Assembly (NCBI GenBank): GCA_045606105.1
Contig: JAZURI010000005.1
Span: 14,620-78,619, forward strand
Length of the DNA stretch: 64,000 bases
From: Spirochaetia bacterium
Lineage (GTDB): Bacteria > Spirochaetota > Spirochaetia > CADAEX01
Reading direction: 5' to 3'
The translations under genes and the position numbers were made by a program. This document shows positions 1 through 64,000 of the stretch, in pieces (positions within the stretch are counted from its first letter, which is position 1; each line of letters opens with the position of its first letter). Under the pieces are notes generated by a model. That model worked only from the letters and a program-made list of their open reading frames with translations, was not told where the DNA came from and ran no database searches.

Positions 1-1535
1 CTTGGAGGAGATGTGAGCTTGTTGAGTACAGGCAGCGGAGGCTCTCTGAATTCTGTTGTCTTCTTAGGACTCTTGATAAGCTCGTTTCCGTTTACAACCA
101 CGTTTCCGAGGAAGTTCATGAGTCTGGAAGCTCTGTCTCTGTACTGCTTTACAATCTTGAGTTCAGGATGTGCCTGGATGAAGGATGTATCGCACTTTCC
201 GGAAAGGAAGATTGAGTTGGAAACCACGTTCTCGAGGAACGGAATGTTGGTCTTTACACCTCTGATCTTGAACTCTCCGAGAGCTCTCTTCATTACTGTA
301 GCTGCATTCTCGAATGTAAGGGCGTGAGTTGAAACCTTAACCAGGAGAGAGTCGTATGCACCTGTGATAACTGCACCGTTATATACGTTTCCTGCGTCAA
401 GTCTTACACCGTAACCTGCCGGTGACTTGTAGGATTTGATTGTTCCCATGTCAGGAGCAAAGTCGTTTTCAGGATCCTCTGTTGTGATACGGCACTGGAT
501 GGCGTAACCGCGCTTTGTGATAACGCTCTGGTCCTTGATACCGATTTCAGGATCTGTAAGAGCATAACCCTCTGCCACCAGGATCTGTGTACGAACAAGG
601 TCCCAGCCTGTGATAAGCTCTGTAACTGTGTGCTCTACCTGAAGTCTTGGGTTCATCTCGATAAAGTAGAAGTTTTCGTCCTTATCTACAAGGAACTCTA
701 CTGTACCTGCGTTTCTGTATTTAACCTGGCTTGCAATCTTGATTGCGCACTGGCAGAGCTTTTCTCTGAGTTCATCGGAAATTGCAAGTGACGGAGCAAA
801 CTCGATAACCTTCTGATGTCTTCTCTGGATAGAACAGTCTCTTTCAAAGAAGTGAACGATGTTACCGTAATTGTCTCCCATAATCTGGATTTCGATGTGT
901 TTAGGATTTTCCAGATATTTTTCAAGGAAAACAGTGTCATCACCGAATGCAACCTTTGCTTCGCTCTTGGCTGCGGCAATACCTTCCCTGAGCTCCTGCT
1001 GGTTGTTGGCAACTCTCATACCGCGGCCGCCACCGCCTGCTGCTGCCTTGATGATAATCGGATAACCGCACTCCTTTGCAAACTTGAGAGCATCGGCTTC
1101 TGTTTCTATAGGATTTTCAGTTCCCGGAACTACAGGCACACCTGCCTTGATGGCAGCATGTCTTGCCGCAATCTTGTCTCCGAGAGTCTTCTGCTGTTCT
1201 GATGTCGGTCCGATAAATACGATTCCGGCTTCTTCACATCTCTGTGAAAAGTCAGGATTTTCGGAAAGAAATCCGTAACCCGGATGGATAGCATCTACGT
1301 TTTTCTTCTTGGCAAGCTCGATGATTTCATCAATACCAAGATATGCATCAACCGGACTCTTTCCTTTGCCTACAAGATATGATTCATCCGCTTTTGTTCT
1401 GTAAAGCGACAATCTATCTTCATTTGAGTAAATAGCGACAGTCTTAAGACCAAGCTCGCCACAAGCTCTGAATGTCCTGATAGCAATTTCGCCTCTGTTT
1501 GCGGACATTATTTTTTTAAATTCTCTGATAGCCAT
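1..1535 (-). CDS. pyc: Pyruvate carboxylase, N-terminal part (runs off the window start; missing from the ORF track)
   Basis: Manual translation from ATG 1535 (GAGGAG RBS): MAIREFKKIMSANRGEIAIR, HPGYGFLSEN, GGGGRGMR, ERDCSIQRRHQKV, EMNPRLQVEHTVTE, followed by the RDRASRLMNFLGNVVVNG linker typical of PC. Confidence 0.93.
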   Translation of the reverse strand, partial: MAIREFKKIMSANRGEIAIRTFRACGELGLKTVAIYSNEDRLSLYRTKADESYLVGKGKSPVDAYLGIDEIIELAKKKNVDAIHPGYGFLSENPDFSQRCEEAGIVFIGPTSEQQKTLGDKIAARHAAIKAGVPVVPGTENPIETEADALKFAKECGYPIIIKAAAGGGGRGMRVANNQQELREGIAAAKSEAKVAFGDDTVFLEKYLENPKHIEIQIMGDNYGNIVHFFERDCSIQRRHQKVIEFAPSLAISDELREKLCQCAIKIASQVKYRNAGTVEFLVDKDENFYFIEMNPRLQVEHTVTELITGWDLVRTQILVAEGYALTDPEIGIKDQSVITKRGYAIQCRITTEDPENDFAPDMGTIKSYKSPAGYGVRLDAGNVYNGAVITGAYDSLLVKVSTHALTFENAATVMKRALGEFKIRGVKTNIPFLENVVSNSIFLSGKCDTSFIQAHPELKIVKQYRDRASRLMNFLGNVVVNGNELIKSPKKTTEFREPPLPVLNKLTSPP

Positions 1536-1648
1536 GGGACTCCTCACCAATAATTTTTTTTTGGTAATTTATATAATTTTACATAGTAAAACGGATTTTC
1601 GCAATAGCAAACCTGAAAAATGTGATATAATACTTTTAAGGAGAAAAA

Positions 1649-1936
1649 ATGGAAACCCTTGAACAGGCAATAAGAGCCGAAGTGGAAAATATTCCGGCCG
1701 GAAAGATATTCGATTCACATGTGATAATAAAGCTGCTGCTCCAGAAGCACTGCGACTGCTACCTCAGCCAGATGCCGAAAAAGGAGAGCGTGACCACAAA
1801 GACATATCACAGGCAGATAGCCGATATGATCGGAGCCATGGAGGAGCTGGTTGAAGATGCGGGAGATTCCTTTTCCTTCAACATCCACGATACACCGTCG
1901 GTATGCAGATGCTGGAAAAGAAAAAAGCCGGATTAA
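1649..1936 (+). CDS. Hypothetical protein, 95 aa
   Basis: TGATATAAT extended -10 and AAGGAG RBS upstream; no family recognised. Confidence 0.7.
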   Translation: METLEQAIRAEVENIPAGKIFDSHVIIKLLLQKHCDCYLSQMPKKESVTTKTYHRQIADMIGAMEELVEDAGDSFSFNIHDTPSVCRCWKRKKPD

Positions 1937-2199
1937 CGCTTGTACTGTATGCTGCGGGATATTTCCTTCAATGAATAGTCAATGTCGGAAAGCTCCCTGG
2001 CTATGGAGGAAAGACCGCTGGTTACATCGGTAACGAACTGAACATTGCTTTCGCTGTATGTGCCGGTACCGAACATGGCACCCCGGGCCAGAAGGCTGCT
2101 GTCGTGGGCTTTCAGGGAAAGGAACATGTAACCGCCGGCCACCAGAACCAGAACCTTGACTATTTCCACAACCACCAGAACCTTAAGTAATTTTTTCAT
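1933..2199 (-). CDS. Hypothetical small membrane-anchored protein, 88 aa
   Basis: AAGGA RBS; N-terminal hydrophobic helix; 4-bp convergent overlap with the previous ORF. Confidence 0.65.
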   Translation of the reverse strand: MKKLLKVLVVVEIVKVLVLVAGGYMFLSLKAHDSSLLARGAMFGTGTYSESNVQFVTDVTSGLSSIARELSDIDYSLKEISRSIQYKR

Positions 2200-2260
2200 T
2201 TTATATTCCTTATTTTATTTGATAAGACTTTATCATTTCTAAGGCACGGAAACAAGGGAG

Positions 2261-2293
2261 AAAAAAAATGCCGGACAGAGCTGCCCGGCATTT
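2261..2293 (-). terminator. Rho-independent terminator
   Basis: Minus strand AAATGCCGGGCAG-CT-CTGTCCGGCATTT, ending in a T8 tract. Confidence 0.8.
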
Positions 2294-2410
2294 ACCTAAT
2301 GTGATGAATCTACACATACCATGTCAATATTCATGATAACAGGTGTAGGATCCGGAGCCGGTACAGGAGGAACTGTTGCGGCAGAACAAAGTGTACTGTA
2401 TAATAGACTT

Positions 2411-2878
2411 ATGTCTGAGGAAAAAGAATTTTACAAAAACAAAACCTTAGAGGAAATGACCCCGGAAGAATGGGAAATGCTCTGCGACGGATGCGGCAAA
2501 TGCTGTTATAACAAGTATATAACGGGCAGGGGAAAAAACACCAGGCTTTATTATACCAGCGTGAGCTGTAATTTTCTGGATGTCGGAACAGGGCGGTGCA
2601 TGGATTATGAAAACCGGTTCAGGAACAACAGGAACTGCCTGAAACTCTCATTACGCAACCTGAAGGAATTCACATGGCTGCCGGAAACCTGTGCATACAG
2701 GCTGATATATGAAGGAAAGAATCTTCCGGACTGGCATCCTCTGATAAGCGGCATTCCCGTTGCGGAAAATCCGGCGGCCCGGGAATACCTGATAAAAAAC
2801 GGAATCCGCGAATCCGAAGCAGAATACTGGGAAGACCATGTAATAAGCTGCTGCAGGTTGACCGATCTACAACAGTAG
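2411..2878 (+). CDS. ycgN: YcgN family cysteine-cluster protein (UPF0260); start revised from 2321 to 2411
   Basis: KTLEEMTPEEWEMLCDGCGKCC, WLPETCAYRL and LPDWHPLISG motifs; TATAAT 6 nt before ATG 2411; stop codon lies inside the terminal CRISPR repeat. Confidence 0.9.
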   Translation: MSEEKEFYKNKTLEEMTPEEWEMLCDGCGKCCYNKYITGRGKNTRLYYTSVSCNFLDVGTGRCMDYENRFRNNRNCLKLSLRNLKEFTWLPETCAYRLIYEGKNLPDWHPLISGIPVAENPAAREYLIKNGIRESEAEYWEDHVISCCRLTDLQQ

Positions 2879-4328
2879 AAATTTACTTAGAAGTCTAAAC
2901 TAACCCATTTCCTGAAGCCATTCCAATCTACAACAGTAGAAATTTACTTAGAAGTCTAAACGGTGCGGCGTAGTCGTTATCATCCAATCTACAACAGTAG
3001 AAATTTACTTAGAAGTCTAAACGCTCGGTGATAGCCTGGCCGAATTCAATCTACAACAGTAGAAATTTACTTAGAAGTCTAAACAAGTTGTAAAACCCAT
3101 TGACCATTTGATCTACAACAGTAGAAATTTACTTAGAAGTCTAAACGATTTCATAAGCTTCTGATAGTTCATATCTACAACAGTAGAAATTTACTTAGAA
3201 GTCTAAACACGATAGCAATAAACCAATACATCAAAATCTACAACAGTAGAAATTTACTTAGAAGTCTAAACTTTTCTGATATTAGTGATATTATCTATCT
3301 ACAACAGTAGAAATTTACTTAGAAGTCTAAACTTTTCTGATATTACTGATATTATCTATCTACAACAGTAGAAATTTACTTAGAAGTCTAAACAAGTTGC
3401 AAAACCCATTGACCATTTGATCTACAACAGTAGAAATTTACTTAGAAGTCTAAACGAAAGTGGTTAGAATAACAGGCAATTAATCTACAACAGTAGAAAT
3501 TTACTTAGAAGTCTAGACTCTTTATTGGTTTTGACACCATCTTTATCTACAACAGTAGAAATTTACTTAGAAGTCTAAACTCTTGAGCTACTGTCTTCAA
3601 ATCATACATCTACAACAGTAGAAATTTACTTAGAAGTCTAAACCGATTAAGCTCGGCGATTACCCGGTGATCTACAACAGTAGAAATTTACTTAGAAGTC
3701 TAAACAGGTCCAACTTCTACGATGTTCTGCCAATCTACAACAGTAGAAATTTACTTAGAAGTCTAAACGCTCCGCCTCTCAATTCATTGCCTCCATCTAC
3801 AACAGTAGAAATTTACTTAGAAGTCTAAACTTATCTAAATTCAAAGAAGCTTATGAATCTACAACAGTAGAAATTTACTTAGAAGTCTAAACGTGAATAT
3901 ATGTATATGGGAATTAAGATCTACAACAGTAGAAATTTACTTAGAAGTCTAAACCGGCAAAAACTTCAGGTAGAACATCAATCTACAACAGTAGAAATTT
4001 ACTTAGAAGTCTAAACTATAGATTCAAGATATGACTGAAACCATCTACAACAGTAGAAATTTACTTAGAAGTCTAAACCGGCAAAAACCTCAGGTAGAAC
4101 ATCAATCTACAACAGTAGAAATTTACTTAGAAGTCTAAACAGTGTTTCTGTCATTTTTTATCTCCTTATCTACAACAGTAGAAATTTACTTAGAAGTCTA
4201 AACCGAAATCAAGTTCATCTTCCACCTCCTATCTACAACAGTAGAAATTTACTTAGAAGTCTAAACTTCCCGAGGACTGTCTTGCCGTCCGTATCTACAA
4301 CAGTAGAAATTTACTTAGAAGTCTAAAC
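2865..4328 (-). CRISPR. Type V-A CRISPR array: 24 repeats of 36 nt, 23 spacers of 25-27 nt
   Basis: Repeat (minus strand) GTTTAGACTTCTAAGTAAATTTCTACTGTTGTAGAT ends in the canonical Cas12a handle AATTTCTACTGTTGTAGAT; only one variant repeat seen (3483-3518, A>G at 3516). Confidence 0.99.
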
Positions 4329-4434
4329 TCTAACAGTGGGTACAACAGTACCAAAATGGGCTTTTTCTTCAAAGTTTTCAAAGTTAAGCCTATATAAATT
4401 ACTGATTTTTCTCAGTAAGACCATAGGTCTGCAA
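4329..4434 (-). promoter_or_regulatory. CRISPR leader
   Basis: AT-rich 106 bp between the cas2 stop and the first repeat; contains an inverted repeat, a tandem direct repeat and a repeat-like hairpin. Confidence 0.85.
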
Positions 4435-4710
4435 TCAACTGATAAGAAAAATTTCTTTCTCTTCATTCTTTGCATATCCATAACATGTCTTTTTGCAGCT
4501 TTCACTTAATTCAAATATAATAATACTATCTTCTTCTGTAAAGTGTCTTGAATAGATATTTTCTATTTCTGTCTTTATGTTTCTTAAAACGGTTTCGCTA
4601 TTGTGTATCTCAAACACCGAATACTGAAGCCGAAAACCGAATTTAGCCAAAAATTTAGAAAATCGTGTTCTGATTTTATCATTACTTATGTCATAACTTA
4701 CCAGAAGCAT
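4435..4710 (-). CDS. cas2: CRISPR-associated endonuclease Cas2
   Basis: MLLVSYDISNDKIR and GFRLQYSVFEI motifs; adjacent to the array. Confidence 0.97.
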   Translation of the reverse strand: MLLVSYDISNDKIRTRFSKFLAKFGFRLQYSVFEIHNSETVLRNIKTEIENIYSRHFTEEDSIIIFELSESCKKTCYGYAKNEEKEIFLIS

Positions 4711-5681
4711 CAGGTTTCCTCCAGATAAAAAACCGGAAATTCCCCGGCCGGCTTATCCCTCATAAACGCCCTGTAATAGGATTGGATATAAATGAATATT
4801 TCATTTTTATATTCCATCAAGGTCTCCAGGAGTATTCCAATATACTTCTTTGAATTTTTCCAGGGAAGAATATATTGATTCTGATTTTTCCAGAAATCCT
4901 TTTCGTTGACCTGACCAAGATTCAATGTCTTCAATATTGCAGCATCAATAATAGGTCGAAATGGTTCTTCCAGATCACACACCAGAGATTTTCTATGAAA
5001 AAACTGAGTGTGCAGAATTCCCACATAGACATCAAAACCGTACATTTCAAGCAAAGCATTTACTATATTGAATAAAATTGTATAACCTATATCCATCAAT
5101 GTGTTTGTAATGTCATTCTTTACCCTGGGCTGCCGGGCTTTCCAGTTATAATCAGCAAACATAGTCTTAAAATATAATTTTGCACTTACCCCTTCGATTC
5201 CCATTATTTCCTGAACTGACAAACCTGCTTCCAGAACGTCTTTTTCATACTGTTCCAATTTAGCTATGATGATTTTTTCTTCTTCAGTCTTCTTTCGTTT
5301 CTTTTTCAACAAAAATGCCTGATTATGAATTTTGTTTGCAATTACGTGGGAAGCAATTTCTGTCTTATCGTATGCATACTGCTTCTGTCGAAGCAAAACA
5401 TTTCCCTCTGCTTTTGATGGAAGGATTGAAGTAATCCTCAGATTTGGGCTCATGAAAACTATTGTATATCCAAACTTCTTAGATCGATCCAGCAGCCCGC
5501 TTGTCAGACAGAAGTCTCCGCATATGAACAATGCAAACAACCGGTAACAGGTTGATTGATGTTTTATTTTTCCATCTCTGTCAGTTACTATAAAGTTATC
5601 GTTCTTGAAACTCAGCTTTTCTCCGTCCGATGTAAATACAAAAGCAATCTGCTTATGCTCAAAATCTCTTGTACTCATCAT
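4710..5681 (-). CDS. cas1: Type V CRISPR-associated endonuclease Cas1
   Basis: MGIEGVSAKLYF, NTLMDIGYTILF, GILH, SLVCDLEEPFRPIID. Confidence 0.97.
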   Translation of the reverse strand: MMSTRDFEHKQIAFVFTSDGEKLSFKNDNFIVTDRDGKIKHQSTCYRLFALFICGDFCLTSGLLDRSKKFGYTIVFMSPNLRITSILPSKAEGNVLLRQKQYAYDKTEIASHVIANKIHNQAFLLKKKRKKTEEEKIIIAKLEQYEKDVLEAGLSVQEIMGIEGVSAKLYFKTMFADYNWKARQPRVKNDITNTLMDIGYTILFNIVNALLEMYGFDVYVGILHTQFFHRKSLVCDLEEPFRPIIDAAILKTLNLGQVNEKDFWKNQNQYILPWKNSKKYIGILLETLMEYKNEIFIYIQSYYRAFMRDKPAGEFPVFYLEET

Positions 5682-6263
5682 CTAAAAGCCTCCGTTATAT
5701 TCCTTGGGAGCTAAAGGTCGGTCGCAGAAATCATTATAAATACATTTTTTACATTTTTCTTCATTCTGGGGAACAAATGCATTCATATCAAAATTCTGCA
5801 TTGCTTTGTTTGTTGCTTTAAACTTTTCAAACATCTGAACATCATCTTCCGGTAAAGGAACCGGATAAACTTTGTTATCGTCGCTGGAATAAAATCTAAG
5901 TTGTTTTACAGTATATCCCATCTCTCTGAGACAAAGGCACTGGGCATACAGTTGAAAAACGTATCCGTCATAAATTGTTTCAATATGCTTTTTTCGTTCT
6001 GTAAGTAATCCTTTTTCAATATCAAAAATATCTATTTTACCGCATAATTTATATTCATCAGAATAAATATCCAGACCTTGTAGAATATTTTTATGGGTAG
6101 AATACCGTTTTTCATCTATAGCCTCATGAGCAGCTTTCCCGTCAAGCTGGGCAGAACCATAGTATAGCCGTTCGGAAAGACTGCCGTAAAGCTGATGATA
6201 ATAAATGGAAAGAGGACAGAATATGAAATCATTCAAATAACTAATTCTTAGGTAAAGTTCCAT
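5682..6263 (-). CDS. cas4: Type V CRISPR-associated protein Cas4
   Basis: ISYLNDFIFCP, RecB-like GKID..ERKK..QLYAQ, C-terminal CKKC..FC Fe-S ligands. Confidence 0.96.
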   Translation of the reverse strand: MELYLRISYLNDFIFCPLSIYYHQLYGSLSERLYYGSAQLDGKAAHEAIDEKRYSTHKNILQGLDIYSDEYKLCGKIDIFDIEKGLLTERKKHIETIYDGYVFQLYAQCLCLREMGYTVKQLRFYSSDDNKVYPVPLPEDDVQMFEKFKATNKAMQNFDMNAFVPQNEEKCKKCIYNDFCDRPLAPKEYNGGF

Positions 6264-7104
6264 TTTCAGGCTCTTGGTTTACTAAATAATTTTCTGAAGA
6301 AATTACTGAATGCCCCAACTCCTTTTCTGTCTGCTTCCGGGCAATTCCTGCAACATTTCCGCCGCGGCTTGCAACTTTTTTGTTTTCATTAAAAGTTTCC
6401 GGTTTTTCCTGCTGCGAAATCTCTGTTGTAACACGCTCCCCAAGCATGGTAAAAATCAACTCCAGGTCTGTCATGTGATCACGCAGATTCTGATTTTTTT
6501 TAGTTAAACCTTTATATGTCTTATATTCAGAAGGTGTCAGTCCAAAAGTCGCTTTTGAAATTTCTGCTGTTAGAATCGCAAAATCTTTTTCTTTTGTAAT
6601 TCCACGCTCTTTCCATTCATCAGTTAAATTTTGACGAATTGCAATTCCTCGTAACCGTTTATCTATCCAATCTTTTGGGTAACCTTTTTTCTCGTAAAGC
6701 TCTTTCATTCTTTCTTGAGAAAGTTCTGGATTTTCAATTTCTTGTATGCGTTCATATCCAACTTGCGCAAGCCATTGCTTAAAAGGTTCAGCCTTTGGAG
6801 ATGGGATAGATTGAATTATACGAAGAATAGATTTTACATTGGCTGAAAGAGTCTTTCTTTTTACCCCGGCTGCAGTATACATTTCTACCTGGGGACAATT
6901 TGTCCCCAGGAAACTTCCGAGACTTTCATCTCTTTTTCTTAATTTTTTCAAATAATCTGTAGGATTTACGCTTTCTGTCAGAACTCCTACAACATCAACA
7001 ACAGAAAAATACCACTGTTCTTCTTCTTCATTCCAAACAGACCGGATTTTACCATCCTGAAAGATTTTAATATGTTGCAAAGATTTTTCAGAATTATTTT
7101 GCAT
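6241..7104 (-). CDS. Bro-N domain (phage antirepressor-like) DNA-binding protein embedded in the cas operon; likely start 7104 (287 aa)
   Basis: IRSVWNEEEEQWYFSVVDVVGVLT, LRIIQSIPSPKAEPFKQWLAQVGYERIQEIENPE and NLRDHMTDLELIF motifs of the Bro-N family. Confidence 0.88.
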   Translation of the reverse strand: MQNNSEKSLQHIKIFQDGKIRSVWNEEEEQWYFSVVDVVGVLTESVNPTDYLKKLRKRDESLGSFLGTNCPQVEMYTAAGVKRKTLSANVKSILRIIQSIPSPKAEPFKQWLAQVGYERIQEIENPELSQERMKELYEKKGYPKDWIDKRLRGIAIRQNLTDEWKERGITKEKDFAILTAEISKATFGLTPSEYKTYKGLTKKNQNLRDHMTDLELIFTMLGERVTTEISQQEKPETFNENKKVASRGGNVAGIARKQTEKELGHSVISSENYLVNQEPENGTLPKN

Positions 7105-10100
7105 ATTCTTTGTCCTGCACAAACTTGAACCAATCGGCATGAGAAATATTCTGTATTACACCCTTTTCATCACGGTTAAAATTATTTTGCAATAAATACA
7201 AGCCTTTTAATGCAATATGATATGCCCCGTTTGCATCTGCATCTATTGGCAACTTTGCATTTTTACCTTTTTTAGCTTCTTCCCTGGAATCAAAGAATGT
7301 TCCGTCTTCTGATTTTACAGGAGAAATTAAGTAGTCAATTTCTGTGTTTGGAATAGAATTTCTCATTTGCAAAATTGCATTAAACATTCTTAAAAGTGTA
7401 TCAAAAAATTTTGCATTTGATTTTTCAGCTTGGATTGTATGGACGGAATCAATAAAATTATCTTCATTATTCCAATTTATTCCAAAGTCATCAAAAATAT
7501 TCTTTAACTGTTCTGTTGGATTTATACTAATATTCATGCGTTCTGCTTTATTGTAAACAAGTCGTTCTCCTTTTGTGTAAACTTCCCACTTTTTCTTAAA
7601 ATCAGCATTATCACAGATTTTTCCATAATCAAATCCAAATACAAAACAATCTTCTTTTGAATCATAACGTAGAGAATCAAATTTTTCGAAAAACTCTTTT
7701 TTCTTTTCTACATTTGTTAATCCTTTTGTAATGAAAAGATTTGCAAAACCAGTTTTTGGATCAATTTTTGAAGTATAAGCTGCAGGGATATAGAAAAGCC
7801 ATCCACATTGTTTATTAACATCACTTACATTTGCAGATTTATTTGTTAATTGATAAGCATTAAGAACTCCACCAGGCTCTGTTACCTTTTTATCTTTGAA
7901 AACAAGATAATTTAGCTTTTCAATTAACATATTTTCAAATTTTTGATAAATCTGTCTTTCTACAGCAAAACGACCTCGCTTAAATCCAAAATTCAAATCT
8001 TCCATAACAACAATTGCGTTATGTTCAACCATCATTTTTGCAATTTCATGAACAACAGCAGATAGATAGCCTTCTTTTAATTCTTTGATATTTCCAATTG
8101 TTTGCCAGTTTTTACGAGCCTTGTCTCTGTCACCTTCTTTGTGTACAAGTTTTTCCTGATAATTTACTTTTACCGTTTTATCATTTCTAACTTGGTCAAC
8201 AAGATTCAATGTTTTTTGAAGTTCAATTTCACCTTTTTGATTTATTAATGAAAGATAAATAAGATGACGTTCTCCTCGATCCAATCCAATAATTTTTACA
8301 TCAGTATTACCACTTAACACTTCAAGAACTTGATTATTAAATTCTTTATTTGATTTATCAGGTGCCTTAAAGTTCATTGTAATAGGACAATGGAAAAGAT
8401 AAGTATCTTCTATAAAGCGATTATCCTTTGTAATATCGTGAGTTGCTTCTTTACAAACAACAACTCCTGAATCTAACAATGATTTTGCAGTTTCTGAAAT
8501 AGTATCAGTCATTTTGTTTTTGAATTGATAAATTTCTTGATAAATGTCTTCTGGAATTGATTTTCCGTCATTTGTTGTTCTATTTACAAGAATTGAACCT
8601 TTTTTGTGAACAGTTACTTTTTCTTTGTTCAAACTTGGTTTTCGCCAGAATAATTCTGCTTCTCCATTTAATTTTAGACAAACATCTTTTAAATTTTCTT
8701 CACTAAAAAGATTTTCCCAATAAAGTGTATGAAGATTTTTCTTTCCAGAAGTTTTTGAAGCAAAGTCTTTGTTATAGATTTGGAAAAGGAAAAGTTTTCC
8801 TTCGTTTACTAGTTTATCAATATACTCCTTACGGATAGTAACAAATTGAATTTGATATGCCTGCGAATTTACATCATCTGTAAAACTTTGAAACGAATAA
8901 TATTCTTTTGTTTCTTTGAAAATAAAATCATAAGCATCAAAGTATTCCTTTGTTAATACCTTATAATAATCAATATATTTTATTAAGTCGTCTTTACTAA
9001 AAGTATCAGAAGTTCGAAGATATGATTTTCTTTTTCTAATTTCATTTATTTCTGTAGGTAAGTAAGCATTTCGATATTCTTCAATTTGTCTATTTACACC
9101 ATCCGTATCTTTACGACCATTTTTTTTGACAGTTTTTCCATTAATCCTCAAAAGATTGGGAATATCTTTACTTGGATCAGCAGCCTGTAGATAAATCATT
9201 TTTTCATAATAATTTTCATTTTCCTTTGGTTTCGGATAACTTTTAAATTCATTATGAAAATTTTTATTCATAATACCTAAGTAATACTTTTCTTTTTCTC
9301 TTAATAAAATTGAACCATACATTAATTCATTATTCAAAGCCCAGCCTTTTGCACATGTAGGTGAATCAAAATTCAATTTTATCTTCTTCATTTCACCAGG
9401 TTTCTTTGTTACAAAATTACGAACTTTGTTATACAAAGGAACAACTTGAGCAAGTGCTGTTAATATATCATCTAATTTTGAATAAAAATTTGAATCCTTT
9501 TGTTCTTCACCACGATAATCAACAAGTTTTAAGTGATGGTAAAGATTTTGAACTTCGTCCAGATATACTTTTATTGGAGTGGCAGCTTCTTTCTCTTGTT
9601 GTAAATCATGAATATTTTCAAAATCTATTTTTTTAAAGGTCTTATTAATTTCACACAATAAATTTACTTCATAATTGTCAATTGTTTCTTTTGTCAGAAA
9701 AAATTCCTTTACGGATTTTTCAGCTTCAAGTCCAAATTCTGAGCACCACCTCTCATATGCAGCCTGCATATCGGTTAACGAGTAATCACTTTCTGCAATT
9801 TCATTTTTTAGATTATCCAACTGTCTGTCTGTCAGATTTTTCTTTGCTTTATCTTTTGCTATCAGAAATAAACCTTCTGTTAAAATTGACCAAGAATTAA
9901 AAATTTTCTTGGAAAATTTTGTAATAGATTTTGAAGGTACGTATATTTCTGATAAATCATATTCTTCATTGTTATTCAACAAATCCCGAATTAATTCTAT
10001 ATATTCTTCAACTACCGACGAATTGAATTCTTTTATAGTTAAGTAAACTTCTTCATTATTTTCAAATCCAACCGGAATAAAAGAAGCTGTACCTCGATCG

Positions 10101-11002
10101 CTTAAAATCTGCTTATAGAGTTCTACCATTTTCTTTTTAAGTTTATACTTTTCTTCATTCGGCAAAGCTTGTCTAGCAAGGTTTATAAATTCATTTAGGC
10201 CTTTAATTTTCTCAGTCCCGGCTTCGCCGGAAATTCCACCGATTATTGTATTATAAAAATCAATTCCACTTTGAGCTATAACACTGTTGAAACCATCAAT
10301 GGTAAATACATAATCAAGAGCTCTGCCTTTTAGATGGTCTTTCAAAGACTTTTCCGTATCACTGATTATTTTTGGAAAATTAACTTTCAAATAATTATAT
10401 AATTTGATATTTGCAAAAAATTTTGGAAAATTTTCATGCACAATACGGTAACTAATTGCAGTTGATTCTGCATCTGCACTGTACATGTTTTTCCTGTTCT
10501 CGTGAAAACCTACAAAATATGTACTGAATCTGTTAAAAGCAGCCAAAGCTTTCTGCTTATTTTTGATTTCGTCTTCAGGAGCATTTTTTATTAATTCAGG
10601 CAGAAGTTCCTTAAATAATCCATCCTTGAAAAGTTTATTATATTCTTTTTGAGCATGAAAACCCTCAACTATTTTTTTTCTTGCTATTGCTTGAAGTTTA
10701 TCAAGTTTAACTTTATGGGAAGCTTTTTTTTCTCTATCTCTCTCGTTCTGAAGCAAATCAAGCTGATTAAATAAATCTTCCCAGGAAAATGAAAATTCTT
10801 TGAGTGATTTCTCTATGAAATTTCTATGAATATTATCTATAAGTTTTTTTATTTCAGGATACGCTTCAGCACGCTGGATATCTGTTTTAAGAAACTGTTT
10901 TATATTTTCTTCAGTTTTTCCAATAGGTATTAATCTATTCCTCAAAGTAATAGAACGGGAATATCCGTTCTTCTGTCCGCAAAATTCATTTAAACCTTTC
11001 AT
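7094..11002 (-). CDS. cas12a: Cas12a (Cpf1) effector, ~1302 aa; likely start ATG 11002
   Basis: YSRSITLRNRLIPIGKT, YFVGFHENRKNMYS, LYNKVRNFVTKKP; intact RuvC motifs IIGLDRGERHL, VVMEDLNFGFKRGR, PIDADANGAYHIALKG; GGGGGAG RBS. Confidence 0.99.
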   Translation of the reverse strand: MKGLNEFCGQKNGYSRSITLRNRLIPIGKTEENIKQFLKTDIQRAEAYPEIKKLIDNIHRNFIEKSLKEFSFSWEDLFNQLDLLQNERDREKKASHKVKLDKLQAIARKKIVEGFHAQKEYNKLFKDGLFKELLPELIKNAPEDEIKNKQKALAAFNRFSTYFVGFHENRKNMYSADAESTAISYRIVHENFPKFFANIKLYNYLKVNFPKIISDTEKSLKDHLKGRALDYVFTIDGFNSVIAQSGIDFYNTIIGGISGEAGTEKIKGLNEFINLARQALPNEEKYKLKKKMVELYKQILSDRGTASFIPVGFENNEEVYLTIKEFNSSVVEEYIELIRDLLNNNEEYDLSEIYVPSKSITKFSKKIFNSWSILTEGLFLIAKDKAKKNLTDRQLDNLKNEIAESDYSLTDMQAAYERWCSEFGLEAEKSVKEFFLTKETIDNYEVNLLCEINKTFKKIDFENIHDLQQEKEAATPIKVYLDEVQNLYHHLKLVDYRGEEQKDSNFYSKLDDILTALAQVVPLYNKVRNFVTKKPGEMKKIKLNFDSPTCAKGWALNNELMYGSILLREKEKYYLGIMNKNFHNEFKSYPKPKENENYYEKMIYLQAADPSKDIPNLLRINGKTVKKNGRKDTDGVNRQIEEYRNAYLPTEINEIRKRKSYLRTSDTFSKDDLIKYIDYYKVLTKEYFDAYDFIFKETKEYYSFQSFTDDVNSQAYQIQFVTIRKEYIDKLVNEGKLFLFQIYNKDFASKTSGKKNLHTLYWENLFSEENLKDVCLKLNGEAELFWRKPSLNKEKVTVHKKGSILVNRTTNDGKSIPEDIYQEIYQFKNKMTDTISETAKSLLDSGVVVCKEATHDITKDNRFIEDTYLFHCPITMNFKAPDKSNKEFNNQVLEVLSGNTDVKIIGLDRGERHLIYLSLINQKGEIELQKTLNLVDQVRNDKTVKVNYQEKLVHKEGDRDKARKNWQTIGNIKELKEGYLSAVVHEIAKMMVEHNAIVVMEDLNFGFKRGRFAVERQIYQKFENMLIEKLNYLVFKDKKVTEPGGVLNAYQLTNKSANVSDVNKQCGWLFYIPAAYTSKIDPKTGFANLFITKGLTNVEKKKEFFEKFDSLRYDSKEDCFVFGFDYGKICDNADFKKKWEVYTKGERLVYNKAERMNISINPTEQLKNIFDDFGINWNNEDNFIDSVHTIQAEKSNAKFFDTLLRMFNAILQMRNSIPNTEIDYLISPVKSEDGTFFDSREEAKKGKNAKLPIDADANGAYHIALKGLYLLQNNFNRDEKGVIQNISHADWFKFVQDKEYAK

Positions 11003-11013
11003 CTCTCCCCCTT

Positions 11014-11904
11014 TCAATCCTTCTTTACGACTTCGGCCATGCTTGTTACCAGACCGGCCATGTTCTGGATATCGGACGGAACTATGATCTTGGTGGCTTT
11101 TCCGTCGGCGGCTTTTTCAAACGCCTCCAGGCCGCGGAGCCTGATTACGGCTTCATCAGGCATGGCTTCCTTGATCATCCTGATACCTTCTGCCTTTGCC
11201 TGCTGCACCTCAAGAATGGCCTGGGCCTCTCCTTTGGCCTTCTGTATTGCAGCCTCCTTCTCAGCCTCGGCCTGAAGTATCATGGCCTGTTTTTCACCTT
11301 CTGCCACCAGGATTGCACTCTGCTTCTGTCCTTCGGCAATGAGAATCTGCTCCCGGCGTTCCCTTTCTGCCTTCATCTACTTTTCCATGGCATCCTTGAT
11401 TGCTTCAGGTGGCATGATATTCTTCACCTCCACCCTGTTCACCTTGATTCCCCACGGATCTGTGGCTTCATCCAGGATACTTCTCATCTTGGTATTGATG
11501 ATATCGCGGCTTGTAAGGGTCTGGTCCAGCTCCAGCTCTCCGATGATGTTTCTCAGAGTGGTGGCCGAAAGATTCTCAAGAGCGCTTACCGGCTGCTCAA
11601 CTCCATAGGTAAACAGCTTCGGATCCGTAATCTGAAAATAGACAACGGTATCAATCATCATGGTTACATTATCCCTGGTAATAACCGGCTGGGGAGGGAA
11701 ATCGAGAACCCGTTCCTTGAGGGAAACGGTCTTTACTATTCTGTCGACAAACGGAAGCTTGATATGAATTCCCACATTCCAGGTACAGCTGTAGGTTCCC
11801 AGCCTCTCCAGAACAGAAGCATAGGACTGAGGAATAATTCTGATATTGGTAACAAGAAGAACTACCAGAATGACAAAAAGAGTGATACTTACATAAATGG
11901 ACAT
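11014..11904 (-). pseudogene. SPFH/band 7 (QmcA/stomatin-like) gene split in frame by TAG at 11377-11379 (175 aa + 120 aa parts)
   Basis: Both ORFs share one frame: ...AMEK-TAG-MKAERERR, where the family consensus is AMEKQMKAER; SPFH motifs VITRDNV, TTLRNIIG, ATDPWGIKVNRVEVK. Confidence 0.85.
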
Positions 11905-11912
11905 ATTGCCTC

Positions 11913-12374
11913 CTATTTATTTTTCTTTTCTATTACAAGAGTGTTTCCGTTGACCTTGATGACGGTACAGATCTCTCCCTTTGAAATCTCACCGCCATCT
12001 GCGGTACAGGCACTCCATTCCACCCCGTTGGCTGCCTTGGCTGTTCCCTTGGAAAAACGGCTGATATCTGCGGTAACCAGAACTTCCTGACCTGCCATGG
12101 CTTCCACATTTGTCTTTGCCTTGCCTGTTTTCAGCTTTCTGACAGCCAGAGGTCTGGTAAAAATAACAAGCAGGGCCGAAAAAAGGAAAAACAGGAGCAG
12201 CTGCCAGCCCAGCGGCATTCCGGTCAGAGATAAAAAAATCATGACAAATGCACTTGCGGCACACCAGATTGTCACCAGCGCCGCAGTTGCCGCCTCAACA
12301 AGCAGCATCAATATGAAAACTGCCAGCCAGAACCAGTAAAGGTGAGAAATAATGAAGCTGTATATTTCCGACAT
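11913..12374 (-). CDS. NfeD family (YbbJ-like) membrane protein
   Basis: Hydrophobic N-terminus plus OB-fold C-terminus (GVEWSA..G..C.VIKVNGNTLVI); classic SPFH partner; GGAGG RBS. Confidence 0.9.
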   Translation of the reverse strand: MSEIYSFIISHLYWFWLAVFILMLLVEAATAALVTIWCAASAFVMIFLSLTGMPLGWQLLLFFLFSALLVIFTRPLAVRKLKTGKAKTNVEAMAGQEVLVTADISRFSKGTAKAANGVEWSACTADGGEISKGEICTVIKVNGNTLVIEKKNK

Positions 12375-12391
12375 ACTTTCCTCCGATTAAA

Positions 12392-12397
12392 TTATAC
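12392..12397 (-). promoter_or_regulatory. Putative -10 box of the nfeD-SPFH(-cas) operon
   Basis: TATAAT 6 nt upstream of the GGAGG RBS of nfeD; the -35 (TTGAGT) has imperfect spacing. Confidence 0.5.
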
Positions 12398-12562
12398 AAT
12401 ACTTTATTAAATACTCAAACTGATAATTGTATCCGATATTTTATGGTAAAAAACCCTCTCCTTTTCATAAAAATACCATACCGGGTGTGTCAAATAATGC
12501 TACATGTACATTTTTTTCTTGAATTGTATTAAATATTTTGCTAATTTAAATAAGGAGTTAAA

Positions 12563-13285
12563 ATGAACCTCATCAAAGACAAGCTTGAAAAAATTGAAAA
12601 TGAGTTTACCGAACAGGTCAAGACTACCTTCGGCTCAAATCTTCACTCTGCCTATATTTACGGCAGTATTCTCACCGACAGCTTCAATCCTGCAACTTCG
12701 GATGTGAATGTACTGATCATTCCGTACGAGGCTTCACCGGAAAGACTTGTTGTCCTGGGCAAATACAGCGGCAAGCTCATCAGACTTCTGAACATAAATC
12801 CTACAGTCATGAGCCATGACGAATTCATCGCATCTGCCGATATCTTCCCTATGGAATATCACGATATCAAGGATTTCCATAAGACATTGGTGGGAGAGGA
12901 CCTGACAGAAAAGCTGGTTATTTCAGACCGGAATCTCCGTCTGCAGGTGGAGGACAGACTCAGGGGCTGCATCAATTCCCTCCGTCAGGTACTTGTTCTT
13001 TCCGAAAGCAATCCGAGAATCATTGCCAACGGAATCAGAAACACCCACAGCTTCTACAATGCCATTTTCCGCGGAATCCTCAGACTCTACAAGCATCCGG
13101 AAATCTCCTATGACTACCTGAAGAACCTCAAGGCGGTTTCGGAATATATGGATATAGAGCCTAAGCCTTTCAGGGATGTAATGAGAATTTTCAAGGATAC
13201 ACCGGTGGAAAGCCTTACAGAGGACCTTATTATCCAGTTCACAACCATCGTGAACAAAATTGACAGGCTGGTAACCGAAAAATGA
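12563..13285 (+). CDS. Nucleotidyltransferase-fold protein
   Basis: YIYGS...SDVNVLI motif and ASADIFPMEYHDI; neighbours TPM and LemA genes. Confidence 0.75.
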   Translation: MNLIKDKLEKIENEFTEQVKTTFGSNLHSAYIYGSILTDSFNPATSDVNVLIIPYEASPERLVVLGKYSGKLIRLLNINPTVMSHDEFIASADIFPMEYHDIKDFHKTLVGEDLTEKLVISDRNLRLQVEDRLRGCINSLRQVLVLSESNPRIIANGIRNTHSFYNAIFRGILRLYKHPEISYDYLKNLKAVSEYMDIEPKPFRDVMRIFKDTPVESLTEDLIIQFTTIVNKIDRLVTEK

Positions 13286-14064
13286 AAAAACTAATTGCTT
13301 TATTTCTTTTTGTTCTGGTCGCATCCCTGGGCTTCGGCGACAACATCCCTGCTTTCAAAGGCTGGGTAAACGACTATGCCGGGATTATCTCCGAAAAGAA
13401 CATGAAAACCATAACTGAAGTAGCTCAGGACCTGAAGAACAAGACCGGTGCAGAGGTAGCTGTCCTTACTGTACGTTCCATGAGTCCTTATACCTCCATC
13501 GAGGAATTTTCCATGGCTGTGGCCGAAAAATGGAAGGTGGGAGAGAAGGAAAAGGATAACGGTGCCATCATAGTCCTGGCCATGGATGAGAGAGAAATCA
13601 GAATCGAGGTGGGCTACGGGCTTGAGGGGCTGATAACCGACGGAACTGCGGGAGAAATCCTGGACAAGCAGGTTATCCCTTACTTCAACGGAGGGGATTT
13701 CGGAGCAGGTCTCAGAAGAGGTGTCTGCAGGATTGCCAACATAATCGGTACAGACATGGGTGTGGAGCTTGATGCCAGAACACTGGTGGACAACTCCAAA
13801 TCGGAAATGTTCTGCATGCTTGTATTTGCCGGTATCATGATCTACATAACCGTACAGATGTTCAGGAAAATGAACGGCTCCAACAAGAAGGGGCGCTACT
13901 ACTACGGCGGCGGTTTCGGCGGAATGTATATCGGATGCGGTATGGGACGCGGTGCCTTCGGAGGCTTCGGAAACAGGGGCTGCAACGGATACGGCGGCTT
14001 CAGCGGATTCGGTGGCGGAGGGGGCGGCGGCTTCGGCGGTGGCGGTGCCTCCAGAGGCTTCTGA
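13282..14064 (+). CDS. TPM domain (YgcG-like) protein with Gly-rich tail
   Basis: VNDYAGII, KWKVGEKEKDNG, RIEVGYGLEGLITD, GGGFGGGGASRGF. Confidence 0.92.
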   Translation: MKKLIALFLFVLVASLGFGDNIPAFKGWVNDYAGIISEKNMKTITEVAQDLKNKTGAEVAVLTVRSMSPYTSIEEFSMAVAEKWKVGEKEKDNGAIIVLAMDEREIRIEVGYGLEGLITDGTAGEILDKQVIPYFNGGDFGAGLRRGVCRIANIIGTDMGVELDARTLVDNSKSEMFCMLVFAGIMIYITVQMFRKMNGSNKKGRYYYGGGFGGMYIGCGMGRGAFGGFGNRGCNGYGGFSGFGGGGGGGFGGGGASRGF

Positions 14065-14078
14065 CAGGAGACTGAATA

Positions 14079-14642
14079 ATGAATAAAAAAATTTTGATTA
14101 TTGTTATAATAGCCGCAGTTGCAGGCGGTATCTTCAGCTGGTATGTGGGAACAAGAAACAGGCTGGTGACCCTGGAGGAAAAGACCGCCGCTTCATGGGC
14201 CGAGATTGACAACCAGCTTCAGAGAAGAAGCGACCTTATCCCAAACCTGGTTTCCACAGTCAAGGGATACGCAAAACATGAAAGCGAGGTTTTCGGAAAT
14301 ATAGCGGATGCAAGATCCAGACTTGCGGGATCAGCCACCGTGGAGGAAAAGGCAGAAGGGTACAATGCCATGCAGAGTGCGCTGGGCAGGCTTCTGGCCA
14401 TTGCGGAAAACTACCCCCAGCTCAAGAGCGATGCCAACTTTATCCGGCTCCAGGATGAGCTTGCAGGTACAGAAAACCGTATTGCGGTAGCCAGAAAGCG
14501 GTATAACGACAACGTACGGAATTTCAATACACGGATCAAGATGTTCCCGGCATCCTTTGTGGCTTCCCGGATGGGATTTGAGAAAATATCCTATTTTGAG
14601 GTGGCGGAATCAGCCAAGGCACTTCCGAAAGTGGAGTTCTGA
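14079..14642 (+). CDS. lemA: LemA family protein
   Basis: QLQRRSDLIPNLVSTVKGYA, ENYPQLKS, LAGTENRIAVARKRYN. Confidence 0.95.
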   Translation: MNKKILIIVIIAAVAGGIFSWYVGTRNRLVTLEEKTAASWAEIDNQLQRRSDLIPNLVSTVKGYAKHESEVFGNIADARSRLAGSATVEEKAEGYNAMQSALGRLLAIAENYPQLKSDANFIRLQDELAGTENRIAVARKRYNDNVRNFNTRIKMFPASFVASRMGFEKISYFEVAESAKALPKVEF

Positions 14643-15617
14643 ACCGGCCATAAAAGGAACTATTCCGTCAATTACATCAGGAATCAGGCTCTCCTTTCTT
14701 TCAAGGGAGAGCTTTTCTTTTGTCCTCGGAAGTCCGTAAAAATCCGGCCCGTATACGGAAAGGAAGTTTTCCAGCATATCAAGCTTACCGGCCCTGTCAA
14801 AAAGCTCTGCCATAAGCGGTACTGCACATGGGGCAGAATAGATTCCCCCTCCGGCAGAACCCGATTCCTTCCTGGTCTTGAGATGAGGTGCGCTGTCCGA
14901 ACCGAAGAAAAACTTCCTGCTGCCGGAGAACACAGCCTCCCTTATGGCTTCCATATCCTTTATTCCCTTAACCACAGGCTTGCAGAAGTTATGGGGATTC
15001 ATGTTGCCCCCGATAACATCGTCCAGGGTTATCAGCAGATGATGGGCTGTCACGGATGCAGCCACGTTGTCGGGAAGAGAATCCACCAGATCTACGGAAC
15101 GGCGGTCGGAAACATGCTCAAACACCATCTTAAGTCCCGGAAATGCCTTTGCTATGGCCCGGAATTCGGCATGATACCTGTATTCCCGCTCCAGTACGGA
15201 GGCATCGGGCTTTTCACAGTGAATGGAGAGAATCATACCCAGATTGCACATGGCGGCCAGGGCTTCCTTTATATCCTTCCGGCTTCTGACACCGTCCTGG
15301 GAATTGGTGGTCACCCCTGCGGGATAAAGCTTTCCCACAAACGCTCCCACAGCAGCCATTTTCCTTACGGTTTCTCCGGTCATGCCCGGATAAAGCTTGA
15401 AGGTCATTATGGGGTCAAAGCTATCTGACAGCTCCTTAATTTCGTTTCTGTATCTGATTACCGATTCCGGGGTATTTACCGGAGGAAGGGTATTTGGCAT
15501 GACAACCCCTCTGCAGAACCAGTCGGATGCATCCCTTACTGTGGTTCTGAGCATCTCTCCCTGCCTGAGATGAATGTGCATGTCAGATGGTTTAAGAATT
15601 GTCAGCTTATTTCCCAT
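14610..15617 (-). CDS. pyrC: Dihydroorotase (homodimeric type)
   Basis: DMHIHLRQG, MPNTLPP, KLYPAGVTTNS, FCKPVVK, FFGSDSAPH. Confidence 0.93.
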   Translation of the reverse strand: MGNKLTILKPSDMHIHLRQGEMLRTTVRDASDWFCRGVVMPNTLPPVNTPESVIRYRNEIKELSDSFDPIMTFKLYPGMTGETVRKMAAVGAFVGKLYPAGVTTNSQDGVRSRKDIKEALAAMCNLGMILSIHCEKPDASVLEREYRYHAEFRAIAKAFPGLKMVFEHVSDRRSVDLVDSLPDNVAASVTAHHLLITLDDVIGGNMNPHNFCKPVVKGIKDMEAIREAVFSGSRKFFFGSDSAPHLKTRKESGSAGGGIYSAPCAVPLMAELFDRAGKLDMLENFLSVYGPDFYGLPRTKEKLSLERKESLIPDVIDGIVPFMAGSELHFRKCLG

Positions 15618-15675
15618 ATTTAACCTCTCTTTTCAATACTATAATTTTAAAGTATAATATTATCAAGGAGAAAAA

Positions 15676-16641
15676 ATGAGCGGAAAAAAGGTTCTTGTGG
15701 TAGTTCCGGTGGAGGAAAGACACAAAAAACTGCTTACAGAGGCATATCCTGAGGGAGAATTCATCTGGTGCAGCAAGGATTACGATAATCTGCTGCCGGA
15801 AGCACAGATACTTATCGGAAACATTCCGAAGGAAAAGATAAAGCTGGCATCAAGGCTTGAGTGGATGCAGACAAACAATGCGGGGGTTGACGAATATACC
15901 GCACCTGGAATAATTCCTGAAAATGTTATCTTTTCCTGTGCATCGGGAACCTACGGACTGGCAATTTCAGAATATATGCTGGGGTGTGTCTTCTCGCTTT
16001 TCAAGAAGCTTAACCGCTACAGGATAAATCAGCTGAATCATGAATGGAAGGATGAAGGCTATGTGACATCAGTCTACGGAAGCAGGACCCTGGTAATCGG
16101 ATTCGGTGATATCGGCCGTGAATTCGGCTACAGGATGCACCTGCTGGGAAGCGAGGTCTGCGGAATCAAAAGAACACCCGGGGAAAAGCCGGAATGGCTG
16201 AAGGAACTCTACACCCTTGATGACCTGGAAAACATAATCGGGGATTTCGATGTGGTTTCCCTTTCGCTGCCCAACACCCCTTCCACAAGGCATATCATTG
16301 ATTACAGGCTCCTGAGCAGGATGAAAAAAAGTGCCGTACTTGTAAACGTGGGCCGGGGCAATGCCATAGTTACCGACGACCTGGTGAGGGCACTTGATGA
16401 AAAGCTCATTTTCGGGGCAGCCGTGGATGTTACGGACCCTGAACCACTGCCTCCGGATCACCCTCTCTGGGATGCTGAAAACATTATTATAACACCACAT
16501 ACATCGGGTCAGTACCATCTGCCTGAGACCTTTGAACGGATCATCAGGCTGGCGGCCGAAAACCTAAGAGCCTTCACTACAGGCGGAAAAATCAAAAGTG
16601 TAGTAGACTTCAAGACAGGATACAGGAAAAATGACTGCTGA
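15676..16641 (+). CDS. D-2-hydroxyacid dehydrogenase
   Basis: IGFGDIG, LVNVGRG, DVTDPEPLP, IITPH. Confidence 0.9.
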   Translation: MSGKKVLVVVPVEERHKKLLTEAYPEGEFIWCSKDYDNLLPEAQILIGNIPKEKIKLASRLEWMQTNNAGVDEYTAPGIIPENVIFSCASGTYGLAISEYMLGCVFSLFKKLNRYRINQLNHEWKDEGYVTSVYGSRTLVIGFGDIGREFGYRMHLLGSEVCGIKRTPGEKPEWLKELYTLDDLENIIGDFDVVSLSLPNTPSTRHIIDYRLLSRMKKSAVLVNVGRGNAIVTDDLVRALDEKLIFGAAVDVTDPEPLPPDHPLWDAENIIITPHTSGQYHLPETFERIIRLAAENLRAFTTGGKIKSVVDFKTGYRKNDC

Positions 16642-17776
16642 AAGAGTTGCAAATTCAGAAACCACGATCTTCACCGTGGTAAATAATCTGGCGGCAAAAT
16701 ACAATGCCGTGGGGCTGAGTCAGGGAGCACCCGACTTCAATCCTGAAAAATGGGTAATGGACATTGTCAAGGAGTCCTTTGACCTGGGCCGGAACCAATA
16801 TGCACCAATGACCGGCGTGCCGGAGCTGAGACAGGCAATCAGCACCCTTTACCGGGAGAAATACGGCATCAGCTATGATGTGGACAAATGCATAACCGTA
16901 ACTGCAGGGGCCACAGAGGCTATCTTCTGTGCGGTCATGGCTCTCTGCGGACCGGGAGACGAACTTATCGTATTCGAGCCTTTCTTCGATTCCTATGCCG
17001 GAAGCGCAAAGATGGCAGACTGCGGTCTCAAAACCGTAACCCTCAGGCTTCCTGATTTCTCGTTTACCGAGGCCGATCTTGAAAAGGCGGTTTCCCCTAA
17101 AACAAAGGCAATCATCATCAATAACCCCCACAATCCTACCGGAAAGGTCTATACAAGAGAGGAGCTGGAAACCATAGGCCGTGTTGCAGAAAAACATAAT
17201 CTGACCGTCATCAGCGACGAGGTTTACGAGAATCTGGTTTTCGACGGTCTGAAGCATATTCCGACAGCCTCGGTACCGGGTCTGGAAAACAGAACTGTAA
17301 CCATTTCATCCACAGCCAAGACCTTCTCCTCCACCGGCTGGAAAATAGGGTACATGTGTGCACCTCCCCTTCTTTCCGAAGCAGTGAGAGCAGTTCATCA
17401 GTGGGTAACTTTTGCGGTAAATACTCCGCTTCAGATAGCTTTTTCTAAAATTATCCCTGCTTCGGCGGAATATTCACGGAAATTCTGTGCAGAAATGGAA
17501 AAAAGAAGGGATTTTCTTACAGAAAAGGCAACAGAATGGGGCTTTGATCCGATAAAAAGTGCAGGTTCCTATTTCTTTATGGCTACTTTTGACCGTATTT
17601 CGGATCTGGACGACATGAAATTCATGGAATACATGATCAGGGAAAAGCAGGTGGCCCTTATTCCGGCTTCCCCTTTCTACCTCAATGCCATGGATGAAGG
17701 AAAAAGACTGGTAAGATTCAATTTTGTAAAATCAATGGAAGCCTTGGAAAAAGCTGCAGAAAACATGAGGAGATAA
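16631..17776 (+). CDS. Class I/II PLP aminotransferase (YbdL-like)
   Basis: LSQGAPDF, NNPHNPTGKV, SDEVY, AKTFSSTGWKIGY. Confidence 0.9.
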   Translation: MTAERVANSETTIFTVVNNLAAKYNAVGLSQGAPDFNPEKWVMDIVKESFDLGRNQYAPMTGVPELRQAISTLYREKYGISYDVDKCITVTAGATEAIFCAVMALCGPGDELIVFEPFFDSYAGSAKMADCGLKTVTLRLPDFSFTEADLEKAVSPKTKAIIINNPHNPTGKVYTREELETIGRVAEKHNLTVISDEVYENLVFDGLKHIPTASVPGLENRTVTISSTAKTFSSTGWKIGYMCAPPLLSEAVRAVHQWVTFAVNTPLQIAFSKIIPASAEYSRKFCAEMEKRRDFLTEKATEWGFDPIKSAGSYFFMATFDRISDLDDMKFMEYMIREKQVALIPASPFYLNAMDEGKRLVRFNFVKSMEALEKAAENMRR

Positions 17777-17777
17777 C

Positions 17778-18356
17778 ATGAAAGTTCTTTTTATAAACAG
17801 CTGTATAAGAAAGGAGTCCAGAACCAAGAGACTGGCAGAATATCTTATTTCAAAATTTGAAAATGTGGAATTCGAATTCCTGGATCTCAACAAGGAAAAA
17901 ATCTCTCCCCTCAGCAGGAAGACCCTGGAGGAAAGAGACCGTGCCATTTCAGAGAAAAACTTTTCTCACCCTATGTTCAGATATGCAAAGCAGTTTGCCG
18001 AAGCAGATATTATTGTCATGGCCGCACCGTTCTGGGATCTTTCGTTCCCGGCCCTGCTCAGAAGCTATATCGAAGCAATCACAGTAAACCATGTTACCTT
18101 CAGATATTCCGAAAAGGGAATCCCTGAAGGGCTCTGCAAAGGGGAAAAGCTCTATTATGTAACCACAGCGGGAGGCTTTATCGGCGACTATGATTTCGGA
18201 TACAAGTATGTCAAAACCATGGCCAAAGGAATGTACGGCATCCCTAAGACAACCTGCATCAAGGCCGAGGGACTGGATATCTACGGTGCCGATGTGGAAG
18301 GCATCCTGAGAAAGGCTGAAGAAGAAATAGACAAAATTAAAAATCCCGGCTGTTAA
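17778..18356 (+). CDS. NAD(P)H-dependent FMN oxidoreductase (AzoR/flavodoxin_2 family)
   Basis: MKVLFINS..SRT, AAPFWDLSFPA, VTTAGG. Confidence 0.85.
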   Translation: MKVLFINSCIRKESRTKRLAEYLISKFENVEFEFLDLNKEKISPLSRKTLEERDRAISEKNFSHPMFRYAKQFAEADIIVMAAPFWDLSFPALLRSYIEAITVNHVTFRYSEKGIPEGLCKGEKLYYVTTAGGFIGDYDFGYKYVKTMAKGMYGIPKTTCIKAEGLDIYGADVEGILRKAEEEIDKIKNPGC

Positions 18357-18366
18357 CCGGGATTAT
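18340..18366. terminator. Hairpin between convergent genes (probable terminator)
   Basis: AATCCCGG-N7-CCGGGATT flanked by A/T tracts. Confidence 0.6.
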
Positions 18367-18368
18367 GT

Positions 18369-21300
18369 TTACTCCTTATCGTACTCTATCAGTTCTGCCG
18401 AACCCGGATTGCTTTTATAGCGCATTACATTAAGCATGAAAATATTCAGCTTGTTGATAATGTTCGGCGGCAGCTGGTTTCCGTCAATCTCGATGGAAAT
18501 TGCAGGATACCTGTGAGCCCTTGCATAAGGTGTATAGAGTCCTTCGATAACTCTTCCGATAAGACAGGCAAACGGTGCAATGTTGATGACACCGGAATAA
18601 CCCTCCTCCATGGCAGTGGCAGCAGCGCCGCTGGAAACGGAAATCTCGGAATTGAGCTCGTAGCTTACAAACTTGAGGGCGTTGTTCATGATCTTTTTCA
18701 TGTCATGAGGGGAATGCGGCACCAGATTACAGCCTGAAAGGGCCTCCTTTACCTCTTTTTCCCTGGCCTCCTTCCACTTTTCGATAACCTTGAGGTTAAC
18801 AAGCTTCTTTGTATTTTCGCTGAAAACCTTTTTCATCGGTGAAAGAACAGACCTTTCCCTCTTCAGGAAATATTCCTGTACAAAGTCGGTGTAGTGAATC
18901 CACTCGGCAATACCCGATACCTTGGCAATAATTCCCTTGTCGGCACAGGATCCGATGATCTCATCTACGGCATAGTCATCACGCCTTACATAGATCTCAC
19001 CTACAACCAGTACCTTCGGACACTTTTCAGGATCTCTTTTCAGAGGAATTTTCTTCACTCTGTCGGAGAATGCCTTCAGCGCAGGGAGAAGATTCTTTTC
19101 ATCCTCCCTTACGGCCCTGATTACATCATCCACACCCAGGTTCACCTCTTTAAGGGCTGCATCCCTGTCTGCGGCACAGGTCCTGAGGACAGTCTGGATA
19201 TCCTTCATGTAGTCGGCGGCACATACATTCTTCCACATCACCTTGGAGAAATCCTGTCCCAGTTCGGAATAGGAGCGGTCTGCACTGAGGGTGAAGACTA
19301 CCACGTTTTCCAGTCTGAGATCCCTGAACAGGTTCTGGTAGTAAACATAATACTGACCTGTTCTGCACGGTCCCGTGGTAATAGGAACGAAAATCATATA
19401 GATCTTGTCCTTCTCGTATTTCTCTGAAGCAAAATACTCAAGCATTGAGCCCAGGAGCAGGAGTGACGGAACACATTCCTTTCCGGATGCATGGTTGCGG
19501 GCAAAACGGAGTGTTCTCTGTGTCGGAATCGGAACCGCTTCGGCCTGTACGCCGGTGGAATTGATGGCTGCAGCCAGCAGACGGGTTGAAATATCTCCCA
19601 TGTTGCTGAGAAGAATCTTTACCTTCTTGTTATTGCGGATAGGAATCTTTTCGTTTGTATGCTCGTTGAAGAGATGAACCTCTTCGATACCGTCATTTAC
19701 GAAACGGAGTCCGTTGTCATAGCGTTCAGCTTCCTTGCCGGTATACTTGAGCCTGTAACCCTCGATGATATCCAGGAATGCCTCTACACGGGTATCCACT
19801 CCCGCATCTGCGGAATGGGAATCCAGCTCCAGCACCAGGAACGGCTTTGTTCCCATGATCCATTTCAGATAATGGAGCATGAAGGAGTCCGGCGCACATG
19901 AGAAGTTACTGATCCATGTTACGAAAATATTAGGATTATCCTTTACATTGAACGCGGTATGCATGTCCTTCTGGCCGTAATACCAGTACATGTTAGGGAA
20001 AATTTCCTTGTTTCCGATAGGGAGGATATCAAACGGAATTACAGTGTTGCCTCTTGATGTGAACTTGCGGGGAATACCGATGTTGGCCTCTTTTGCAAAG
20101 GCATTGTACGGTCTTCCGAGAAGAGCGATAACCGGCTGCTTCTGTTTTTCGGCAAATGCAAGAGCCTCTTTTCCCAGCTCAAAGGCGGCATCCTGATATT
20201 CGTTCTGCTTCTTCAGGGCGGTATCAAAGGCTTCTCCGGCCTCTGCTTCGGTAAATCCCAGCTGTGTTCCCAGCTGCAGGAAGAATTCCCTTGCCTTGTC
20301 CAGGCCGGTTCTGAAGCTGACTACAGGAGCCAGTATCTTGCCTTCGGGAATTTCCGGGAATGCCTTCTGGATATAGTACGGCAGACTCTGTGTTATCGGA
20401 CAGAAGTTGGCGTGGATATCCTTTTCATGGCTTTCCATGTCCCTGAAATGAGGAAGGAAAATGAAATCTGCCCCCTTGTCCAGGATATCCTGTACGGCAC
20501 CGTGGGCTATTTCCGCAGGGAAACAGTAGGTGGATTCCGTTCTGGCCGCTCCGGACGGTGAAACCTCGTCGGAAAGAATGGTCTTGATACCCAGCTTATG
20601 GAAATACCAGGCATAGAACGGATAGAGGGTATACACGGAAAATGCCTTAGGAATTCCGATTGTATAGCTTCTTTTCTGTACAAAATCTCCTTCATCCGGA
20701 GCAAATGTATTGAACATCAGGTTATTGCGTTCATCAACAAAGTTCCTGATGGATGCCTCATCAATATTCTTTTTCTTTCTGGAGTTGGTATACTTGGAGC
20801 ATCTTCCTCCGAACATATACTTGTTTCCGTTGACATTGAGAATACGGATAGGGCAGAGGTTCTCGCAGGACCTGCACTTGAATTCACTTTCGTAGATGAT
20901 TTCCGATGCAATGATCCGGTCGATGTCGTAGGAGGCCTTAGGAATAAGTCCTTCCTTGTATTTCTGCTTTGCAAGAAGTCCTACACCGAAGCAGCCCATA
21001 AGTTCAGGATCCGGCGGAACAAGAATTTCCTTGCCGAGAAGAAGGGCAAAAGCCAGAGGAATCGCCTTGTTCTTTGCCACACCGCCCTGGAGGAATATCT
21101 TGTTTCCTACGGTTCTGTTGCCTACTACCCTGTTCAGATAGTTGGAAACGATGGAGGTGACAATACCGGCAGTAATGTTTTCCTTTGAAGCCCCCTGCTG
21201 GATTGCTTTTCTGATGTCGGAATTGATGAATGCGGAACAATGTTCACCGAACTTGAGCGGATTGTCTGCTTCAAGGGCAATATCCCCGATTTCCCATGCG

Positions 21301-22643
21301 TGGGCAATATTCAGGTCTCCTGATGCAGATTCCTCAAGGAATGAACCCGTACCTGCCGAGCATGCCTCGTTCATGGCATAGTCAATAGGCACCTTGTTCT
21401 TGAGAAGTACATATTTTGCATCCTGACCGCCGATTTCGAAAATGGTATCAACGTCCTTTGCAAAATAGGTTGTTCCTTCGGTATGGGCGATAATTTCGTT
21501 GTATACCGCAGGAGTTTCGAGAAATACACCCAGAATTTCCCTGGATGAGCCTGTTGTGGAAGCAAGGGAGATGGTAATCTTTCCGTCGCCGATGTCTTCC
21601 CGCACCTGTTTCTTGATCTCTTCGAGACAATGCTTCAGCGCCTTCACCGGATCGCCGTGGGTACGACCGTAGAAAGAGGCTGTGATCTCATCTGTCTCCA
21701 TGTCGATAAGACAGGCCTTGGTTGTTGTAGAACCACCGTCTACACCCAGCACATATTCTCTGCCGGCAACAGTCTTGCCATGCTTTGCAGGAAAATACGT
21801 GACCTTGGAAAGCTGAGTCTTCAAACTGTCCATGTTTGCGAAGCTTATCTTGTTTTTCGCAATCAACTTGCCGGGTTCAGGCATAGGGCTTCCGTTTTCT
21901 TCTGCCAGATAAGCAGCTCCGAGAGCCTCAAAACAGGAGGCCTCTTCCGGAATGATAAACTGGATATCCGGAGCTTTTTCTCTGATAAAACGGACAATAT
22001 GGCGGTTTTTTGTAATTCCGCCGACAAGAATAACTTTACCTTTGCTTATTCTTGCCTTTTTCAGAAAGTCTATGACCTTTACAGCCATGACATTGCTCAG
22101 TGAAAGTACGATGTCCTCTTTTGTAGCCTCGCCTTTATTGAGACGATGGGTACAGTCACTCTTCATAAAAACAGAACATCTGGTTGAGAGTGGCAACACC
22201 TTAGCTGTATCTGGAACAGAATTTACGTTATCCAATGTCATATCCATTCTGGATAACTGCTGTTTAAAGAATTCTCCTGTTCCGGATGCGCACTTGCTTC
22301 CCGAAAAATTATTGACTATCCTTCCCCTCTCGTTGAGTGTATACACAACAAGATCTTCACCGCCCAGCGAAACAATGGCATCTGCCTCGAGCTTAAGCCT
22401 TTTTATGGCTTCCTCGATACACAGAGGCTCCACTGTCTTGTTTACAGAAAAGAGGAAACGCCCCTCTGTTCCTGTTGCCAGCGCCTTCGCCCCATGCTCC
22501 ACGTCATGGGCTGACAGTATTTTTTCCGCAGCTTCAAGGAAATTACCCTCATGAGGAACAGATTCTGCCCACAGGAGAGTACCGTCGGTTACACAAGCCA
22601 TTTTAAGGCTGGACGAACCGATGTTGATTCCTATGCTTTGCAT
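18369..22643 (-). CDS. 2-hydroxyacyl-CoA dehydratase activase, multidomain (two ASKHA/BcrAD_BadFG domains plus DUF2229-like); likely start 22643
   Basis: GINIGSSS, KCASGTG, GVDGGSTTTK, EIGGQDAK, MNEACSAGTGSFLEE; GAAGGAG RBS before 22643. Confidence 0.88.
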   Translation of the reverse strand: MQSIGINIGSSSLKMACVTDGTLLWAESVPHEGNFLEAAEKILSAHDVEHGAKALATGTEGRFLFSVNKTVEPLCIEEAIKRLKLEADAIVSLGGEDLVVYTLNERGRIVNNFSGSKCASGTGEFFKQQLSRMDMTLDNVNSVPDTAKVLPLSTRCSVFMKSDCTHRLNKGEATKEDIVLSLSNVMAVKVIDFLKKARISKGKVILVGGITKNRHIVRFIREKAPDIQFIIPEEASCFEALGAAYLAEENGSPMPEPGKLIAKNKISFANMDSLKTQLSKVTYFPAKHGKTVAGREYVLGVDGGSTTTKACLIDMETDEITASFYGRTHGDPVKALKHCLEEIKKQVREDIGDGKITISLASTTGSSREILGVFLETPAVYNEIIAHTEGTTYFAKDVDTIFEIGGQDAKYVLLKNKVPIDYAMNEACSAGTGSFLEESASGDLNIAHAWEIGDIALEADNPLKFGEHCSAFINSDIRKAIQQGASKENITAGIVTSIVSNYLNRVVGNRTVGNKIFLQGGVAKNKAIPLAFALLLGKEILVPPDPELMGCFGVGLLAKQKYKEGLIPKASYDIDRIIASEIIYESEFKCRSCENLCPIRILNVNGNKYMFGGRCSKYTNSRKKKNIDEASIRNFVDERNNLMFNTFAPDEGDFVQKRSYTIGIPKAFSVYTLYPFYAWYFHKLGIKTILSDEVSPSGAARTESTYCFPAEIAHGAVQDILDKGADFIFLPHFRDMESHEKDIHANFCPITQSLPYYIQKAFPEIPEGKILAPVVSFRTGLDKAREFFLQLGTQLGFTEAEAGEAFDTALKKQNEYQDAAFELGKEALAFAEKQKQPVIALLGRPYNAFAKEANIGIPRKFTSRGNTVIPFDILPIGNKEIFPNMYWYYGQKDMHTAFNVKDNPNIFVTWISNFSCAPDSFMLHYLKWIMGTKPFLVLELDSHSADAGVDTRVEAFLDIIEGYRLKYTGKEAERYDNGLRFVNDGIEEVHLFNEHTNEKIPIRNNKKVKILLSNMGDISTRLLAAAINSTGVQAEAVPIPTQRTLRFARNHASGKECVPSLLLLGSMLEYFASEKYEKDKIYMIFVPITTGPCRTGQYYVYYQNLFRDLRLENVVVFTLSADRSYSELGQDFSKVMWKNVCAADYMKDIQTVLRTCAADRDAALKEVNLGVDDVIRAVREDEKNLLPALKAFSDRVKKIPLKRDPEKCPKVLVVGEIYVRRDDYAVDEIIGSCADKGIIAKVSGIAEWIHYTDFVQEYFLKRERSVLSPMKKVFSENTKKLVNLKVIEKWKEAREKEVKEALSGCNLVPHSPHDMKKIMNNALKFVSYELNSEISVSSGAAATAMEEGYSGVINIAPFACLIGRVIEGLYTPYARAHRYPAISIEIDGNQLPPNIINKLNIFMLNVMRYKSNPGSAELIEYDKE

Positions 22644-22722
22644 AAAAATACTCCTTCTTTTTGAGAACATTAGTTCATTTATTTGCAATTTACTTATATT
22701 ATGTTAAATAATCAAGTAAATT

Positions 22723-24240
22723 TCATCCAAAATAGAGAGGTTTGGTTACAAATTCCGGCTCACTTGTGGAGTTCAGACCAAGCTTTCTCAGTCCCGCTGC
22801 ATCACCCGAAGATGGTATATGAGTCATATGGATTTCGCACCCCGAAAGTTCTTTCAGCTTTTTAAGAGCTGAAGCAGCTACCGGGTCTGATGCCGCACCT
22901 ATGGAAAAAGCAATGAGAGTCTCCTCCAGATTCAGGCTGACAGATGCACTTTTAAGTACATCCTTCTTGAAATCGGCCAGGGAAGTCAGGATATGACTCT
23001 GAAGCAGGTCTGTCTCGGCAGGAATACCTGCCAGTCTCTTGGCTGCGGTAAGGACAACGCTGGAAGCGGCATGGAGAAGGGGAGAATTGTGTCCTGTAAC
23101 AACTGTTCCGTCAGGAAGCTCGATGGCGGCGCCGCTGTAGATGCCGCGGTTACCCTGATTTCTCTCTCTTGCTGTCTTTGCGGCTTCACGGGCAGGACGT
23201 ACGGTTTTCCTGTCCTCCTGTGTAAGTCCCATATCTTTCATCAGAAGCTCTACCCTTGTCATTGTGTCACTGGAGCAGAGCCCCACCACATGCTCACAGG
23301 CATAGCGGAAATAACGGCGGATCACCTCCTGCTGGGCAGCCTGTCTTACAACCTCGTCATCGATAATTGCAAAGCCGGCCCTGTTTACCCCCATATCGGT
23401 TGGAGACCTGTAGATGGACGGAGCTTCGGTAATACGCTCGATGATACGCTGGAGAAGAGGAAATGCCTCCAGATCCCTGTTGTAGTTCACAGTCTTGATG
23501 TCATAAGCCTCAAGATGGAAGTGGTCAATCATATTTGAATCTTTAAGCTCGGCTGTAGCAGCCTCGTAGGCAATGTTTACGGGGTGCTTGAGGGGAAGAT
23601 TCCAGATAGGAAAGGTTTCGAATTTTGCATAGGCAGCCCTGATGCCTCTCTTGTTTTCGTGATACATCTGGGAAAGACAGGTAGCAAGCTTTCCGCTGCC
23701 GGGACCCGGTCCCGTTACCACCACAATAGGCTTTTCTGTTTCGATATATTCATTGGCCCCGTACCCCTGTTCGCTGACAATAAGATCCACATTTGTAGGA
23801 TACCCCTTGGTAAACTTGTGCATGCAGACTTTCATGCCGCGGCATTCCATGGCCTTTCTGAAAATATCGGCAGCAGGCTGACCGTCGTAACGGGTAATGA
23901 CTATAGCCTTGATTTTTATGCCCCATGCGGCAAAATCATCGATTGTCTTGACCACATCGGCATCGTAGGTAATTCCGAAATCTCCTCTGATTTTCTTTTT
24001 TTCGATGTCAATGGCGCAGATACACATGATAACATCCACGGAATCCTTCATTTTTGCAAGAAGCTGCATCTTCACATTGGGATCGTATCCCGGAAGAACC
24101 CTGGCTGCGTGGAAGTCATACATGATCTTTCCGCCGAACTCAAGATACAGCTTTTCACTGTTGCAATCCTTGATCCGTGCAAGAATGGTCTCGCTCTGCT
24201 GTCTCAGATACAAGTCATTGTCAAAACCCACTTTCTTCAT
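22723..24240 (-). CDS. DUF1846 family protein; likely start 24240
   Basis: KLYLEFGGK, DFHAARVLPGYDPN, PGPGSGKLATCLSQ, YAKFETFPIWNLPL. Confidence 0.9.
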   Translation of the reverse strand: MKKVGFDNDLYLRQQSETILARIKDCNSEKLYLEFGGKIMYDFHAARVLPGYDPNVKMQLLAKMKDSVDVIMCICAIDIEKKKIRGDFGITYDADVVKTIDDFAAWGIKIKAIVITRYDGQPAADIFRKAMECRGMKVCMHKFTKGYPTNVDLIVSEQGYGANEYIETEKPIVVVTGPGPGSGKLATCLSQMYHENKRGIRAAYAKFETFPIWNLPLKHPVNIAYEAATAELKDSNMIDHFHLEAYDIKTVNYNRDLEAFPLLQRIIERITEAPSIYRSPTDMGVNRAGFAIIDDEVVRQAAQQEVIRRYFRYACEHVVGLCSSDTMTRVELLMKDMGLTQEDRKTVRPAREAAKTARERNQGNRGIYSGAAIELPDGTVVTGHNSPLLHAASSVVLTAAKRLAGIPAETDLLQSHILTSLADFKKDVLKSASVSLNLEETLIAFSIGAASDPVAASALKKLKELSGCEIHMTHIPSSGDAAGLRKLGLNSTSEPEFVTKPLYFG

Positions 24241-24272
24241 GATGTCATTATACATACGACTAATAAAAATAT

Positions 24273-24953
24273 TCAAGCATTCAAAAAGGAATAAAGATTA
24301 TTTCTTATCAGAGAAAAGACTTGTGAGATTTCCTCCCTCAGCTGTAAAGCAGCGTATCCATACAGCGGCTCCAGGGAAACCGACACATGGGAATCGCTTT
24401 CCAGAAGCAGTCTGTCAGCCGGCAGGGAAGCAAAGGCCCGCCTCATTGAAAGGCTTCCTTCCCGCAGGAGAAGAGGAGAAAAGGAAAACCATGTATTACG
24501 CTTCAGAAACCGGGCCGCAGTCTCTGCAGAGCCGGAGAAACAGTGCATCAGCACAGGATGCTTTTTCGGAAGGGTATCCAGGATTTCCGTCATGGTGTTC
24601 CAGCCTCTGACACAGTGTACGGAAACAGGAACACCCAGGCTGACTGCCAGATCCAGATGCCGTCTGAAAAAAAGAATCTGATCCTCATACCGGGAGCTTC
24701 CGCACAGCTTGTCCAGACCGGTTTCCCCTATCCCCCACACAGCTTTATCAGGTCTATGACCTTTTATTTTTTCTATAACTGAAATATCGTATACGGAAGG
24801 ATCTGCATGCCATGGATGAATGCCGAAAAAAGGGATAATATTATCCTGTACCGGAATTTTATCCCAATCTTCCGGGGTTACGGAATTATACAGCACCAGG
24901 GTTTTCTCATCAGGATCCGGTATATAATGACAATGAGCATCCACATACATCAT
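24273..24953 (-). CDS. TatD family hydrolase
   Basis: DAHCH, GIHPW, IGETGLD, VHCV, HCFSG, LLESD. Confidence 0.9.
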   Translation of the reverse strand: MMYVDAHCHYIPDPDEKTLVLYNSVTPEDWDKIPVQDNIIPFFGIHPWHADPSVYDISVIEKIKGHRPDKAVWGIGETGLDKLCGSSRYEDQILFFRRHLDLAVSLGVPVSVHCVRGWNTMTEILDTLPKKHPVLMHCFSGSAETAARFLKRNTWFSFSPLLLREGSLSMRRAFASLPADRLLLESDSHVSVSLEPLYGYAALQLREEISQVFSLIRNNLYSFLNA

Positions 24954-25025
24954 GATTAAATATTACAGGCTTAAATAATGACAGTCAAACATTTTTTTGA
25001 TACAGTTATATTGAGGATGAATATC

Positions 25026-26384
25026 ATGGAAGAATACAAAGGGAAAAAAATAACTGTAATGGGACTTGGGCTTAACGGCGGAGGGCTGGAGGCCGCAAGA
25101 TTCTTTGCTTCAAAGGGGGCAGAGGTTACTGTTACGGATCTCAGGTCTGCCGAAATACTCAGACCTTCAATGGAAAAGCTTTCGGAATTCGACATAAGAT
25201 ATGTCCTGGGCTGCCACGATGCTGCCGATTTCGAGAATGCAGATATTGTCATCAAGAATCCGGCTGTTCCCCTGACATCTCCATACCTTGCAAAGGCAAA
25301 GAGAATCGAGACCGACATTTCCGTTTTCCTTTCCGAATTTCACGGAGATATAATCGCAGTTACAGGCTCCAAGGGAAAATCCACCACGGTTTCGGCCATT
25401 TATCATGCATGCCGAAAACTGAAAGAAAATACATTCCTTGGGGGTAACATAACAATTTCACCCCTTTCCTTCCTGCATGAGCTTACCGACAGTTCCCTTG
25501 TAATCCTGGAGCTTTCATCCTGGCAGCTTGCCGATATCATGGGAAAAAATCTGCTTCATCCAAAGGTGGCAGTAATCACCAACATCATGCATGAGCATCA
25601 GAACCGCTACAGCTGCATGCAGGAGTATGCAGATGACAAGAAGGTCATATATCAGAGTCAGAGCCGGGATCAGTTTACTATCTGCAGCGACGGCGACAGC
25701 TACGGACATCAGTTTTTCGATGAGACACCGGGACATCCTATCTGGATTTCCGATTCAGACAAGGGTCTAGAAGAGCAGATATGGCTTGAAAACCGGATGG
25801 GTTATATAAAAATCAACGGGAAAAAAGAGCAGATCCTTCCCGAAAAGCTCCTTATTCCGGGTGAACATAACAGAAAGAACCTTCTTACGGCAGCGGCTGC
25901 CATGTATCTTTACGGCTTCGGCGGAACAGACATCATGGATGCACTCAGTGATTTCAGAGGAATTCCCCACAGACTTGAATTCATCAGGGAGCTTGAGGGA
26001 AGAGCCTTCTATAACGATACCACAGCCACCATTCCGCAGGCATCCAATGCTGCGGTAAAAAGCTTTGACAAACCGGTTATCCTGATTGCAGGCGGTACCG
26101 ACAAGAACCTTATTTTTGATCTGGTTCCGGAAACAGCCCGGCTGGTCAAAAAGCTTGTACTTCTGAAAGGAAGCGGAACCGACAGGATGACTGAGGAGCT
26201 GGACAAGGCCGGCTGCAGCTACGAAGGGCCGTACAACTCGCTGGAAAAGGCGGTGGATGAAGCCTATGCCGCATCGGAGAGAGGAGATATTATTCTCTTT
26301 TCACCGGGCTGTACCTCCTTCGAAATGTTCAAAAACGAATTTGACAGAGGCAATTCCTTCATAAATTATGTAAACAGATTGTGA
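25026..26384 (+). CDS. murD: UDP-N-acetylmuramoyl-L-alanine--D-glutamate ligase (start 25017 or 25026)
   Basis: MGLGLNGGG, AVTGSKGKSTT, GGNI, LELSSWQL, HRLE, SPGCTSF..F..RG. Confidence 0.93.
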   Translation: MEEYKGKKITVMGLGLNGGGLEAARFFASKGAEVTVTDLRSAEILRPSMEKLSEFDIRYVLGCHDAADFENADIVIKNPAVPLTSPYLAKAKRIETDISVFLSEFHGDIIAVTGSKGKSTTVSAIYHACRKLKENTFLGGNITISPLSFLHELTDSSLVILELSSWQLADIMGKNLLHPKVAVITNIMHEHQNRYSCMQEYADDKKVIYQSQSRDQFTICSDGDSYGHQFFDETPGHPIWISDSDKGLEEQIWLENRMGYIKINGKKEQILPEKLLIPGEHNRKNLLTAAAAMYLYGFGGTDIMDALSDFRGIPHRLEFIRELEGRAFYNDTTATIPQASNAAVKSFDKPVILIAGGTDKNLIFDLVPETARLVKKLVLLKGSGTDRMTEELDKAGCSYEGPYNSLEKAVDEAYAASERGDIILFSPGCTSFEMFKNEFDRGNSFINYVNRL

Positions 26385-26418
26385 AGCAGAATTAGACTTT
26401 CCGGTTTATATCCAATGT

Positions 26419-27462
26419 ATGAACCGGATAATTATCATTTTTTTTCTTGCAGTTCTTATCTCCTGTACCAGATGCAGTAACTTTCCCGAGGAACCCAGCC
26501 CCGAAACTCTCACTGTAATGTCATTCAATGCTGAAAATCTCTTTGACAGCGTTAAACAGGGAAACGAATATCCGGAATACAATCCCGAAAACGGCAGGTG
26601 GAACGACAGGAACTATACGGACAAGCTTCTGCAGGTCGGAAGAACCATCAGGGATTCGGTACCGGAGGAAAAAGGACCTCACATCATAGCCTTCCAGGAA
26701 ATAGAGAACAAAAATGTTCTGAACGAGCTTACAAAGGGGCTCCTGAGAGAATCGGGATACAAGTATGTCATTGCCTCCGACAACAGGGATTCTGCCGTCA
26801 ATACAGGCTTTATCAGCCGTTTTCCGTGTGCATATACAAAATATCACACACCATATATTGCCCCTTACGGCAGAATGAGAACCATTATCGAGGCAGCCTT
26901 TGATATAGGCGGACAGCAGCTCATAATATTCAACAATCACTGGAAATCGAAAATCGGGGAAGAATCTGAGCTGCAGAGAAAAGCTTCGGCCCATACGCTG
27001 ATTACCAGGATAAAGGCAATCATGAAGGAGAACCCGGAAGCTGAAATCCTGATACTGGGCGACTTCAACGAAAATGCCGACGAATACCTGCGGGACGGAA
27101 AATCGGAAACCAAAGCCATAATGACAGAGGATTCAGGGGAAGCTGACAGTTTCCTGCCGCTGGTGGTTACGGGCAACTGCAGAAACGACAACGGAAACCG
27201 GTTTTTTTCACCGTGGCTCCGGGATGGCAATACAGAGGAAGGAAGCTATTTCTATAAAAACAGATGGGAAACCATAGATAATTTCTTTCTGGGGTCAAAG
27301 CTGACGGATGAGAAAGGATTTGTCTTTTCCGGATTCAGGACAGTCAGAACCGGCTGGAATACGGACAGGGATGAAAAACCGCTCTCCTTCAACAGGAAAA
27401 CTGCCGAGGGCTGCTCGGATCACCTGCCCATATTGCTGGAGCTTGATATCAGAGATCGCTGA
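26419..27462 (+). CDS. Endonuclease/exonuclease/phosphatase family lipoprotein
   Basis: Lipobox LISC; SFNAENLFD, FQEIEN, NNHWKS, GDFNE, SDHLP. Confidence 0.88.
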   Translation: MNRIIIIFFLAVLISCTRCSNFPEEPSPETLTVMSFNAENLFDSVKQGNEYPEYNPENGRWNDRNYTDKLLQVGRTIRDSVPEEKGPHIIAFQEIENKNVLNELTKGLLRESGYKYVIASDNRDSAVNTGFISRFPCAYTKYHTPYIAPYGRMRTIIEAAFDIGGQQLIIFNNHWKSKIGEESELQRKASAHTLITRIKAIMKENPEAEILILGDFNENADEYLRDGKSETKAIMTEDSGEADSFLPLVVTGNCRNDNGNRFFSPWLRDGNTEEGSYFYKNRWETIDNFFLGSKLTDEKGFVFSGFRTVRTGWNTDRDEKPLSFNRKTAEGCSDHLPILLELDIRDR

Positions 27463-29290
27463 CTACGTCGAGAGCAGCCTGGATATTGCCGAAAGGGGGA
27501 CTTATCTGCACGCCTGAAACATAAGGTCTGATTTCAGCAAGAATTTCCCTTGCAATCATGACACCCTCTGCCTTGGCTGCCTCCTTGGATATTCCCTCTG
27601 CTTTTTCCATACGCCTGAGAATTGACTCCGGAATAGTTACACCCGGCACCTCGTTGTTCAGGAACATGGCATTTCTGTAGGAAACCAGAGGCCAAAGTCC
27701 GGCCAGCACAGGAAGTCCCGTATCCTTTATCCTTCCCAGGAACTCTATAAGATATCCGGCATCAAAAACCGGCTGTGTGATAAAGAAATCGGCTCCGGCC
27801 TGCTGCTTCAGGAATGCTCTCTCGATTTCCCTTTCTGGTACTGCCGCTACGGGATTCACTCCGGCGCCCACCACCAGGGATGTAGGAGAAGGAAGAGGAT
27901 TGCCTCCCAGATCCACTCCGCAGTTAAGTCTTTTTGCCAATGTGATGAGACCTACGGCATCCACATCAAATACCCCGGTAACATCAGGGTAATTACCAAC
28001 CTTAGGAGGATCTCCGGTGATTACCAGGACATTCCTCATGCCTGCTGCGTGGATTCCCAGCAGCTCTGCCTGCAGTCCGATAAGATTCTTGTCACGGCAG
28101 CATATATGGGGAATTACCTCAGCTCCGGTCTGTTTCATGACCTCGAGAGCAGTAATTGTTACCGACAGACGGGATGAAGCTCTCGGTCCGTCAGGAAAAT
28201 TGAAATATACAAGCCCTTTTTCTCTGGCCTGTCTTATTTTTTCTGTTATCTTGGTAAGATCACAACCCATAGGCGGTGTCATTTCCACGGTAGTGATCCA
28301 CTCTTTTTTACTTATTGCTTTGCCAAGAAGTGACCGCTGTGCAAGAGGAAGCTCTTCCTTTTTCTCGGTTTCTTCCTTGATCTGTTCTATCTTTCCTTTG
28401 GAAATGCCCCCAGAGAAGGAGACTGTCATGTGGGCCGCTTTCTTGATATGCTCCGGAGTGGTTCCGCAGCAACCGCCGATAACGGCAGCACCTGCTTCAA
28501 AGAACCGGAGTGCATAGTTTCCGAAATAGGCCGGAGAGGCAAGATAAAGGTTTCTGTCCTCAATCTTTCTCGGAAGGCCGGCATTTGGCATAACTGCCAC
28601 AGGCTTGTTTACCTTTCCTCTGATTGCCAGAAGGATATCAAGCATGTGCTCAGGACCTACGGCACAGTTGAAGCCGATAACATCAATCCTTTCGTCGGCA
28701 CAAAGCAGGTCTGCCGCATTAATGGCTTCTCCGCCGTACTCCTCCTGATTCAGAGGCCCCAGCGCCACCTGAGCCTGGATTGGAATTTCCGATGAGATTT
28801 TTACCGCAGCCTCCACTGCAAGGGAAAGCTCCTCCATATCCCTGAAGGTTTCAAAAACAAGAAGATCCACCCCCTCCTCAACCAGAGGTCTGATCTGCGC
28901 CTCAAAGGCTTCAACGGCCTCGGCACGGCTCACCTTTCCCATCGGGGCAATCCTTACCCCAAGCGGTCCTACGGAACCGGCAACATAGACATCGTCTCCT
29001 GCCGCCGCTTTGGCTATCCTGGCTGCCGCCCTGTTTATGGCATCGGTCTTTTCTTCTATCTGATATGTTTTAAGCTTGATGGGGTTTGCCCCGAAGCTGT
29101 TGGTCTCGATTACATGTGCACCGGCCGTGATATAGCTTCTGTGTATTTTTTCCACAAGTGCCGGATCTGTCAGACAAACTTCTTCGAAACATGTTGAAAT
29201 CTGGATTCCGTTTGAATAAAGCTCTGTCCCCATTGCGCCGTCAAAGATAACTATCCCCTCTCTGACCCGCTCAAGATAATTCTTTTTCAT
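27449..29290 (-). CDS. Bifunctional homocysteine S-methyltransferase / methylenetetrahydrofolate reductase (YitJ-like)
   Basis: DGAMGT, GGCCGTTPEHI, ITGDPP, FFITQPVFD. Confidence 0.92.
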   Translation of the reverse strand: MKKNYLERVREGIVIFDGAMGTELYSNGIQISTCFEEVCLTDPALVEKIHRSYITAGAHVIETNSFGANPIKLKTYQIEEKTDAINRAAARIAKAAAGDDVYVAGSVGPLGVRIAPMGKVSRAEAVEAFEAQIRPLVEEGVDLLVFETFRDMEELSLAVEAAVKISSEIPIQAQVALGPLNQEEYGGEAINAADLLCADERIDVIGFNCAVGPEHMLDILLAIRGKVNKPVAVMPNAGLPRKIEDRNLYLASPAYFGNYALRFFEAGAAVIGGCCGTTPEHIKKAAHMTVSFSGGISKGKIEQIKEETEKKEELPLAQRSLLGKAISKKEWITTVEMTPPMGCDLTKITEKIRQAREKGLVYFNFPDGPRASSRLSVTITALEVMKQTGAEVIPHICCRDKNLIGLQAELLGIHAAGMRNVLVITGDPPKVGNYPDVTGVFDVDAVGLITLAKRLNCGVDLGGNPLPSPTSLVVGAGVNPVAAVPEREIERAFLKQQAGADFFITQPVFDAGYLIEFLGRIKDTGLPVLAGLWPLVSYRNAMFLNNEVPGVTIPESILRRMEKAEGISKEAAKAEGVMIAREILAEIRPYVSGVQISPPFGNIQAALDVVSDL

Positions 29291-30027
29291 ACTTCCTCGG
29301 TTTTCTGATATCTGGAAATTACTGCGGCAAGATCAAATTTCTTTTCATAGAAGCCCTTTCCCGTAATGATTCCTCCTATTTTTCCCCTGCATCTGATATC
29401 TGAGGCTATGTTTCTGAAATCCTCTTCGCAGCTGATTCCCCCCGAAACGGTAACAGGAAGTCCTGAAGCCTCCGCTATGGCAAGAGTTCGCTCCAGATCG
29501 GGACCCGAAAGTGTTCCGTCCCTTACAATATTGGTATAGATGATTGAGCAGATACCGTTTTCTGCCGCAGCTCTGGCCAGGTCGGTATCAACGATTCCGC
29601 CCCCCTGCTGCCAGCCGGCAACCTTTACCTCTCCGTTGAGGGCATCGATTCCTGCAATGAATTTAGGGCCGAACTTTTCTGTCCATACAGCGGCACAGGT
29701 GGGATCCTTTGCAAAGACGGTTCCCAGGATAAGGTAATCTATCCCTATATCCGAAAGCTCACTGATATCAGAATCGGAACGGATACCGCCTCCCAGTTCC
29801 AATACGGCATCCACCTCTTTTCTGATAGATGAGATAACGTCCCTGTTGTTTTTTCCCCCTCTGGCTGCATCGAGATCCACAAGATGGATTCTCTCGGCAC
29901 CTGCCTCCACAAAGCTTTTTGCCACAGCAACGGGATCGTCGCTGTAGACTGTGACCTTTTCATAATCACCCTTATAGAGTCTTACACATTTTCCCCCAAG
30001 AAGGTCGATTGCCGGTATTATAAGCAT
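29287..30027 (-). CDS. hisA: ProFAR isomerase
   Basis: IIPAIDLLGGKCVRLYKG, HLVDLD, GGGIR, RDGTLSGP. Confidence 0.95.
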   Translation of the reverse strand: MLIIPAIDLLGGKCVRLYKGDYEKVTVYSDDPVAVAKSFVEAGAERIHLVDLDAARGGKNNRDVISSIRKEVDAVLELGGGIRSDSDISELSDIGIDYLILGTVFAKDPTCAAVWTEKFGPKFIAGIDALNGEVKVAGWQQGGGIVDTDLARAAAENGICSIIYTNIVRDGTLSGPDLERTLAIAEASGLPVTVSGGISCEEDFRNIASDIRCRGKIGGIITGKGFYEKKFDLAAVISRYQKTEEV

Positions 30028-31730
30028 CAGTTTCCTACTTTATAGCGCTTGATTTTCTTTGTGGAAGATTCCTCAAAAGGCTTATCCACGGCACGTACGC
30101 GTGTAATTTTCATATAGTTCTGGAGCATCTTATTCACGTTGCTGACAATTTCCTCAAGCTTTTTCTGGATAAGCTCAGGATCGTTGGTCTTGCGGAGATC
30201 CTCTGACGGATAGATAAGGGCTTCGATTTCTTCGCCGTCCTGATGCTTTCCGTTTTCGTTTATATAGCCTCTGACCAGAATCTGCTCGATTTCAGGATAG
30301 AGCTGGAATCTGTCTTCGATTTCTTCAGGGAAAACATTCTTTCCGCCGGCAGTAACAATGATATTTTTCTTGCGGCCTGTAAGGTAAAGATAGTTCTCCT
30401 TGTCCACATATCCCATGTCTCCGGTGTAGAAGAAGCCCTGGTTGTCCATTACTTCGTCGGTTGCAGCCTGGTTCTTGTAATAACCCTGCATAACCACAGG
30501 TCCCTTGAATGCGATTTCTCCCCTGCCGTCCTTGTCGGGAGCCACGATCTTCACCTGAATGTCAGGAAGCACCTTTCCTACAGACTTGATCTTGAAGCGG
30601 TAGATAGGGTTGAGGGCAACGATAGGTGATGTCTCTGTAAGCCCGTATCCCTGTACAAAGTCCAGACCCAGCTGGTTGTACATCTTGAATGTGCTCGGTG
30701 GAAGAGGTCCGCCGCCGCTGATACAGATTCTGTTGTCGAGAAGAGATACCTTTTCCAGGATAAGCTTTCCGAAGAGTTTCTTTCCGATCTTGATTCCGAA
30801 ACAGCTCTTGAGGAATCCGCTGATGGCCATAAGAGTCTTTACGATTCCGTATGTGACGATTCCCTTGGCACGAACCCCTTTCATGATCTGAGCCAGGAGC
30901 TTGTTGAAAAGCATAGGAACACCGAGGAATATGGTAACCTTTCCGTCCCTGAGATCTGCAAGCATTTCCTTGATAACCAGACGCTTTGCGAAAACTACCT
31001 CGGCACTCTGGGCAAGACCTACGATGATAACAGCCTGCATTGTGTATGCGTGGTGTACCGGAAGAAGGGCATAGAATACGTCTGTATGATAGATCTGCAT
31101 GTGCATCTGTGCCAGGAAACAGTCGTTGATAAGGTTGTAATGTGAAAGCATGACCCCTTTAGGTGTGCCTGTTGTTCCCGATGTATAAAGGATGGCTGCT
31201 GTTTCATGAACATCTACCTTTACCGGCTTTTCCAGAGGTGTATCTTTGAGAGCAAGCACATAGTCAGGATTTTTGTCTGTAAGAGAATATACAGGAGTGC
31301 CTTCAGGAAGGCTTTTTGCCAGATCACTGTATTTTTCTTCATCCAGGATAGCTGCCGCAGGTTCGCTGAAATTGATAAGGTTCTTCAGTTCCTCGACATG
31401 AAGTGAATAATCAAGAGGAACAATGATGGCTCCGGCAGTTGCAATGGCATAGTAACCTACTGCCCATTCAGGGGAGTTCTTTCCAGTGAGAATAACATGA
31501 TCCCCTTTCTTTACCCCTTTTGCCACAAGTGATGCCGCAAGAGTAAGAATCTTTTCCCTTGTCTCCCTGAAAGACATATTGAAAAGAACCGGATTATAAG
31601 TAGACAGACACTTCTTGTCAGGATATCTGGCTGCCGCAATCTGGAACATTTCGGCAAGTGTTGGAACTTCACCGTCAAAAAGCTTTCCCTTAAACTCTTC
31701 CAGAAACTGAAATGTTCTGTGTTTATACAT
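30027..31730 (-). CDS. Long-chain fatty acid--CoA ligase (AMP-binding)
   Basis: YTSGTTGTPKGVMLSH, QGYGLTETSP, FYTGDMG, GRKKNII. Confidence 0.9.
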   Translation of the reverse strand: MYKHRTFQFLEEFKGKLFDGEVPTLAEMFQIAAARYPDKKCLSTYNPVLFNMSFRETREKILTLAASLVAKGVKKGDHVILTGKNSPEWAVGYYAIATAGAIIVPLDYSLHVEELKNLINFSEPAAAILDEEKYSDLAKSLPEGTPVYSLTDKNPDYVLALKDTPLEKPVKVDVHETAAILYTSGTTGTPKGVMLSHYNLINDCFLAQMHMQIYHTDVFYALLPVHHAYTMQAVIIVGLAQSAEVVFAKRLVIKEMLADLRDGKVTIFLGVPMLFNKLLAQIMKGVRAKGIVTYGIVKTLMAISGFLKSCFGIKIGKKLFGKLILEKVSLLDNRICISGGGPLPPSTFKMYNQLGLDFVQGYGLTETSPIVALNPIYRFKIKSVGKVLPDIQVKIVAPDKDGRGEIAFKGPVVMQGYYKNQAATDEVMDNQGFFYTGDMGYVDKENYLYLTGRKKNIIVTAGGKNVFPEEIEDRFQLYPEIEQILVRGYINENGKHQDGEEIEALIYPSEDLRKTNDPELIQKKLEEIVSNVNKMLQNYMKITRVRAVDKPFEESSTKKIKRYKVGN

Positions 31731-31807
31731 TAAATACTCCTATATTCTTAACATTTTATGTTATACTGAATAAAATAGCAAGGATATTATATCATAAAAG
31801 AGCCGGA

Positions 31808-33043
31808 ATGACAAACATACATTTTTCTGAAACATTAATCATCGGCGGGGGACCTGCAGGTCTCTTCTGTGCCCTCCGTCTTGCCGAGGCCGGTATTCCG
31901 GTGCGGCTGCTTGACCGGATGGAAAAACCGGGAAAAAAATTTGTCCTGGCCGGTCTTTCGGGAGGTCTGAATATCACAAACAGCGCCGCTCCCGGAGTAT
32001 TTGAAAAAAAATATTTTGAAAACAGCTCTCTGTTCAGGTCTCTTCTTGCAGGCTTTTCTCCGGAGGATACGATACATTGGTACAGAGAAATGGGCTCCGG
32101 CTCCTTCCGGGGAAACGGGGGAAAGATTTTTGCGGATAAGCCGGCCCATGAAATTCTGGATAACTGGCTCAGAAGGCTGGAGCACACCGGCCTGTACAGT
32201 TTTTCCGGAGGATACGAATTTACCGGATTTGATATGGTTGACGGCAAACCGGTTCTCCTTTTCAGGCATAACGGAAAAACAGAATGTATCGGATATGATA
32301 CTGCAGTTTTTGCCTTGGGAGGGGGCAGCAGAAGCAGGACAGGCTCCGACGGCAGCTGGCAGAAACCCTTTTCCGATGCGGGAATCAATGTAAAACCTCT
32401 GTCGCCGGCAAACTGCGGGGTCTGTGTCTCATGGTCTGAAATCTTCAGGGAAAAAATCAGGGAGACAAAGGAGAGTGCGGAAATAATTTTCAGCACCGGA
32501 GATACACGCTCCGAGGGAGAGGCCGTGTTTACGGAATACGGAATCGAAGGGAGCGGAATCTATTCTCTCATACACAGGATACGGGAAGAGCTGGGGACAA
32601 AAGGAAGCTGTACCGTTACTGCCGATATTCTTCCGGGGCTGTCGGATGATAAAATAAGAGAACGTCTTTCACGGCCGCGGGGGAAGAGTTCCCTCTCCAA
32701 TTACCTAAGAAAAAATCTCCGTCTTTCGGGAATAAAATATATGCTGCTGAGAGAACTGGTTCCGGCGGAGAAGCTTTCGGCTCCGGAAACCGATCCTTCC
32801 GTTTTCAGGAATCTTGAAATAAGGATTGACGGTTTCAGACCGCTGGAGGAGGCCATTTCCTCTGCCGGTGGGGTAGCCTTTGAGGAGCTGGATGAAAATC
32901 TCATGCTCCGAAAGCTTCCGGGTGTTCATGTAATAGGAGAAATGGCCGACTGGGAGGCTCCTACCGGTGGATATCTGCTTCAGGGCTGCTTTTCCATGGC
33001 ACACCATGTATCCCGATTCATCATAATGAAATGTAAGACTTAA
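31808..33043 (+). CDS. HI0933/BaiN-like flavoprotein; likely start 31808
   Basis: IIGGGPAG, GGLNITN, ALGGGS, EAISSAGGV, GEMADWEAPTGGYLLQ. Confidence 0.88.
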   Translation: MTNIHFSETLIIGGGPAGLFCALRLAEAGIPVRLLDRMEKPGKKFVLAGLSGGLNITNSAAPGVFEKKYFENSSLFRSLLAGFSPEDTIHWYREMGSGSFRGNGGKIFADKPAHEILDNWLRRLEHTGLYSFSGGYEFTGFDMVDGKPVLLFRHNGKTECIGYDTAVFALGGGSRSRTGSDGSWQKPFSDAGINVKPLSPANCGVCVSWSEIFREKIRETKESAEIIFSTGDTRSEGEAVFTEYGIEGSGIYSLIHRIREELGTKGSCTVTADILPGLSDDKIRERLSRPRGKSSLSNYLRKNLRLSGIKYMLLRELVPAEKLSAPETDPSVFRNLEIRIDGFRPLEEAISSAGGVAFEELDENLMLRKLPGVHVIGEMADWEAPTGGYLLQGCFSMAHHVSRFIIMKCKT

Positions 33044-33075
33044 CTTTTTTTAAAAACACTAGTATATTTTTATCA

Positions 33076-34248
33076 ATGAAGGTATTCGGAATCTTTTTTC
33101 TTATCCTTTTCCTATCTGTCTCTTTAGTCCATGCCGGAGAACAGGAGCCGGAGGTATATATCATTACCGTTCTTCCGGGAGATCCTATCCATACAGCCTT
33201 CGGTCATTCTGCCATAAGAATCGACAACAGGATTTACAATTACGGAACCTTCAGCTTTCATGAACCCGGCTTCCTTGCCAATTTTGTCAAGGGAAAGATG
33301 CAGTACTATCTCGGAGTCAGCAGATATGACCGGGAGCTGGTGCGCTACATTCACAGGGAAAACCGTTCAATCTACGAGCAGAGGCTGGATCTGACCGCCG
33401 AGGAAATAGCAGAGCTGAAAAAATTTCTCAAAAACAATGCAAAAAAGGAAAACCGGCATTACGACTATGAATTCATTAAGGATAACTGCTCCTCAAGAAT
33501 CAGGGATGTCCTGAATAATGTCCTGGGAGACGGGATTGAGTTTGACAGCGGGATTACCGAACAGATATGCGATAAAAGCTACAGGGATTACATAAGGAGT
33601 TATCTGGGAAACCATCCCTGGTTTGATACCGGAATACAGTTTACTCTGGGAATGGTGGCCGACAGAAAGGTTTCCCCTGAGGATGCCTTCTTTCTTCCGG
33701 AGCTTGTACAGGCCCAGTTTGAAGGCTGCAGCCGGATTGCAGATTCAGGATTTACATACGAGGCTGTAATTCCGCCCGGTCTCGTGAAGGAAAATGTTCC
33801 CGACTATCCGTTTATCCTTTTTTCACTGCTTGCGGCGGTAGAAATACTGCTGATTGTCTTTTCGTTTTTCAGGAAAGGCTTCGGAAGGGTGCTCCGGATT
33901 TATGAGGGAACTGCAGTTTTTGTCAATTTCCTTGCGGGACTGCTGATTTTTTATCTGATGTTCTTCTCTGCCCATTTTGCAGTAAAGGGCAATATGCATA
34001 TCCTGTGGCTTTCGCCGATAAGCCTGATTCTTCTGGTGCTGATGATTTCAGGAAACTTCAGGATGGCAAAGGTTGTTGCCGTGCTTCAGATTGTCTCTGC
34101 GGTGACCTCCGCCGCGATTTTCTCCATAGGACTGCAGGAAACCTGCCGGGCTTTTTACCCGGCGGTAATACTCTATCTTATAATCTATGTCAGAACCTTA
34201 TTTGCCGGAGCTGAAATCAAGATAGTAAGTAAAACTTCCGATTCCTGA
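33076..34248 (+). CDS. DUF4105 (Lnb-like) membrane protein
   Basis: FGHSAIR, YNYGTF, Y.Y.FIKDNCSSRIRD; several C-terminal TM helices. Confidence 0.82.
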   Translation: MKVFGIFFLILFLSVSLVHAGEQEPEVYIITVLPGDPIHTAFGHSAIRIDNRIYNYGTFSFHEPGFLANFVKGKMQYYLGVSRYDRELVRYIHRENRSIYEQRLDLTAEEIAELKKFLKNNAKKENRHYDYEFIKDNCSSRIRDVLNNVLGDGIEFDSGITEQICDKSYRDYIRSYLGNHPWFDTGIQFTLGMVADRKVSPEDAFFLPELVQAQFEGCSRIADSGFTYEAVIPPGLVKENVPDYPFILFSLLAAVEILLIVFSFFRKGFGRVLRIYEGTAVFVNFLAGLLIFYLMFFSAHFAVKGNMHILWLSPISLILLVLMISGNFRMAKVVAVLQIVSAVTSAAIFSIGLQETCRAFYPAVILYLIIYVRTLFAGAEIKIVSKTSDS

Positions 34249-35802
34249 CTCCTCATCAAAGGTTATGTTATCAATGACAACTCCTGAAATTCCGGTTTTT
34301 GATTCAAGACTGTAGCTTGTGTAATAATTGGTATTTGCCACAAAAGTGTTAACAGACCTGCCGCCGGAAAGGGAACAGGAGGCAAACAGCATGGCCGCCG
34401 CAGCCACGGTCAGGAACAGGGATTGTATTCTTCCTTTTCTCCTGAACAGGCTTACTGCCATAAGCATAAGACTTCCGGCAAAAACATATACCAGAGAAGA
34501 GGGACCGATCCCGGTTCTTGTGGTTTCCCTGAACAACATCTGAGGGTTTGGGATTTTTTTCCACAGTGAACCCCAGCTTCCTGTATAGTCAAAGGCAGGT
34601 TCATATACTCCGGAGCAGGCCTCCAGCACATCGACTCCGTGGATTTTATCGCTTCCGGCATTGACCCGGTTCATTGACGGCAGCATGACATATCTTCCCT
34701 CAAATATCTGTGTAATCAACAGACCGCTTTCGGGAACATACATTCCGGTATTGTCAGCCTTGCGTTTCTTTCCCTCCAGAATCAGATACTGGCTGCCGTT
34801 ATCTGTCAGGTCAATCCTGTAGGCTTCATATAAAGGGTCCTCTATATCGCTGCGGAAGGTTACGGTCTGAGGGGTACTTGTCGGCTCCAGAAGAACAGGT
34901 GTAAGCCACCCCAGCTTGTATCTTTCTACGGCAAGAAAAGGAGCGGGATCACATTCCATACGGTGGCTGCCATAAACGCCGCTTCCCATGATGCTCCAGT
35001 TTCCTACACCCCATGTCTCATAGTCAACATCATAAGTATCGGGAAGCCCCAGAACATGGCCGAACTCATGGCAGGCTGTACCTATTGTGGATTCATCGTT
35101 TTTAGGCGTATTCTCTGATTGGATTGTGTATTCGTTGAAGTTATGATATGTAGTACCGGAAATCGGCTCATTTATAGAGGCAAGTGCATTTTTGAGATTC
35201 CATTGATGAGCCCATATTTCGTTCTCGTTTCCGGAGGTTTCCTCGCCGTAACCGGCAAAAAATATCAGGAGCACATCCACACCGTCGGTTCCGTCACTGT
35301 CAAACTTGTTGAAATAGGCAGCCCCTTTCTCTGTCACCATGTCATCAACAGTCTTCTTTACAAGATACCCTATATTTGTATCGATACCACCATCCTCATT
35401 GGCTCCGTAATAATCAATCTCCTCAGGCATTGTATAAGGGCCGAATATTTCAAATTCGAGATTAAGGGTGCCGTTGGACATGATGTCGTAATAGCCGGTC
35501 ATTGTCAGACTTGCGGTATCAGACTGAAGCATCTTCTTGTAATAATCCTTGTCATGCTCGGCCTTGAAGTGTCTGTAGCGAAAATCAACCAGAACCACAG
35601 GAATATATTTGGTTCCGGATGAGGATACCTTGAAATTCCGGCTGTCTGTCGGGGCCGAACCGCTCAGAAACGGGGATTTTTTCGGTTTTGACATGTCGTA
35701 GGACTTGAGACTTCCGTCTATTCCCTCGTAATTAATAGGAGGCTTTGCGAACAGAGCTGTAGTCAAGGTCAGCAGAAAAAGTACGGCGATAAATCTTTTC
35801 AT
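34198..35802 (-). CDS. M6 family (immune inhibitor A-like) metalloprotease with signal peptide
   Basis: VVLVDF, IWAHQW, CHEFGHVLGLPDTYD, WSIMGSG, LGWL. Confidence 0.88.
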   Translation of the reverse strand: MKRFIAVLFLLTLTTALFAKPPINYEGIDGSLKSYDMSKPKKSPFLSGSAPTDSRNFKVSSSGTKYIPVVLVDFRYRHFKAEHDKDYYKKMLQSDTASLTMTGYYDIMSNGTLNLEFEIFGPYTMPEEIDYYGANEDGGIDTNIGYLVKKTVDDMVTEKGAAYFNKFDSDGTDGVDVLLIFFAGYGEETSGNENEIWAHQWNLKNALASINEPISGTTYHNFNEYTIQSENTPKNDESTIGTACHEFGHVLGLPDTYDVDYETWGVGNWSIMGSGVYGSHRMECDPAPFLAVERYKLGWLTPVLLEPTSTPQTVTFRSDIEDPLYEAYRIDLTDNGSQYLILEGKKRKADNTGMYVPESGLLITQIFEGRYVMLPSMNRVNAGSDKIHGVDVLEACSGVYEPAFDYTGSWGSLWKKIPNPQMLFRETTRTGIGPSSLVYVFAGSLMLMAVSLFRRKGRIQSLFLTVAAAAMLFASCSLSGGRSVNTFVANTNYYTSYSLESKTGISGVVIDNITFDEESGIGSFTYYLDFSSGK

Positions 35803-36281
35803 TCTCTTGAATCTCTCTCAAGCACCGAAAATTCCAGAACCTTCAGTACAAAATTATATCCGGACGGAGCTACTCCTGCCTTTACATTGGGATTGTATAT
35901 CCTGGCAAGATAATTGATATAACCGTATTCCTCATCATACTTGAACATATACAGCATGGGAGAATCCTTCTTGTTGGCCTTCACATATTTCCTTGCATCC
36001 TCAAAAAGCCCGTCTACGGTAAACCCCTCGAGAAAGTCCCTGTTGTCCGTGGTTCCTGCCAGCTCTCCGTCAATTACCGTTATTTCGTAAATCTGTCCGA
36101 TATTGTTGCTGTAGGAATATTCGATTTTCATGGAATAATCCCGGATTTCGTGGTTTTTCCATTTGATGATATTGTCGGTAAGAATCTTTGAATCGCTTCT
36201 TTTAAGCTCCCGGTTTCCCAGTGAAAAACAGAGAGGGGCGGCAACTGTCAGAAGAAAAAGGACAATAAGGGCTCTTTTCAT
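35799..36281 (-). CDS. Secreted hypothetical protein (DUF6174-like)
   Basis: Signal peptide; W...I.DYS, TVDGLF and YDEEYGY patterns. Confidence 0.6.
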   Translation of the reverse strand: MKRALIVLFLLTVAAPLCFSLGNRELKRSDSKILTDNIIKWKNHEIRDYSMKIEYSYSNNIGQIYEITVIDGELAGTTDNRDFLEGFTVDGLFEDARKYVKANKKDSPMLYMFKYDEEYGYINYLARIYNPNVKAGVAPSGYNFVLKVLEFSVLERDSRE

Positions 36282-37090
36282 CCGAGACCCTCCTCTGAAA
36301 GCTCATCCAGAAGCACTGCCCGGTATTCAGGTATGGATGCGGCATATCTGATTATGGCACGCAGGTATCCCTCCGGAGTTCCGGTATCAAGCCTCTCCCC
36401 TTCAATAACGGTATATACCATCTTATTCATGTCCATAAGCTTCTTCAGGGCATAGACATGGAAATATTCTCCCTTTGCATTCTCCCGGCAGTGCTTTTTC
36501 CAGCCCTCCTCCAGATATGTGAAGATTTCCGGGGTAAAAAGATATCTTCCGATGGAAACCTCCTTGCTGGGTTCCGTACCAGGGGCCGGCTTTTCAACGA
36601 TATCCTCCACATGGAGACCGTCTGCCGACGGCTTTATCACACCGTATCTTTCAAGATGAGGCGGATTATGGAGGGCTGACATTACGGAGCAGCCTGTCTC
36701 CTCATACTTTTTTATGAGCTGGGCTGCCAGAGGAACGGCACCCATGTGCAGATCGTCGGGATAGGCCACAACAAAAGGCTCGTTGCCCACAAAGGCCTTT
36801 ACCTGCAGCAGAGCATGCCCGGTTCCCTTCATTTCGGTCTGGCGCTTGAAGAAGATGTCGGCCTTTGAAGCCCCCACTCCCAGCTCTATTTCCCGGTCGA
36901 AGTAGTCGTCCAGAGCCTTTTTTCTCCTGGAGGTAAGGATAAGAATCTCATTTATGCCCGAAGCAAGAAATTCATCAACTATAAAATCTATACATGGCTT
37001 ATTGATAACAGGAAGCATTTCCTTCGGAACTGTCTTGGTAACAGGAAGGAAACGGGTGCCGTAACCGGCTGCGATAATTACACCTTTCAT
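36278..37090 (-). CDS. galU: UTP--glucose-1-phosphate uridylyltransferase
   Basis: AAGYGTRFLPVTKTVPKEMLP, GTGHA, VEKP, IGRY. Confidence 0.88.
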   Translation of the reverse strand: MKGVIIAAGYGTRFLPVTKTVPKEMLPVINKPCIDFIVDEFLASGINEILILTSRRKKALDDYFDREIELGVGASKADIFFKRQTEMKGTGHALLQVKAFVGNEPFVVAYPDDLHMGAVPLAAQLIKKYEETGCSVMSALHNPPHLERYGVIKPSADGLHVEDIVEKPAPGTEPSKEVSIGRYLFTPEIFTYLEEGWKKHCRENAKGEYFHVYALKKLMDMNKMVYTVIEGERLDTGTPEGYLRAIIRYAASIPEYRAVLLDELSEEGLG

Positions 37091-37128
37091 AATTCAATTA
37101 TGCTATCTAAACGGAAAAAAAACAAGAC

Positions 37129-37157
37129 TTGCAGAAAAAACTTCAAGCTATTATAAT
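37129..37157 (+). promoter_or_regulatory. Sigma70 promoter of the HAD gene
   Basis: TTGCAG-N17-TATAAT, with ATG 7 nt downstream. Confidence 0.75.
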
Positions 37158-37164
37158 CCTTATT

Positions 37165-37827
37165 ATGGATGAAAGAATAGGCGCAGAAATTTTTGATGTG
37201 GACCATACCATCACAAAGAATATCACGGCATTAAGCTACCTCTGCCTGCTGGTGAAGAAAAAGGTTTTTTCGGTAACCATTCTCAGGCATATTCCCTATA
37301 TCTGTATAAACTACAAGTTCGGAAGAATGGCTGACAAACATTTTGACAGGCGTATAGAAGAGCTGGACGGAGTAAACAGAAAATTTCTGGAGGATGCCGC
37401 AGAAGAGAATTTCCGCAACATGCTTAAAAAGGAATCCATCTATGCCGAAGCAGGCCGCTATATCGAACATCTGAAAAGCAACAACAAGAAAATAATCCTG
37501 GCTACCTCCTCCCTGGACACAATAGTCAAGCCCCTGGCCGATTATCTGGGAGTAGATACCATCATAGCCACCAGGTTTGCCTACGACGGAGACAGATGCC
37601 TGGGTGTATTTGACGGAAAGCCAGCCTTCAGGGATGAAAAAAGAAGAAGAGTAATGGAATATGTCAAGGAAAACAACATTGACCTGGCCAGTTCATCCTT
37701 CTATTCCGACAGTATCCATGATGCCCCTCTTTTCAACGAGGTAGGAAACCCGGTAGCTGTCAATCCGGATATAAGACTTGCTTTCCATGCCAGAAAGAAC
37801 GGCTGGCCGATCCTCAAGTTCAGATAG
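37165..37827 (+). CDS. HAD-IB family hydrolase; likely start 37165
   Basis: FDVDHT, ATSS, FYSDSIHDAPL..VGNPVAVNPD. Confidence 0.88.
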   Translation: MDERIGAEIFDVDHTITKNITALSYLCLLVKKKVFSVTILRHIPYICINYKFGRMADKHFDRRIEELDGVNRKFLEDAAEENFRNMLKKESIYAEAGRYIEHLKSNNKKIILATSSLDTIVKPLADYLGVDTIIATRFAYDGDRCLGVFDGKPAFRDEKRRRVMEYVKENNIDLASSSFYSDSIHDAPLFNEVGNPVAVNPDIRLAFHARKNGWPILKFR

Positions 37828-38539
37828 AATATTTAAAGCTGAAATCCACAGGCTTTTCCAGAGTCAGGAATCTCACCGCAGGAATCTTCACCTTAAGAAG
37901 GTTTCCCTTGTATTCGCCCATGTCGGCGGAGATGATATTGCCCGGAGCCCTGATATTGAGCTGTACGTAGGAGCTCTCCACAATCTGCTCGGCGGTGGTG
38001 GAATTATCCAAATAATCTGAAAAGACATAATCAATAAGTGCAGTATATTCCTCGCCGGTATAAGGGTTGTCGGTCTGAGGTGCCAGTGCGGAAAGGACAG
38101 GATTGCCGCTGATTCCGAAAACCGTATCAATGGCCTCGTAGTTGTCGGCTCCCAGATGGAAGGTTACCTTGCGCTCTCCGTCGGAGTCTTCGAATTTCAG
38201 AATCGGAACATATTCGGAAGGGAGAACCCTGGTGAAGTCTCCGCTTCTGATAATGAGCTTGAGTCTCGATTCTTCGGGAGAAACCACCGAAACCGGCTCT
38301 GTGTCGGGATATCCCGAAATGGCAGAGGAGATGTCCTCTGTGTTGAAGATTCCTTCGGAAGCACTTTTACCTGTGGCCTCCGAAAGATCGTTGATATATT
38401 TTACGAAAACAGGATTAAGCTCCAGGTCCACAAAGACCTCACCTCCGTTACCGGACTTTATACCGATATCCTGTCTGACAGTACATCCGGCAGTAACCAG
38501 GATGGCAAGGCAGAGAAGAAGGAGCTTCAGCTTTCTCAT
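37820..38539 (-). CDS. Hypothetical lipoprotein
   Basis: MRKLK, hydrophobic core, TAGC lipobox. Confidence 0.75.
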   Translation of the reverse strand: MRKLKLLLLCLAILVTAGCTVRQDIGIKSGNGGEVFVDLELNPVFVKYINDLSEATGKSASEGIFNTEDISSAISGYPDTEPVSVVSPEESRLKLIIRSGDFTRVLPSEYVPILKFEDSDGERKVTFHLGADNYEAIDTVFGISGNPVLSALAPQTDNPYTGEEYTALIDYVFSDYLDNSTTAEQIVESSYVQLNIRAPGNIISADMGEYKGNLLKVKIPAVRFLTLEKPVDFSFKYSI

Positions 38540-39603
38540 AAGTCAAGTACTGAAAGGTCAGGAATGGAAGAGTATACCGGTACGGTTTCTATACTCTTGG
38601 CCCCGAGCTTTATAAGCTGATATCTTACAACGGCAATAGGCTTTTCCTTGCTGTTGACCTCCAGCTGGATACAATACTGGGAGAATCTGCTTCCCTGTAT
38701 GATTGTAGGCTCATCGGCATAGAGATTGTTTTCCCTGAGATATGCCCTGATTCCCTCCTCGGCCTCTGTAGGAACATTGAAGTAAAGCATTACCTTGTTT
38801 TCGGCATTTACGGTACCGTAAAGGTTGATAAGGAACATCTTGAGGAGCTCCATCTTTGCAGGAGACTTCTTTACCTCGGATGAAATCCAGATTCCGGTTT
38901 CTGAGGAGAACACCCACTCCAGGATCTTGAGACCGTAGTTTCTGAGGGCACTGCCGGACTGTGTTATTTCCAGACCGATATCTGCGCCGCCGTTCCTGAG
39001 CTTTGCCTCTGTCTTTCCCCAGGTTTCGTAGATGATAAGACCGCAGCCATCCTTGGCAGGTGTCTTGTATTTCTGGATAGACCACTTGAAGAACTTCTCC
39101 GGTGCACCGATTTTCCTGAGCTTTTCGGTAATCCAGTTGAGAGCTGTGTAAGGGAGCTCTGTAACCACGGAAATCTGTTCCTTCCTTTTGATGAGGTTTT
39201 CAAGGAATTCCTCGGTGGTGCTTTCGGAAAATGATCCGTCCACAATTCCCACCAGGTTTATGTTTCCCCTATGGAGGGAAAGCACCTTTTCAGGAGCAAT
39301 CTTTATTCCGTATTCGATTTCCATTTCCAGCTTGCGCTCCATAAGCCAGTCATCGCCGGTAATGGCTACATCCAGTTCATTCAGTGCCAGCTGAGGACCG
39401 AATTCCTGAGGACGGCCGTCCCAGCCGAAAAGAAAGTTCACGGATGTGAAGCTTGTAGGTCCGCCCGCATCATAACCCTTGGCAGGAAATCCGGCCTTTG
39501 CAAGAAGGTCCACCAGGTTTCCCCCTCTTGTAGGATTGGCCAGTGATCCGGCAGGCATGCCGATTACAAGTTTTTCTTCGTTATTCATTGTTATCTCCAA
39601 CAT
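38536..39603 (-). CDS. hisG: ATP phosphoribosyltransferase, divergent long form
   Basis: IGMPAGSL, RPQE, DVAITGDDW, WGKTEAK, EITQSGSALRNYGL; coupled to hisI. Confidence 0.82.
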   Translation of the reverse strand: MLEITMNNEEKLVIGMPAGSLANPTRGGNLVDLLAKAGFPAKGYDAGGPTSFTSVNFLFGWDGRPQEFGPQLALNELDVAITGDDWLMERKLEMEIEYGIKIAPEKVLSLHRGNINLVGIVDGSFSESTTEEFLENLIKRKEQISVVTELPYTALNWITEKLRKIGAPEKFFKWSIQKYKTPAKDGCGLIIYETWGKTEAKLRNGGADIGLEITQSGSALRNYGLKILEWVFSSETGIWISSEVKKSPAKMELLKMFLINLYGTVNAENKVMLYFNVPTEAEEGIRAYLRENNLYADEPTIIQGSRFSQYCIQLEVNSKEKPIAVVRYQLIKLGAKSIETVPVYSSIPDLSVLDL

Positions 39604-39992
39604 TATTTTTCTATAGTTTCCAGAGTTCCGTCACCGTTCAGTCTGCGGTAATAGCAGGAAGTATGGGAATCGCCGTTTTCCTTCTTTGCATGGCAGGCAC
39701 CCTTGCCCATGGGGGTCACGAGAAACAGGAATGAATTCTGTTCGCAGTTGATCCTTATCTCTTCAACCCTGAGCATGTCCCCGGAGGTAAGTCCCTTTTT
39801 CCAGAGCTCATTGCGGCTTCTGCTCCAATAGGTGGCATATCCGCTCCTGAGGGTCTCATCCCAGGCTTCCTTGTTGATGAATGAAAGTATCAGTACTTCC
39901 TTTGTTCTGAAATCCTGTGTAACCACGGGAAGAAGCTTCTTTCCGTCTTCACCGAAGTCTGCAAGCAACTCTGTTGTATATTCTTTTTTCAT
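39603..39992 (-). CDS. hisI: Phosphoribosyl-AMP cyclohydrolase
   Basis: YWSRSRNELWKKGLTSG, NCEQNS, ACH...SCYYR. Confidence 0.93.
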   Translation of the reverse strand: MKKEYTTELLADFGEDGKKLLPVVTQDFRTKEVLILSFINKEAWDETLRSGYATYWSRSRNELWKKGLTSGDMLRVEEIRINCEQNSFLFLVTPMGKGACHAKKENGDSHTSCYYRRLNGDGTLETIEK

Positions 39993-40028
39993 ATATTAAG
40001 TATAAAAATTAAATCAGAATATGTCTAT

Positions 40029-40061
40029 ATAAAAAAAAGCTGTACCGGACAAGTACAGCTT
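40029..40061 (-). terminator. Rho-independent terminator
   Basis: AAGCTGTAC-TTGTCCG-GTACAGCTT followed by a T tract on the minus strand. Confidence 0.8.
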
Positions 40062-40240
40062 CTATTTGCAGAAATATGAAACAGGGGATAACATATTTCG
40101 TTTAGCCAAAAGGGATGCAGAGTGAAATTGAACCAATCTCCTCTGCATCTAAAAGAGGATGAAAAGAATATCTTAAAGAAATGTGATTCAAAACCCAAAA
40201 AACTATACCAAAATTACCACACTTCTTCTTTATCTTTATG
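40029..40240 (-). ncRNA. Candidate small RNA (~210 nt)
   Basis: TTGCAA-N17-GATAAT promoter (40246-40274), two internal hairpins, own terminator, no RBS-led ORF. Confidence 0.5.
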
Positions 40241-40322
40241 ATGTTATTATCATTCCAAAATTGATAACTTGCAAGATGGGAAAATACCCATTTTTTGATA
40301 CGGTTTTGGGATAAAATATAAA

Positions 40323-41309
40323 TCAGTTGAGAAGGCCGGCATCTTTCATGTACTTTGCCGCACCGGGATGCATAGGGACAGGAATACGCCGCTTGATATA
40401 GACCTTGGCATTTTTTTCGTTATACACAGGAAAGAAATTGTTAATGTACTTTATGTTCTCAAACCAGGTTTTGGATATTGTATAGGCCATTTCATCAGAC
40501 ATATCCGGGGTGCAGGCCAGGAAGGTGCTTGATTCAAAAACCCGGGGGCTTTCCCCGTTTTCAGACCGGCCTGCCAGCGGATTCTCTATGGAATCGGTAA
40601 AGAAAACAGGGTAAACGGAAATGAACTCCCTTAACTTGTTGCTTTCGTACAGCGGAACCGGCTGGCTCAGGATACCTATACCGCTTACCAGATGCTTGTC
40701 CCGGCCCGAATATCCGTACCCCATGTTGTACCAGATAAAGTCGGTCTGGCCGTTTTTCAGCATTCTCAGCCCCTCCTGGGGATCCACCCTGTAAATCTTT
40801 GTATTGGAGGAGTTGATGCCGTTGAGACCAAGAAAATAGGAAAAAAGGTTGCCTGTTACCGAATCCACGGTATTTATGGCAATGGTGGCACCCTGCAGAT
40901 CCTTTAATTTCCTGATCTGGCTTTTCATACTGGCTATACCGTCGTATACGGAAGGAAATATTCCGAAAAGACACCGCAGCTCCTGAGGGCCGTCCCAGTA
41001 TGTCGGATGACCGATATATGCCATATAGGCCTCCGGACCGGAGATTATGGCCAGCTCTGCAGAACCGTCAAGCAGGGCCTTTATCCTGTCGTTTTCATTA
41101 GGACAGTCCGACTCGTTTACCGAAATATATTCCGTATTATAGTTGATCAGTCCCTCAAGAACAGACCCCACCAGAAAGAACGGGGAGTTCATATAAGAGG
41201 ATTTGATTGTAATATCTGTTCTCACCACCTGCTTTTCCTGGCTCTTGTATTCCCGGCAGGAAACGAGAAAAACCGGTATAAGCAGGAATAAAACAACCTT
41301 TCTAAACAT
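40323..41309 (-). CDS. TAXI family TRAP solute-binding lipoprotein
   Basis: LVSC lipobox; AYMAY.G, LRCLFGIFP, DLQG, C-terminal PVPMHPGAAKYMKDAG. Confidence 0.82.
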   Translation of the reverse strand: MFRKVVLFLLIPVFLVSCREYKSQEKQVVRTDITIKSSYMNSPFFLVGSVLEGLINYNTEYISVNESDCPNENDRIKALLDGSAELAIISGPEAYMAYIGHPTYWDGPQELRCLFGIFPSVYDGIASMKSQIRKLKDLQGATIAINTVDSVTGNLFSYFLGLNGINSSNTKIYRVDPQEGLRMLKNGQTDFIWYNMGYGYSGRDKHLVSGIGILSQPVPLYESNKLREFISVYPVFFTDSIENPLAGRSENGESPRVFESSTFLACTPDMSDEMAYTISKTWFENIKYINNFFPVYNEKNAKVYIKRRIPVPMHPGAAKYMKDAGLLN

Positions 41310-41964
41310 CTATGAGTCCTATACTGATGGCGTATCTGATAAGCTCTGTCATATTCTTGCATTTAAGCTTCACCATGATACTGCCCTTGTGGTTTTCCAC
41401 TGTCTTTGAGCTGATAAAAAGCTCCTCCGCAATATCCTTTATGGAAACACCGTCGATAAGCAGCTTGAGAATCTGCTGTTCCCTGAGCGAAAGCTTGGTG
41501 TATGCAGACTTGCTGTCCTCGGCAATCTCCACATCATCCTTGGTAATAAGGGATTTGATTACCTTGTTGGAAATGTAGCTGTCGATATAGATTTCACCGT
41601 TGTAGACCTTTTCTATGGCATCTGCCAGGTTTTCGGGAGAGGATTCCTTCAGTATGTACCCTTTGACCCCGTTCTCCACCGCCTCCAGGATATACTCGAT
41701 CTTGGAATAGGCTGTAATGATGATAATCTTCAGCTCCGGCATCTCTCCCAGAAGCTTTCTTGCCAGCACCAGCCCTGAGCTGCCGTGAAGTGAAATATCC
41801 AGAAGCAGGATATCGGGCTTGTTTTCCATTACCGCATAATAGCCGTCATCCACATTGTCGCTTTCAGCGATGACCCTGATGTTTGAATCCCTGCTGACAA
41901 TAGCCTTGATTCCTTCTCTCATCAATGCATGGTCTTCAATTATCATAACCCTGATTTCACTCAT
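41302..41964 (-). CDS. NarL/LuxR family response regulator
   Basis: IEDHALMREG, LLDIS, GYILK, LSLREQQIL..IAEELFISSKTVENH. Confidence 0.95.
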   Translation of the reverse strand: MSEIRVMIIEDHALMREGIKAIVSRDSNIRVIAESDNVDDGYYAVMENKPDILLLDISLHGSSGLVLARKLLGEMPELKIIIITAYSKIEYILEAVENGVKGYILKESSPENLADAIEKVYNGEIYIDSYISNKVIKSLITKDDVEIAEDSKSAYTKLSLREQQILKLLIDGVSIKDIAEELFISSKTVENHKGSIMVKLKCKNMTELIRYAISIGLIDV

Positions 41965-43225
41965 CTCTGTCCTCCAGCGGAATTGAAATATTGACTGTTG
42001 TTCCCTTTTCCGGCGACAATTTTATCTTTATGGTTCCCCTTGAGATCCTTACCCTTTCCATCATTCCCTTAAGTCCGGAATGGGCCTTCCCGTCGGAAAC
42101 CTCCAGTGCACTTTCCAGGTCGAAGCCGCTGCCGTTATCAGAAACCTTCAGCAGAAGATTCGGCCACGAAATAATCAGATTCACCTTTACCTCGGTAGCA
42201 TCTGAATGCTTTTCTATATTGGTCAGGAGCTCCTGTACTATACGGTATACATTCAGCTTGATAGGCTTGCTGATGGTAACGGAATCAAGCCCCAGGGAGG
42301 AATAAAGCCCCAGCCGTCCTGTTTTCCGGTCCCAGTTGGCCACATAATCCGAAAGTATGTCATCCAGCTCCTTTTCCAGCTCCGGCGGACGGATTCCGTA
42401 GGAAATGTCCCTGAGCTGCTGAAGCGTACCTGCCAGCATGTCGGTAATGGTACGGAGCTTATCGGCATCTTTTTCGTTTGTATACTGCTTTATCAGATCC
42501 TTGCACAGCATTCTTGAATAGACCATGTCCTGAATTACGGTATCATGGATTTCCAGAACCATAAACCTCTTTTCATCCTCCCTGTGCTCCAGGGATTCAT
42601 TAAGAAGCCTCTTGTATTCAAGGCTGATTCTTTTAGCCTTGGAAAATTTATTGAAGAAATAGACAAACAGGAATGTAAACAGAAAATAGACCACCAGCAG
42701 ACCTATAAGGACATAGCTGAGCATGTTCAGCTGACGCTTGTGGTAGTCGTCCAGAAAGGTGGAGATACTCCTGAGGGTATGCCCGAAGCTGTTGGTATCG
42801 TTGGAAAGCCAGAATATCTGCTCCTCAAAGTTCCTGTAGCTGTTTTCGTTGCTGACAATTTCAAGAAGAAAGAACTTTGTATAGTACCATTGCTGGGTCA
42901 AATCCACGACCAGGCTCCGCAGCTCCTGATTCTTTATTTCCTCCTCCAGTCTGGAGAAGCTTATATCCAGGGTTCGTATATTCATGTTGACATTGGTTTT
43001 CAGCTCCGGTTTCTTGCCTGATGTGATGAAAATGGTGGCGGAGGATTTGGTAAGGAGCCACTGCTCATAAAGCCTGGAGCTCTCTACCCGCCTGTCTATG
43101 TTATCCGACATAACGGAAAAAAAGGATGCGGCAATATATCCGACAAAGCAGAGGAGGAGGATGACAGCAAGGATGATAATCATATAAAGCTGCTTTTCTT
43201 TGTAAAACCGTCGTAAGTTTATCAC
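41957..43225 (-). CDS. Sensor histidine kinase (HisKA_3 type), two TM helices
   Basis: EIHDTVIQ, YRIVQELLTNIEKHS, DNGSGF, GLKGMMERV. Confidence 0.93.
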   Translation of the reverse strand: MINLRRFYKEKQLYMIIILAVILLLCFVGYIAASFFSVMSDNIDRRVESSRLYEQWLLTKSSATIFITSGKKPELKTNVNMNIRTLDISFSRLEEEIKNQELRSLVVDLTQQWYYTKFFLLEIVSNENSYRNFEEQIFWLSNDTNSFGHTLRSISTFLDDYHKRQLNMLSYVLIGLLVVYFLFTFLFVYFFNKFSKAKRISLEYKRLLNESLEHREDEKRFMVLEIHDTVIQDMVYSRMLCKDLIKQYTNEKDADKLRTITDMLAGTLQQLRDISYGIRPPELEKELDDILSDYVANWDRKTGRLGLYSSLGLDSVTISKPIKLNVYRIVQELLTNIEKHSDATEVKVNLIISWPNLLLKVSDNGSGFDLESALEVSDGKAHSGLKGMMERVRISRGTIKIKLSPEKGTTVNISIPLEDRDE

Positions 43226-43288
43226 TGATTATATTTAAACATATAAAACAATATTTTTCAATTATCACATTATATGATATAATCAGTT

Positions 43289-43759
43289 ATGGATAATTTA
43301 CATTCTCTGATGATGGAGGCCGCCGATGCCCTGGAAAGGGGGGATAACGGAAGGGCCAAGGAAATTTTTACGGATATACTGAGCCGTGACGGAAACTACT
43401 TTCCTGCACTTTACAACCTGGGACTGATCTGCTGCGAAGAGGAAAATACCGCAGAGGCGGAAAAATATTTCATGAAGGCCCTGGAGACAAGACCTGATGA
43501 CCCGGACATCCTTACCGAGCTGGGAAACGTATGGCTGAAGGGGGGAGAATCCTCAAAGGCTGAGGAATTCTACAGGAGGGCAGAGGCCGCAGGGGGCTCA
43601 AATGAGGTGCTTTTCAACAATCTGGGGGTCATTTTCTTCAGACGCCAGGATTACCGCGAGGCCAAAAAGCTCTTTAAAAAAGCTCTGGAAATCAATCCCG
43701 ACTACAAGGAAGCCCGGGAAAATACCGCACTTGCAAATTTTTATCTTGCAATGATGTGA
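43289..43759 (+). CDS. TPR repeat protein
   Basis: Repeated ALYNLG / LFNNLG..A...F.KALE..P motifs. Confidence 0.9.
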   Translation: MDNLHSLMMEAADALERGDNGRAKEIFTDILSRDGNYFPALYNLGLICCEEENTAEAEKYFMKALETRPDDPDILTELGNVWLKGGESSKAEEFYRRAEAAGGSNEVLFNNLGVIFFRRQDYREAKKLFKKALEINPDYKEARENTALANFYLAMM

Positions 43760-43781
43760 CCTGATAATATAAGTTTAATCT

Positions 43782-45065
43782 ATGGAATTATATAATACTT
43801 ACGAAGAATACATCGGAGCCCTTGAAGAGAGAGGAGCTCTTCCCGAAGGCTTCAGGACCTCCGTTGTTCCGCTGACATTTTTTCCGGAGGAGAGAGAATT
43901 TGACAAACCTCTTCCAATGAACATGTCCCTTATCATGCTGGACCGGCCTACAGAAAAGTTCGCTGCTGTCTTTACCAGCAACAGATGCCCGGGCGCTCCT
44001 GTCATAATCGGCAGAAAAAGACTCGGAAACAAGCAGATACGGGGTATCATAATCAATAACAAGATAGCAAATGTCTGCATAAGGACAGGGGTGGAGGATT
44101 CTCTTTCCCTGACAGAAAAGCTGGCTGAAACCGTGGGTGCCGATCCGGAGGAATTCTTTCCTTGCTCCACCGGCATTATCGGATGGAGACTGCCGGCAGA
44201 AGAGATGAAAAAGAATATTCCGGCTCTGGTTGCAGGGCTTGAAGGGGGAACTGCCGTAAAGCTGGCCAAGGGAATAATGACTACCGATGCTTTTCCGAAG
44301 CTCAGGTCCGTGCAGGTAGGCTCGGGAAGAATCGTGGCTGTAGCAAAAGGGGCGGGAATGATCGAACCTAACATGGCTACCATGCTTGCATATATAATGA
44401 CAGATATCGATATGGAGAGGGACTTTCTCAGAAAGTGTCTCAGCCGTGTGGTAAACAGAAGCTTCAACTGCATCTCGGTAGACAGCGACCAGAGCACCAG
44501 CGACACAGCCATACTCCTTAGCTCCGGAACAAAACCGGCCGTTTCGGAGGAGCTGTTTGAGGAGGCTCTCATTACCGTATGCGCACAGTTGGCCGAAGAT
44601 ATCGTCAGAAATGCCGAAGGAACAGGCCATGTCATAAAGGTTGAGGTTACAGGGGCCTGTGACGATGCAACCGCAAAAGCAGTCGGCAAGGCTGTAATCA
44701 ACTCTCCGCTGGTAACCACTGCCGTTTTCGGCAATGACCCTAATGTTGGACGTCTTGTTTCATCGGTGGGAGACTATATGGGAAACCACGGTCTTGATTT
44801 TGATAAGGACAGGATGCTTCTGAAGCTGGGCGATGAAACCGTATTTATGGACGGAGCCTTCTGTGTAGACAAGGAAAAAGAGGAAAAGCTTTCCGCCTAC
44901 ATGAAGGAACGGGCACTGGATTCGGATCACAAGACCTTTCCAGCCCATAACCTTACCGTAGATGTTTTCTACAGGCTGAGCGAAGAGGGAACCGGATGTG
45001 CCACAGTAAAGGGAACAGACCTTTCCTACGGATATGTAAAAGAGAATGCGGACTACAGATCCTGA
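43782..45065 (+). CDS. argJ: Bifunctional glutamate N-acetyltransferase / amino-acid acetyltransferase
   Basis: STGIIG, IMTTD, AKGAGMIEPNMATML, SVDSDQSTSD, GNDPNVGR, NADYRS. Confidence 0.95.
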   Translation: MELYNTYEEYIGALEERGALPEGFRTSVVPLTFFPEEREFDKPLPMNMSLIMLDRPTEKFAAVFTSNRCPGAPVIIGRKRLGNKQIRGIIINNKIANVCIRTGVEDSLSLTEKLAETVGADPEEFFPCSTGIIGWRLPAEEMKKNIPALVAGLEGGTAVKLAKGIMTTDAFPKLRSVQVGSGRIVAVAKGAGMIEPNMATMLAYIMTDIDMERDFLRKCLSRVVNRSFNCISVDSDQSTSDTAILLSSGTKPAVSEELFEEALITVCAQLAEDIVRNAEGTGHVIKVEVTGACDDATAKAVGKAVINSPLVTTAVFGNDPNVGRLVSSVGDYMGNHGLDFDKDRMLLKLGDETVFMDGAFCVDKEKEEKLSAYMKERALDSDHKTFPAHNLTVDVFYRLSEEGTGCATVKGTDLSYGYVKENADYRS

Positions 45066-45465
45066 TGACAAAAGGGATTTCGGCTCAATTTTCGCGGAAT
45101 GGGAAAAAAGGGCCGGATCCTCAGGGGCACTGGCCCGAAGCATAAAGGAAAAGAAGCAGGCCGAAAGACCGGCTGCAGTTCAGATTTCCGAAAAACAGCT
45201 GAAAACAGACGATACCCTGGATCTTCACGGCATGACTGTGGCAGAGGCTGAAAAAGCCATGGCTTCCTTCATTTATCTTGCTGCAGCAAAAAAATACAGA
45301 AAGGTACTTATTATCCATGGAAAAGGAATCCACTCAAAGGATGGACCTGTAATGAGACAGACAGTGATAAATTTTCTGGAAAAATGCCCGAAGGCAGGAA
45401 AGCACGGAACCCCCTCCGCCGCAGAGGGTGGATCGGGAGCCACATGGGTTATTATAAAAGGATAA
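45046..45465 (+). CDS. Smr/MutS2 C-terminal domain protein
   Basis: LDLHGMT, IIHGKG, GGSGATWV. Confidence 0.92.
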   Translation: MRTTDPDDKRDFGSIFAEWEKRAGSSGALARSIKEKKQAERPAAVQISEKQLKTDDTLDLHGMTVAEAEKAMASFIYLAAAKKYRKVLIIHGKGIHSKDGPVMRQTVINFLEKCPKAGKHGTPSAAEGGSGATWVIIKG

Positions 45466-45684
45466 TTATTTTTCTCTGAAGATAATTCTTCCCCGTGTAA
45501 GGTCGTATGGGGAAAGTGCGATTCTTACCTTATCGCCCGGTACTATACGGATATAGAATTTTCTCATCTTGCCTGACAGATGTGCCAGGATAACATGACC
45601 GTTCTTGAGCTCAACCTTGAACATTGTATTCGGGAGAGCCTCTTTTACTATTCCTTCAATCTCTATAGCTTCTTCTTTTGCCAA
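45466..45684 (-). CDS. infA: Translation initiation factor IF-1
   Basis: [23 protein letters not shown]...AHLSGKMR; TTG start with GAGGA RBS. Confidence 0.98.
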
Positions 45685-45786
45685 GATGTTCCTCTTTAAG
45701 ATTATGAGTATTTAAGATTATTAAATATTTATATTGTTAATCAAAGGCTTTGTCAATGTCATAAAATCTGTTGTATAATAATGACC

Positions 45787-46404
45787 ATGATAATTTCGGC
45801 AGGGACAGCTTACACAGACAACACCTCATACAGCGGCCATCACGAAGCGGGTCTGCAACTTCTGCATTCCGTATGGCCTGAAAAGGAAATGCCGGAAATT
45901 AAGGTGGAAGAATCGGGCCGCCCTTTCCAGACCCTTTATCCGAGGCTGGATTTCAATATCTCACACTCAGGAAACCTGGCTGCCTGCATTGTTGCAGAGG
46001 GCAAGGTAGGCTGTGATATCCAGACCATGAAAAGGAAATTTTATCCTGCAGCCGCAAAGCGGTTCTTTCATCCCGGAGAGTATGACTATATAGAGCAGGC
46101 TGCCGACGAAAAGGAGAGGAAAAAACGGTTTTATACTCTGTGGGTGCTTAAGGAGGCCCATGTGAAGCTTCTGGGAACATCAGTCACGGAAATCGGCAGA
46201 ACCCCTGAATTTTCGGTTGAAAACGGAAAGCTGTCATGCAGGGGAGCGCATTTTTATTATGCAGTTTATCGGAATGAGGATTATATGCTGGCCTTTGCCT
46301 TTGAAAAGGAGTATTGTCTGCAGGATATTGAAATCCGGCATTTCGGGGAAAATAATGTTAAATTCACCTATTTTCTTTCAAATATGCAGAGGGTAAAGTC
46401 CTGA
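45787..46404 (+). CDS. 4'-phosphopantetheinyl transferase (Sfp type); start 45781 or 45787
   Basis: GRP, FNISHSG, VGCDIQ, FYTLWVLKEA. Confidence 0.9.
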   Translation: MIISAGTAYTDNTSYSGHHEAGLQLLHSVWPEKEMPEIKVEESGRPFQTLYPRLDFNISHSGNLAACIVAEGKVGCDIQTMKRKFYPAAAKRFFHPGEYDYIEQAADEKERKKRFYTLWVLKEAHVKLLGTSVTEIGRTPEFSVENGKLSCRGAHFYYAVYRNEDYMLAFAFEKEYCLQDIEIRHFGENNVKFTYFLSNMQRVKS

Positions 46405-46844
46405 AATTCCTCAGTTCCCACAATTTTCCAGATATTTTCATCAATTTCGGGAAAAAAGGTATCACCTTCATATTCATTATGGATCTTTGAGATATAAAGC
46501 CGGTCTGCACGCCCTATCATCTGGCTGTAAATGTTGGCACCTCCGATTATGAACACCTGTTCAGGCCCGGTCTGTGCCGCTGCCAGAGCCTCATCCAACG
46601 AGCGGAAATAAAGAATTCCTTCTGTTTTGTCCTCTTCACGGATACTTCCGGAAACAACCATGTTGATCCGTTTCGGAAGAGGACGACCGATGGATTCAAA
46701 GGTCCTGCGCCCCATGATTACGATATTGCCCAGAGTATGCCGCTTGAAAAGCTTAAGATCCTCCGGAAGATTCCATGGCATGGTACCATCCTTGCCTATA
46801 ACCCTTGAAGGGGTCATTGCTGCTATAATGTTTATCTCTTTCAT
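46368..46844 (-). CDS. folA: Dihydrofolate reductase; likely start 46844
   Basis: IG..G.MPWNLPEDL..FK, IMGRRTFESIGRPLPKR, IIGGA, EGDTFFP. Confidence 0.95.
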   Translation of the reverse strand: MKEINIIAAMTPSRVIGKDGTMPWNLPEDLKLFKRHTLGNIVIMGRRTFESIGRPLPKRINMVVSGSIREEDKTEGILYFRSLDEALAAAQTGPEQVFIIGGANIYSQMIGRADRLYISKIHNEYEGDTFFPEIDENIWKIVGTEEFQDFTLCIFERK

Positions 46845-46895
46845 AGATTGTTTCCCTGAAATAATCTTTGCACATAAAAGGGAAAATGACAAGGC

Positions 46896-46925
46896 AAAAA
46901 AATTCCCTGCCTTGCGACAGGGATT
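46896..46925 (-). terminator. Terminator after thyA
   Basis: TCCCTG-N8-CAGGGA hairpin plus T tract on the minus strand. Confidence 0.6.
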
Positions 46926-46931
46926 GTATAA

Positions 46932-47795
46932 TTATACGGCAACACCGAACCTGATGAAGCCCTGGGGCTCGTACCCCTCCAGAGTTATGTCTTCAAAGGT
47001 CAGCTCATCAAAAGGCTTGTCCGCTATCTTTACCGTCGGAAGCCTGCCCGGTGTACGGGTCAGCTGTTCCTTCAGGCCGTCGATATGGTTTTCGTAGATA
47101 TGGGCATCTATCAGGGTATGGGCAAATTCGCCCGGTTCAAAGCCTGTTTCCTTGGCTATCATCATGGTAAGGAGGGAATAGCAGGCAATATTGAAAGGGA
47201 CTCCCAGTGCAATATCTGCAGAACGCTGTGTCAGATGACAGTTAAGCTTGTTTCCGCTTACATTGAAGCAGAAGGAATAATGGCAGGGAGGAAGCTTGCT
47301 CTCTGCAGCATTGGCCGGATGCCAGGCTGTACACACAAGTCTTCTCAGGGCAGCCGCCTCGGGATTCTTTTTTATTTCCTTCAGGGAATCTATGATATAA
47401 CGGATCTGGTCAAAGGTTCTCTCTCCTGTTACCGGGTCGGCAGAGGTCCATTTTTCACCCCAGTTCTCCCCCGGAAGCCCCTGTGCAGGGACAGGATAAC
47501 GGCGCCAGAAGCGGCCGTATGCAGTTTCAAGAAGCCCCTCCTCGTCGGCCCAGGCATCCCATATTTTTGTATGCTCGCGGAGGTTTCTTATATGCTCCTC
47601 GCCGGAAAGATACCAGAAAAGCTCCCGCAGCATGGAATTGAAATAGACCTTCTTGGTGGTCAGCAGGGGAAATCCCTCAGAAATATTTATTTTATAGAAG
47701 GCGGCAAAACAGCTGAGTGTTGCTACACCGGTCCTGTTTACCTTCCTTTCACCATTTTCAAGAACATATTTTACCAGATCAAGATACTGCTTCAT
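46932..47795 (-). CDS. thyA: Thymidylate synthase
   Basis: RTG, FPLLTTKKV, IWDAWAD, LPPCH, QRSADIALGVPFNIA, DAHIYENH. Confidence 0.97.
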   Translation of the reverse strand: MKQYLDLVKYVLENGERKVNRTGVATLSCFAAFYKINISEGFPLLTTKKVYFNSMLRELFWYLSGEEHIRNLREHTKIWDAWADEEGLLETAYGRFWRRYPVPAQGLPGENWGEKWTSADPVTGERTFDQIRYIIDSLKEIKKNPEAAALRRLVCTAWHPANAAESKLPPCHYSFCFNVSGNKLNCHLTQRSADIALGVPFNIACYSLLTMMIAKETGFEPGEFAHTLIDAHIYENHIDGLKEQLTRTPGRLPTVKIADKPFDELTFEDITLEGYEPQGFIRFGVAV

Positions 47796-47930
47796 TCTTT
47801 AATTATATCACGCTTTTTCAGGTTTGTACAGTTGAGACTGTTTTCCCGGGTTTCAGGTATTTTTTTCCTTTTTCCAAATTTTTTTCCCACAGGTCCGAAT
47901 TATGTTGTATATTATAGGCAGGAGCTTTTA

Positions 47931-49253
47931 TTGCAGAATCTGAGACCGGCACAGATGCTTGGACAAAAACAGACTTTGGCACCTCAGATGATTCAACAGA
48001 TTAATCTGCTGGCAATGCCTGTACTTGAACTCCGGGAAAGGATACTGGAGGAGCTGGAGAACAACCCGGCTCTTACCGGCAGGTCCGATTCCTTTGATAT
48101 GCCTTTCAGTCAGGTTGCAAAGGAATTCAGAAACAAATTAAGGGAAGATGAAAACTCAAAACGTAAATTTCTGGAGGGGGCAGTCTCTTCGGATGATGAA
48201 TCATTGCAGGAATATCTTCTTTTCCAGCTCAGGGTACAGAAGCTTGATGAAAAGACTGCGGCGGCGGCAGAGCTCCTCATCCAGAACCTGGATGAAAACG
48301 GCTTCCATTGGGAAAACCCGTTCTTGGTATCGGGAGCTGATGAAGCGACCACACGGAAGGCCATGGATATAGTAAGGATGCTGGATCCTCAGGGAACATG
48401 TACCTCGGACTACAGGGAATCCCTGCTGGTTCAGGCACAGCTCAGCGGAAATGCTCCGAAAAAAACCGAAGAGGCAATAGAAAAGCATCTTGAGGACCTG
48501 GAAAAGGGACATCCGGGGAAAGCAGCCTCGGCATTGGGTATTTCCGTAAAGGAAATCGAGGAAATCTATTCCTTCATCAGAACCCTGAATCCGTTTCCGG
48601 GAAAAACAAAGTACAGGAAAGAGAACAACTTTGTCATACCGGACCTGCGCATCACCAGGGAAGAAAACTCCATCAGGATATATCTCAACAATGACAACAT
48701 CCCTTCCCTCTCCATTGATTCATATTTCAGGGAACAGGCAGAGAACAGCTCCGATCCGGAGGTTTCAAAATTTGCCGGAGAAAAGATAAGAGAAGCAAAA
48801 TCCTTTATCGGCATGGTAAAAATGAGAAACGACACCCTGCTCAGGACAGCGAACGTCATTGCAAGGCTGCAGAAGCCCTTTTTCATGGAGGGACCCCGGC
48901 ATCTTGTTCCTCTGACACAGAAAAAAATAGCGGAAGAGATTGAGATGGATGAATCCACCATATCCAGGCTGGTATCAGAAAAATATGTACAGACTGATTG
49001 GGGCGTTTTCCGGCTGAAGCATTTTTTCTCCTCTGCAGTACAGACCGAGAAGGCAGACGGAACCGAAGGGGAGCTGGCCAAGGAGAGCGTAAAGTTAATA
49101 ATAAAGGAAATTATAGAAGAAAACAGAACCGGGAAAAAGCTGTCGGATCAGAAGATTTCCGATATCCTCAGGGAAAGGGGAATAACGCTGGCCCGGAGAA
49201 CTGTGGCAAAATACAGAAAGGAGCTTGATATAGCTTCTTCCTTTGAACGATAA
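47931..49253 (+). CDS. rpoN: RNA polymerase sigma-54; likely start TTG 47931
   Basis: PQMIQQINLL..LEENP activator region, ESTISR, RpoN box ARRTVAKYR; AGGAG RBS before 47931. Confidence 0.95.
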   Translation: MQNLRPAQMLGQKQTLAPQMIQQINLLAMPVLELRERILEELENNPALTGRSDSFDMPFSQVAKEFRNKLREDENSKRKFLEGAVSSDDESLQEYLLFQLRVQKLDEKTAAAAELLIQNLDENGFHWENPFLVSGADEATTRKAMDIVRMLDPQGTCTSDYRESLLVQAQLSGNAPKKTEEAIEKHLEDLEKGHPGKAASALGISVKEIEEIYSFIRTLNPFPGKTKYRKENNFVIPDLRITREENSIRIYLNNDNIPSLSIDSYFREQAENSSDPEVSKFAGEKIREAKSFIGMVKMRNDTLLRTANVIARLQKPFFMEGPRHLVPLTQKKIAEEIEMDESTISRLVSEKYVQTDWGVFRLKHFFSSAVQTEKADGTEGELAKESVKLIIKEIIEENRTGKKLSDQKISDILRERGITLARRTVAKYRKELDIASSFER

Positions 49254-49269
49254 AAAACAGGAGGAATTT

Positions 49270-49560
49270 ATGAATTTTGAAATCAAAGGTATCCATTACG
49301 AAGTTTCCGAAAAGACAAGAGAACAGCTTGAAAAGAAATTCAAGAGAATGCAGACAGCAGAAGATACTCTCAACTCCCTTGTTATTTCTTTGGAAAGGGC
49401 AAACGGCTTGTATCATCTCAAGTGCAATATCGTATTCCGCTGGGGTGCAGACTGCTTCCTTGAAACAGAGGACGGCGATCTTTACGATGCAATTGACAAG
49501 CTTACAGAAAAGGTAAAGACAAAAATCGTGAAGGAAAAGGAAAAAATCCAGGATAAATAA
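49270..49560 (+). CDS. hpf: Ribosome hibernation promoting factor (sigma-54 modulation protein)
   Basis: MNFEIKG.H, DLYDAID; directly after rpoN; GGAGG RBS. Confidence 0.88.
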   Translation: MNFEIKGIHYEVSEKTREQLEKKFKRMQTAEDTLNSLVISLERANGLYHLKCNIVFRWGADCFLETEDGDLYDAIDKLTEKVKTKIVKEKEKIQDK

Positions 49561-49563
49561 AAA

Positions 49564-49595
49564 AGAAGGAGAGGGCTCAGGCTCTTTCCTTTTTC
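49564..49595 (+). terminator. Terminator after hpf
   Basis: AAGGAGAGGGC-TCAG-GCTCTTTCCTT followed by a T tract. Confidence 0.65.
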
Positions 49596-49622
49596 AGGTA
49601 TCCATATTATAATTCTGAAATC

Positions 49623-50612
49623 ATGAAGCAGTTCACCGTTCTTGATCTTCTGGATCTTGATTTAAAGGAAAACGAATCTCTTTCATTGAAGTGCGTTGCA
49701 GGACGTCAGGGTCTGGGTAAGGAAATAACCCAGCCGTATATTGACCGTCCCGGACTTGCCCTGGTGGGTTATTTTGAGCATTTTACCTTCAAGAGAATCC
49801 AGATATTCGGAATCAGGGAATGCTCCTTCATCGAGAAAATGGAAAAGGAAAAGAATCTGGAAAGTATAGAAAAGTTCTTTTCCTATCAGATGCCCTGCTG
49901 CATCTATACCACCGGGATGACACCGGGAAAAAAGATAAAGGAGCTGGCGGTCAAGGCAAACTGCCCTATTCTGGTCACTCCTCTCTCTACCACAGATCTC
50001 ACACAGCGCCTGAACAGAATTCTTGCCCACATGTTTGCTCCTAAAAAACTGGTCTACGGCGTACTTGTGGAGGTATATGGTATAGGTATATTGATACAGG
50101 GTAAAAGCGGCGTAGGTAAAAGCGAGACAGCTCTGGAGCTTATCGAGAGAGGACACCGCCTTATCGCCGATGATACGGTAGAAGTCCGGAATACCAGAGG
50201 AAACAGCCTTTCCGGAAGAGGACCGAACCAGCAGCTGGCCCACCATATGGAGATCAGAGGTCTGGGAATTATCAACATAACCCACCTTCACGGAGTAGGT
50301 GCCGTAAGGCATTCCAAGGAGATACAGCTGGTAGTAAACCTGGAGGAGTGGGACAACGACAAGGAATACAACCGCCTGGGAACCGATGAATTCACCACGG
50401 AAATCCTGGGAGTGCAGATTCCTACTCTTACAATCCCGGTAAAGCCGGGAAGAAACATTCCTATTATCATAGAAACAGCAGCCATGAACGAAAGACTGAA
50501 AAGCATGGGCTACTTTTCTGCGAAGGAATTCAACAGGAAAACAATACAGTGGCTTGAAGCTAAGAATATATCTTCATTCTACAACAACGAACACAGATAC
50601 AGTGAGGAGTAA
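49623..50612 (+). CDS. hprK: HPr(Ser) kinase/phosphorylase
   Basis: RPGLAL.GYF, GKSGVGKSETALELIERGHRLIADD, EIRGLGII, PGRN. Confidence 0.97.
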   Translation: MKQFTVLDLLDLDLKENESLSLKCVAGRQGLGKEITQPYIDRPGLALVGYFEHFTFKRIQIFGIRECSFIEKMEKEKNLESIEKFFSYQMPCCIYTTGMTPGKKIKELAVKANCPILVTPLSTTDLTQRLNRILAHMFAPKKLVYGVLVEVYGIGILIQGKSGVGKSETALELIERGHRLIADDTVEVRNTRGNSLSGRGPNQQLAHHMEIRGLGIINITHLHGVGAVRHSKEIQLVVNLEEWDNDKEYNRLGTDEFTTEILGVQIPTLTIPVKPGRNIPIIIETAAMNERLKSMGYFSAKEFNRKTIQWLEAKNISSFYNNEHRYSEE

Positions 50613-50614
50613 AC

Positions 50615-50881
50615 ATGGTTACCAAAACAGTAGTTATTGCGAACAGAGCCGGAATTCATGCAAGACCTGCCGCAATGATTGTCAAAGTCGCCAACAAGTT
50701 CAATTCGGAAATTACCCTTTCCAAGGATGACGACGAGGTAAATGCCAAATCAATCATGGGAATCATAACCCTGGCCGCAACCTACAGGACAGAGCTTGTT
50801 CTCAAAGCCTCGGGAACCGACGAGGAAGAGGCTGCCGAAGCTCTCTGCAAGGTCTTTGAAAACAAGTTCGAAGAAGAATAA
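50615..50881 (+). CDS. ptsH: Phosphocarrier protein HPr
   Basis: GIHARPA, NAKSIMG. Confidence 0.96.
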   Translation: MVTKTVVIANRAGIHARPAAMIVKVANKFNSEITLSKDDDEVNAKSIMGIITLAATYRTELVLKASGTDEEEAAEALCKVFENKFEEE

Positions 50882-50884
50882 TTC

Positions 50885-51481
50885 ATGAAAGAGCTGACTC
50901 CCAGGCAGGCAGAAATACTTGCCTTCATCAAGAGCTACAGGGCAGAACATGCCTACTCTCCGTCAAACCGCGATATAGCCGCCCACTTCGGCATGTCGGT
51001 AAGGGGAGCCTACGACCATGTGAGAGCCCTGTGCAAAAAGGGATACATTTCTGCCGATAACAGAAGATCCCGTTCCATAAGCATCCCGGAGGAGGTCAGC
51101 TCGATAATAAAGATTCCTGTAGTGGGAAACGTGGCTGCAGGTATACCTCTCCTTTCGGAGGAGAACCTGGAAGGGTACATCAATGTTCCCGAAAGCTATG
51201 TGGGCAGAGGCATTTACTTTGCCCTCCGCGTCAAGGGAGACAGCATGAAGGATGCCGGAATACTGGACGGAGATACCGCTATCCTTATCAAACAGGAAAC
51301 TGCAGAAAACGGCAATATTGTAGTAGCCCTTCTGAATAACGAAGCAATTACACTTAAACGGTTTTTCCTTGAAAAGAACAGAGTAAGGCTGCAGTCCGAA
51401 AACCCGGCCTATTCCCCTATCTATGCCCGCAATATCAAGATTGTAGGCAAGCTGGTTCATATCGTGAGAAGCTATGATTAA
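50885..51481 (+). CDS. lexA: SOS repressor LexA
   Basis: LTPRQ.EIL, G.VAAG cleavage site, GDSM, TLKR. Confidence 0.94.
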   Translation: MKELTPRQAEILAFIKSYRAEHAYSPSNRDIAAHFGMSVRGAYDHVRALCKKGYISADNRRSRSISIPEEVSSIIKIPVVGNVAAGIPLLSEENLEGYINVPESYVGRGIYFALRVKGDSMKDAGILDGDTAILIKQETAENGNIVVALLNNEAITLKRFFLEKNRVRLQSENPAYSPIYARNIKIVGKLVHIVRSYD

Positions 51482-52445
51482 AGCCGGATATCTGCTCCTG
51501 GGTCCTGAACTGGGAGAAAAAAAACAGTTTATTGATGATCTCACAGGACAGATACGGAAGCAGTACGGCGATTCCGCAGAGGAATACAGCTATTATCCCT
51601 ATGACATCCAGATGCCTCAGATTATCAGCATTGCCGAAAGCATATCCATGTTCTCATCCTTCAAGATAATTATAATCAACGATGTGTGTGAGCTGAAAAA
51701 GAAGGATACAGACCTTCTGGCAGGATATTTTGCAAGCCCGGCTCCCGATACCGTATTTATTCTTACTGACGAGGGGATGAAGGTTGATGCAAAGCTGAAA
51801 AAGGCAGTCCCGGAGGAAAAGATATTCTGGGAGCTGAAAGAGGGACAGATACGGAGCTATGTGGAAAATTATTTCCGCCGCCGGAGAATTCCTATCGACA
51901 GCGAAGCTGCCGCTTTCATTGCCGGCAACTGTGAAGCCAATACCCTGGCAGCAAAGAACGAATGCGACAAGCTGGCAGTCTATTTTCAGGGAAAGGACTG
52001 CATAACCCTGGAGGCCATAGAAGACTTCCTTTTCTACAGCAAGGAGGAGAGTGTATTCACCCTTTTCGACTACATTCTTACCGGCAACATGGAGCGGGCC
52101 ATGGAGGGGGCGAAGCAGCTGATGCTTTCCGGAGACGGTGCACCGATACAGCTTCTCGGGGGACTTATCTGGCAGTTCCGCAGATTCCGTGACTTCAGGC
52201 TTATGACCGAGGAATACGGCAGCATGCAGGAGGCCTTTACAGCCTGCGGCGTCAGGACAAAGAAGGGACAGGGGACCTACAGTGCCGGATCAAGGAACTA
52301 TACCGCAGAGGACTTGGAAAGAATACTGTCCCTGTGTGCCTTTTACGACGAACTGTTCCGAAGCATCCGTACCGAAATGCAGGAATCCTATTTTCTTATT
52401 TTCCTTTACGAGGTGATGGTGAAGAAGGGGCGCCGTCATTCCTGA
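51474..52445 (+). CDS. holA: DNA polymerase III delta subunit
   Basis: YLLLGPE, SMFS, NECDKL, VFTLFD. Confidence 0.85.
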   Translation: MIKAGYLLLGPELGEKKQFIDDLTGQIRKQYGDSAEEYSYYPYDIQMPQIISIAESISMFSSFKIIIINDVCELKKKDTDLLAGYFASPAPDTVFILTDEGMKVDAKLKKAVPEEKIFWELKEGQIRSYVENYFRRRRIPIDSEAAAFIAGNCEANTLAAKNECDKLAVYFQGKDCITLEAIEDFLFYSKEESVFTLFDYILTGNMERAMEGAKQLMLSGDGAPIQLLGGLIWQFRRFRDFRLMTEEYGSMQEAFTACGVRTKKGQGTYSAGSRNYTAEDLERILSLCAFYDELFRSIRTEMQESYFLIFLYEVMVKKGRRHS

Positions 52446-54237
52446 GATATTCAAGACAACCCTCCGCCGCCTCTGCAGAGAGTCCCGATGCCTCCGAAAT
52501 TTCGTAAACTGAGGCTTTTTTTATATTTTCCACACTTCCGAATGCATCCATAAGCTTTCTGCTTCTGACCTTTCCTATTCCGGGAATTTTTTCCAGAACA
52601 TTGAAGGAATAATCCTTCTCCTTCAGCTGTGTCCTGAATCGGTTTGCAAAACGATGGGATTCATCCCTGACATTCTGCAGAATCTTAAGAGCCTCGGAGG
52701 TTTCCGGAAGAATAACAGGATCTTTTCTTCCCGGGAGAAATATTTCCTCATTCCGTTCCGCCAGCCCGGCAACAGGAATATGATCCATATCCAGTGCCTT
52801 CAGTATACCCATTGCGGCATTGAGCTGCCCCTTGCCACCGTCCACCAGAATCAGATCCGGCTCAGGAAGCTCATCGTTCTGCACCCTGGAATACCGTCGG
52901 GCTATTACCTCCTTCATGGAGCGGTAATCATCTATATCCCCCTCCGCCAGAGACTTTATATGAAAGGTTCTGTACTGGGACTTGTCCGGCTTGCCGTTGA
53001 AAAATGAGACAAGGGAAGCCACTGTCTTGGTTCCGCCGAGATGGGAGATATCAAAACCCTCAATCCTCTTCGGAGGGGCAGGCAGCTCAAGAGCTTGCTG
53101 GAGCTCCAGAAGGGAATCCTGCTTGTTCACGGCACGGTTTTTCCTGTAAAGCTCCATACGGCAGTTTTCCGATGCCATCTTTATTATGGATGCATCCTTT
53201 TCCGTTTCGGGAAGGGAAACAGGAATATCGGGAAAATCCGATTCCTTGAAAAAACGGCTGAGATACTCTGTTTCCGGCATTATGTTGGTAACCACCGACT
53301 TTGGAAGACTTGCCATTCCCTGGGAAAGCTCCCCGAAGGCTGAGTAGTACTGGATAAAGAACTGGGTTGCGGCATCCTTTGCATCGGGAATGGAAAACAC
53401 GTGAGCAGCCTTGCCTGCCAGCTTTCCGTCCCTCATCTGGAGCACCACGAAGGCGGTAAACTCACCGTCGCTTTCCGAAGCTATGTAATCCCGGCTGGTG
53501 CTTATGAAATTCTGTACCTTCTGCTCGGTAACCAGCTCATTCACCGCATTGATGAAATCCCGGCATTTTGCCGCATTCTCAAAATCAAGCTTCCCGGAAT
53601 ACTCCTTCATCTGTGAAGTCAGTTCAGATACCAGCTTTCCGGTATTGCCTGAAAGAAGGGCCTTTACCCTCCGTATGTAGGTGCTGTACTCCTTTTTGTC
53701 GGCCAGACCGCAGCATGGGGCTGTACAGCTTCCGATATGATAATAGAGGCACGGTGTTTTTCTCGGTTTGAGAAAGCCTCTGCATTTTCTGAGGGGAAAT
53801 CTTTTCTTTATAAGCTCCAGATACCGGTCCAGAACCTCGATTCCGGGAAAAGGGCCGTAATAGGAGGCTCTTTCATCATTTATATATCTGGTTTTTGTGA
53901 CGGAAGGAAATTCCTCCCTGGTAATCTTTATTACAGGAAAGGTTTTTCCATCCTTGAGATCGATATTGTACCGTGGCTTCCATTTCTTTATCAGGTTGTT
54001 TTCAAGAATGAGGGCCTCGTATTCGGTTTCGGTGATTATATATTCGATATCCTCAATCCTGCTGACCAGATGGGTGGTCTTGATATCCTTGTTTCCGGTG
54101 AAGTATGAGGAGACCCTTTTATAAAGATTCTTTGCCTTGCCGATATAGATGATCTTTCCGCCGTTCTTCATCAGATAAACGCCGGGGGACTGAGGTGCAT
54201 ATTCCAGAAAAGAGACTCTTTTAACCTTGCTCTGCAT
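52396..54237 (-). CDS. uvrC: Excinuclease ABC subunit C
   Basis: PGVYLM, IYIGKAKNL..RVSSYF, RIEGFDISH, LVDGGKGQL, RDESHRFA, HhH. Confidence 0.97.
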   Translation of the reverse strand: MQSKVKRVSFLEYAPQSPGVYLMKNGGKIIYIGKAKNLYKRVSSYFTGNKDIKTTHLVSRIEDIEYIITETEYEALILENNLIKKWKPRYNIDLKDGKTFPVIKITREEFPSVTKTRYINDERASYYGPFPGIEVLDRYLELIKKRFPLRKCRGFLKPRKTPCLYYHIGSCTAPCCGLADKKEYSTYIRRVKALLSGNTGKLVSELTSQMKEYSGKLDFENAAKCRDFINAVNELVTEQKVQNFISTSRDYIASESDGEFTAFVVLQMRDGKLAGKAAHVFSIPDAKDAATQFFIQYYSAFGELSQGMASLPKSVVTNIMPETEYLSRFFKESDFPDIPVSLPETEKDASIIKMASENCRMELYRKNRAVNKQDSLLELQQALELPAPPKRIEGFDISHLGGTKTVASLVSFFNGKPDKSQYRTFHIKSLAEGDIDDYRSMKEVIARRYSRVQNDELPEPDLILVDGGKGQLNAAMGILKALDMDHIPVAGLAERNEEIFLPGRKDPVILPETSEALKILQNVRDESHRFANRFRTQLKEKDYSFNVLEKIPGIGKVRSRKLMDAFGSVENIKKASVYEISEASGLSAEAAEGCLEYLRNDGAPSSPSPRKGK

Positions 54238-55552
54238 AGCTTCCGTACGCTTCCATATATGCCTTGTGGATTTCCTCCCTTGGCTCGTATTCCCGGACTA
54301 TCCGGACCAGACTGACGGCAGCCTCCTCCAGGGAGTCAAAATATCCAAGCCCCTTGAATGCGGCACAGGCACAGCCGGCCAGCTCTCCGTCTGCAATTTC
54401 GGGAACCAGAATCCTTTTTCCGGTCATGTCTGCCTTCATCCTGTTCCACAGATGGTTTCTCACCTGGCCGCCGGAGCAGCGGAGAGCATCTATGACAAAA
54501 CCGCAGGCTTCAAGCTGCTGCACCAGGCTGAGGACGGCAAAGCCTATGGACTTTACTACTCCGCAGCCGGCTGCAGACGGGTCCCGCCCTGCGGCAAATC
54601 TTTCAAATTCCTCTTTTGGAAATTCCCTGGCTATCCCCTGTCTGCCTGCAGGATGAAAATAAAGCTTTTCCTGAGGCCTCATGGCCGAGTCTATCTTTTC
54701 CATTATTTCTGCATAGCTTTTTCCTGTCAGGCCGAAATGCTGCCTGTACCATTCAAATACCAGACCGCTGGAGGCCAGCAGGGCAGAGACATTATCGCAG
54801 CCGGCTGCCACATGGGGCATGGTCCTGAAGCCCGGAAATTCCTTTCCGTCAAGACAGCAGCAGTTTATTCCCTCCGAGGTGCCGGCCCTGTCGCAGACCT
54901 GCCCCACCTTTACCGTGGCGGTTCCCAGGATAGCCATGAGAAAATCGCTGCCTCCCGAATATACCGGGATTCCTTTCCTGAGACCGAAATCCGCTGCCCC
55001 CTTTTCAGAGACATATCCTATAAGAGAGCCGGTTTTTACCGTTTGAGGAAACAGCTCCGGATCCAGGCCAGCAGCAGTTATATCCTTTTTGCTCCAGAAA
55101 AACGGAACAAAACGGTCTGAAACCACGGAAACCGAGTTTTCACCCGTAAGAAGCCGGTTAAAGAAGCCGTCAACGGTGAGAAAGCAGCCGGTATTCTCGT
55201 ACTCCTTCCTTTTATTTTCGTAAATCCATCTGATTTTCGGGAGGTAAAGGGATCTGCAGCCCACAGGAACAGTCTCCCTGCTTTCGTACCATAGGTGTGG
55301 TATACCTATACTGCCGTCCCTCATGATAGGCACCACGGTGGGTCCGTTGCCGCTTACGGCTATGGCTGAGATAAAAAAAGTGCTGTCCATGGAACTGATC
55401 AGCTCCTTAAGAGCCTTCTGCCAGACAGCACCGTCGGTTTTTATATTGCTGTAAAAGATTCTTCCGAAGGATACCGGCTTTCCCTCCGAGGAGATTACTG
55501 CCCCCTTGAGGGAGGATGTACCGATATCTATACAGAGAACATGGGAATCCAT
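54221..55552 (-). CDS. FGGY family carbohydrate kinase (xylulokinase-like); likely start 55552
   Basis: IDIGTSSLK, GGSD, AGTS, SGG...W..MKAD.TG. Confidence 0.85.
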   Translation of the reverse strand: MDSHVLCIDIGTSSLKGAVISSEGKPVSFGRIFYSNIKTDGAVWQKALKELISSMDSTFFISAIAVSGNGPTVVPIMRDGSIGIPHLWYESRETVPVGCRSLYLPKIRWIYENKRKEYENTGCFLTVDGFFNRLLTGENSVSVVSDRFVPFFWSKKDITAAGLDPELFPQTVKTGSLIGYVSEKGAADFGLRKGIPVYSGGSDFLMAILGTATVKVGQVCDRAGTSEGINCCCLDGKEFPGFRTMPHVAAGCDNVSALLASSGLVFEWYRQHFGLTGKSYAEIMEKIDSAMRPQEKLYFHPAGRQGIAREFPKEEFERFAAGRDPSAAGCGVVKSIGFAVLSLVQQLEACGFVIDALRCSGGQVRNHLWNRMKADMTGKRILVPEIADGELAGCACAAFKGLGYFDSLEEAAVSLVRIVREYEPREEIHKAYMEAYGSYAEQG

Positions 55553-55562
55553 CTGTCCCGAA

Positions 55563-56801
55563 TCACTTCTTTTTCTGGACAAGCTGCTGAATGATTCTCC
55601 TGTTGTCAATGATTGGTGTAAGAGGTCTGTTCTGATGGAGTCTTGCAATGATTCTTGCGAAGAGGTCAGAAATACTTGCACTTACATACCATTCCTTGCC
55701 GAGAAGGTTTTCCTCATGGTAAACAGCGTTTGTTCCGATAAGCTTTGTGAAATAACCCTGTTTATATGCTTCGTCGAAGTTCTCGATGGCGTTTCCGGTG
55801 AAAAGAGGAAGGCTGATTGCACAGATGATCTTTTCAGCTCCCTGCTCCTTGAGATGCTTCATTGCCTCGATAAGTGTTCCTCCGGTTCCCAGCATGTCGT
55901 CTGCCATGAAGACTGTCTTTCCCTTTACGTTTCCCAGCAGCTTCATTGAAACGATGTTTGTGGATTTTGCATCTCCGGTAACCTTTGAATAGTCTCTTTC
56001 CTTGTAGATAAGGGCAAGCGGCTTGTTAAGGTTGCCTGCATAGAACTTGTTCCTGTCCACGGCCCCTGTATCAGGAGATACGATAACCAGGTCCTCCTTC
56101 TCGAGATCGATAAGCTTTCCCAGCTCCTTGAGAATCTGATATGATCCGTGGAGGTTCTCCATCCTGAGTCTGTTGAAGCTGTTTTCGATTTCCTTGGAGT
56201 GGATATCAAGTGTGATGATCTTCTTTACACCCATATACTCCAGCATTCTTCCTACCAGTGATGCTGTGAGGGCTTCTCTTCCTTTTCTCTTATGCTGACG
56301 TGAGAAAGGATAAACCGGTACTACTACGTTTACGGAGCGGGCTCCTGACTGCATTACCGCGTCGATGGTTGTAAGAAGGATAAATACATGGTCGGCAACT
56401 GAAAGCACATATTTTTTTCCGTCACCGTTTATATCGATAGGATAGTGGTTTTCCACATCCTGAACAATAAACACATCCATACCCCGGACTGTGGCAGTGA
56501 TTTCCATCTTGAACTCGCCGTTGGCGAATCTTGTACATTTTGAAGGAATTTTGAATTCGGGACATTTATAGCTATGGATATTCTTTGTGGCACTTACGTC
56601 CGGTTCGAGAATGTCTGAATTAAGATTGAGTCTTGCTTCAGCCTCCTCCCTTGTCATTCCATAAGTTCTGGCGATAAGATCAACCTTTCTATTGTGCTTC
56701 AAGGTGTAGTTTCTCTTAAGGTAAGCTACTATGTTATCACAGAACCTTTCTCCACCCGGGCATGATACGATACCCAGATTTACTACTTTTGAAAAATTCA
56801 T
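55563..56801 (-). CDS. prs: Ribose-phosphate diphosphokinase
   Basis: RFANGE, SRQH, LDIHS, VSPDTG, DDMLGTGGT. Confidence 0.93.
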   Translation of the reverse strand: MNFSKVVNLGIVSCPGGERFCDNIVAYLKRNYTLKHNRKVDLIARTYGMTREEAEARLNLNSDILEPDVSATKNIHSYKCPEFKIPSKCTRFANGEFKMEITATVRGMDVFIVQDVENHYPIDINGDGKKYVLSVADHVFILLTTIDAVMQSGARSVNVVVPVYPFSRQHKRKGREALTASLVGRMLEYMGVKKIITLDIHSKEIENSFNRLRMENLHGSYQILKELGKLIDLEKEDLVIVSPDTGAVDRNKFYAGNLNKPLALIYKERDYSKVTGDAKSTNIVSMKLLGNVKGKTVFMADDMLGTGGTLIEAMKHLKEQGAEKIICAISLPLFTGNAIENFDEAYKQGYFTKLIGTNAVYHEENLLGKEWYVSASISDLFARIIARLHQNRPLTPIIDNRRIIQQLVQKKK

Positions 56802-56864
56802 TTTCTATCCCTTATATTTTTTCTTTAAGAATATCACGGCTTCCAAGGAAATACAATCTTAAAA

Positions 56865-57638
56865 TTAATATTTGCTCAGAAAAGCCTTGGTTCTCTCGTT
56901 TTTCGGATCGGAGATAAGGCTGCAGGCTTCCCCTTCCTCTACTACCAGACCTCTGTCGGTAAAGAGAATACGGTCTGCAAGGTCCCTGGCAAAGGCCATC
57001 TCGTGGGTAACCACTATCATGGTCATCTTCTCGTCCGCAAGAGCCCTGATTACCTTGAGGATTTCTCCGGTAAGCTCAGGATCGAGAGCACTGGTAGGCT
57101 CATCGAAGCACAGAAGCTCCGGTCTGAGAGCAAGAGCCCTGGCTATGGAAACTCTCTGCTGCTGGCCGCCCGAAAGCTGACACGGATAGTAGAGGGCCTT
57201 TTCTTCCAGTCCCACCTTTTTCAGAAGCTCCATGGCTGTGTGCTCCGCCTCGGAGGCTGAAATACCCAGAACCACCCTCTGGGCCTCGGTAATGTTTCTC
57301 AGTACGTTGAAATGAGGGAACAGGTTAAAGTTCTGAAACACCATTCCTACATGAAGCATGATTTTTCTGCGGGTATCGGAATCGGCATAAACCGGGTTTC
57401 CGTTCCTGTCCAGCCCGGATACCAGAGTATCGCCGCATATCTCGATGGTGCCCGAAGAAACTGTCTCCAGCTGGGTCAGACATCTGAGAATGGTTGATTT
57501 TCCCGATCCAGAAGGACCGATAATTCCCAAAACCTCCCCTTTCTTCACGTTGAAGGAAATATCTTTCAGAACATCAAGTGTTGTTCCGCTCGGATTTTTA
57601 AATTTTTTTGTTATGTTCTTTACAGAAATAATGTCCAT
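56865..57638 (-). CDS. Polar amino acid ABC transporter ATP-binding protein; likely start 57638
   Basis: GPSGSGKST, FQNFNLFPH, LSGGQQQR, DEPTSALDPEL. Confidence 0.93.
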   Translation of the reverse strand: MDIISVKNITKKFKNPSGTTLDVLKDISFNVKKGEVLGIIGPSGSGKSTILRCLTQLETVSSGTIEICGDTLVSGLDRNGNPVYADSDTRRKIMLHVGMVFQNFNLFPHFNVLRNITEAQRVVLGISASEAEHTAMELLKKVGLEEKALYYPCQLSGGQQQRVSIARALALRPELLCFDEPTSALDPELTGEILKVIRALADEKMTMIVVTHEMAFARDLADRILFTDRGLVVEEGEACSLISDPKNERTKAFLSKY

Positions 57639-57648
57639 GGCCTGCCCC

Positions 57649-58284
57649 TTACCTGTAATAGCTGAGCTTTTTCTCAAGCCTGCTGAAGATTTCCGATACT
57701 ATCCAGTTCATTACCAGATAGAAAACGCCGGCCACAAAAATCGGCATGGTGGAGAATTCGCGGCTGGATACATTCTGCGCCACCCTGAAAAGCTCGGCAA
57801 CACCGATGGTCTGTGCAAGGGCTGTATCCTTTACCAGCGTGATGACCTCGTTTCCCATGGCAGGAATGATCCGCTTGATAACCTGAGGAAGAACTATCCT
57901 GAAAAAGGTGTGCTGCCTGCTGAAGCCCAGAACCTTGGCCGCCTCATACTGTCCCACGGGAATAGATTCGATTCCTCCGCGGTAGATTTCGGCGAAGTAG
58001 GCTGCATAGTTGATGGCAAATGCTATGATTGCAGCGGCAAAGCGGTCATAGGACAGCTTGAAAAGATAATATGGGGCAAAATAGATGAAGATAAGCTGAA
58101 GGATAAGGGGAGTACCTCTGATTATGATCAGAAAGAACCTGATCGGAATACTTATAAGCTTGCATTTGGACATTCTTCCTGCTGCAATCACAAGTCCCAA
58201 AGGGAGGGAAAACAGCAATGTCAGAAAGAAAACCTGAAGAGATACAAGGGTTCCGCCCATCATGGCCGACAGCATTTTATCCAT
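57649..58284 (-). CDS. Polar amino acid ABC transporter permease
   Basis: RGTPL, AYFAEIYRGGI, GQYEAA..LG, LVKDTAL. Confidence 0.93.
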   Translation of the reverse strand: MDKMLSAMMGGTLVSLQVFFLTLLFSLPLGLVIAAGRMSKCKLISIPIRFFLIIIRGTPLILQLIFIYFAPYYLFKLSYDRFAAAIIAFAINYAAYFAEIYRGGIESIPVGQYEAAKVLGFSRQHTFFRIVLPQVIKRIIPAMGNEVITLVKDTALAQTIGVAELFRVAQNVSSREFSTMPIFVAGVFYLVMNWIVSEIFSRLEKKLSYYR

Positions 58285-58298
58285 TTTTACCTCTGATT

Positions 58299-58336
58299 AA
58301 AAAAAACGCAGCTACTGGATAAAACCGGCTGCTGCG
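58299..58336 (-). terminator. Intra-operon hairpin/terminator after the binding-protein gene
   Basis: CGCAGC..GCTGCG stem followed by T8 on the minus strand. Confidence 0.65.
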
Positions 58337-58357
58337 CTTGATTTGTCTTTACGGAAA

Positions 58358-59170
58358 TTATTTTCCGATAACTGATTTTTCTTCATTGAACCATTTCATA
58401 TCGATCTTTGTCATGGTTCCGTCTTTAACCATTTCCTCGAGAGCTTCCTGAACTGCATCTCTGAGTGCGATGTCGCCCTTGCGGAAGCCGATTCCGTACT
58501 GCTCGGAAGCTACGCTTTCTGAAAGGATAACAAATGGCTTATTATTTTTTGTAATTGCCTGCTGAGCAACACCGATGTCCATGAGAACACCGTCAACTCC
58601 GCCGATTTCAAGGTCCATGAGTGCTGTAAGGTTATCCTTGAACTCAACTACTGTCTTGATTGTCTTCTTGAATTCTTCAGCTCCTTCAAGGGCATCTGCT
58701 GCGCTTGATCCGGCCTGGAGACCCAGCTTCTTGCCGTTCATGTCTGCAAGTGACTTGATCTTTGAACCCTTCTTTACAACTACAACCTGTGAATTATCTA
58801 CATAAGGCTCTGTGAATGAGAGTGCCTCAAGTCTTTCAGGGGTGATTGTGAAACCGTTCCAGATACAGTCAATCTTTTCTGTATTGAGCTCCTGCTCCTT
58901 TGAGTTCCAGTCGATAGGCTGACAGATAAGCTCTACACCGATGCGTTCACAAACAGCCTTTGCAAGGTCGATGTCATATCCTACGATGTTCTGGTTTTCA
59001 TCTCTGAAGCCGTAAGGTGGGAATGAATCGTCAAGACCGAGAATAAATGTTCCTCTTTCCTGGATCTTTGCAAGGGAAAGATCTTCTCCTCCCTCTTTTG
59101 AACCTGATGCAACAGCAAATGTAGCTGCACAGAAAAGCAGAAGTACTGCAATAATTGTTATTTTTTTCAA
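58358..59170 (-). CDS. Polar amino acid ABC transporter substrate-binding protein; likely start TTG 59170
   Basis: GLDDSFPPYGF, GYDIDLA, IT.ER...FT.PY, EQYGIGFRK; AAGGAG RBS. Confidence 0.92.
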   Translation of the reverse strand: MKKITIIAVLLLFCAATFAVASGSKEGGEDLSLAKIQERGTFILGLDDSFPPYGFRDENQNIVGYDIDLAKAVCERIGVELICQPIDWNSKEQELNTEKIDCIWNGFTITPERLEALSFTEPYVDNSQVVVVKKGSKIKSLADMNGKKLGLQAGSSAADALEGAEEFKKTIKTVVEFKDNLTALMDLEIGGVDGVLMDIGVAQQAITKNNKPFVILSESVASEQYGIGFRKGDIALRDAVQEALEEMVKDGTMTKIDMKWFNEEKSVIGK

Positions 59171-59274
59171 TTTATTTCTCCTTTCTTCAATCATAGAGCA
59201 ATTTATTCATAATATCAACAAATTGCTGTTATTTTTTGCTTAAATTTTAAAAGCTTATATTGTATAATTGAAAT

Positions 59275-61980
59275 ATGAAGACTTTTTTTATTCTTGACGG
59301 CTACAGCCTTATCTATAAATCCTATTTTGCATTCATAAGAACACCCATGAAGAATCCGGCCGGGGAGAACAGTTCTGCGGTTTTCGGCTTTTTCAGGACA
59401 CTGTTCAGTTTTTTCGACAAATACAGACCCGAATATTTTTTAGTGGCCCTGGATTCCCTTACTCCCACCTTCAGACATGAGATGTATCCTGAATACAAGG
59501 CCACCAGGGACAAGACTCCAGACGATCTCCATGCTCAGATTCCGAGAATCGAGGCCATACTGAAGGCCATGAACATAGGAATGCTCCGGGTAAACGGCTA
59601 TGAAGCGGACGATATCATTGCAACCCTGGCTTCCGCCTGCGGGGAAAAGGAGTTTGAATGCCGTATCATCACCGGGGACAAGGATCTTCTTCAGCTGGTT
59701 TCGGGATGCACCAAGGTCATCAGGAGCAGCAAGGATGAGTACAGGGAGTTTGACAGGACCCTGGTTGCGGAGGAATGGGGAGTGGAGCCGGAAAAGATAC
59801 TGGATTATCTGGCCCTCTGCGGCGATACTGCCGACAACATTCCGGGAGTCAGGGGAATAGGCCCGAAATCGGCAGTTTCCCTTATCAACGAATACGGCGG
59901 CATAGAAGGAATCTATGAAAATCTCGATAAAATAAAGGGTGCCGCCAGGACAAAGCTGGAAACAGACCGGGAAAACTGCTTCCTCAGCAGAAGGCTTGCG
60001 GAGCTGAACCGCCAGGTGCCGGTAGAATGCTCTCCGGAGGATTTCCCGGTTTCCGCCCTTGACTACAGGGCAGCTGTTCCCCTTCTTCAGCAGGAGGGAA
60101 TAAAAAGTGCGGTAAAATGGCTGGAAACAAGGGCTGCAGAACAGGGTACGGATGCTCCGGCCGCCGGACCGGAGGTTCAGGCAGAAGCGGAGATCCCGGC
60201 AGCCCGGGGAACCTATACAGCCGTAACGGAGCTGCATCAGCTGGATGCCCTCCTGGAAGAGATAAAAAAAGGGGGAATCTATGCCTTCGACCTGGAAACC
60301 GACAGCCTGGATGTGATAACAAACCGCCCCGTGGGCTTCTCCTTTGCGGTAAAGGGGGGCGAAGGCTTCTACATTCCGGTAAGATGTCAGGGAAAAAGCT
60401 ATATTCCGGAAGAAATAATCAGGAACAAGCTCCGTTCCGTCATCGAGAATCCGGAGCTGAAAGCCATAGGACAGAATATAAAGTTCGATTATCAGGTACT
60501 CAGGAGATGGGGACTGAAGCCGGCAAACATCTGGTTCGATACCATGGTTGCAGCCTGGCTGGCAGACCTGAAGATCTCCAACTACGGCATGGATTACCTT
60601 GCCGACCATTATTTCGGGTACAGGACAATCAGGTACAGCGAGGTGGTACCTAAGGACAAGACCTTTGAGGATGTACCGCTGGAGCAGGCAACCGAATATG
60701 CGGCAGAGGATGCGGACATCACCTTCCGCCTGTATGAGAAGCTCCTTCCCATGGTACAGAAATATGAAAAGCTCTTCTTTGAGGTGGAGATGCCGCTGGT
60801 TACCATCCTGGGAGATATGGAGCTGGAGGGAATCCGTATAGAAAAGCGGGTTCTTGAAAGATACTCCGCCGAGCTGGAGAATAAGCTGGGAGAGGTTGAG
60901 CAGGAAATATTCCGGGAATGCGGCCGGGAGTTCAACATCAACTCCACACAGCAGCTGCAGGAAATCCTTTTTACCGAACGGAAGCTTAAGCCTGTGAAGA
61001 AGACCAAGACCGGATATTCCACCGATACCTCCGTACTGGAGGAGCTGGCTGCCGAGGATATAGTTCCGGAGCTGATACTGAAATACAGGTCCCTGGCCAA
61101 GCTGAAATCCACCTATGTGGATGCCCTTCCCCTCCTTACCGACAGCAGCTCCAGGCTCCATACCACATTCCGCCAGACAGGCACCGCCACCGGGCGGCTT
61201 TCCAGTATAAATCCAAACCTTCAGAACATTCCGGTTAGGGACGAGGAGGGAAGGCGCATCAGGAAAGCCTTTACAGCCAGGGCGGGAATGAAGTTCCTCA
61301 GTGCCGACTATGCCCAGATCGAGCTGGTGGTGCTGGCCCATCTGTCGGGAGATCCGGAGCTGGTAAAGGCTTTCACGGAAGGAACCGATGTACACCGTCT
61401 TACCGCATCCCTGATCTTCGGAGTATCGCCGGAGGAGGTAACCCCGGACCAGAGAAGGACTGCCAAGGTCATCAATTTCGGCGTTATCTACGGAATGTCA
61501 GCCTTCAGGCTTTCCAAGGAGCTGGGAATCCCGGTACAGAAAGCATCCGGCTTCATCAATCTCTATTTTGAAAAATATGCGGGAATCAGAAGCTTCATAG
61601 AGGAAACCCTGAAGCAGGCCCGGGAATTTGAAACAGTGAAGACAATCCTGGGCAGGGAACGTTTCGTGGATGCCATAAACAGTAGCAACCATAATGAAAG
61701 AAGCGGTGCCGAAAGAATCGCTTTCAACTCCCCTATCCAGGGCTCTGCCGCAGATATCGTGAAAATGGCAATGATAAACATATCGAAACGGATCAGAAAG
61801 GAGAGTCTTGATGCGGTGATGGTGCTTCAGATTCATGACGAGCTGATTTTTGAGGCACCGGAAAGGGAAATCGCCACATTGAAGGATATTGTCAGGGAAG
61901 AGATGGAAAATGTCATAAAGCTGAGAGTTCCGCTCAGGGTAAGTATAGAAACAGCTGACAGCTGGGGAGACATGCACTGA
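59275..61980 (+). CDS. polA: DNA polymerase I
   Basis: YKATR, YEADD, DLET, TATGRLSS.NPNLQNIP, ADYAQIEL, INFGVIYG, QIHDEL. Confidence 0.98.
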   Translation: MKTFFILDGYSLIYKSYFAFIRTPMKNPAGENSSAVFGFFRTLFSFFDKYRPEYFLVALDSLTPTFRHEMYPEYKATRDKTPDDLHAQIPRIEAILKAMNIGMLRVNGYEADDIIATLASACGEKEFECRIITGDKDLLQLVSGCTKVIRSSKDEYREFDRTLVAEEWGVEPEKILDYLALCGDTADNIPGVRGIGPKSAVSLINEYGGIEGIYENLDKIKGAARTKLETDRENCFLSRRLAELNRQVPVECSPEDFPVSALDYRAAVPLLQQEGIKSAVKWLETRAAEQGTDAPAAGPEVQAEAEIPAARGTYTAVTELHQLDALLEEIKKGGIYAFDLETDSLDVITNRPVGFSFAVKGGEGFYIPVRCQGKSYIPEEIIRNKLRSVIENPELKAIGQNIKFDYQVLRRWGLKPANIWFDTMVAAWLADLKISNYGMDYLADHYFGYRTIRYSEVVPKDKTFEDVPLEQATEYAAEDADITFRLYEKLLPMVQKYEKLFFEVEMPLVTILGDMELEGIRIEKRVLERYSAELENKLGEVEQEIFRECGREFNINSTQQLQEILFTERKLKPVKKTKTGYSTDTSVLEELAAEDIVPELILKYRSLAKLKSTYVDALPLLTDSSSRLHTTFRQTGTATGRLSSINPNLQNIPVRDEEGRRIRKAFTARAGMKFLSADYAQIELVVLAHLSGDPELVKAFTEGTDVHRLTASLIFGVSPEEVTPDQRRTAKVINFGVIYGMSAFRLSKELGIPVQKASGFINLYFEKYAGIRSFIEETLKQAREFETVKTILGRERFVDAINSSNHNERSGAERIAFNSPIQGSAADIVKMAMINISKRIRKESLDAVMVLQIHDELIFEAPEREIATLKDIVREEMENVIKLRVPLRVSIETADSWGDMH

Positions 61981-62552
61981 TGGTTGTGGGAGTTGCAGGC
62001 AAGTATTGTGCCGGAAAGAACAGCGTTATATTTCCGCTGGAAAAAATGGGTTTTTATCATGTGGATGTGGACAAGCTGGGACATGCGGCTCTGCTAAATC
62101 AACGTGAAAAGCTTATAGAGACCTTCGGAAAGGGAATAGACAAAGGGGACGGAACCATTGACAGGAAAGCCCTGGGAGCCATCGTTTTTGCCGATCCCGA
62201 TGCAAAAAGAAAGCTGGAAGGAATAGTTCATCCCGAAATGATAAGGATGACCGAGAAATTCATTGAGGAAAAGAAAAATGTCATCGTGAATGCAGCTATT
62301 CTCTTCGAAATGAAACTGGACCGCCTCTGCGATCTGGTTTTCTGGGTGGATGCCCCTGCAATCATCCGTTTTTTCAGAGGAATCAGACGGGATAATCTGC
62401 CGGGAAAGGAAGTTTTTAAAAGAATCCGCGCTCAAAGCAACATGAATCCTAAAAAATATAAATCTTCTGCCGATATAATAATTATAAGGAATGTCGGCAG
62501 CAGGGAAAAAACTGCTGTAAAAATAGAAAATATACTGAAAAAAAGGATGTAG
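61980..62552 (+). CDS. coaE: Dephospho-CoA kinase
   Basis: G...AGK, DVD.LGH, IDRKALG.IVF, LEGIVHP. Confidence 0.9.
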   Translation: MVVGVAGKYCAGKNSVIFPLEKMGFYHVDVDKLGHAALLNQREKLIETFGKGIDKGDGTIDRKALGAIVFADPDAKRKLEGIVHPEMIRMTEKFIEEKKNVIVNAAILFEMKLDRLCDLVFWVDAPAIIRFFRGIRRDNLPGKEVFKRIRAQSNMNPKKYKSSADIIIIRNVGSREKTAVKIENILKKRM

Positions 62553-62554
62553 GT

Positions 62555-63211
62555 ATGGAACAGCAGAAATTTTTATGGACAATTCTGTCAATTGCAGTAC
62601 TGATTCTTGTTCTTCTGGGAGCCGGATTGTTTATATTCCTCCCTTCCGATAATACTATTGCGGCACAGGATAAAAACTACAAGCCTGTGGAATGGCCTGA
62701 GCCTGATACCGTAAAGAGTCAGCCCAAGGAAGAACCTAAGGCCATGGCCCTCATAAAGGTTCCTGAGCCTGAGAAAAAAGAGGCAGCTCCTCTTATCATC
62801 CCGCCAAAGGCTGAAAGCAAGGAAGCAAAGCCTGCCGCCAAGACAAAGCTTGAGGTAAAGCAGCCGGAAAAGAAGGTTGTCCAGACCAAGCCTGCGGAAA
62901 CCAAAAAGCCAGCAGTCCAGACCAAGCCTGCAACACAGACAAAACCGGCGGTACAGCCAACAGCTCCGGCCTCCGGAGTACAGTTCTGGATCCAGGTAGG
63001 ATCGTTCTCTGCTCAGCAGAATGCCGAAAATGTCAAGAAAAGCCTGGAGGAAAAGGGCTTCAAGGCAGTGGTACAGAGTGTGGCAGCAGACGGAAAAAGC
63101 CTCCACAAGGTAAAGGCCGGCCCTTTTGCAACAAAGGCAGAGGCTGAAAAGCAGCTTCCGGGCGTAAAGGCAATCAAAGGCTTTGAAAAGAGCTATATCA
63201 CAACAAAATAA
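62555..63211 (+). CDS. SPOR domain cell-division protein
   Basis: N-terminal TM, K/P/A-rich linker, WIQVGSFS..NAE, VKAGPF. Confidence 0.9.
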   Translation: MEQQKFLWTILSIAVLILVLLGAGLFIFLPSDNTIAAQDKNYKPVEWPEPDTVKSQPKEEPKAMALIKVPEPEKKEAAPLIIPPKAESKEAKPAAKTKLEVKQPEKKVVQTKPAETKKPAVQTKPATQTKPAVQPTAPASGVQFWIQVGSFSAQQNAENVKKSLEEKGFKAVVQSVAADGKSLHKVKAGPFATKAEAEKQLPGVKAIKGFEKSYITTK

Positions 63212-63219
63212 AAGCGCAG

Positions 63220-63573
63220 ATGTACAGCAATCTTGATGAACTGTTCCTGCAGCTGGGAAAATCAGATTTCAGAAGCAGCTTCCGCCTGAGAAGACGGGAG
63301 CTTGCATATTTTCAGGAAAAGGGAATAGAAACCATAATGCAGCATGCAGCCGATCTTCTGGCTGTCAGGCTTTTTCCTGCAGATATTCCCAATGACGGGA
63401 AACAGACTCCCATGAAAAATCATCCTGTATTCATAGCCCAGCACGCCACCGGCTGCTGCTGTCGCGGCTGTCTTGAAAAATGGCACCGCATACCCAAAGG
63501 AAGAGCTCTTACAGAAGAGGAACAGAAGTATGTCCTTTCCGTGATCAGGGCCTGGCTGGAGAGAATTCGGTAA
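63220..63573 (+). CDS. DUF4186 family protein
   Basis: S.FRSSF.L, NDGKQTPM..HPVFIAQHAT.CCCRGCLEKWH. Confidence 0.9.
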   Translation: MYSNLDELFLQLGKSDFRSSFRLRRRELAYFQEKGIETIMQHAADLLAVRLFPADIPNDGKQTPMKNHPVFIAQHATGCCCRGCLEKWHRIPKGRALTEEEQKYVLSVIRAWLERIR

Positions 63574-63582
63574 TGTCCTGTT

Positions 63583-63807
63583 TCAGAGCGCCGCTATCTG
63601 TTCAGGAGTGAGACCTGTAATTTTTGATATGATTTCTGACGGAATGTTCTCGGTTTTCATGCCTCGGGCAGCCTGTTCGAGCCCTTGTTCCAGTCCCTTC
63701 TCAAGGCCTGTGTCATAAGAGGCAAGAAGTCCCGACTGGTAATCAAGCTCCCCCTTTATCCGGCTTTCCTGTATGGCCCATTCCTTCAGATCCTTGCTTA
63801 TGTTCAT
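63583..63807 (-). CDS. Putative internally initiated small Rpn C-terminal protein (RpnS-like, 74 aa)
   Basis: In-frame ATG at 63807 preceded by GGAGG at 7-nt spacing (CGGAGGAATACTGATG). Confidence 0.55.
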   Translation of the reverse strand: MNISKDLKEWAIQESRIKGELDYQSGLLASYDTGLEKGLEQGLEQAARGMKTENIPSEIISKITGLTPEQIAAL

Positions 63808-64000
63808 CAGTATTCCTCCGGTTTTCATTATTTCCGGACTGCTTTCCATTATGCTGTTAAGGATATCCCTTTTTGTCCTGTCAGTTCCGTCTCTTAAAAA
63901 TATAACCCATTTCTCCAGTTCAGACAAGTTTTTTATCTCCCTCTCTCCTATCTCCACCAGAGGCATCTGTATGAAGATTATCTGAAGCCTGTCGGTCAGC
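63583..64000 (-). CDS. Rpn family PD-(D/E)XK nuclease (putative transposase), C-terminal part; runs off the window end
   Basis: Frame open to the window edge: LTDRLQIIFIQMP, LEKWVIFL, GLEKGLEQG, ARGMK...I.KITGLT.EQI. Confidence 0.85.
   Translation of the reverse strand, partial: LTDRLQIIFIQMPLVEIGEREIKNLSELEKWVIFLRDGTDRTKRDILNSIMESSPEIMKTGGILMNISKDLKEWAIQESRIKGELDYQSGLLASYDTGLEKGLEQGLEQAARGMKTENIPSEIISKITGLTPEQIAAL

What the first reader, a model, noticed from the sequence alone, without database searches (positions are those of the whole stretch)
3085..4104. Three spacer pairs with identical ends that differ by exactly one nucleotide
Seen: 3085-3110 vs 3394-3419 (T3091/C3400), 3272-3296 vs 3333-3357 (G3285/C3346) and 3955-3980 vs 4079-4104 (T3965/C4089). 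There are no exact duplicates, and the 24 repeats show only one substitution in 864 nt, so duplication plus drift is an unlikely explanation for 3 of 3 pairs. The changes fall at guide positions 20, 12 and 16. In crRNA sense two are synonymous third-position changes in an open frame (NGQWVLQL, TTA/TTG; DVLPEVFA, GAA/GAG) and the third is conservative (T/S or L/V). Inference: the same protospacer was re-acquired from variant or escape targets with exact end precision. This would imply strong hotspot or primed-like spacer updating in a V-A system, perhaps linked to the extra Bro-N gene.
Basis: partly seen in the sequence, partly recalled or inferred. Interest (0 to 1): 0.75.

Follow-up and report, generated by a model that had tools for sequence, protein, structure and literature searches.

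The report
Near-twin spacers in a Cas12a array
A bacterial CRISPR memory bank of 23 entries holds three pairs that differ by a single letter, which most likely records the same spot of an invader being sampled twice from slightly different versions, but the invader itself could not be found.

Summary
Window 2865-4328 is a type V-A (Cas12a) CRISPR array read on the minus strand. It has 24 repeats and 23 spacers. Spacers 4/9, 7/8 and 18/20 have equal lengths and differ by one base. The other 250 spacer pairs differ at 11 or more positions.

The array is an outlier. In 59 other V-A arrays (1,073 spacers) I found 8 exact duplicate pairs and no one-base pair. Drift after in-array duplication fits poorly:
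- All 3 pairs here are changed, against 0 of 8 duplicates elsewhere (p=0.006).
- The pairs differ at 3 of 77 positions. A second strain's cas operon differs at 13 of 6,689, although its newest spacers are all different (p=0.0007).

My best reading, at about 0.5, is that the same protospacer was acquired twice from variant or near-identical targets. It is unproven: no target was found in any collection, so both alleles, the PAM and the order of events are inferred.

Priming and a Bro-N link have no support. The identical spacer ends and published base rates keep duplication plus mutation alive at about 0.27. Interest is moderate.

The parts
2865..4328 (-). Type V-A CRISPR array: 24 repeats of 36 nt and 23 spacers of 25-27 nt. 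Spacers are numbered 1 (oldest, 2901) to 23 (newest, next to the leader, 4292).
   Evidence: The reverse complement of the repeat ends in the Cas12a handle motif. That motif retrieved 120 loci; of the 146 loci in the database (these 120 plus 26 fetched earlier), 54 hit cas2 and 41 hit cas12a.
3085..3110 (-). Spacer 4, older member of pair A (T at 3091; guide position 20)
3394..3419 (-). Spacer 9, newer member of pair A (C at 3400)
3272..3296 (-). Spacer 7, older member of pair B (G at 3285; guide position 12). It is adjacent to its twin.
3333..3357 (-). Spacer 8, newer member of pair B (C at 3346)
3955..3980 (-). Spacer 18, older member of pair C (T at 3965; guide position 16)
4079..4104 (-). 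Spacer 20, newer member of pair C (C at 4089). One spacer (19) lies between the twins.
3483..3518 (-). The only variant repeat (substitution at 3516). The change lies in the 5' part of the repeat, outside the 19-nt handle.
4329..4434 (-). Leader between cas2 and the first repeat. It is identical in the second strain (G392:C161).
   Evidence: no difference between 4329 and 4592
4435..4710 (-). cas2
   Evidence: Pfam PF09827, E 9.8e-18
4710..5681 (-). cas1
   Evidence: Pfam PF01867, E 5.1e-51
5682..6263 (-). cas4 (type V kind)
   Evidence: Pfam PF01930; NCBIfam TIGR04328, 228 bits against a cut-off of 70
6241..7140 (-). Bro-N domain ORF (299 aa) between cas12a and cas4. It is part of the locus but not shown to be part of the spacer-pair phenomenon.
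   Evidence: Pfam PF02498, E 5e-10; phrog_15286, E 7e-109; found at the same place in other V-A loci
7094..11017 (-). cas12a (1,307 aa)
   Evidence: NCBIfam TIGR04330, 1,149 bits against a cut-off of 300; Pfam RuvC_1, REC1, NUC, REC2 and PI domains

Best explanation
The array belongs to an intact type V-A system (cas12a, Bro-N gene, cas4, cas1, cas2, leader, array). I think each twin pair most likely records two separate acquisitions of the same PAM-flanked protospacer. Each acquisition went in at the leader end, at a different time, from two versions of the target that differ by one base. Those versions could be co-circulating or successive variants of one phage or plasmid, or two near-identical copies within one element.

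Inferred mechanism: Cas4 fixes the PAM-side end and the Cas1-Cas2 ruler fixes the other end, so the same site gives the same spacer frame. A few strongly preferred sites, or a small target, would explain why 3 of 20 distinct protospacers were hit twice. Keeping both alleles is useful, because single mismatches, PAM-distal ones included, let phage escape Cas12a. Priming is not needed for this reading.

Shown: the pairs, their ends, their rarity elsewhere, and fast spacer turnover with a slow point-mutation clock at this locus.

Inferred: that targets exist with both alleles, the PAM, and that the newer copy was acquired rather than copied.
For: 1. Rarity. In 59 other V-A arrays (1,073 spacers, 16,452 within-array pairs) there were 8 exact duplicate pairs, no one-base pair, and three pairs with 2-4 differences. 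At that rate the window expects 0.17 near-identical pairs, so P(3 or more)=7e-4. For non-exact pairs alone the probability is 1.6e-5.
2. All 3 pairs are changed here, against 0 of 8 duplicates elsewhere (Fisher p=0.006).
3. Local clock. Contig G392:C161 matches window 4329-12002 with 38 substitutions in 7,674 nt. Only 13 of those fall in the 6,689 nt of cas operon plus leader. None of its six leader-proximal spacers (the sixth cut by the contig end; five compared in full) is among the window's 23. The twins differ at 3 of 77 nt, which is 20 times that rate (p=7e-4). Drift at that rate gives P(one change in each of 3 pairs) of 1e-4 to 4e-3.
4. Repeats here are no more mutated than elsewhere (1/828 against 58/38,419), so this is not an old, decaying array.
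5. Two of the three pairs are not adjacent (distances 2 and 5). The order 4,5,6,7,7',4' needs several rearrangements under copying, but only three acquisitions.
6. Spacer G+C runs in blocks along the array (lag-1 autocorrelation permutation p=0.03-0.08). All twins lie in low-G+C blocks, as expected for bursts of uptake from one source.
7. Spacer 4 of the second strain shares a 14-of-15 core with spacer 7 on the opposite strand (reached by 1 of 300 shuffles). This hints that related targets were sampled repeatedly near this site.
8. Precedents. Type I-C arrays of Legionella hold same or overlapping spacers in which the newer one fits the mobile element better (PMC5071653, passages). Most pre-existing Cas12a mismatches, PAM-distal ones included, lead to phage escape (PMC10132644, abstract).
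Against: - No protospacer was found for any pair, so neither allele is documented in a target and the PAM is unknown.
- Both ends are identical in all three pairs. With the array's own length spread (25 nt: 3; 26 nt: 11; 27 nt: 6) this has probability 0.045 if length is random per event. Of the three non-exact pairs in other arrays, only one had identical ends.
- All 8 exact duplicates elsewhere also share their ends, as copying predicts.
- Published reconstructions class 86% of repeated spacers as duplications and about 1% each as reacquisitions or independent insertions (PMC11472070, Table 2 passage).
- The twins sit close together (sum of distances 8; P=0.03 under random placement). Local copying predicts this too.
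- The strain-to-strain clock is uneven: 25 of the 38 substitutions lie in 11035-11748.
- The genome looks like a short-read bin, with a 16S fragment at a contig end, and I could not see reads.
Confidence: 0.5

Rival explanations
1. In-array copying followed by point mutation. Repeat-spacer units were duplicated by replication slippage or unequal recombination between repeats (7 to 8 in tandem; 18 to 20 and 4 to 9 with further rearrangement or non-tandem insertion). One copy of each pair then picked up a substitution.
For: - Both ends are identical in all three pairs, which is automatic under copying (P=0.045 otherwise).
- Exact duplicates with the same layout exist in other V-A arrays: 6 adjacent and 2 at distance 2.
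- Duplication is the commonest class of repeated spacers in isolates (PMC11472070; PMC4524480).
- M. tuberculosis arrays show tandem and non-tandem single-unit duplications, and spacer variants with up to 2 SNPs (PMC7968741, passages).
- If the older copies are the mutated ones, two of the three changes are C to T.
Against: - All 3 pairs are changed here, against 0 of 8 elsewhere (p=0.006).
- P(exactly one change in each pair) is 1e-4 to 0.018 across the rates tried.
- The twins differ 20 times more than the cas operon differs between two strains with different recent spacers.
- There is only 1 repeat substitution in 864 nt.
- Two of the three pairs need extra rearrangements.
Confidence: 0.27
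2. Assembly artefact. Two strain haplotypes, or a collapsed exact duplicate plus a strain SNP, were threaded in series by the assembler, so no single cell carries both alleles.
For: - The genome is probably a short-read bin: 11 contigs, with a 16S fragment cut by a contig end.
- At least one other strain with a different array exists, and its contig breaks inside the array.
- Published work reports many erroneous CRISPR loci in assemblies (PMC7968741, abstract passage).
Against: - Inference, not tested on reads: placing S-repeat-S' in tandem needs words that join the tail of S to the head of S across a 36-nt repeat. Such words exist only if a real tandem exists.
- Pairs A and C each have distinct neighbours on both sides.
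- The artefact would still need a SNP in each of three spacers between strains that differ by 0.2-0.5%, which is as unlikely as drift.
- There are no N bases in the window.
Confidence: 0.07
3. A dedicated 'updating' route. A partly mismatched crRNA-Cas12a complex on an escape variant directs Cas4-Cas1-Cas2, perhaps with the Bro-N protein, to re-capture that very protospacer. This is primed-like adaptation in a V-A system.
For: - Exactly one mismatch in each pair, short intervals between twins, and identical ends would all follow.
- Cas12 with crRNA strongly raised acquisition for the Francisella V-A system in E. coli (PMC13034035, passages).
- The Bro-N gene travels with the adaptation genes rather than with cas12a.
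Against: - A direct test saw no priming in V-A (PMC9419969, passages).
- Known priming takes new spacers from around the target, not the same protospacer (established knowledge, recalled).
- Position 20 is expected to matter little for Cas12a (recalled).
- Seven other arrays with the same Bro-N gene (191 spacers) have no pair with 3 or fewer differences.
- 0 of 59 other V-A arrays show one-base pairs.
Confidence: 0.1

Closest known systems
Same or overlapping spacers against LME-1 in Legionella pneumophila type I-C arrays (PMC5071653)
   Same: One array holds two spacers for the same target site. The newer one fits the circulating element better. The authors read this as repeated invasion by close relatives and escape followed by new uptake (passages).
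   Different: That is a type I system with proven priming and a known target, and its pairs overlap rather than share both ends. Here the system is type V-A, no target is known, the ends are identical, and there are three pairs in 23 spacers.
Repeat-spacer unit duplication by slippage or recombination (SpacerPlacer survey PMC11472070; M. tuberculosis DVR duplications PMC7968741)
   Same: A repeated spacer with identical ends, often adjacent. Eight such exact pairs were seen in other V-A arrays.
   Different: Those copies are exact, or vary between lineages of a static array. Here all three pairs differ by one base, in an array whose repeats and neighbouring genes show very little change.
Biased (hotspot) naive acquisition, giving independent acquisition of the same spacer (Kupczok et al., PMC4524480; V-A hotspots in PMC13034035)
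   Same: Strongly uneven sampling of protospacers makes the same site enter arrays more than once. Cas4 sets the PAM-side end.
   Different: Those cases were described across strains or in sequenced pools of cells. They were not seen as one-base twins inside one natural V-A array.

Membership tests
Type V-A CRISPR-Cas | Cas12a effector | tested here: met
   TIGR04330, 1,149 bits against a cut-off of 300; five Cas12a Pfam domains
Type V-A CRISPR-Cas | Cas4-Cas1-Cas2 adaptation genes next to the effector, with the array downstream on the same strand | tested here: met
   all on the minus strand, with the leader at 4329-4434
Type V-A CRISPR-Cas | 36-nt repeat whose 3' end forms the Cas12a crRNA handle | tested here: met
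   The repeat's reverse complement ends in the motif used. That motif retrieved 120 loci; of the 146 loci in the database (these 120 plus 26 fetched earlier), 41 hit cas12a and 54 hit cas2. That this is the canonical handle is recalled.
Type V-A CRISPR-Cas | No tracrRNA | not tested
   No search was made.
Re-acquisition of one protospacer from variant targets | Both alleles exist in natural targets next to a functional PAM | tested here: inconclusive
   No target was found in viral contigs, metagenome contigs (19-21), phages (7, 53-55), the organism's own genome (14) or 19 related genomes (15, 65-67).
Re-acquisition of one protospacer from variant targets | The newer copy entered at the leader end (seen in related strains' arrays) | not testable with these tools
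   The only second strain found (G392:C161) shows six repeats and shares no spacer.
Slippage duplication of repeat-spacer units | The copy is identical in sequence and ends | tested here: not met
   The ends are identical, but each of the 3 pairs has one substitution. 8 of 8 duplicates in other arrays are exact.
Slippage duplication of repeat-spacer units | Copies lie in tandem | tested here: inconclusive
   1 of 3 pairs is adjacent; the others are at distances 2 and 5. Non-tandem cases are known.
Primed adaptation | A pre-existing, partly matching spacer raises uptake from the same element, dependent on the effector, with a strand or distance pattern | not testable with these tools
   This needs the target genome or an assay. 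The literature reports no priming seen in V-A and Cas12 plus crRNA boosting uptake.

The most novel reading that the evidence does not exclude
This V-A system 'updates' its memory. When a target escapes by one base, the mismatched Cas12a-crRNA complex marks that very site, and Cas4-Cas1-Cas2 (possibly helped by the conserved Bro-N protein) re-captures it with identical ends. The array would then keep allele series of the same protospacer. That would be a form of priming not described for class 2 systems.
Probability: 0.1. Interest if true: 0.75.

Novelty: new member of a known kind. Interest (0 to 1): 0.4.

Why it matters
If the twins are re-acquisitions, this array is a natural record of a Cas12a host tracking single-base variation in its invader. 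It would also show that V-A adaptation can hit the same site repeatedly with the same ends. Such hotspot strength has only been seen in heterologous assays.

It gives a concrete test case for whether V-A systems have any target-guided uptake. The two published studies I read disagree on the role of Cas12.

In practice, one-base twins could serve as markers to find co-evolving phage-host pairs in gut metagenomes. If they are instead copied units that mutated, the finding is ordinary array evolution.

Tried and rejected
**Target searches (all empty or at chance level)**
- Exact scans of viral contigs for the three pairs with the variable base left open.
- Exact scans of viral contigs for 20-mers of spacers 19 and 23.
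- Metagenome contigs for pair C at full length: 0 hits.
- Metagenome contigs for the 19 PAM-proximal bases of pair A: 24 loci, none extending into the rest of the spacer, best 4 of 7.
- blastn of the whole array against phage records gave only repeat-like or chance hits. The three pair spacers searched alone gave a best E of 0.6.
- The organism's own genome has no self-target.
- 19 genomes of the same family showed nothing by BLAST. Pattern search with up to 3 mismatches gave only AT-rich chance hits for pair B, with a control hit as well.

**Reads**
- The look-up of sequencing runs listed 20 runs holding part of the stretch, none holding half of its words.
- I laid contigs of four animal-gut runs (X1, X2, X5, X7). 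They cover only the flanks and break at the repeats, and none of the 23 spacers was covered. These are k=31 contigs, so this says nothing about phasing or absence.

**Other strains' arrays**
- The exact repeat was not found in viral contigs.
- In 338 genomes of G392's genus it occurred only in G392 itself. In 401 genomes sampled from the window's phylum it occurred only in G000.
- G392 has no further array piece.

**Array-as-ORF trick**
- Translated array ORFs were searched in the protein collection. 63 hits came back, all from other Cas12a repeats and none with this repeat's peptide. A second query gave 1 weak hit.
- Exact look-up of 4 array ORFs found none in the collection.

**Arguments rejected**
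- The codon argument.
- The Bro-N link to twin spacers.
- Recombination between two strains' arrays as the source of pairs A and B. The order 4..7,7',4' is the reverse of what a transferred block would give (inference).

- Two papers were read and found not to bear on the question: 10.1101/2021.11.12.468349 and PMC10370329.
- I did not open supplementary files. Those of PMC9419969 and PMC13034035 may hold per-protospacer length data that bear on end precision.
- My searches found no paper describing one-base twin spacers in a V-A array, and none linking Bro-N genes with type V loci. The library is limited to open-access papers and preprints.

Full report
**What is there**

Window 2865-4328 holds 24 copies of a 36-nt repeat separated by 23 spacers of 25-27 nt. 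On the minus strand, just upstream, lie cas12a (7094-11017), a Bro-N domain ORF (6241-7140), cas4 (5682-6263), cas1 (4710-5681) and cas2 (4435-4710). A 106-nt leader follows. Cas12a scores 1,149 bits against NCBIfam TIGR04330 (cut-off 300). Cas4 matches the type V model.

The reverse complement of the repeat ends in the Cas12a handle motif. tblastn with the window's Cas proteins against the 146 loci held at that point (these 120 plus 26 fetched earlier) hit cas2 in 54 and cas12a in 41. The array is therefore read on the minus strand. The leader-proximal, newest spacer is at 4267-4292 and the oldest at 2901-2925. I number spacers 1 (oldest) to 23 (newest).

**The observation**

It is correct in every detail. 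Spacers 4/9, 7/8 and 18/20 have equal lengths and differ at one base: T3091/C3400, G3285/C3346 and T3965/C4089. These are guide positions 20, 12 and 16. The other 250 of 253 spacer pairs differ at 11 or more positions, and there is no exact duplicate. One repeat of the 24 carries one substitution, at 3516. The genome (1.46 Mb, 11 contigs) holds no other copy of the repeat and no self-target.

**How unusual it is**

From the 120 loci, plus the array of a same-genus genome, I extracted 63 arrays. For 59 of them the repeat could be delimited. The four dropped were L116, L129, L131 and L153, and none of these had a near pair. The 59 arrays give 1,073 spacers and 16,452 within-array pairs. The near-identical pairs among them were:
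- 8 exact duplicate pairs, 6 adjacent and 2 with one spacer between;
- 0 pairs with one difference;
- 1 pair with two differences;
- 1 pair with three differences and a 2-nt shift;
- 1 pair with four differences.

At that rate the window's 253 pairs should give 0.17 near-identical pairs, so P(3 or more)=7e-4. For non-exact pairs alone the probability is 1.6e-5. The array is a clear outlier, whatever the mechanism.

**Copying plus drift**

The chance that 3 or more of 4 changes fall in the 154 nt of paired spacers is 0.012. It rises to 0.065 if only the 17-nt repeat part outside the handle is taken as free to change. Two new tests are stronger.

First, all 3 pairs are changed here, against 0 of 8 duplicates in other arrays (Fisher p=0.006). 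Repeats here are no more mutated than elsewhere (1/828 against 58/38,419 nt).

Second, there is a local clock. A search with the Bro-N protein in another family turned up an 8,051-nt contig (G392:C161) that matches window 4329-12002 with 38 substitutions and no gaps. Only 13 of the 38 fall in the 6,689 nt of cas operon plus leader (0.19%). The other 25 cluster in 11035-11748.

This contig carries the same repeat six times. None of its leader-proximal spacers is among the window's 23; the five complete ones were compared in full. So spacers turn over faster at this locus than point changes accumulate. The twins differ at 3 of 77 aligned bases, which is 20 times the cas-operon rate (Fisher p=7e-4). 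Across the rates I tried, the chance of exactly one change in each of three copied pairs is 1e-4 to 0.018.

**What speaks for copying all the same**

- Both ends are identical in all three pairs. With the array's own length spread this has probability 0.045 if length is drawn anew at each acquisition.
- Of the three non-exact pairs elsewhere, only one shares both ends.
- All eight exact duplicates elsewhere share ends and lie adjacent or one unit apart. This is the same layout as pairs B and C.
- A large survey of isolates classed 3.3% of spacers as duplication candidates. Of these, 86% were duplications and about 1% each were reacquisitions or independent insertions (PMC11472070, passages). 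M. tuberculosis shows non-tandem single-unit duplications and spacer SNP variants (PMC7968741, passages).
- The closeness of the twins (P=0.03 under random placement) fits both copying and bursts of uptake.

**Assembly artefact**

A 16S fragment cut by a contig end suggests a short-read bin, and at least one other strain exists. I could not see reads. The one read-laying run used k=31 contigs that break at every repeat.

By inference, a tandem S-repeat-S' cannot be built without words that join the tail of S to the head of S across the repeat. Pairs A and C also have distinct neighbours on both sides. An artefact would still need three strain SNPs in spacers at 0.2-0.5% divergence. I give it 0.07.

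The translations are right. However, 940 of 1,569 possible single changes in these spacers (60%) are synonymous in at least one open frame, so two of three has P=0.65. This is no evidence for coding-constrained target variation.

Priming cannot be tested without a target. The direct study saw none in V-A and found that Cas4, not Cas12, sets the PAM (PMC9419969, passages). A later study found that Cas12 with crRNA strongly boosts uptake (PMC13034035, passages).

The Bro-N gene is a conserved part of a subgroup of V-A loci. In four of the motif-retrieved loci and ten further places it lies between cas12a and cas4. It is 74-86% identical there, together with Cas4/1/2 at 75-84%, while Cas12a ranges from 34% (full length) to 84%. 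But seven other arrays next to it (191 spacers) have no pair with 3 or fewer differences, so it does not explain the twins.

**Supporting hints for repeated sampling**

- Spacer G+C content runs in blocks (permutation p=0.03-0.08). All twins lie in the low-G+C blocks 4-12 and 16-21.
- Spacer 4 of the second strain shares 14 of 15 bases with spacer 7 on the opposite strand (1 of 300 mononucleotide shuffles reach this). The core is AT-rich and internally repetitive, so this is weak.
- Single Cas12a mismatches, PAM-distal ones included, lead to phage escape (PMC10132644, abstract). Holding both alleles would therefore be useful.
- Same or overlapping spacers in which the newer one fits better are described for Legionella type I-C (PMC5071653, passages).

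**Verdict**

The pairs are real and exceptional among V-A arrays. My estimates are:

| Reading | Confidence |
|---|---|
| Separate acquisition of the same protospacer from one-base variants or near-identical copies of a target | about 0.5 |
| Copying followed by mutation | about 0.27 |
| A dedicated primed-like route | about 0.1 |
| Assembly artefact | about 0.07 |

None of the decisive data could be obtained: targets with both alleles, read phasing, or related strains' arrays. The phenomenon is a V-A example of something already described for other CRISPR types. Interest is moderate.

Noticed in passing
window 6241-7140 (-); L063, L116, L143, L155, L160-L171, L200-L207: The 299-aa Bro-N ORF is a conserved member of a subgroup of V-A loci and always lies between cas12a and cas4. 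In records titled Treponema, Bacteroidales and Termititenax MAGs it is 54-86% identical. It keeps pace with Cas4/Cas1/Cas2 (75-84%), while Cas12a ranges from 34% (full length) to 84%, so it travels with the adaptation genes. Homologues at 57% identity or less have no cas neighbours, with one exception. It matches phrog_15286 over its full length (E 7e-109) and, weakly, the C-terminal part of DinD (E 4.6e-5, below the cut-off). Two literature searches found nothing linking Bro-N to type V loci.
   Followed up: partly
L193 = G392:C161:1-8051 against window 4329-12002: An 8-kb contig binned in a genome of another family is 99.5% identical to the window outside the array. It has the same repeat and leader, but none of its six leader-proximal spacers (the last cut by the contig end) is in the window. 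It is either a mis-binned contig of a second strain of the window's species or a very recent transfer.
   Followed up: partly
window 11035-11748: 25 of the 38 substitutions between the two strains fall in this 714-nt stretch (SPFH/Band 7 and neighbouring ORFs). That is 3.5% divergence, against 0.19% in the cas operon. It looks like a recombination tract or a fast-evolving segment.
   Followed up: no
L193:7900-7925 against window 3272-3296: Spacer 4 of the second strain shares a 14-of-15 core with spacer 7, on the opposite strand. The flanks do not match. 1 of 300 shuffles reach this. The core is an AT-rich internal direct repeat.
   Followed up: partly
L068 (4 pairs), L121 (2), L069, L100: Exact duplicate spacers cluster in a few other V-A arrays. 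One array of 32 spacers has four pairs. Two of the eight pairs have the S-X-S layout, which simple tandem slippage does not give in one step.
   Followed up: no
window 2901-4292: Spacer G+C content runs in blocks: 44-58% for spacers 1-3, 20-38% for 4-12, 48-58% for 13-15, 23-46% for 16-21 and 44-62% for 22-23. This suggests bursts of uptake from compositionally distinct sources.
   Followed up: partly
window 2321-2878 (+): An ORF with a CxxCxxCC zinc/iron-chelating domain ends 14 nt inside the last (oldest) repeat of the array.
   Followed up: no
L010 = G006:C12:2585-7079: A same-genus genome carries a V-A array of 26 repeats. Its repeat has a different 5' part and it shares no spacers with the window. 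Its Cas1 and Cas2 are 71-75% identical to the window's.
   Followed up: partly
G000:C2:330173-330817: The only 16S rRNA match is a 3' fragment cut by the contig end. This is typical of short-read metagenome bins.
   Followed up: no
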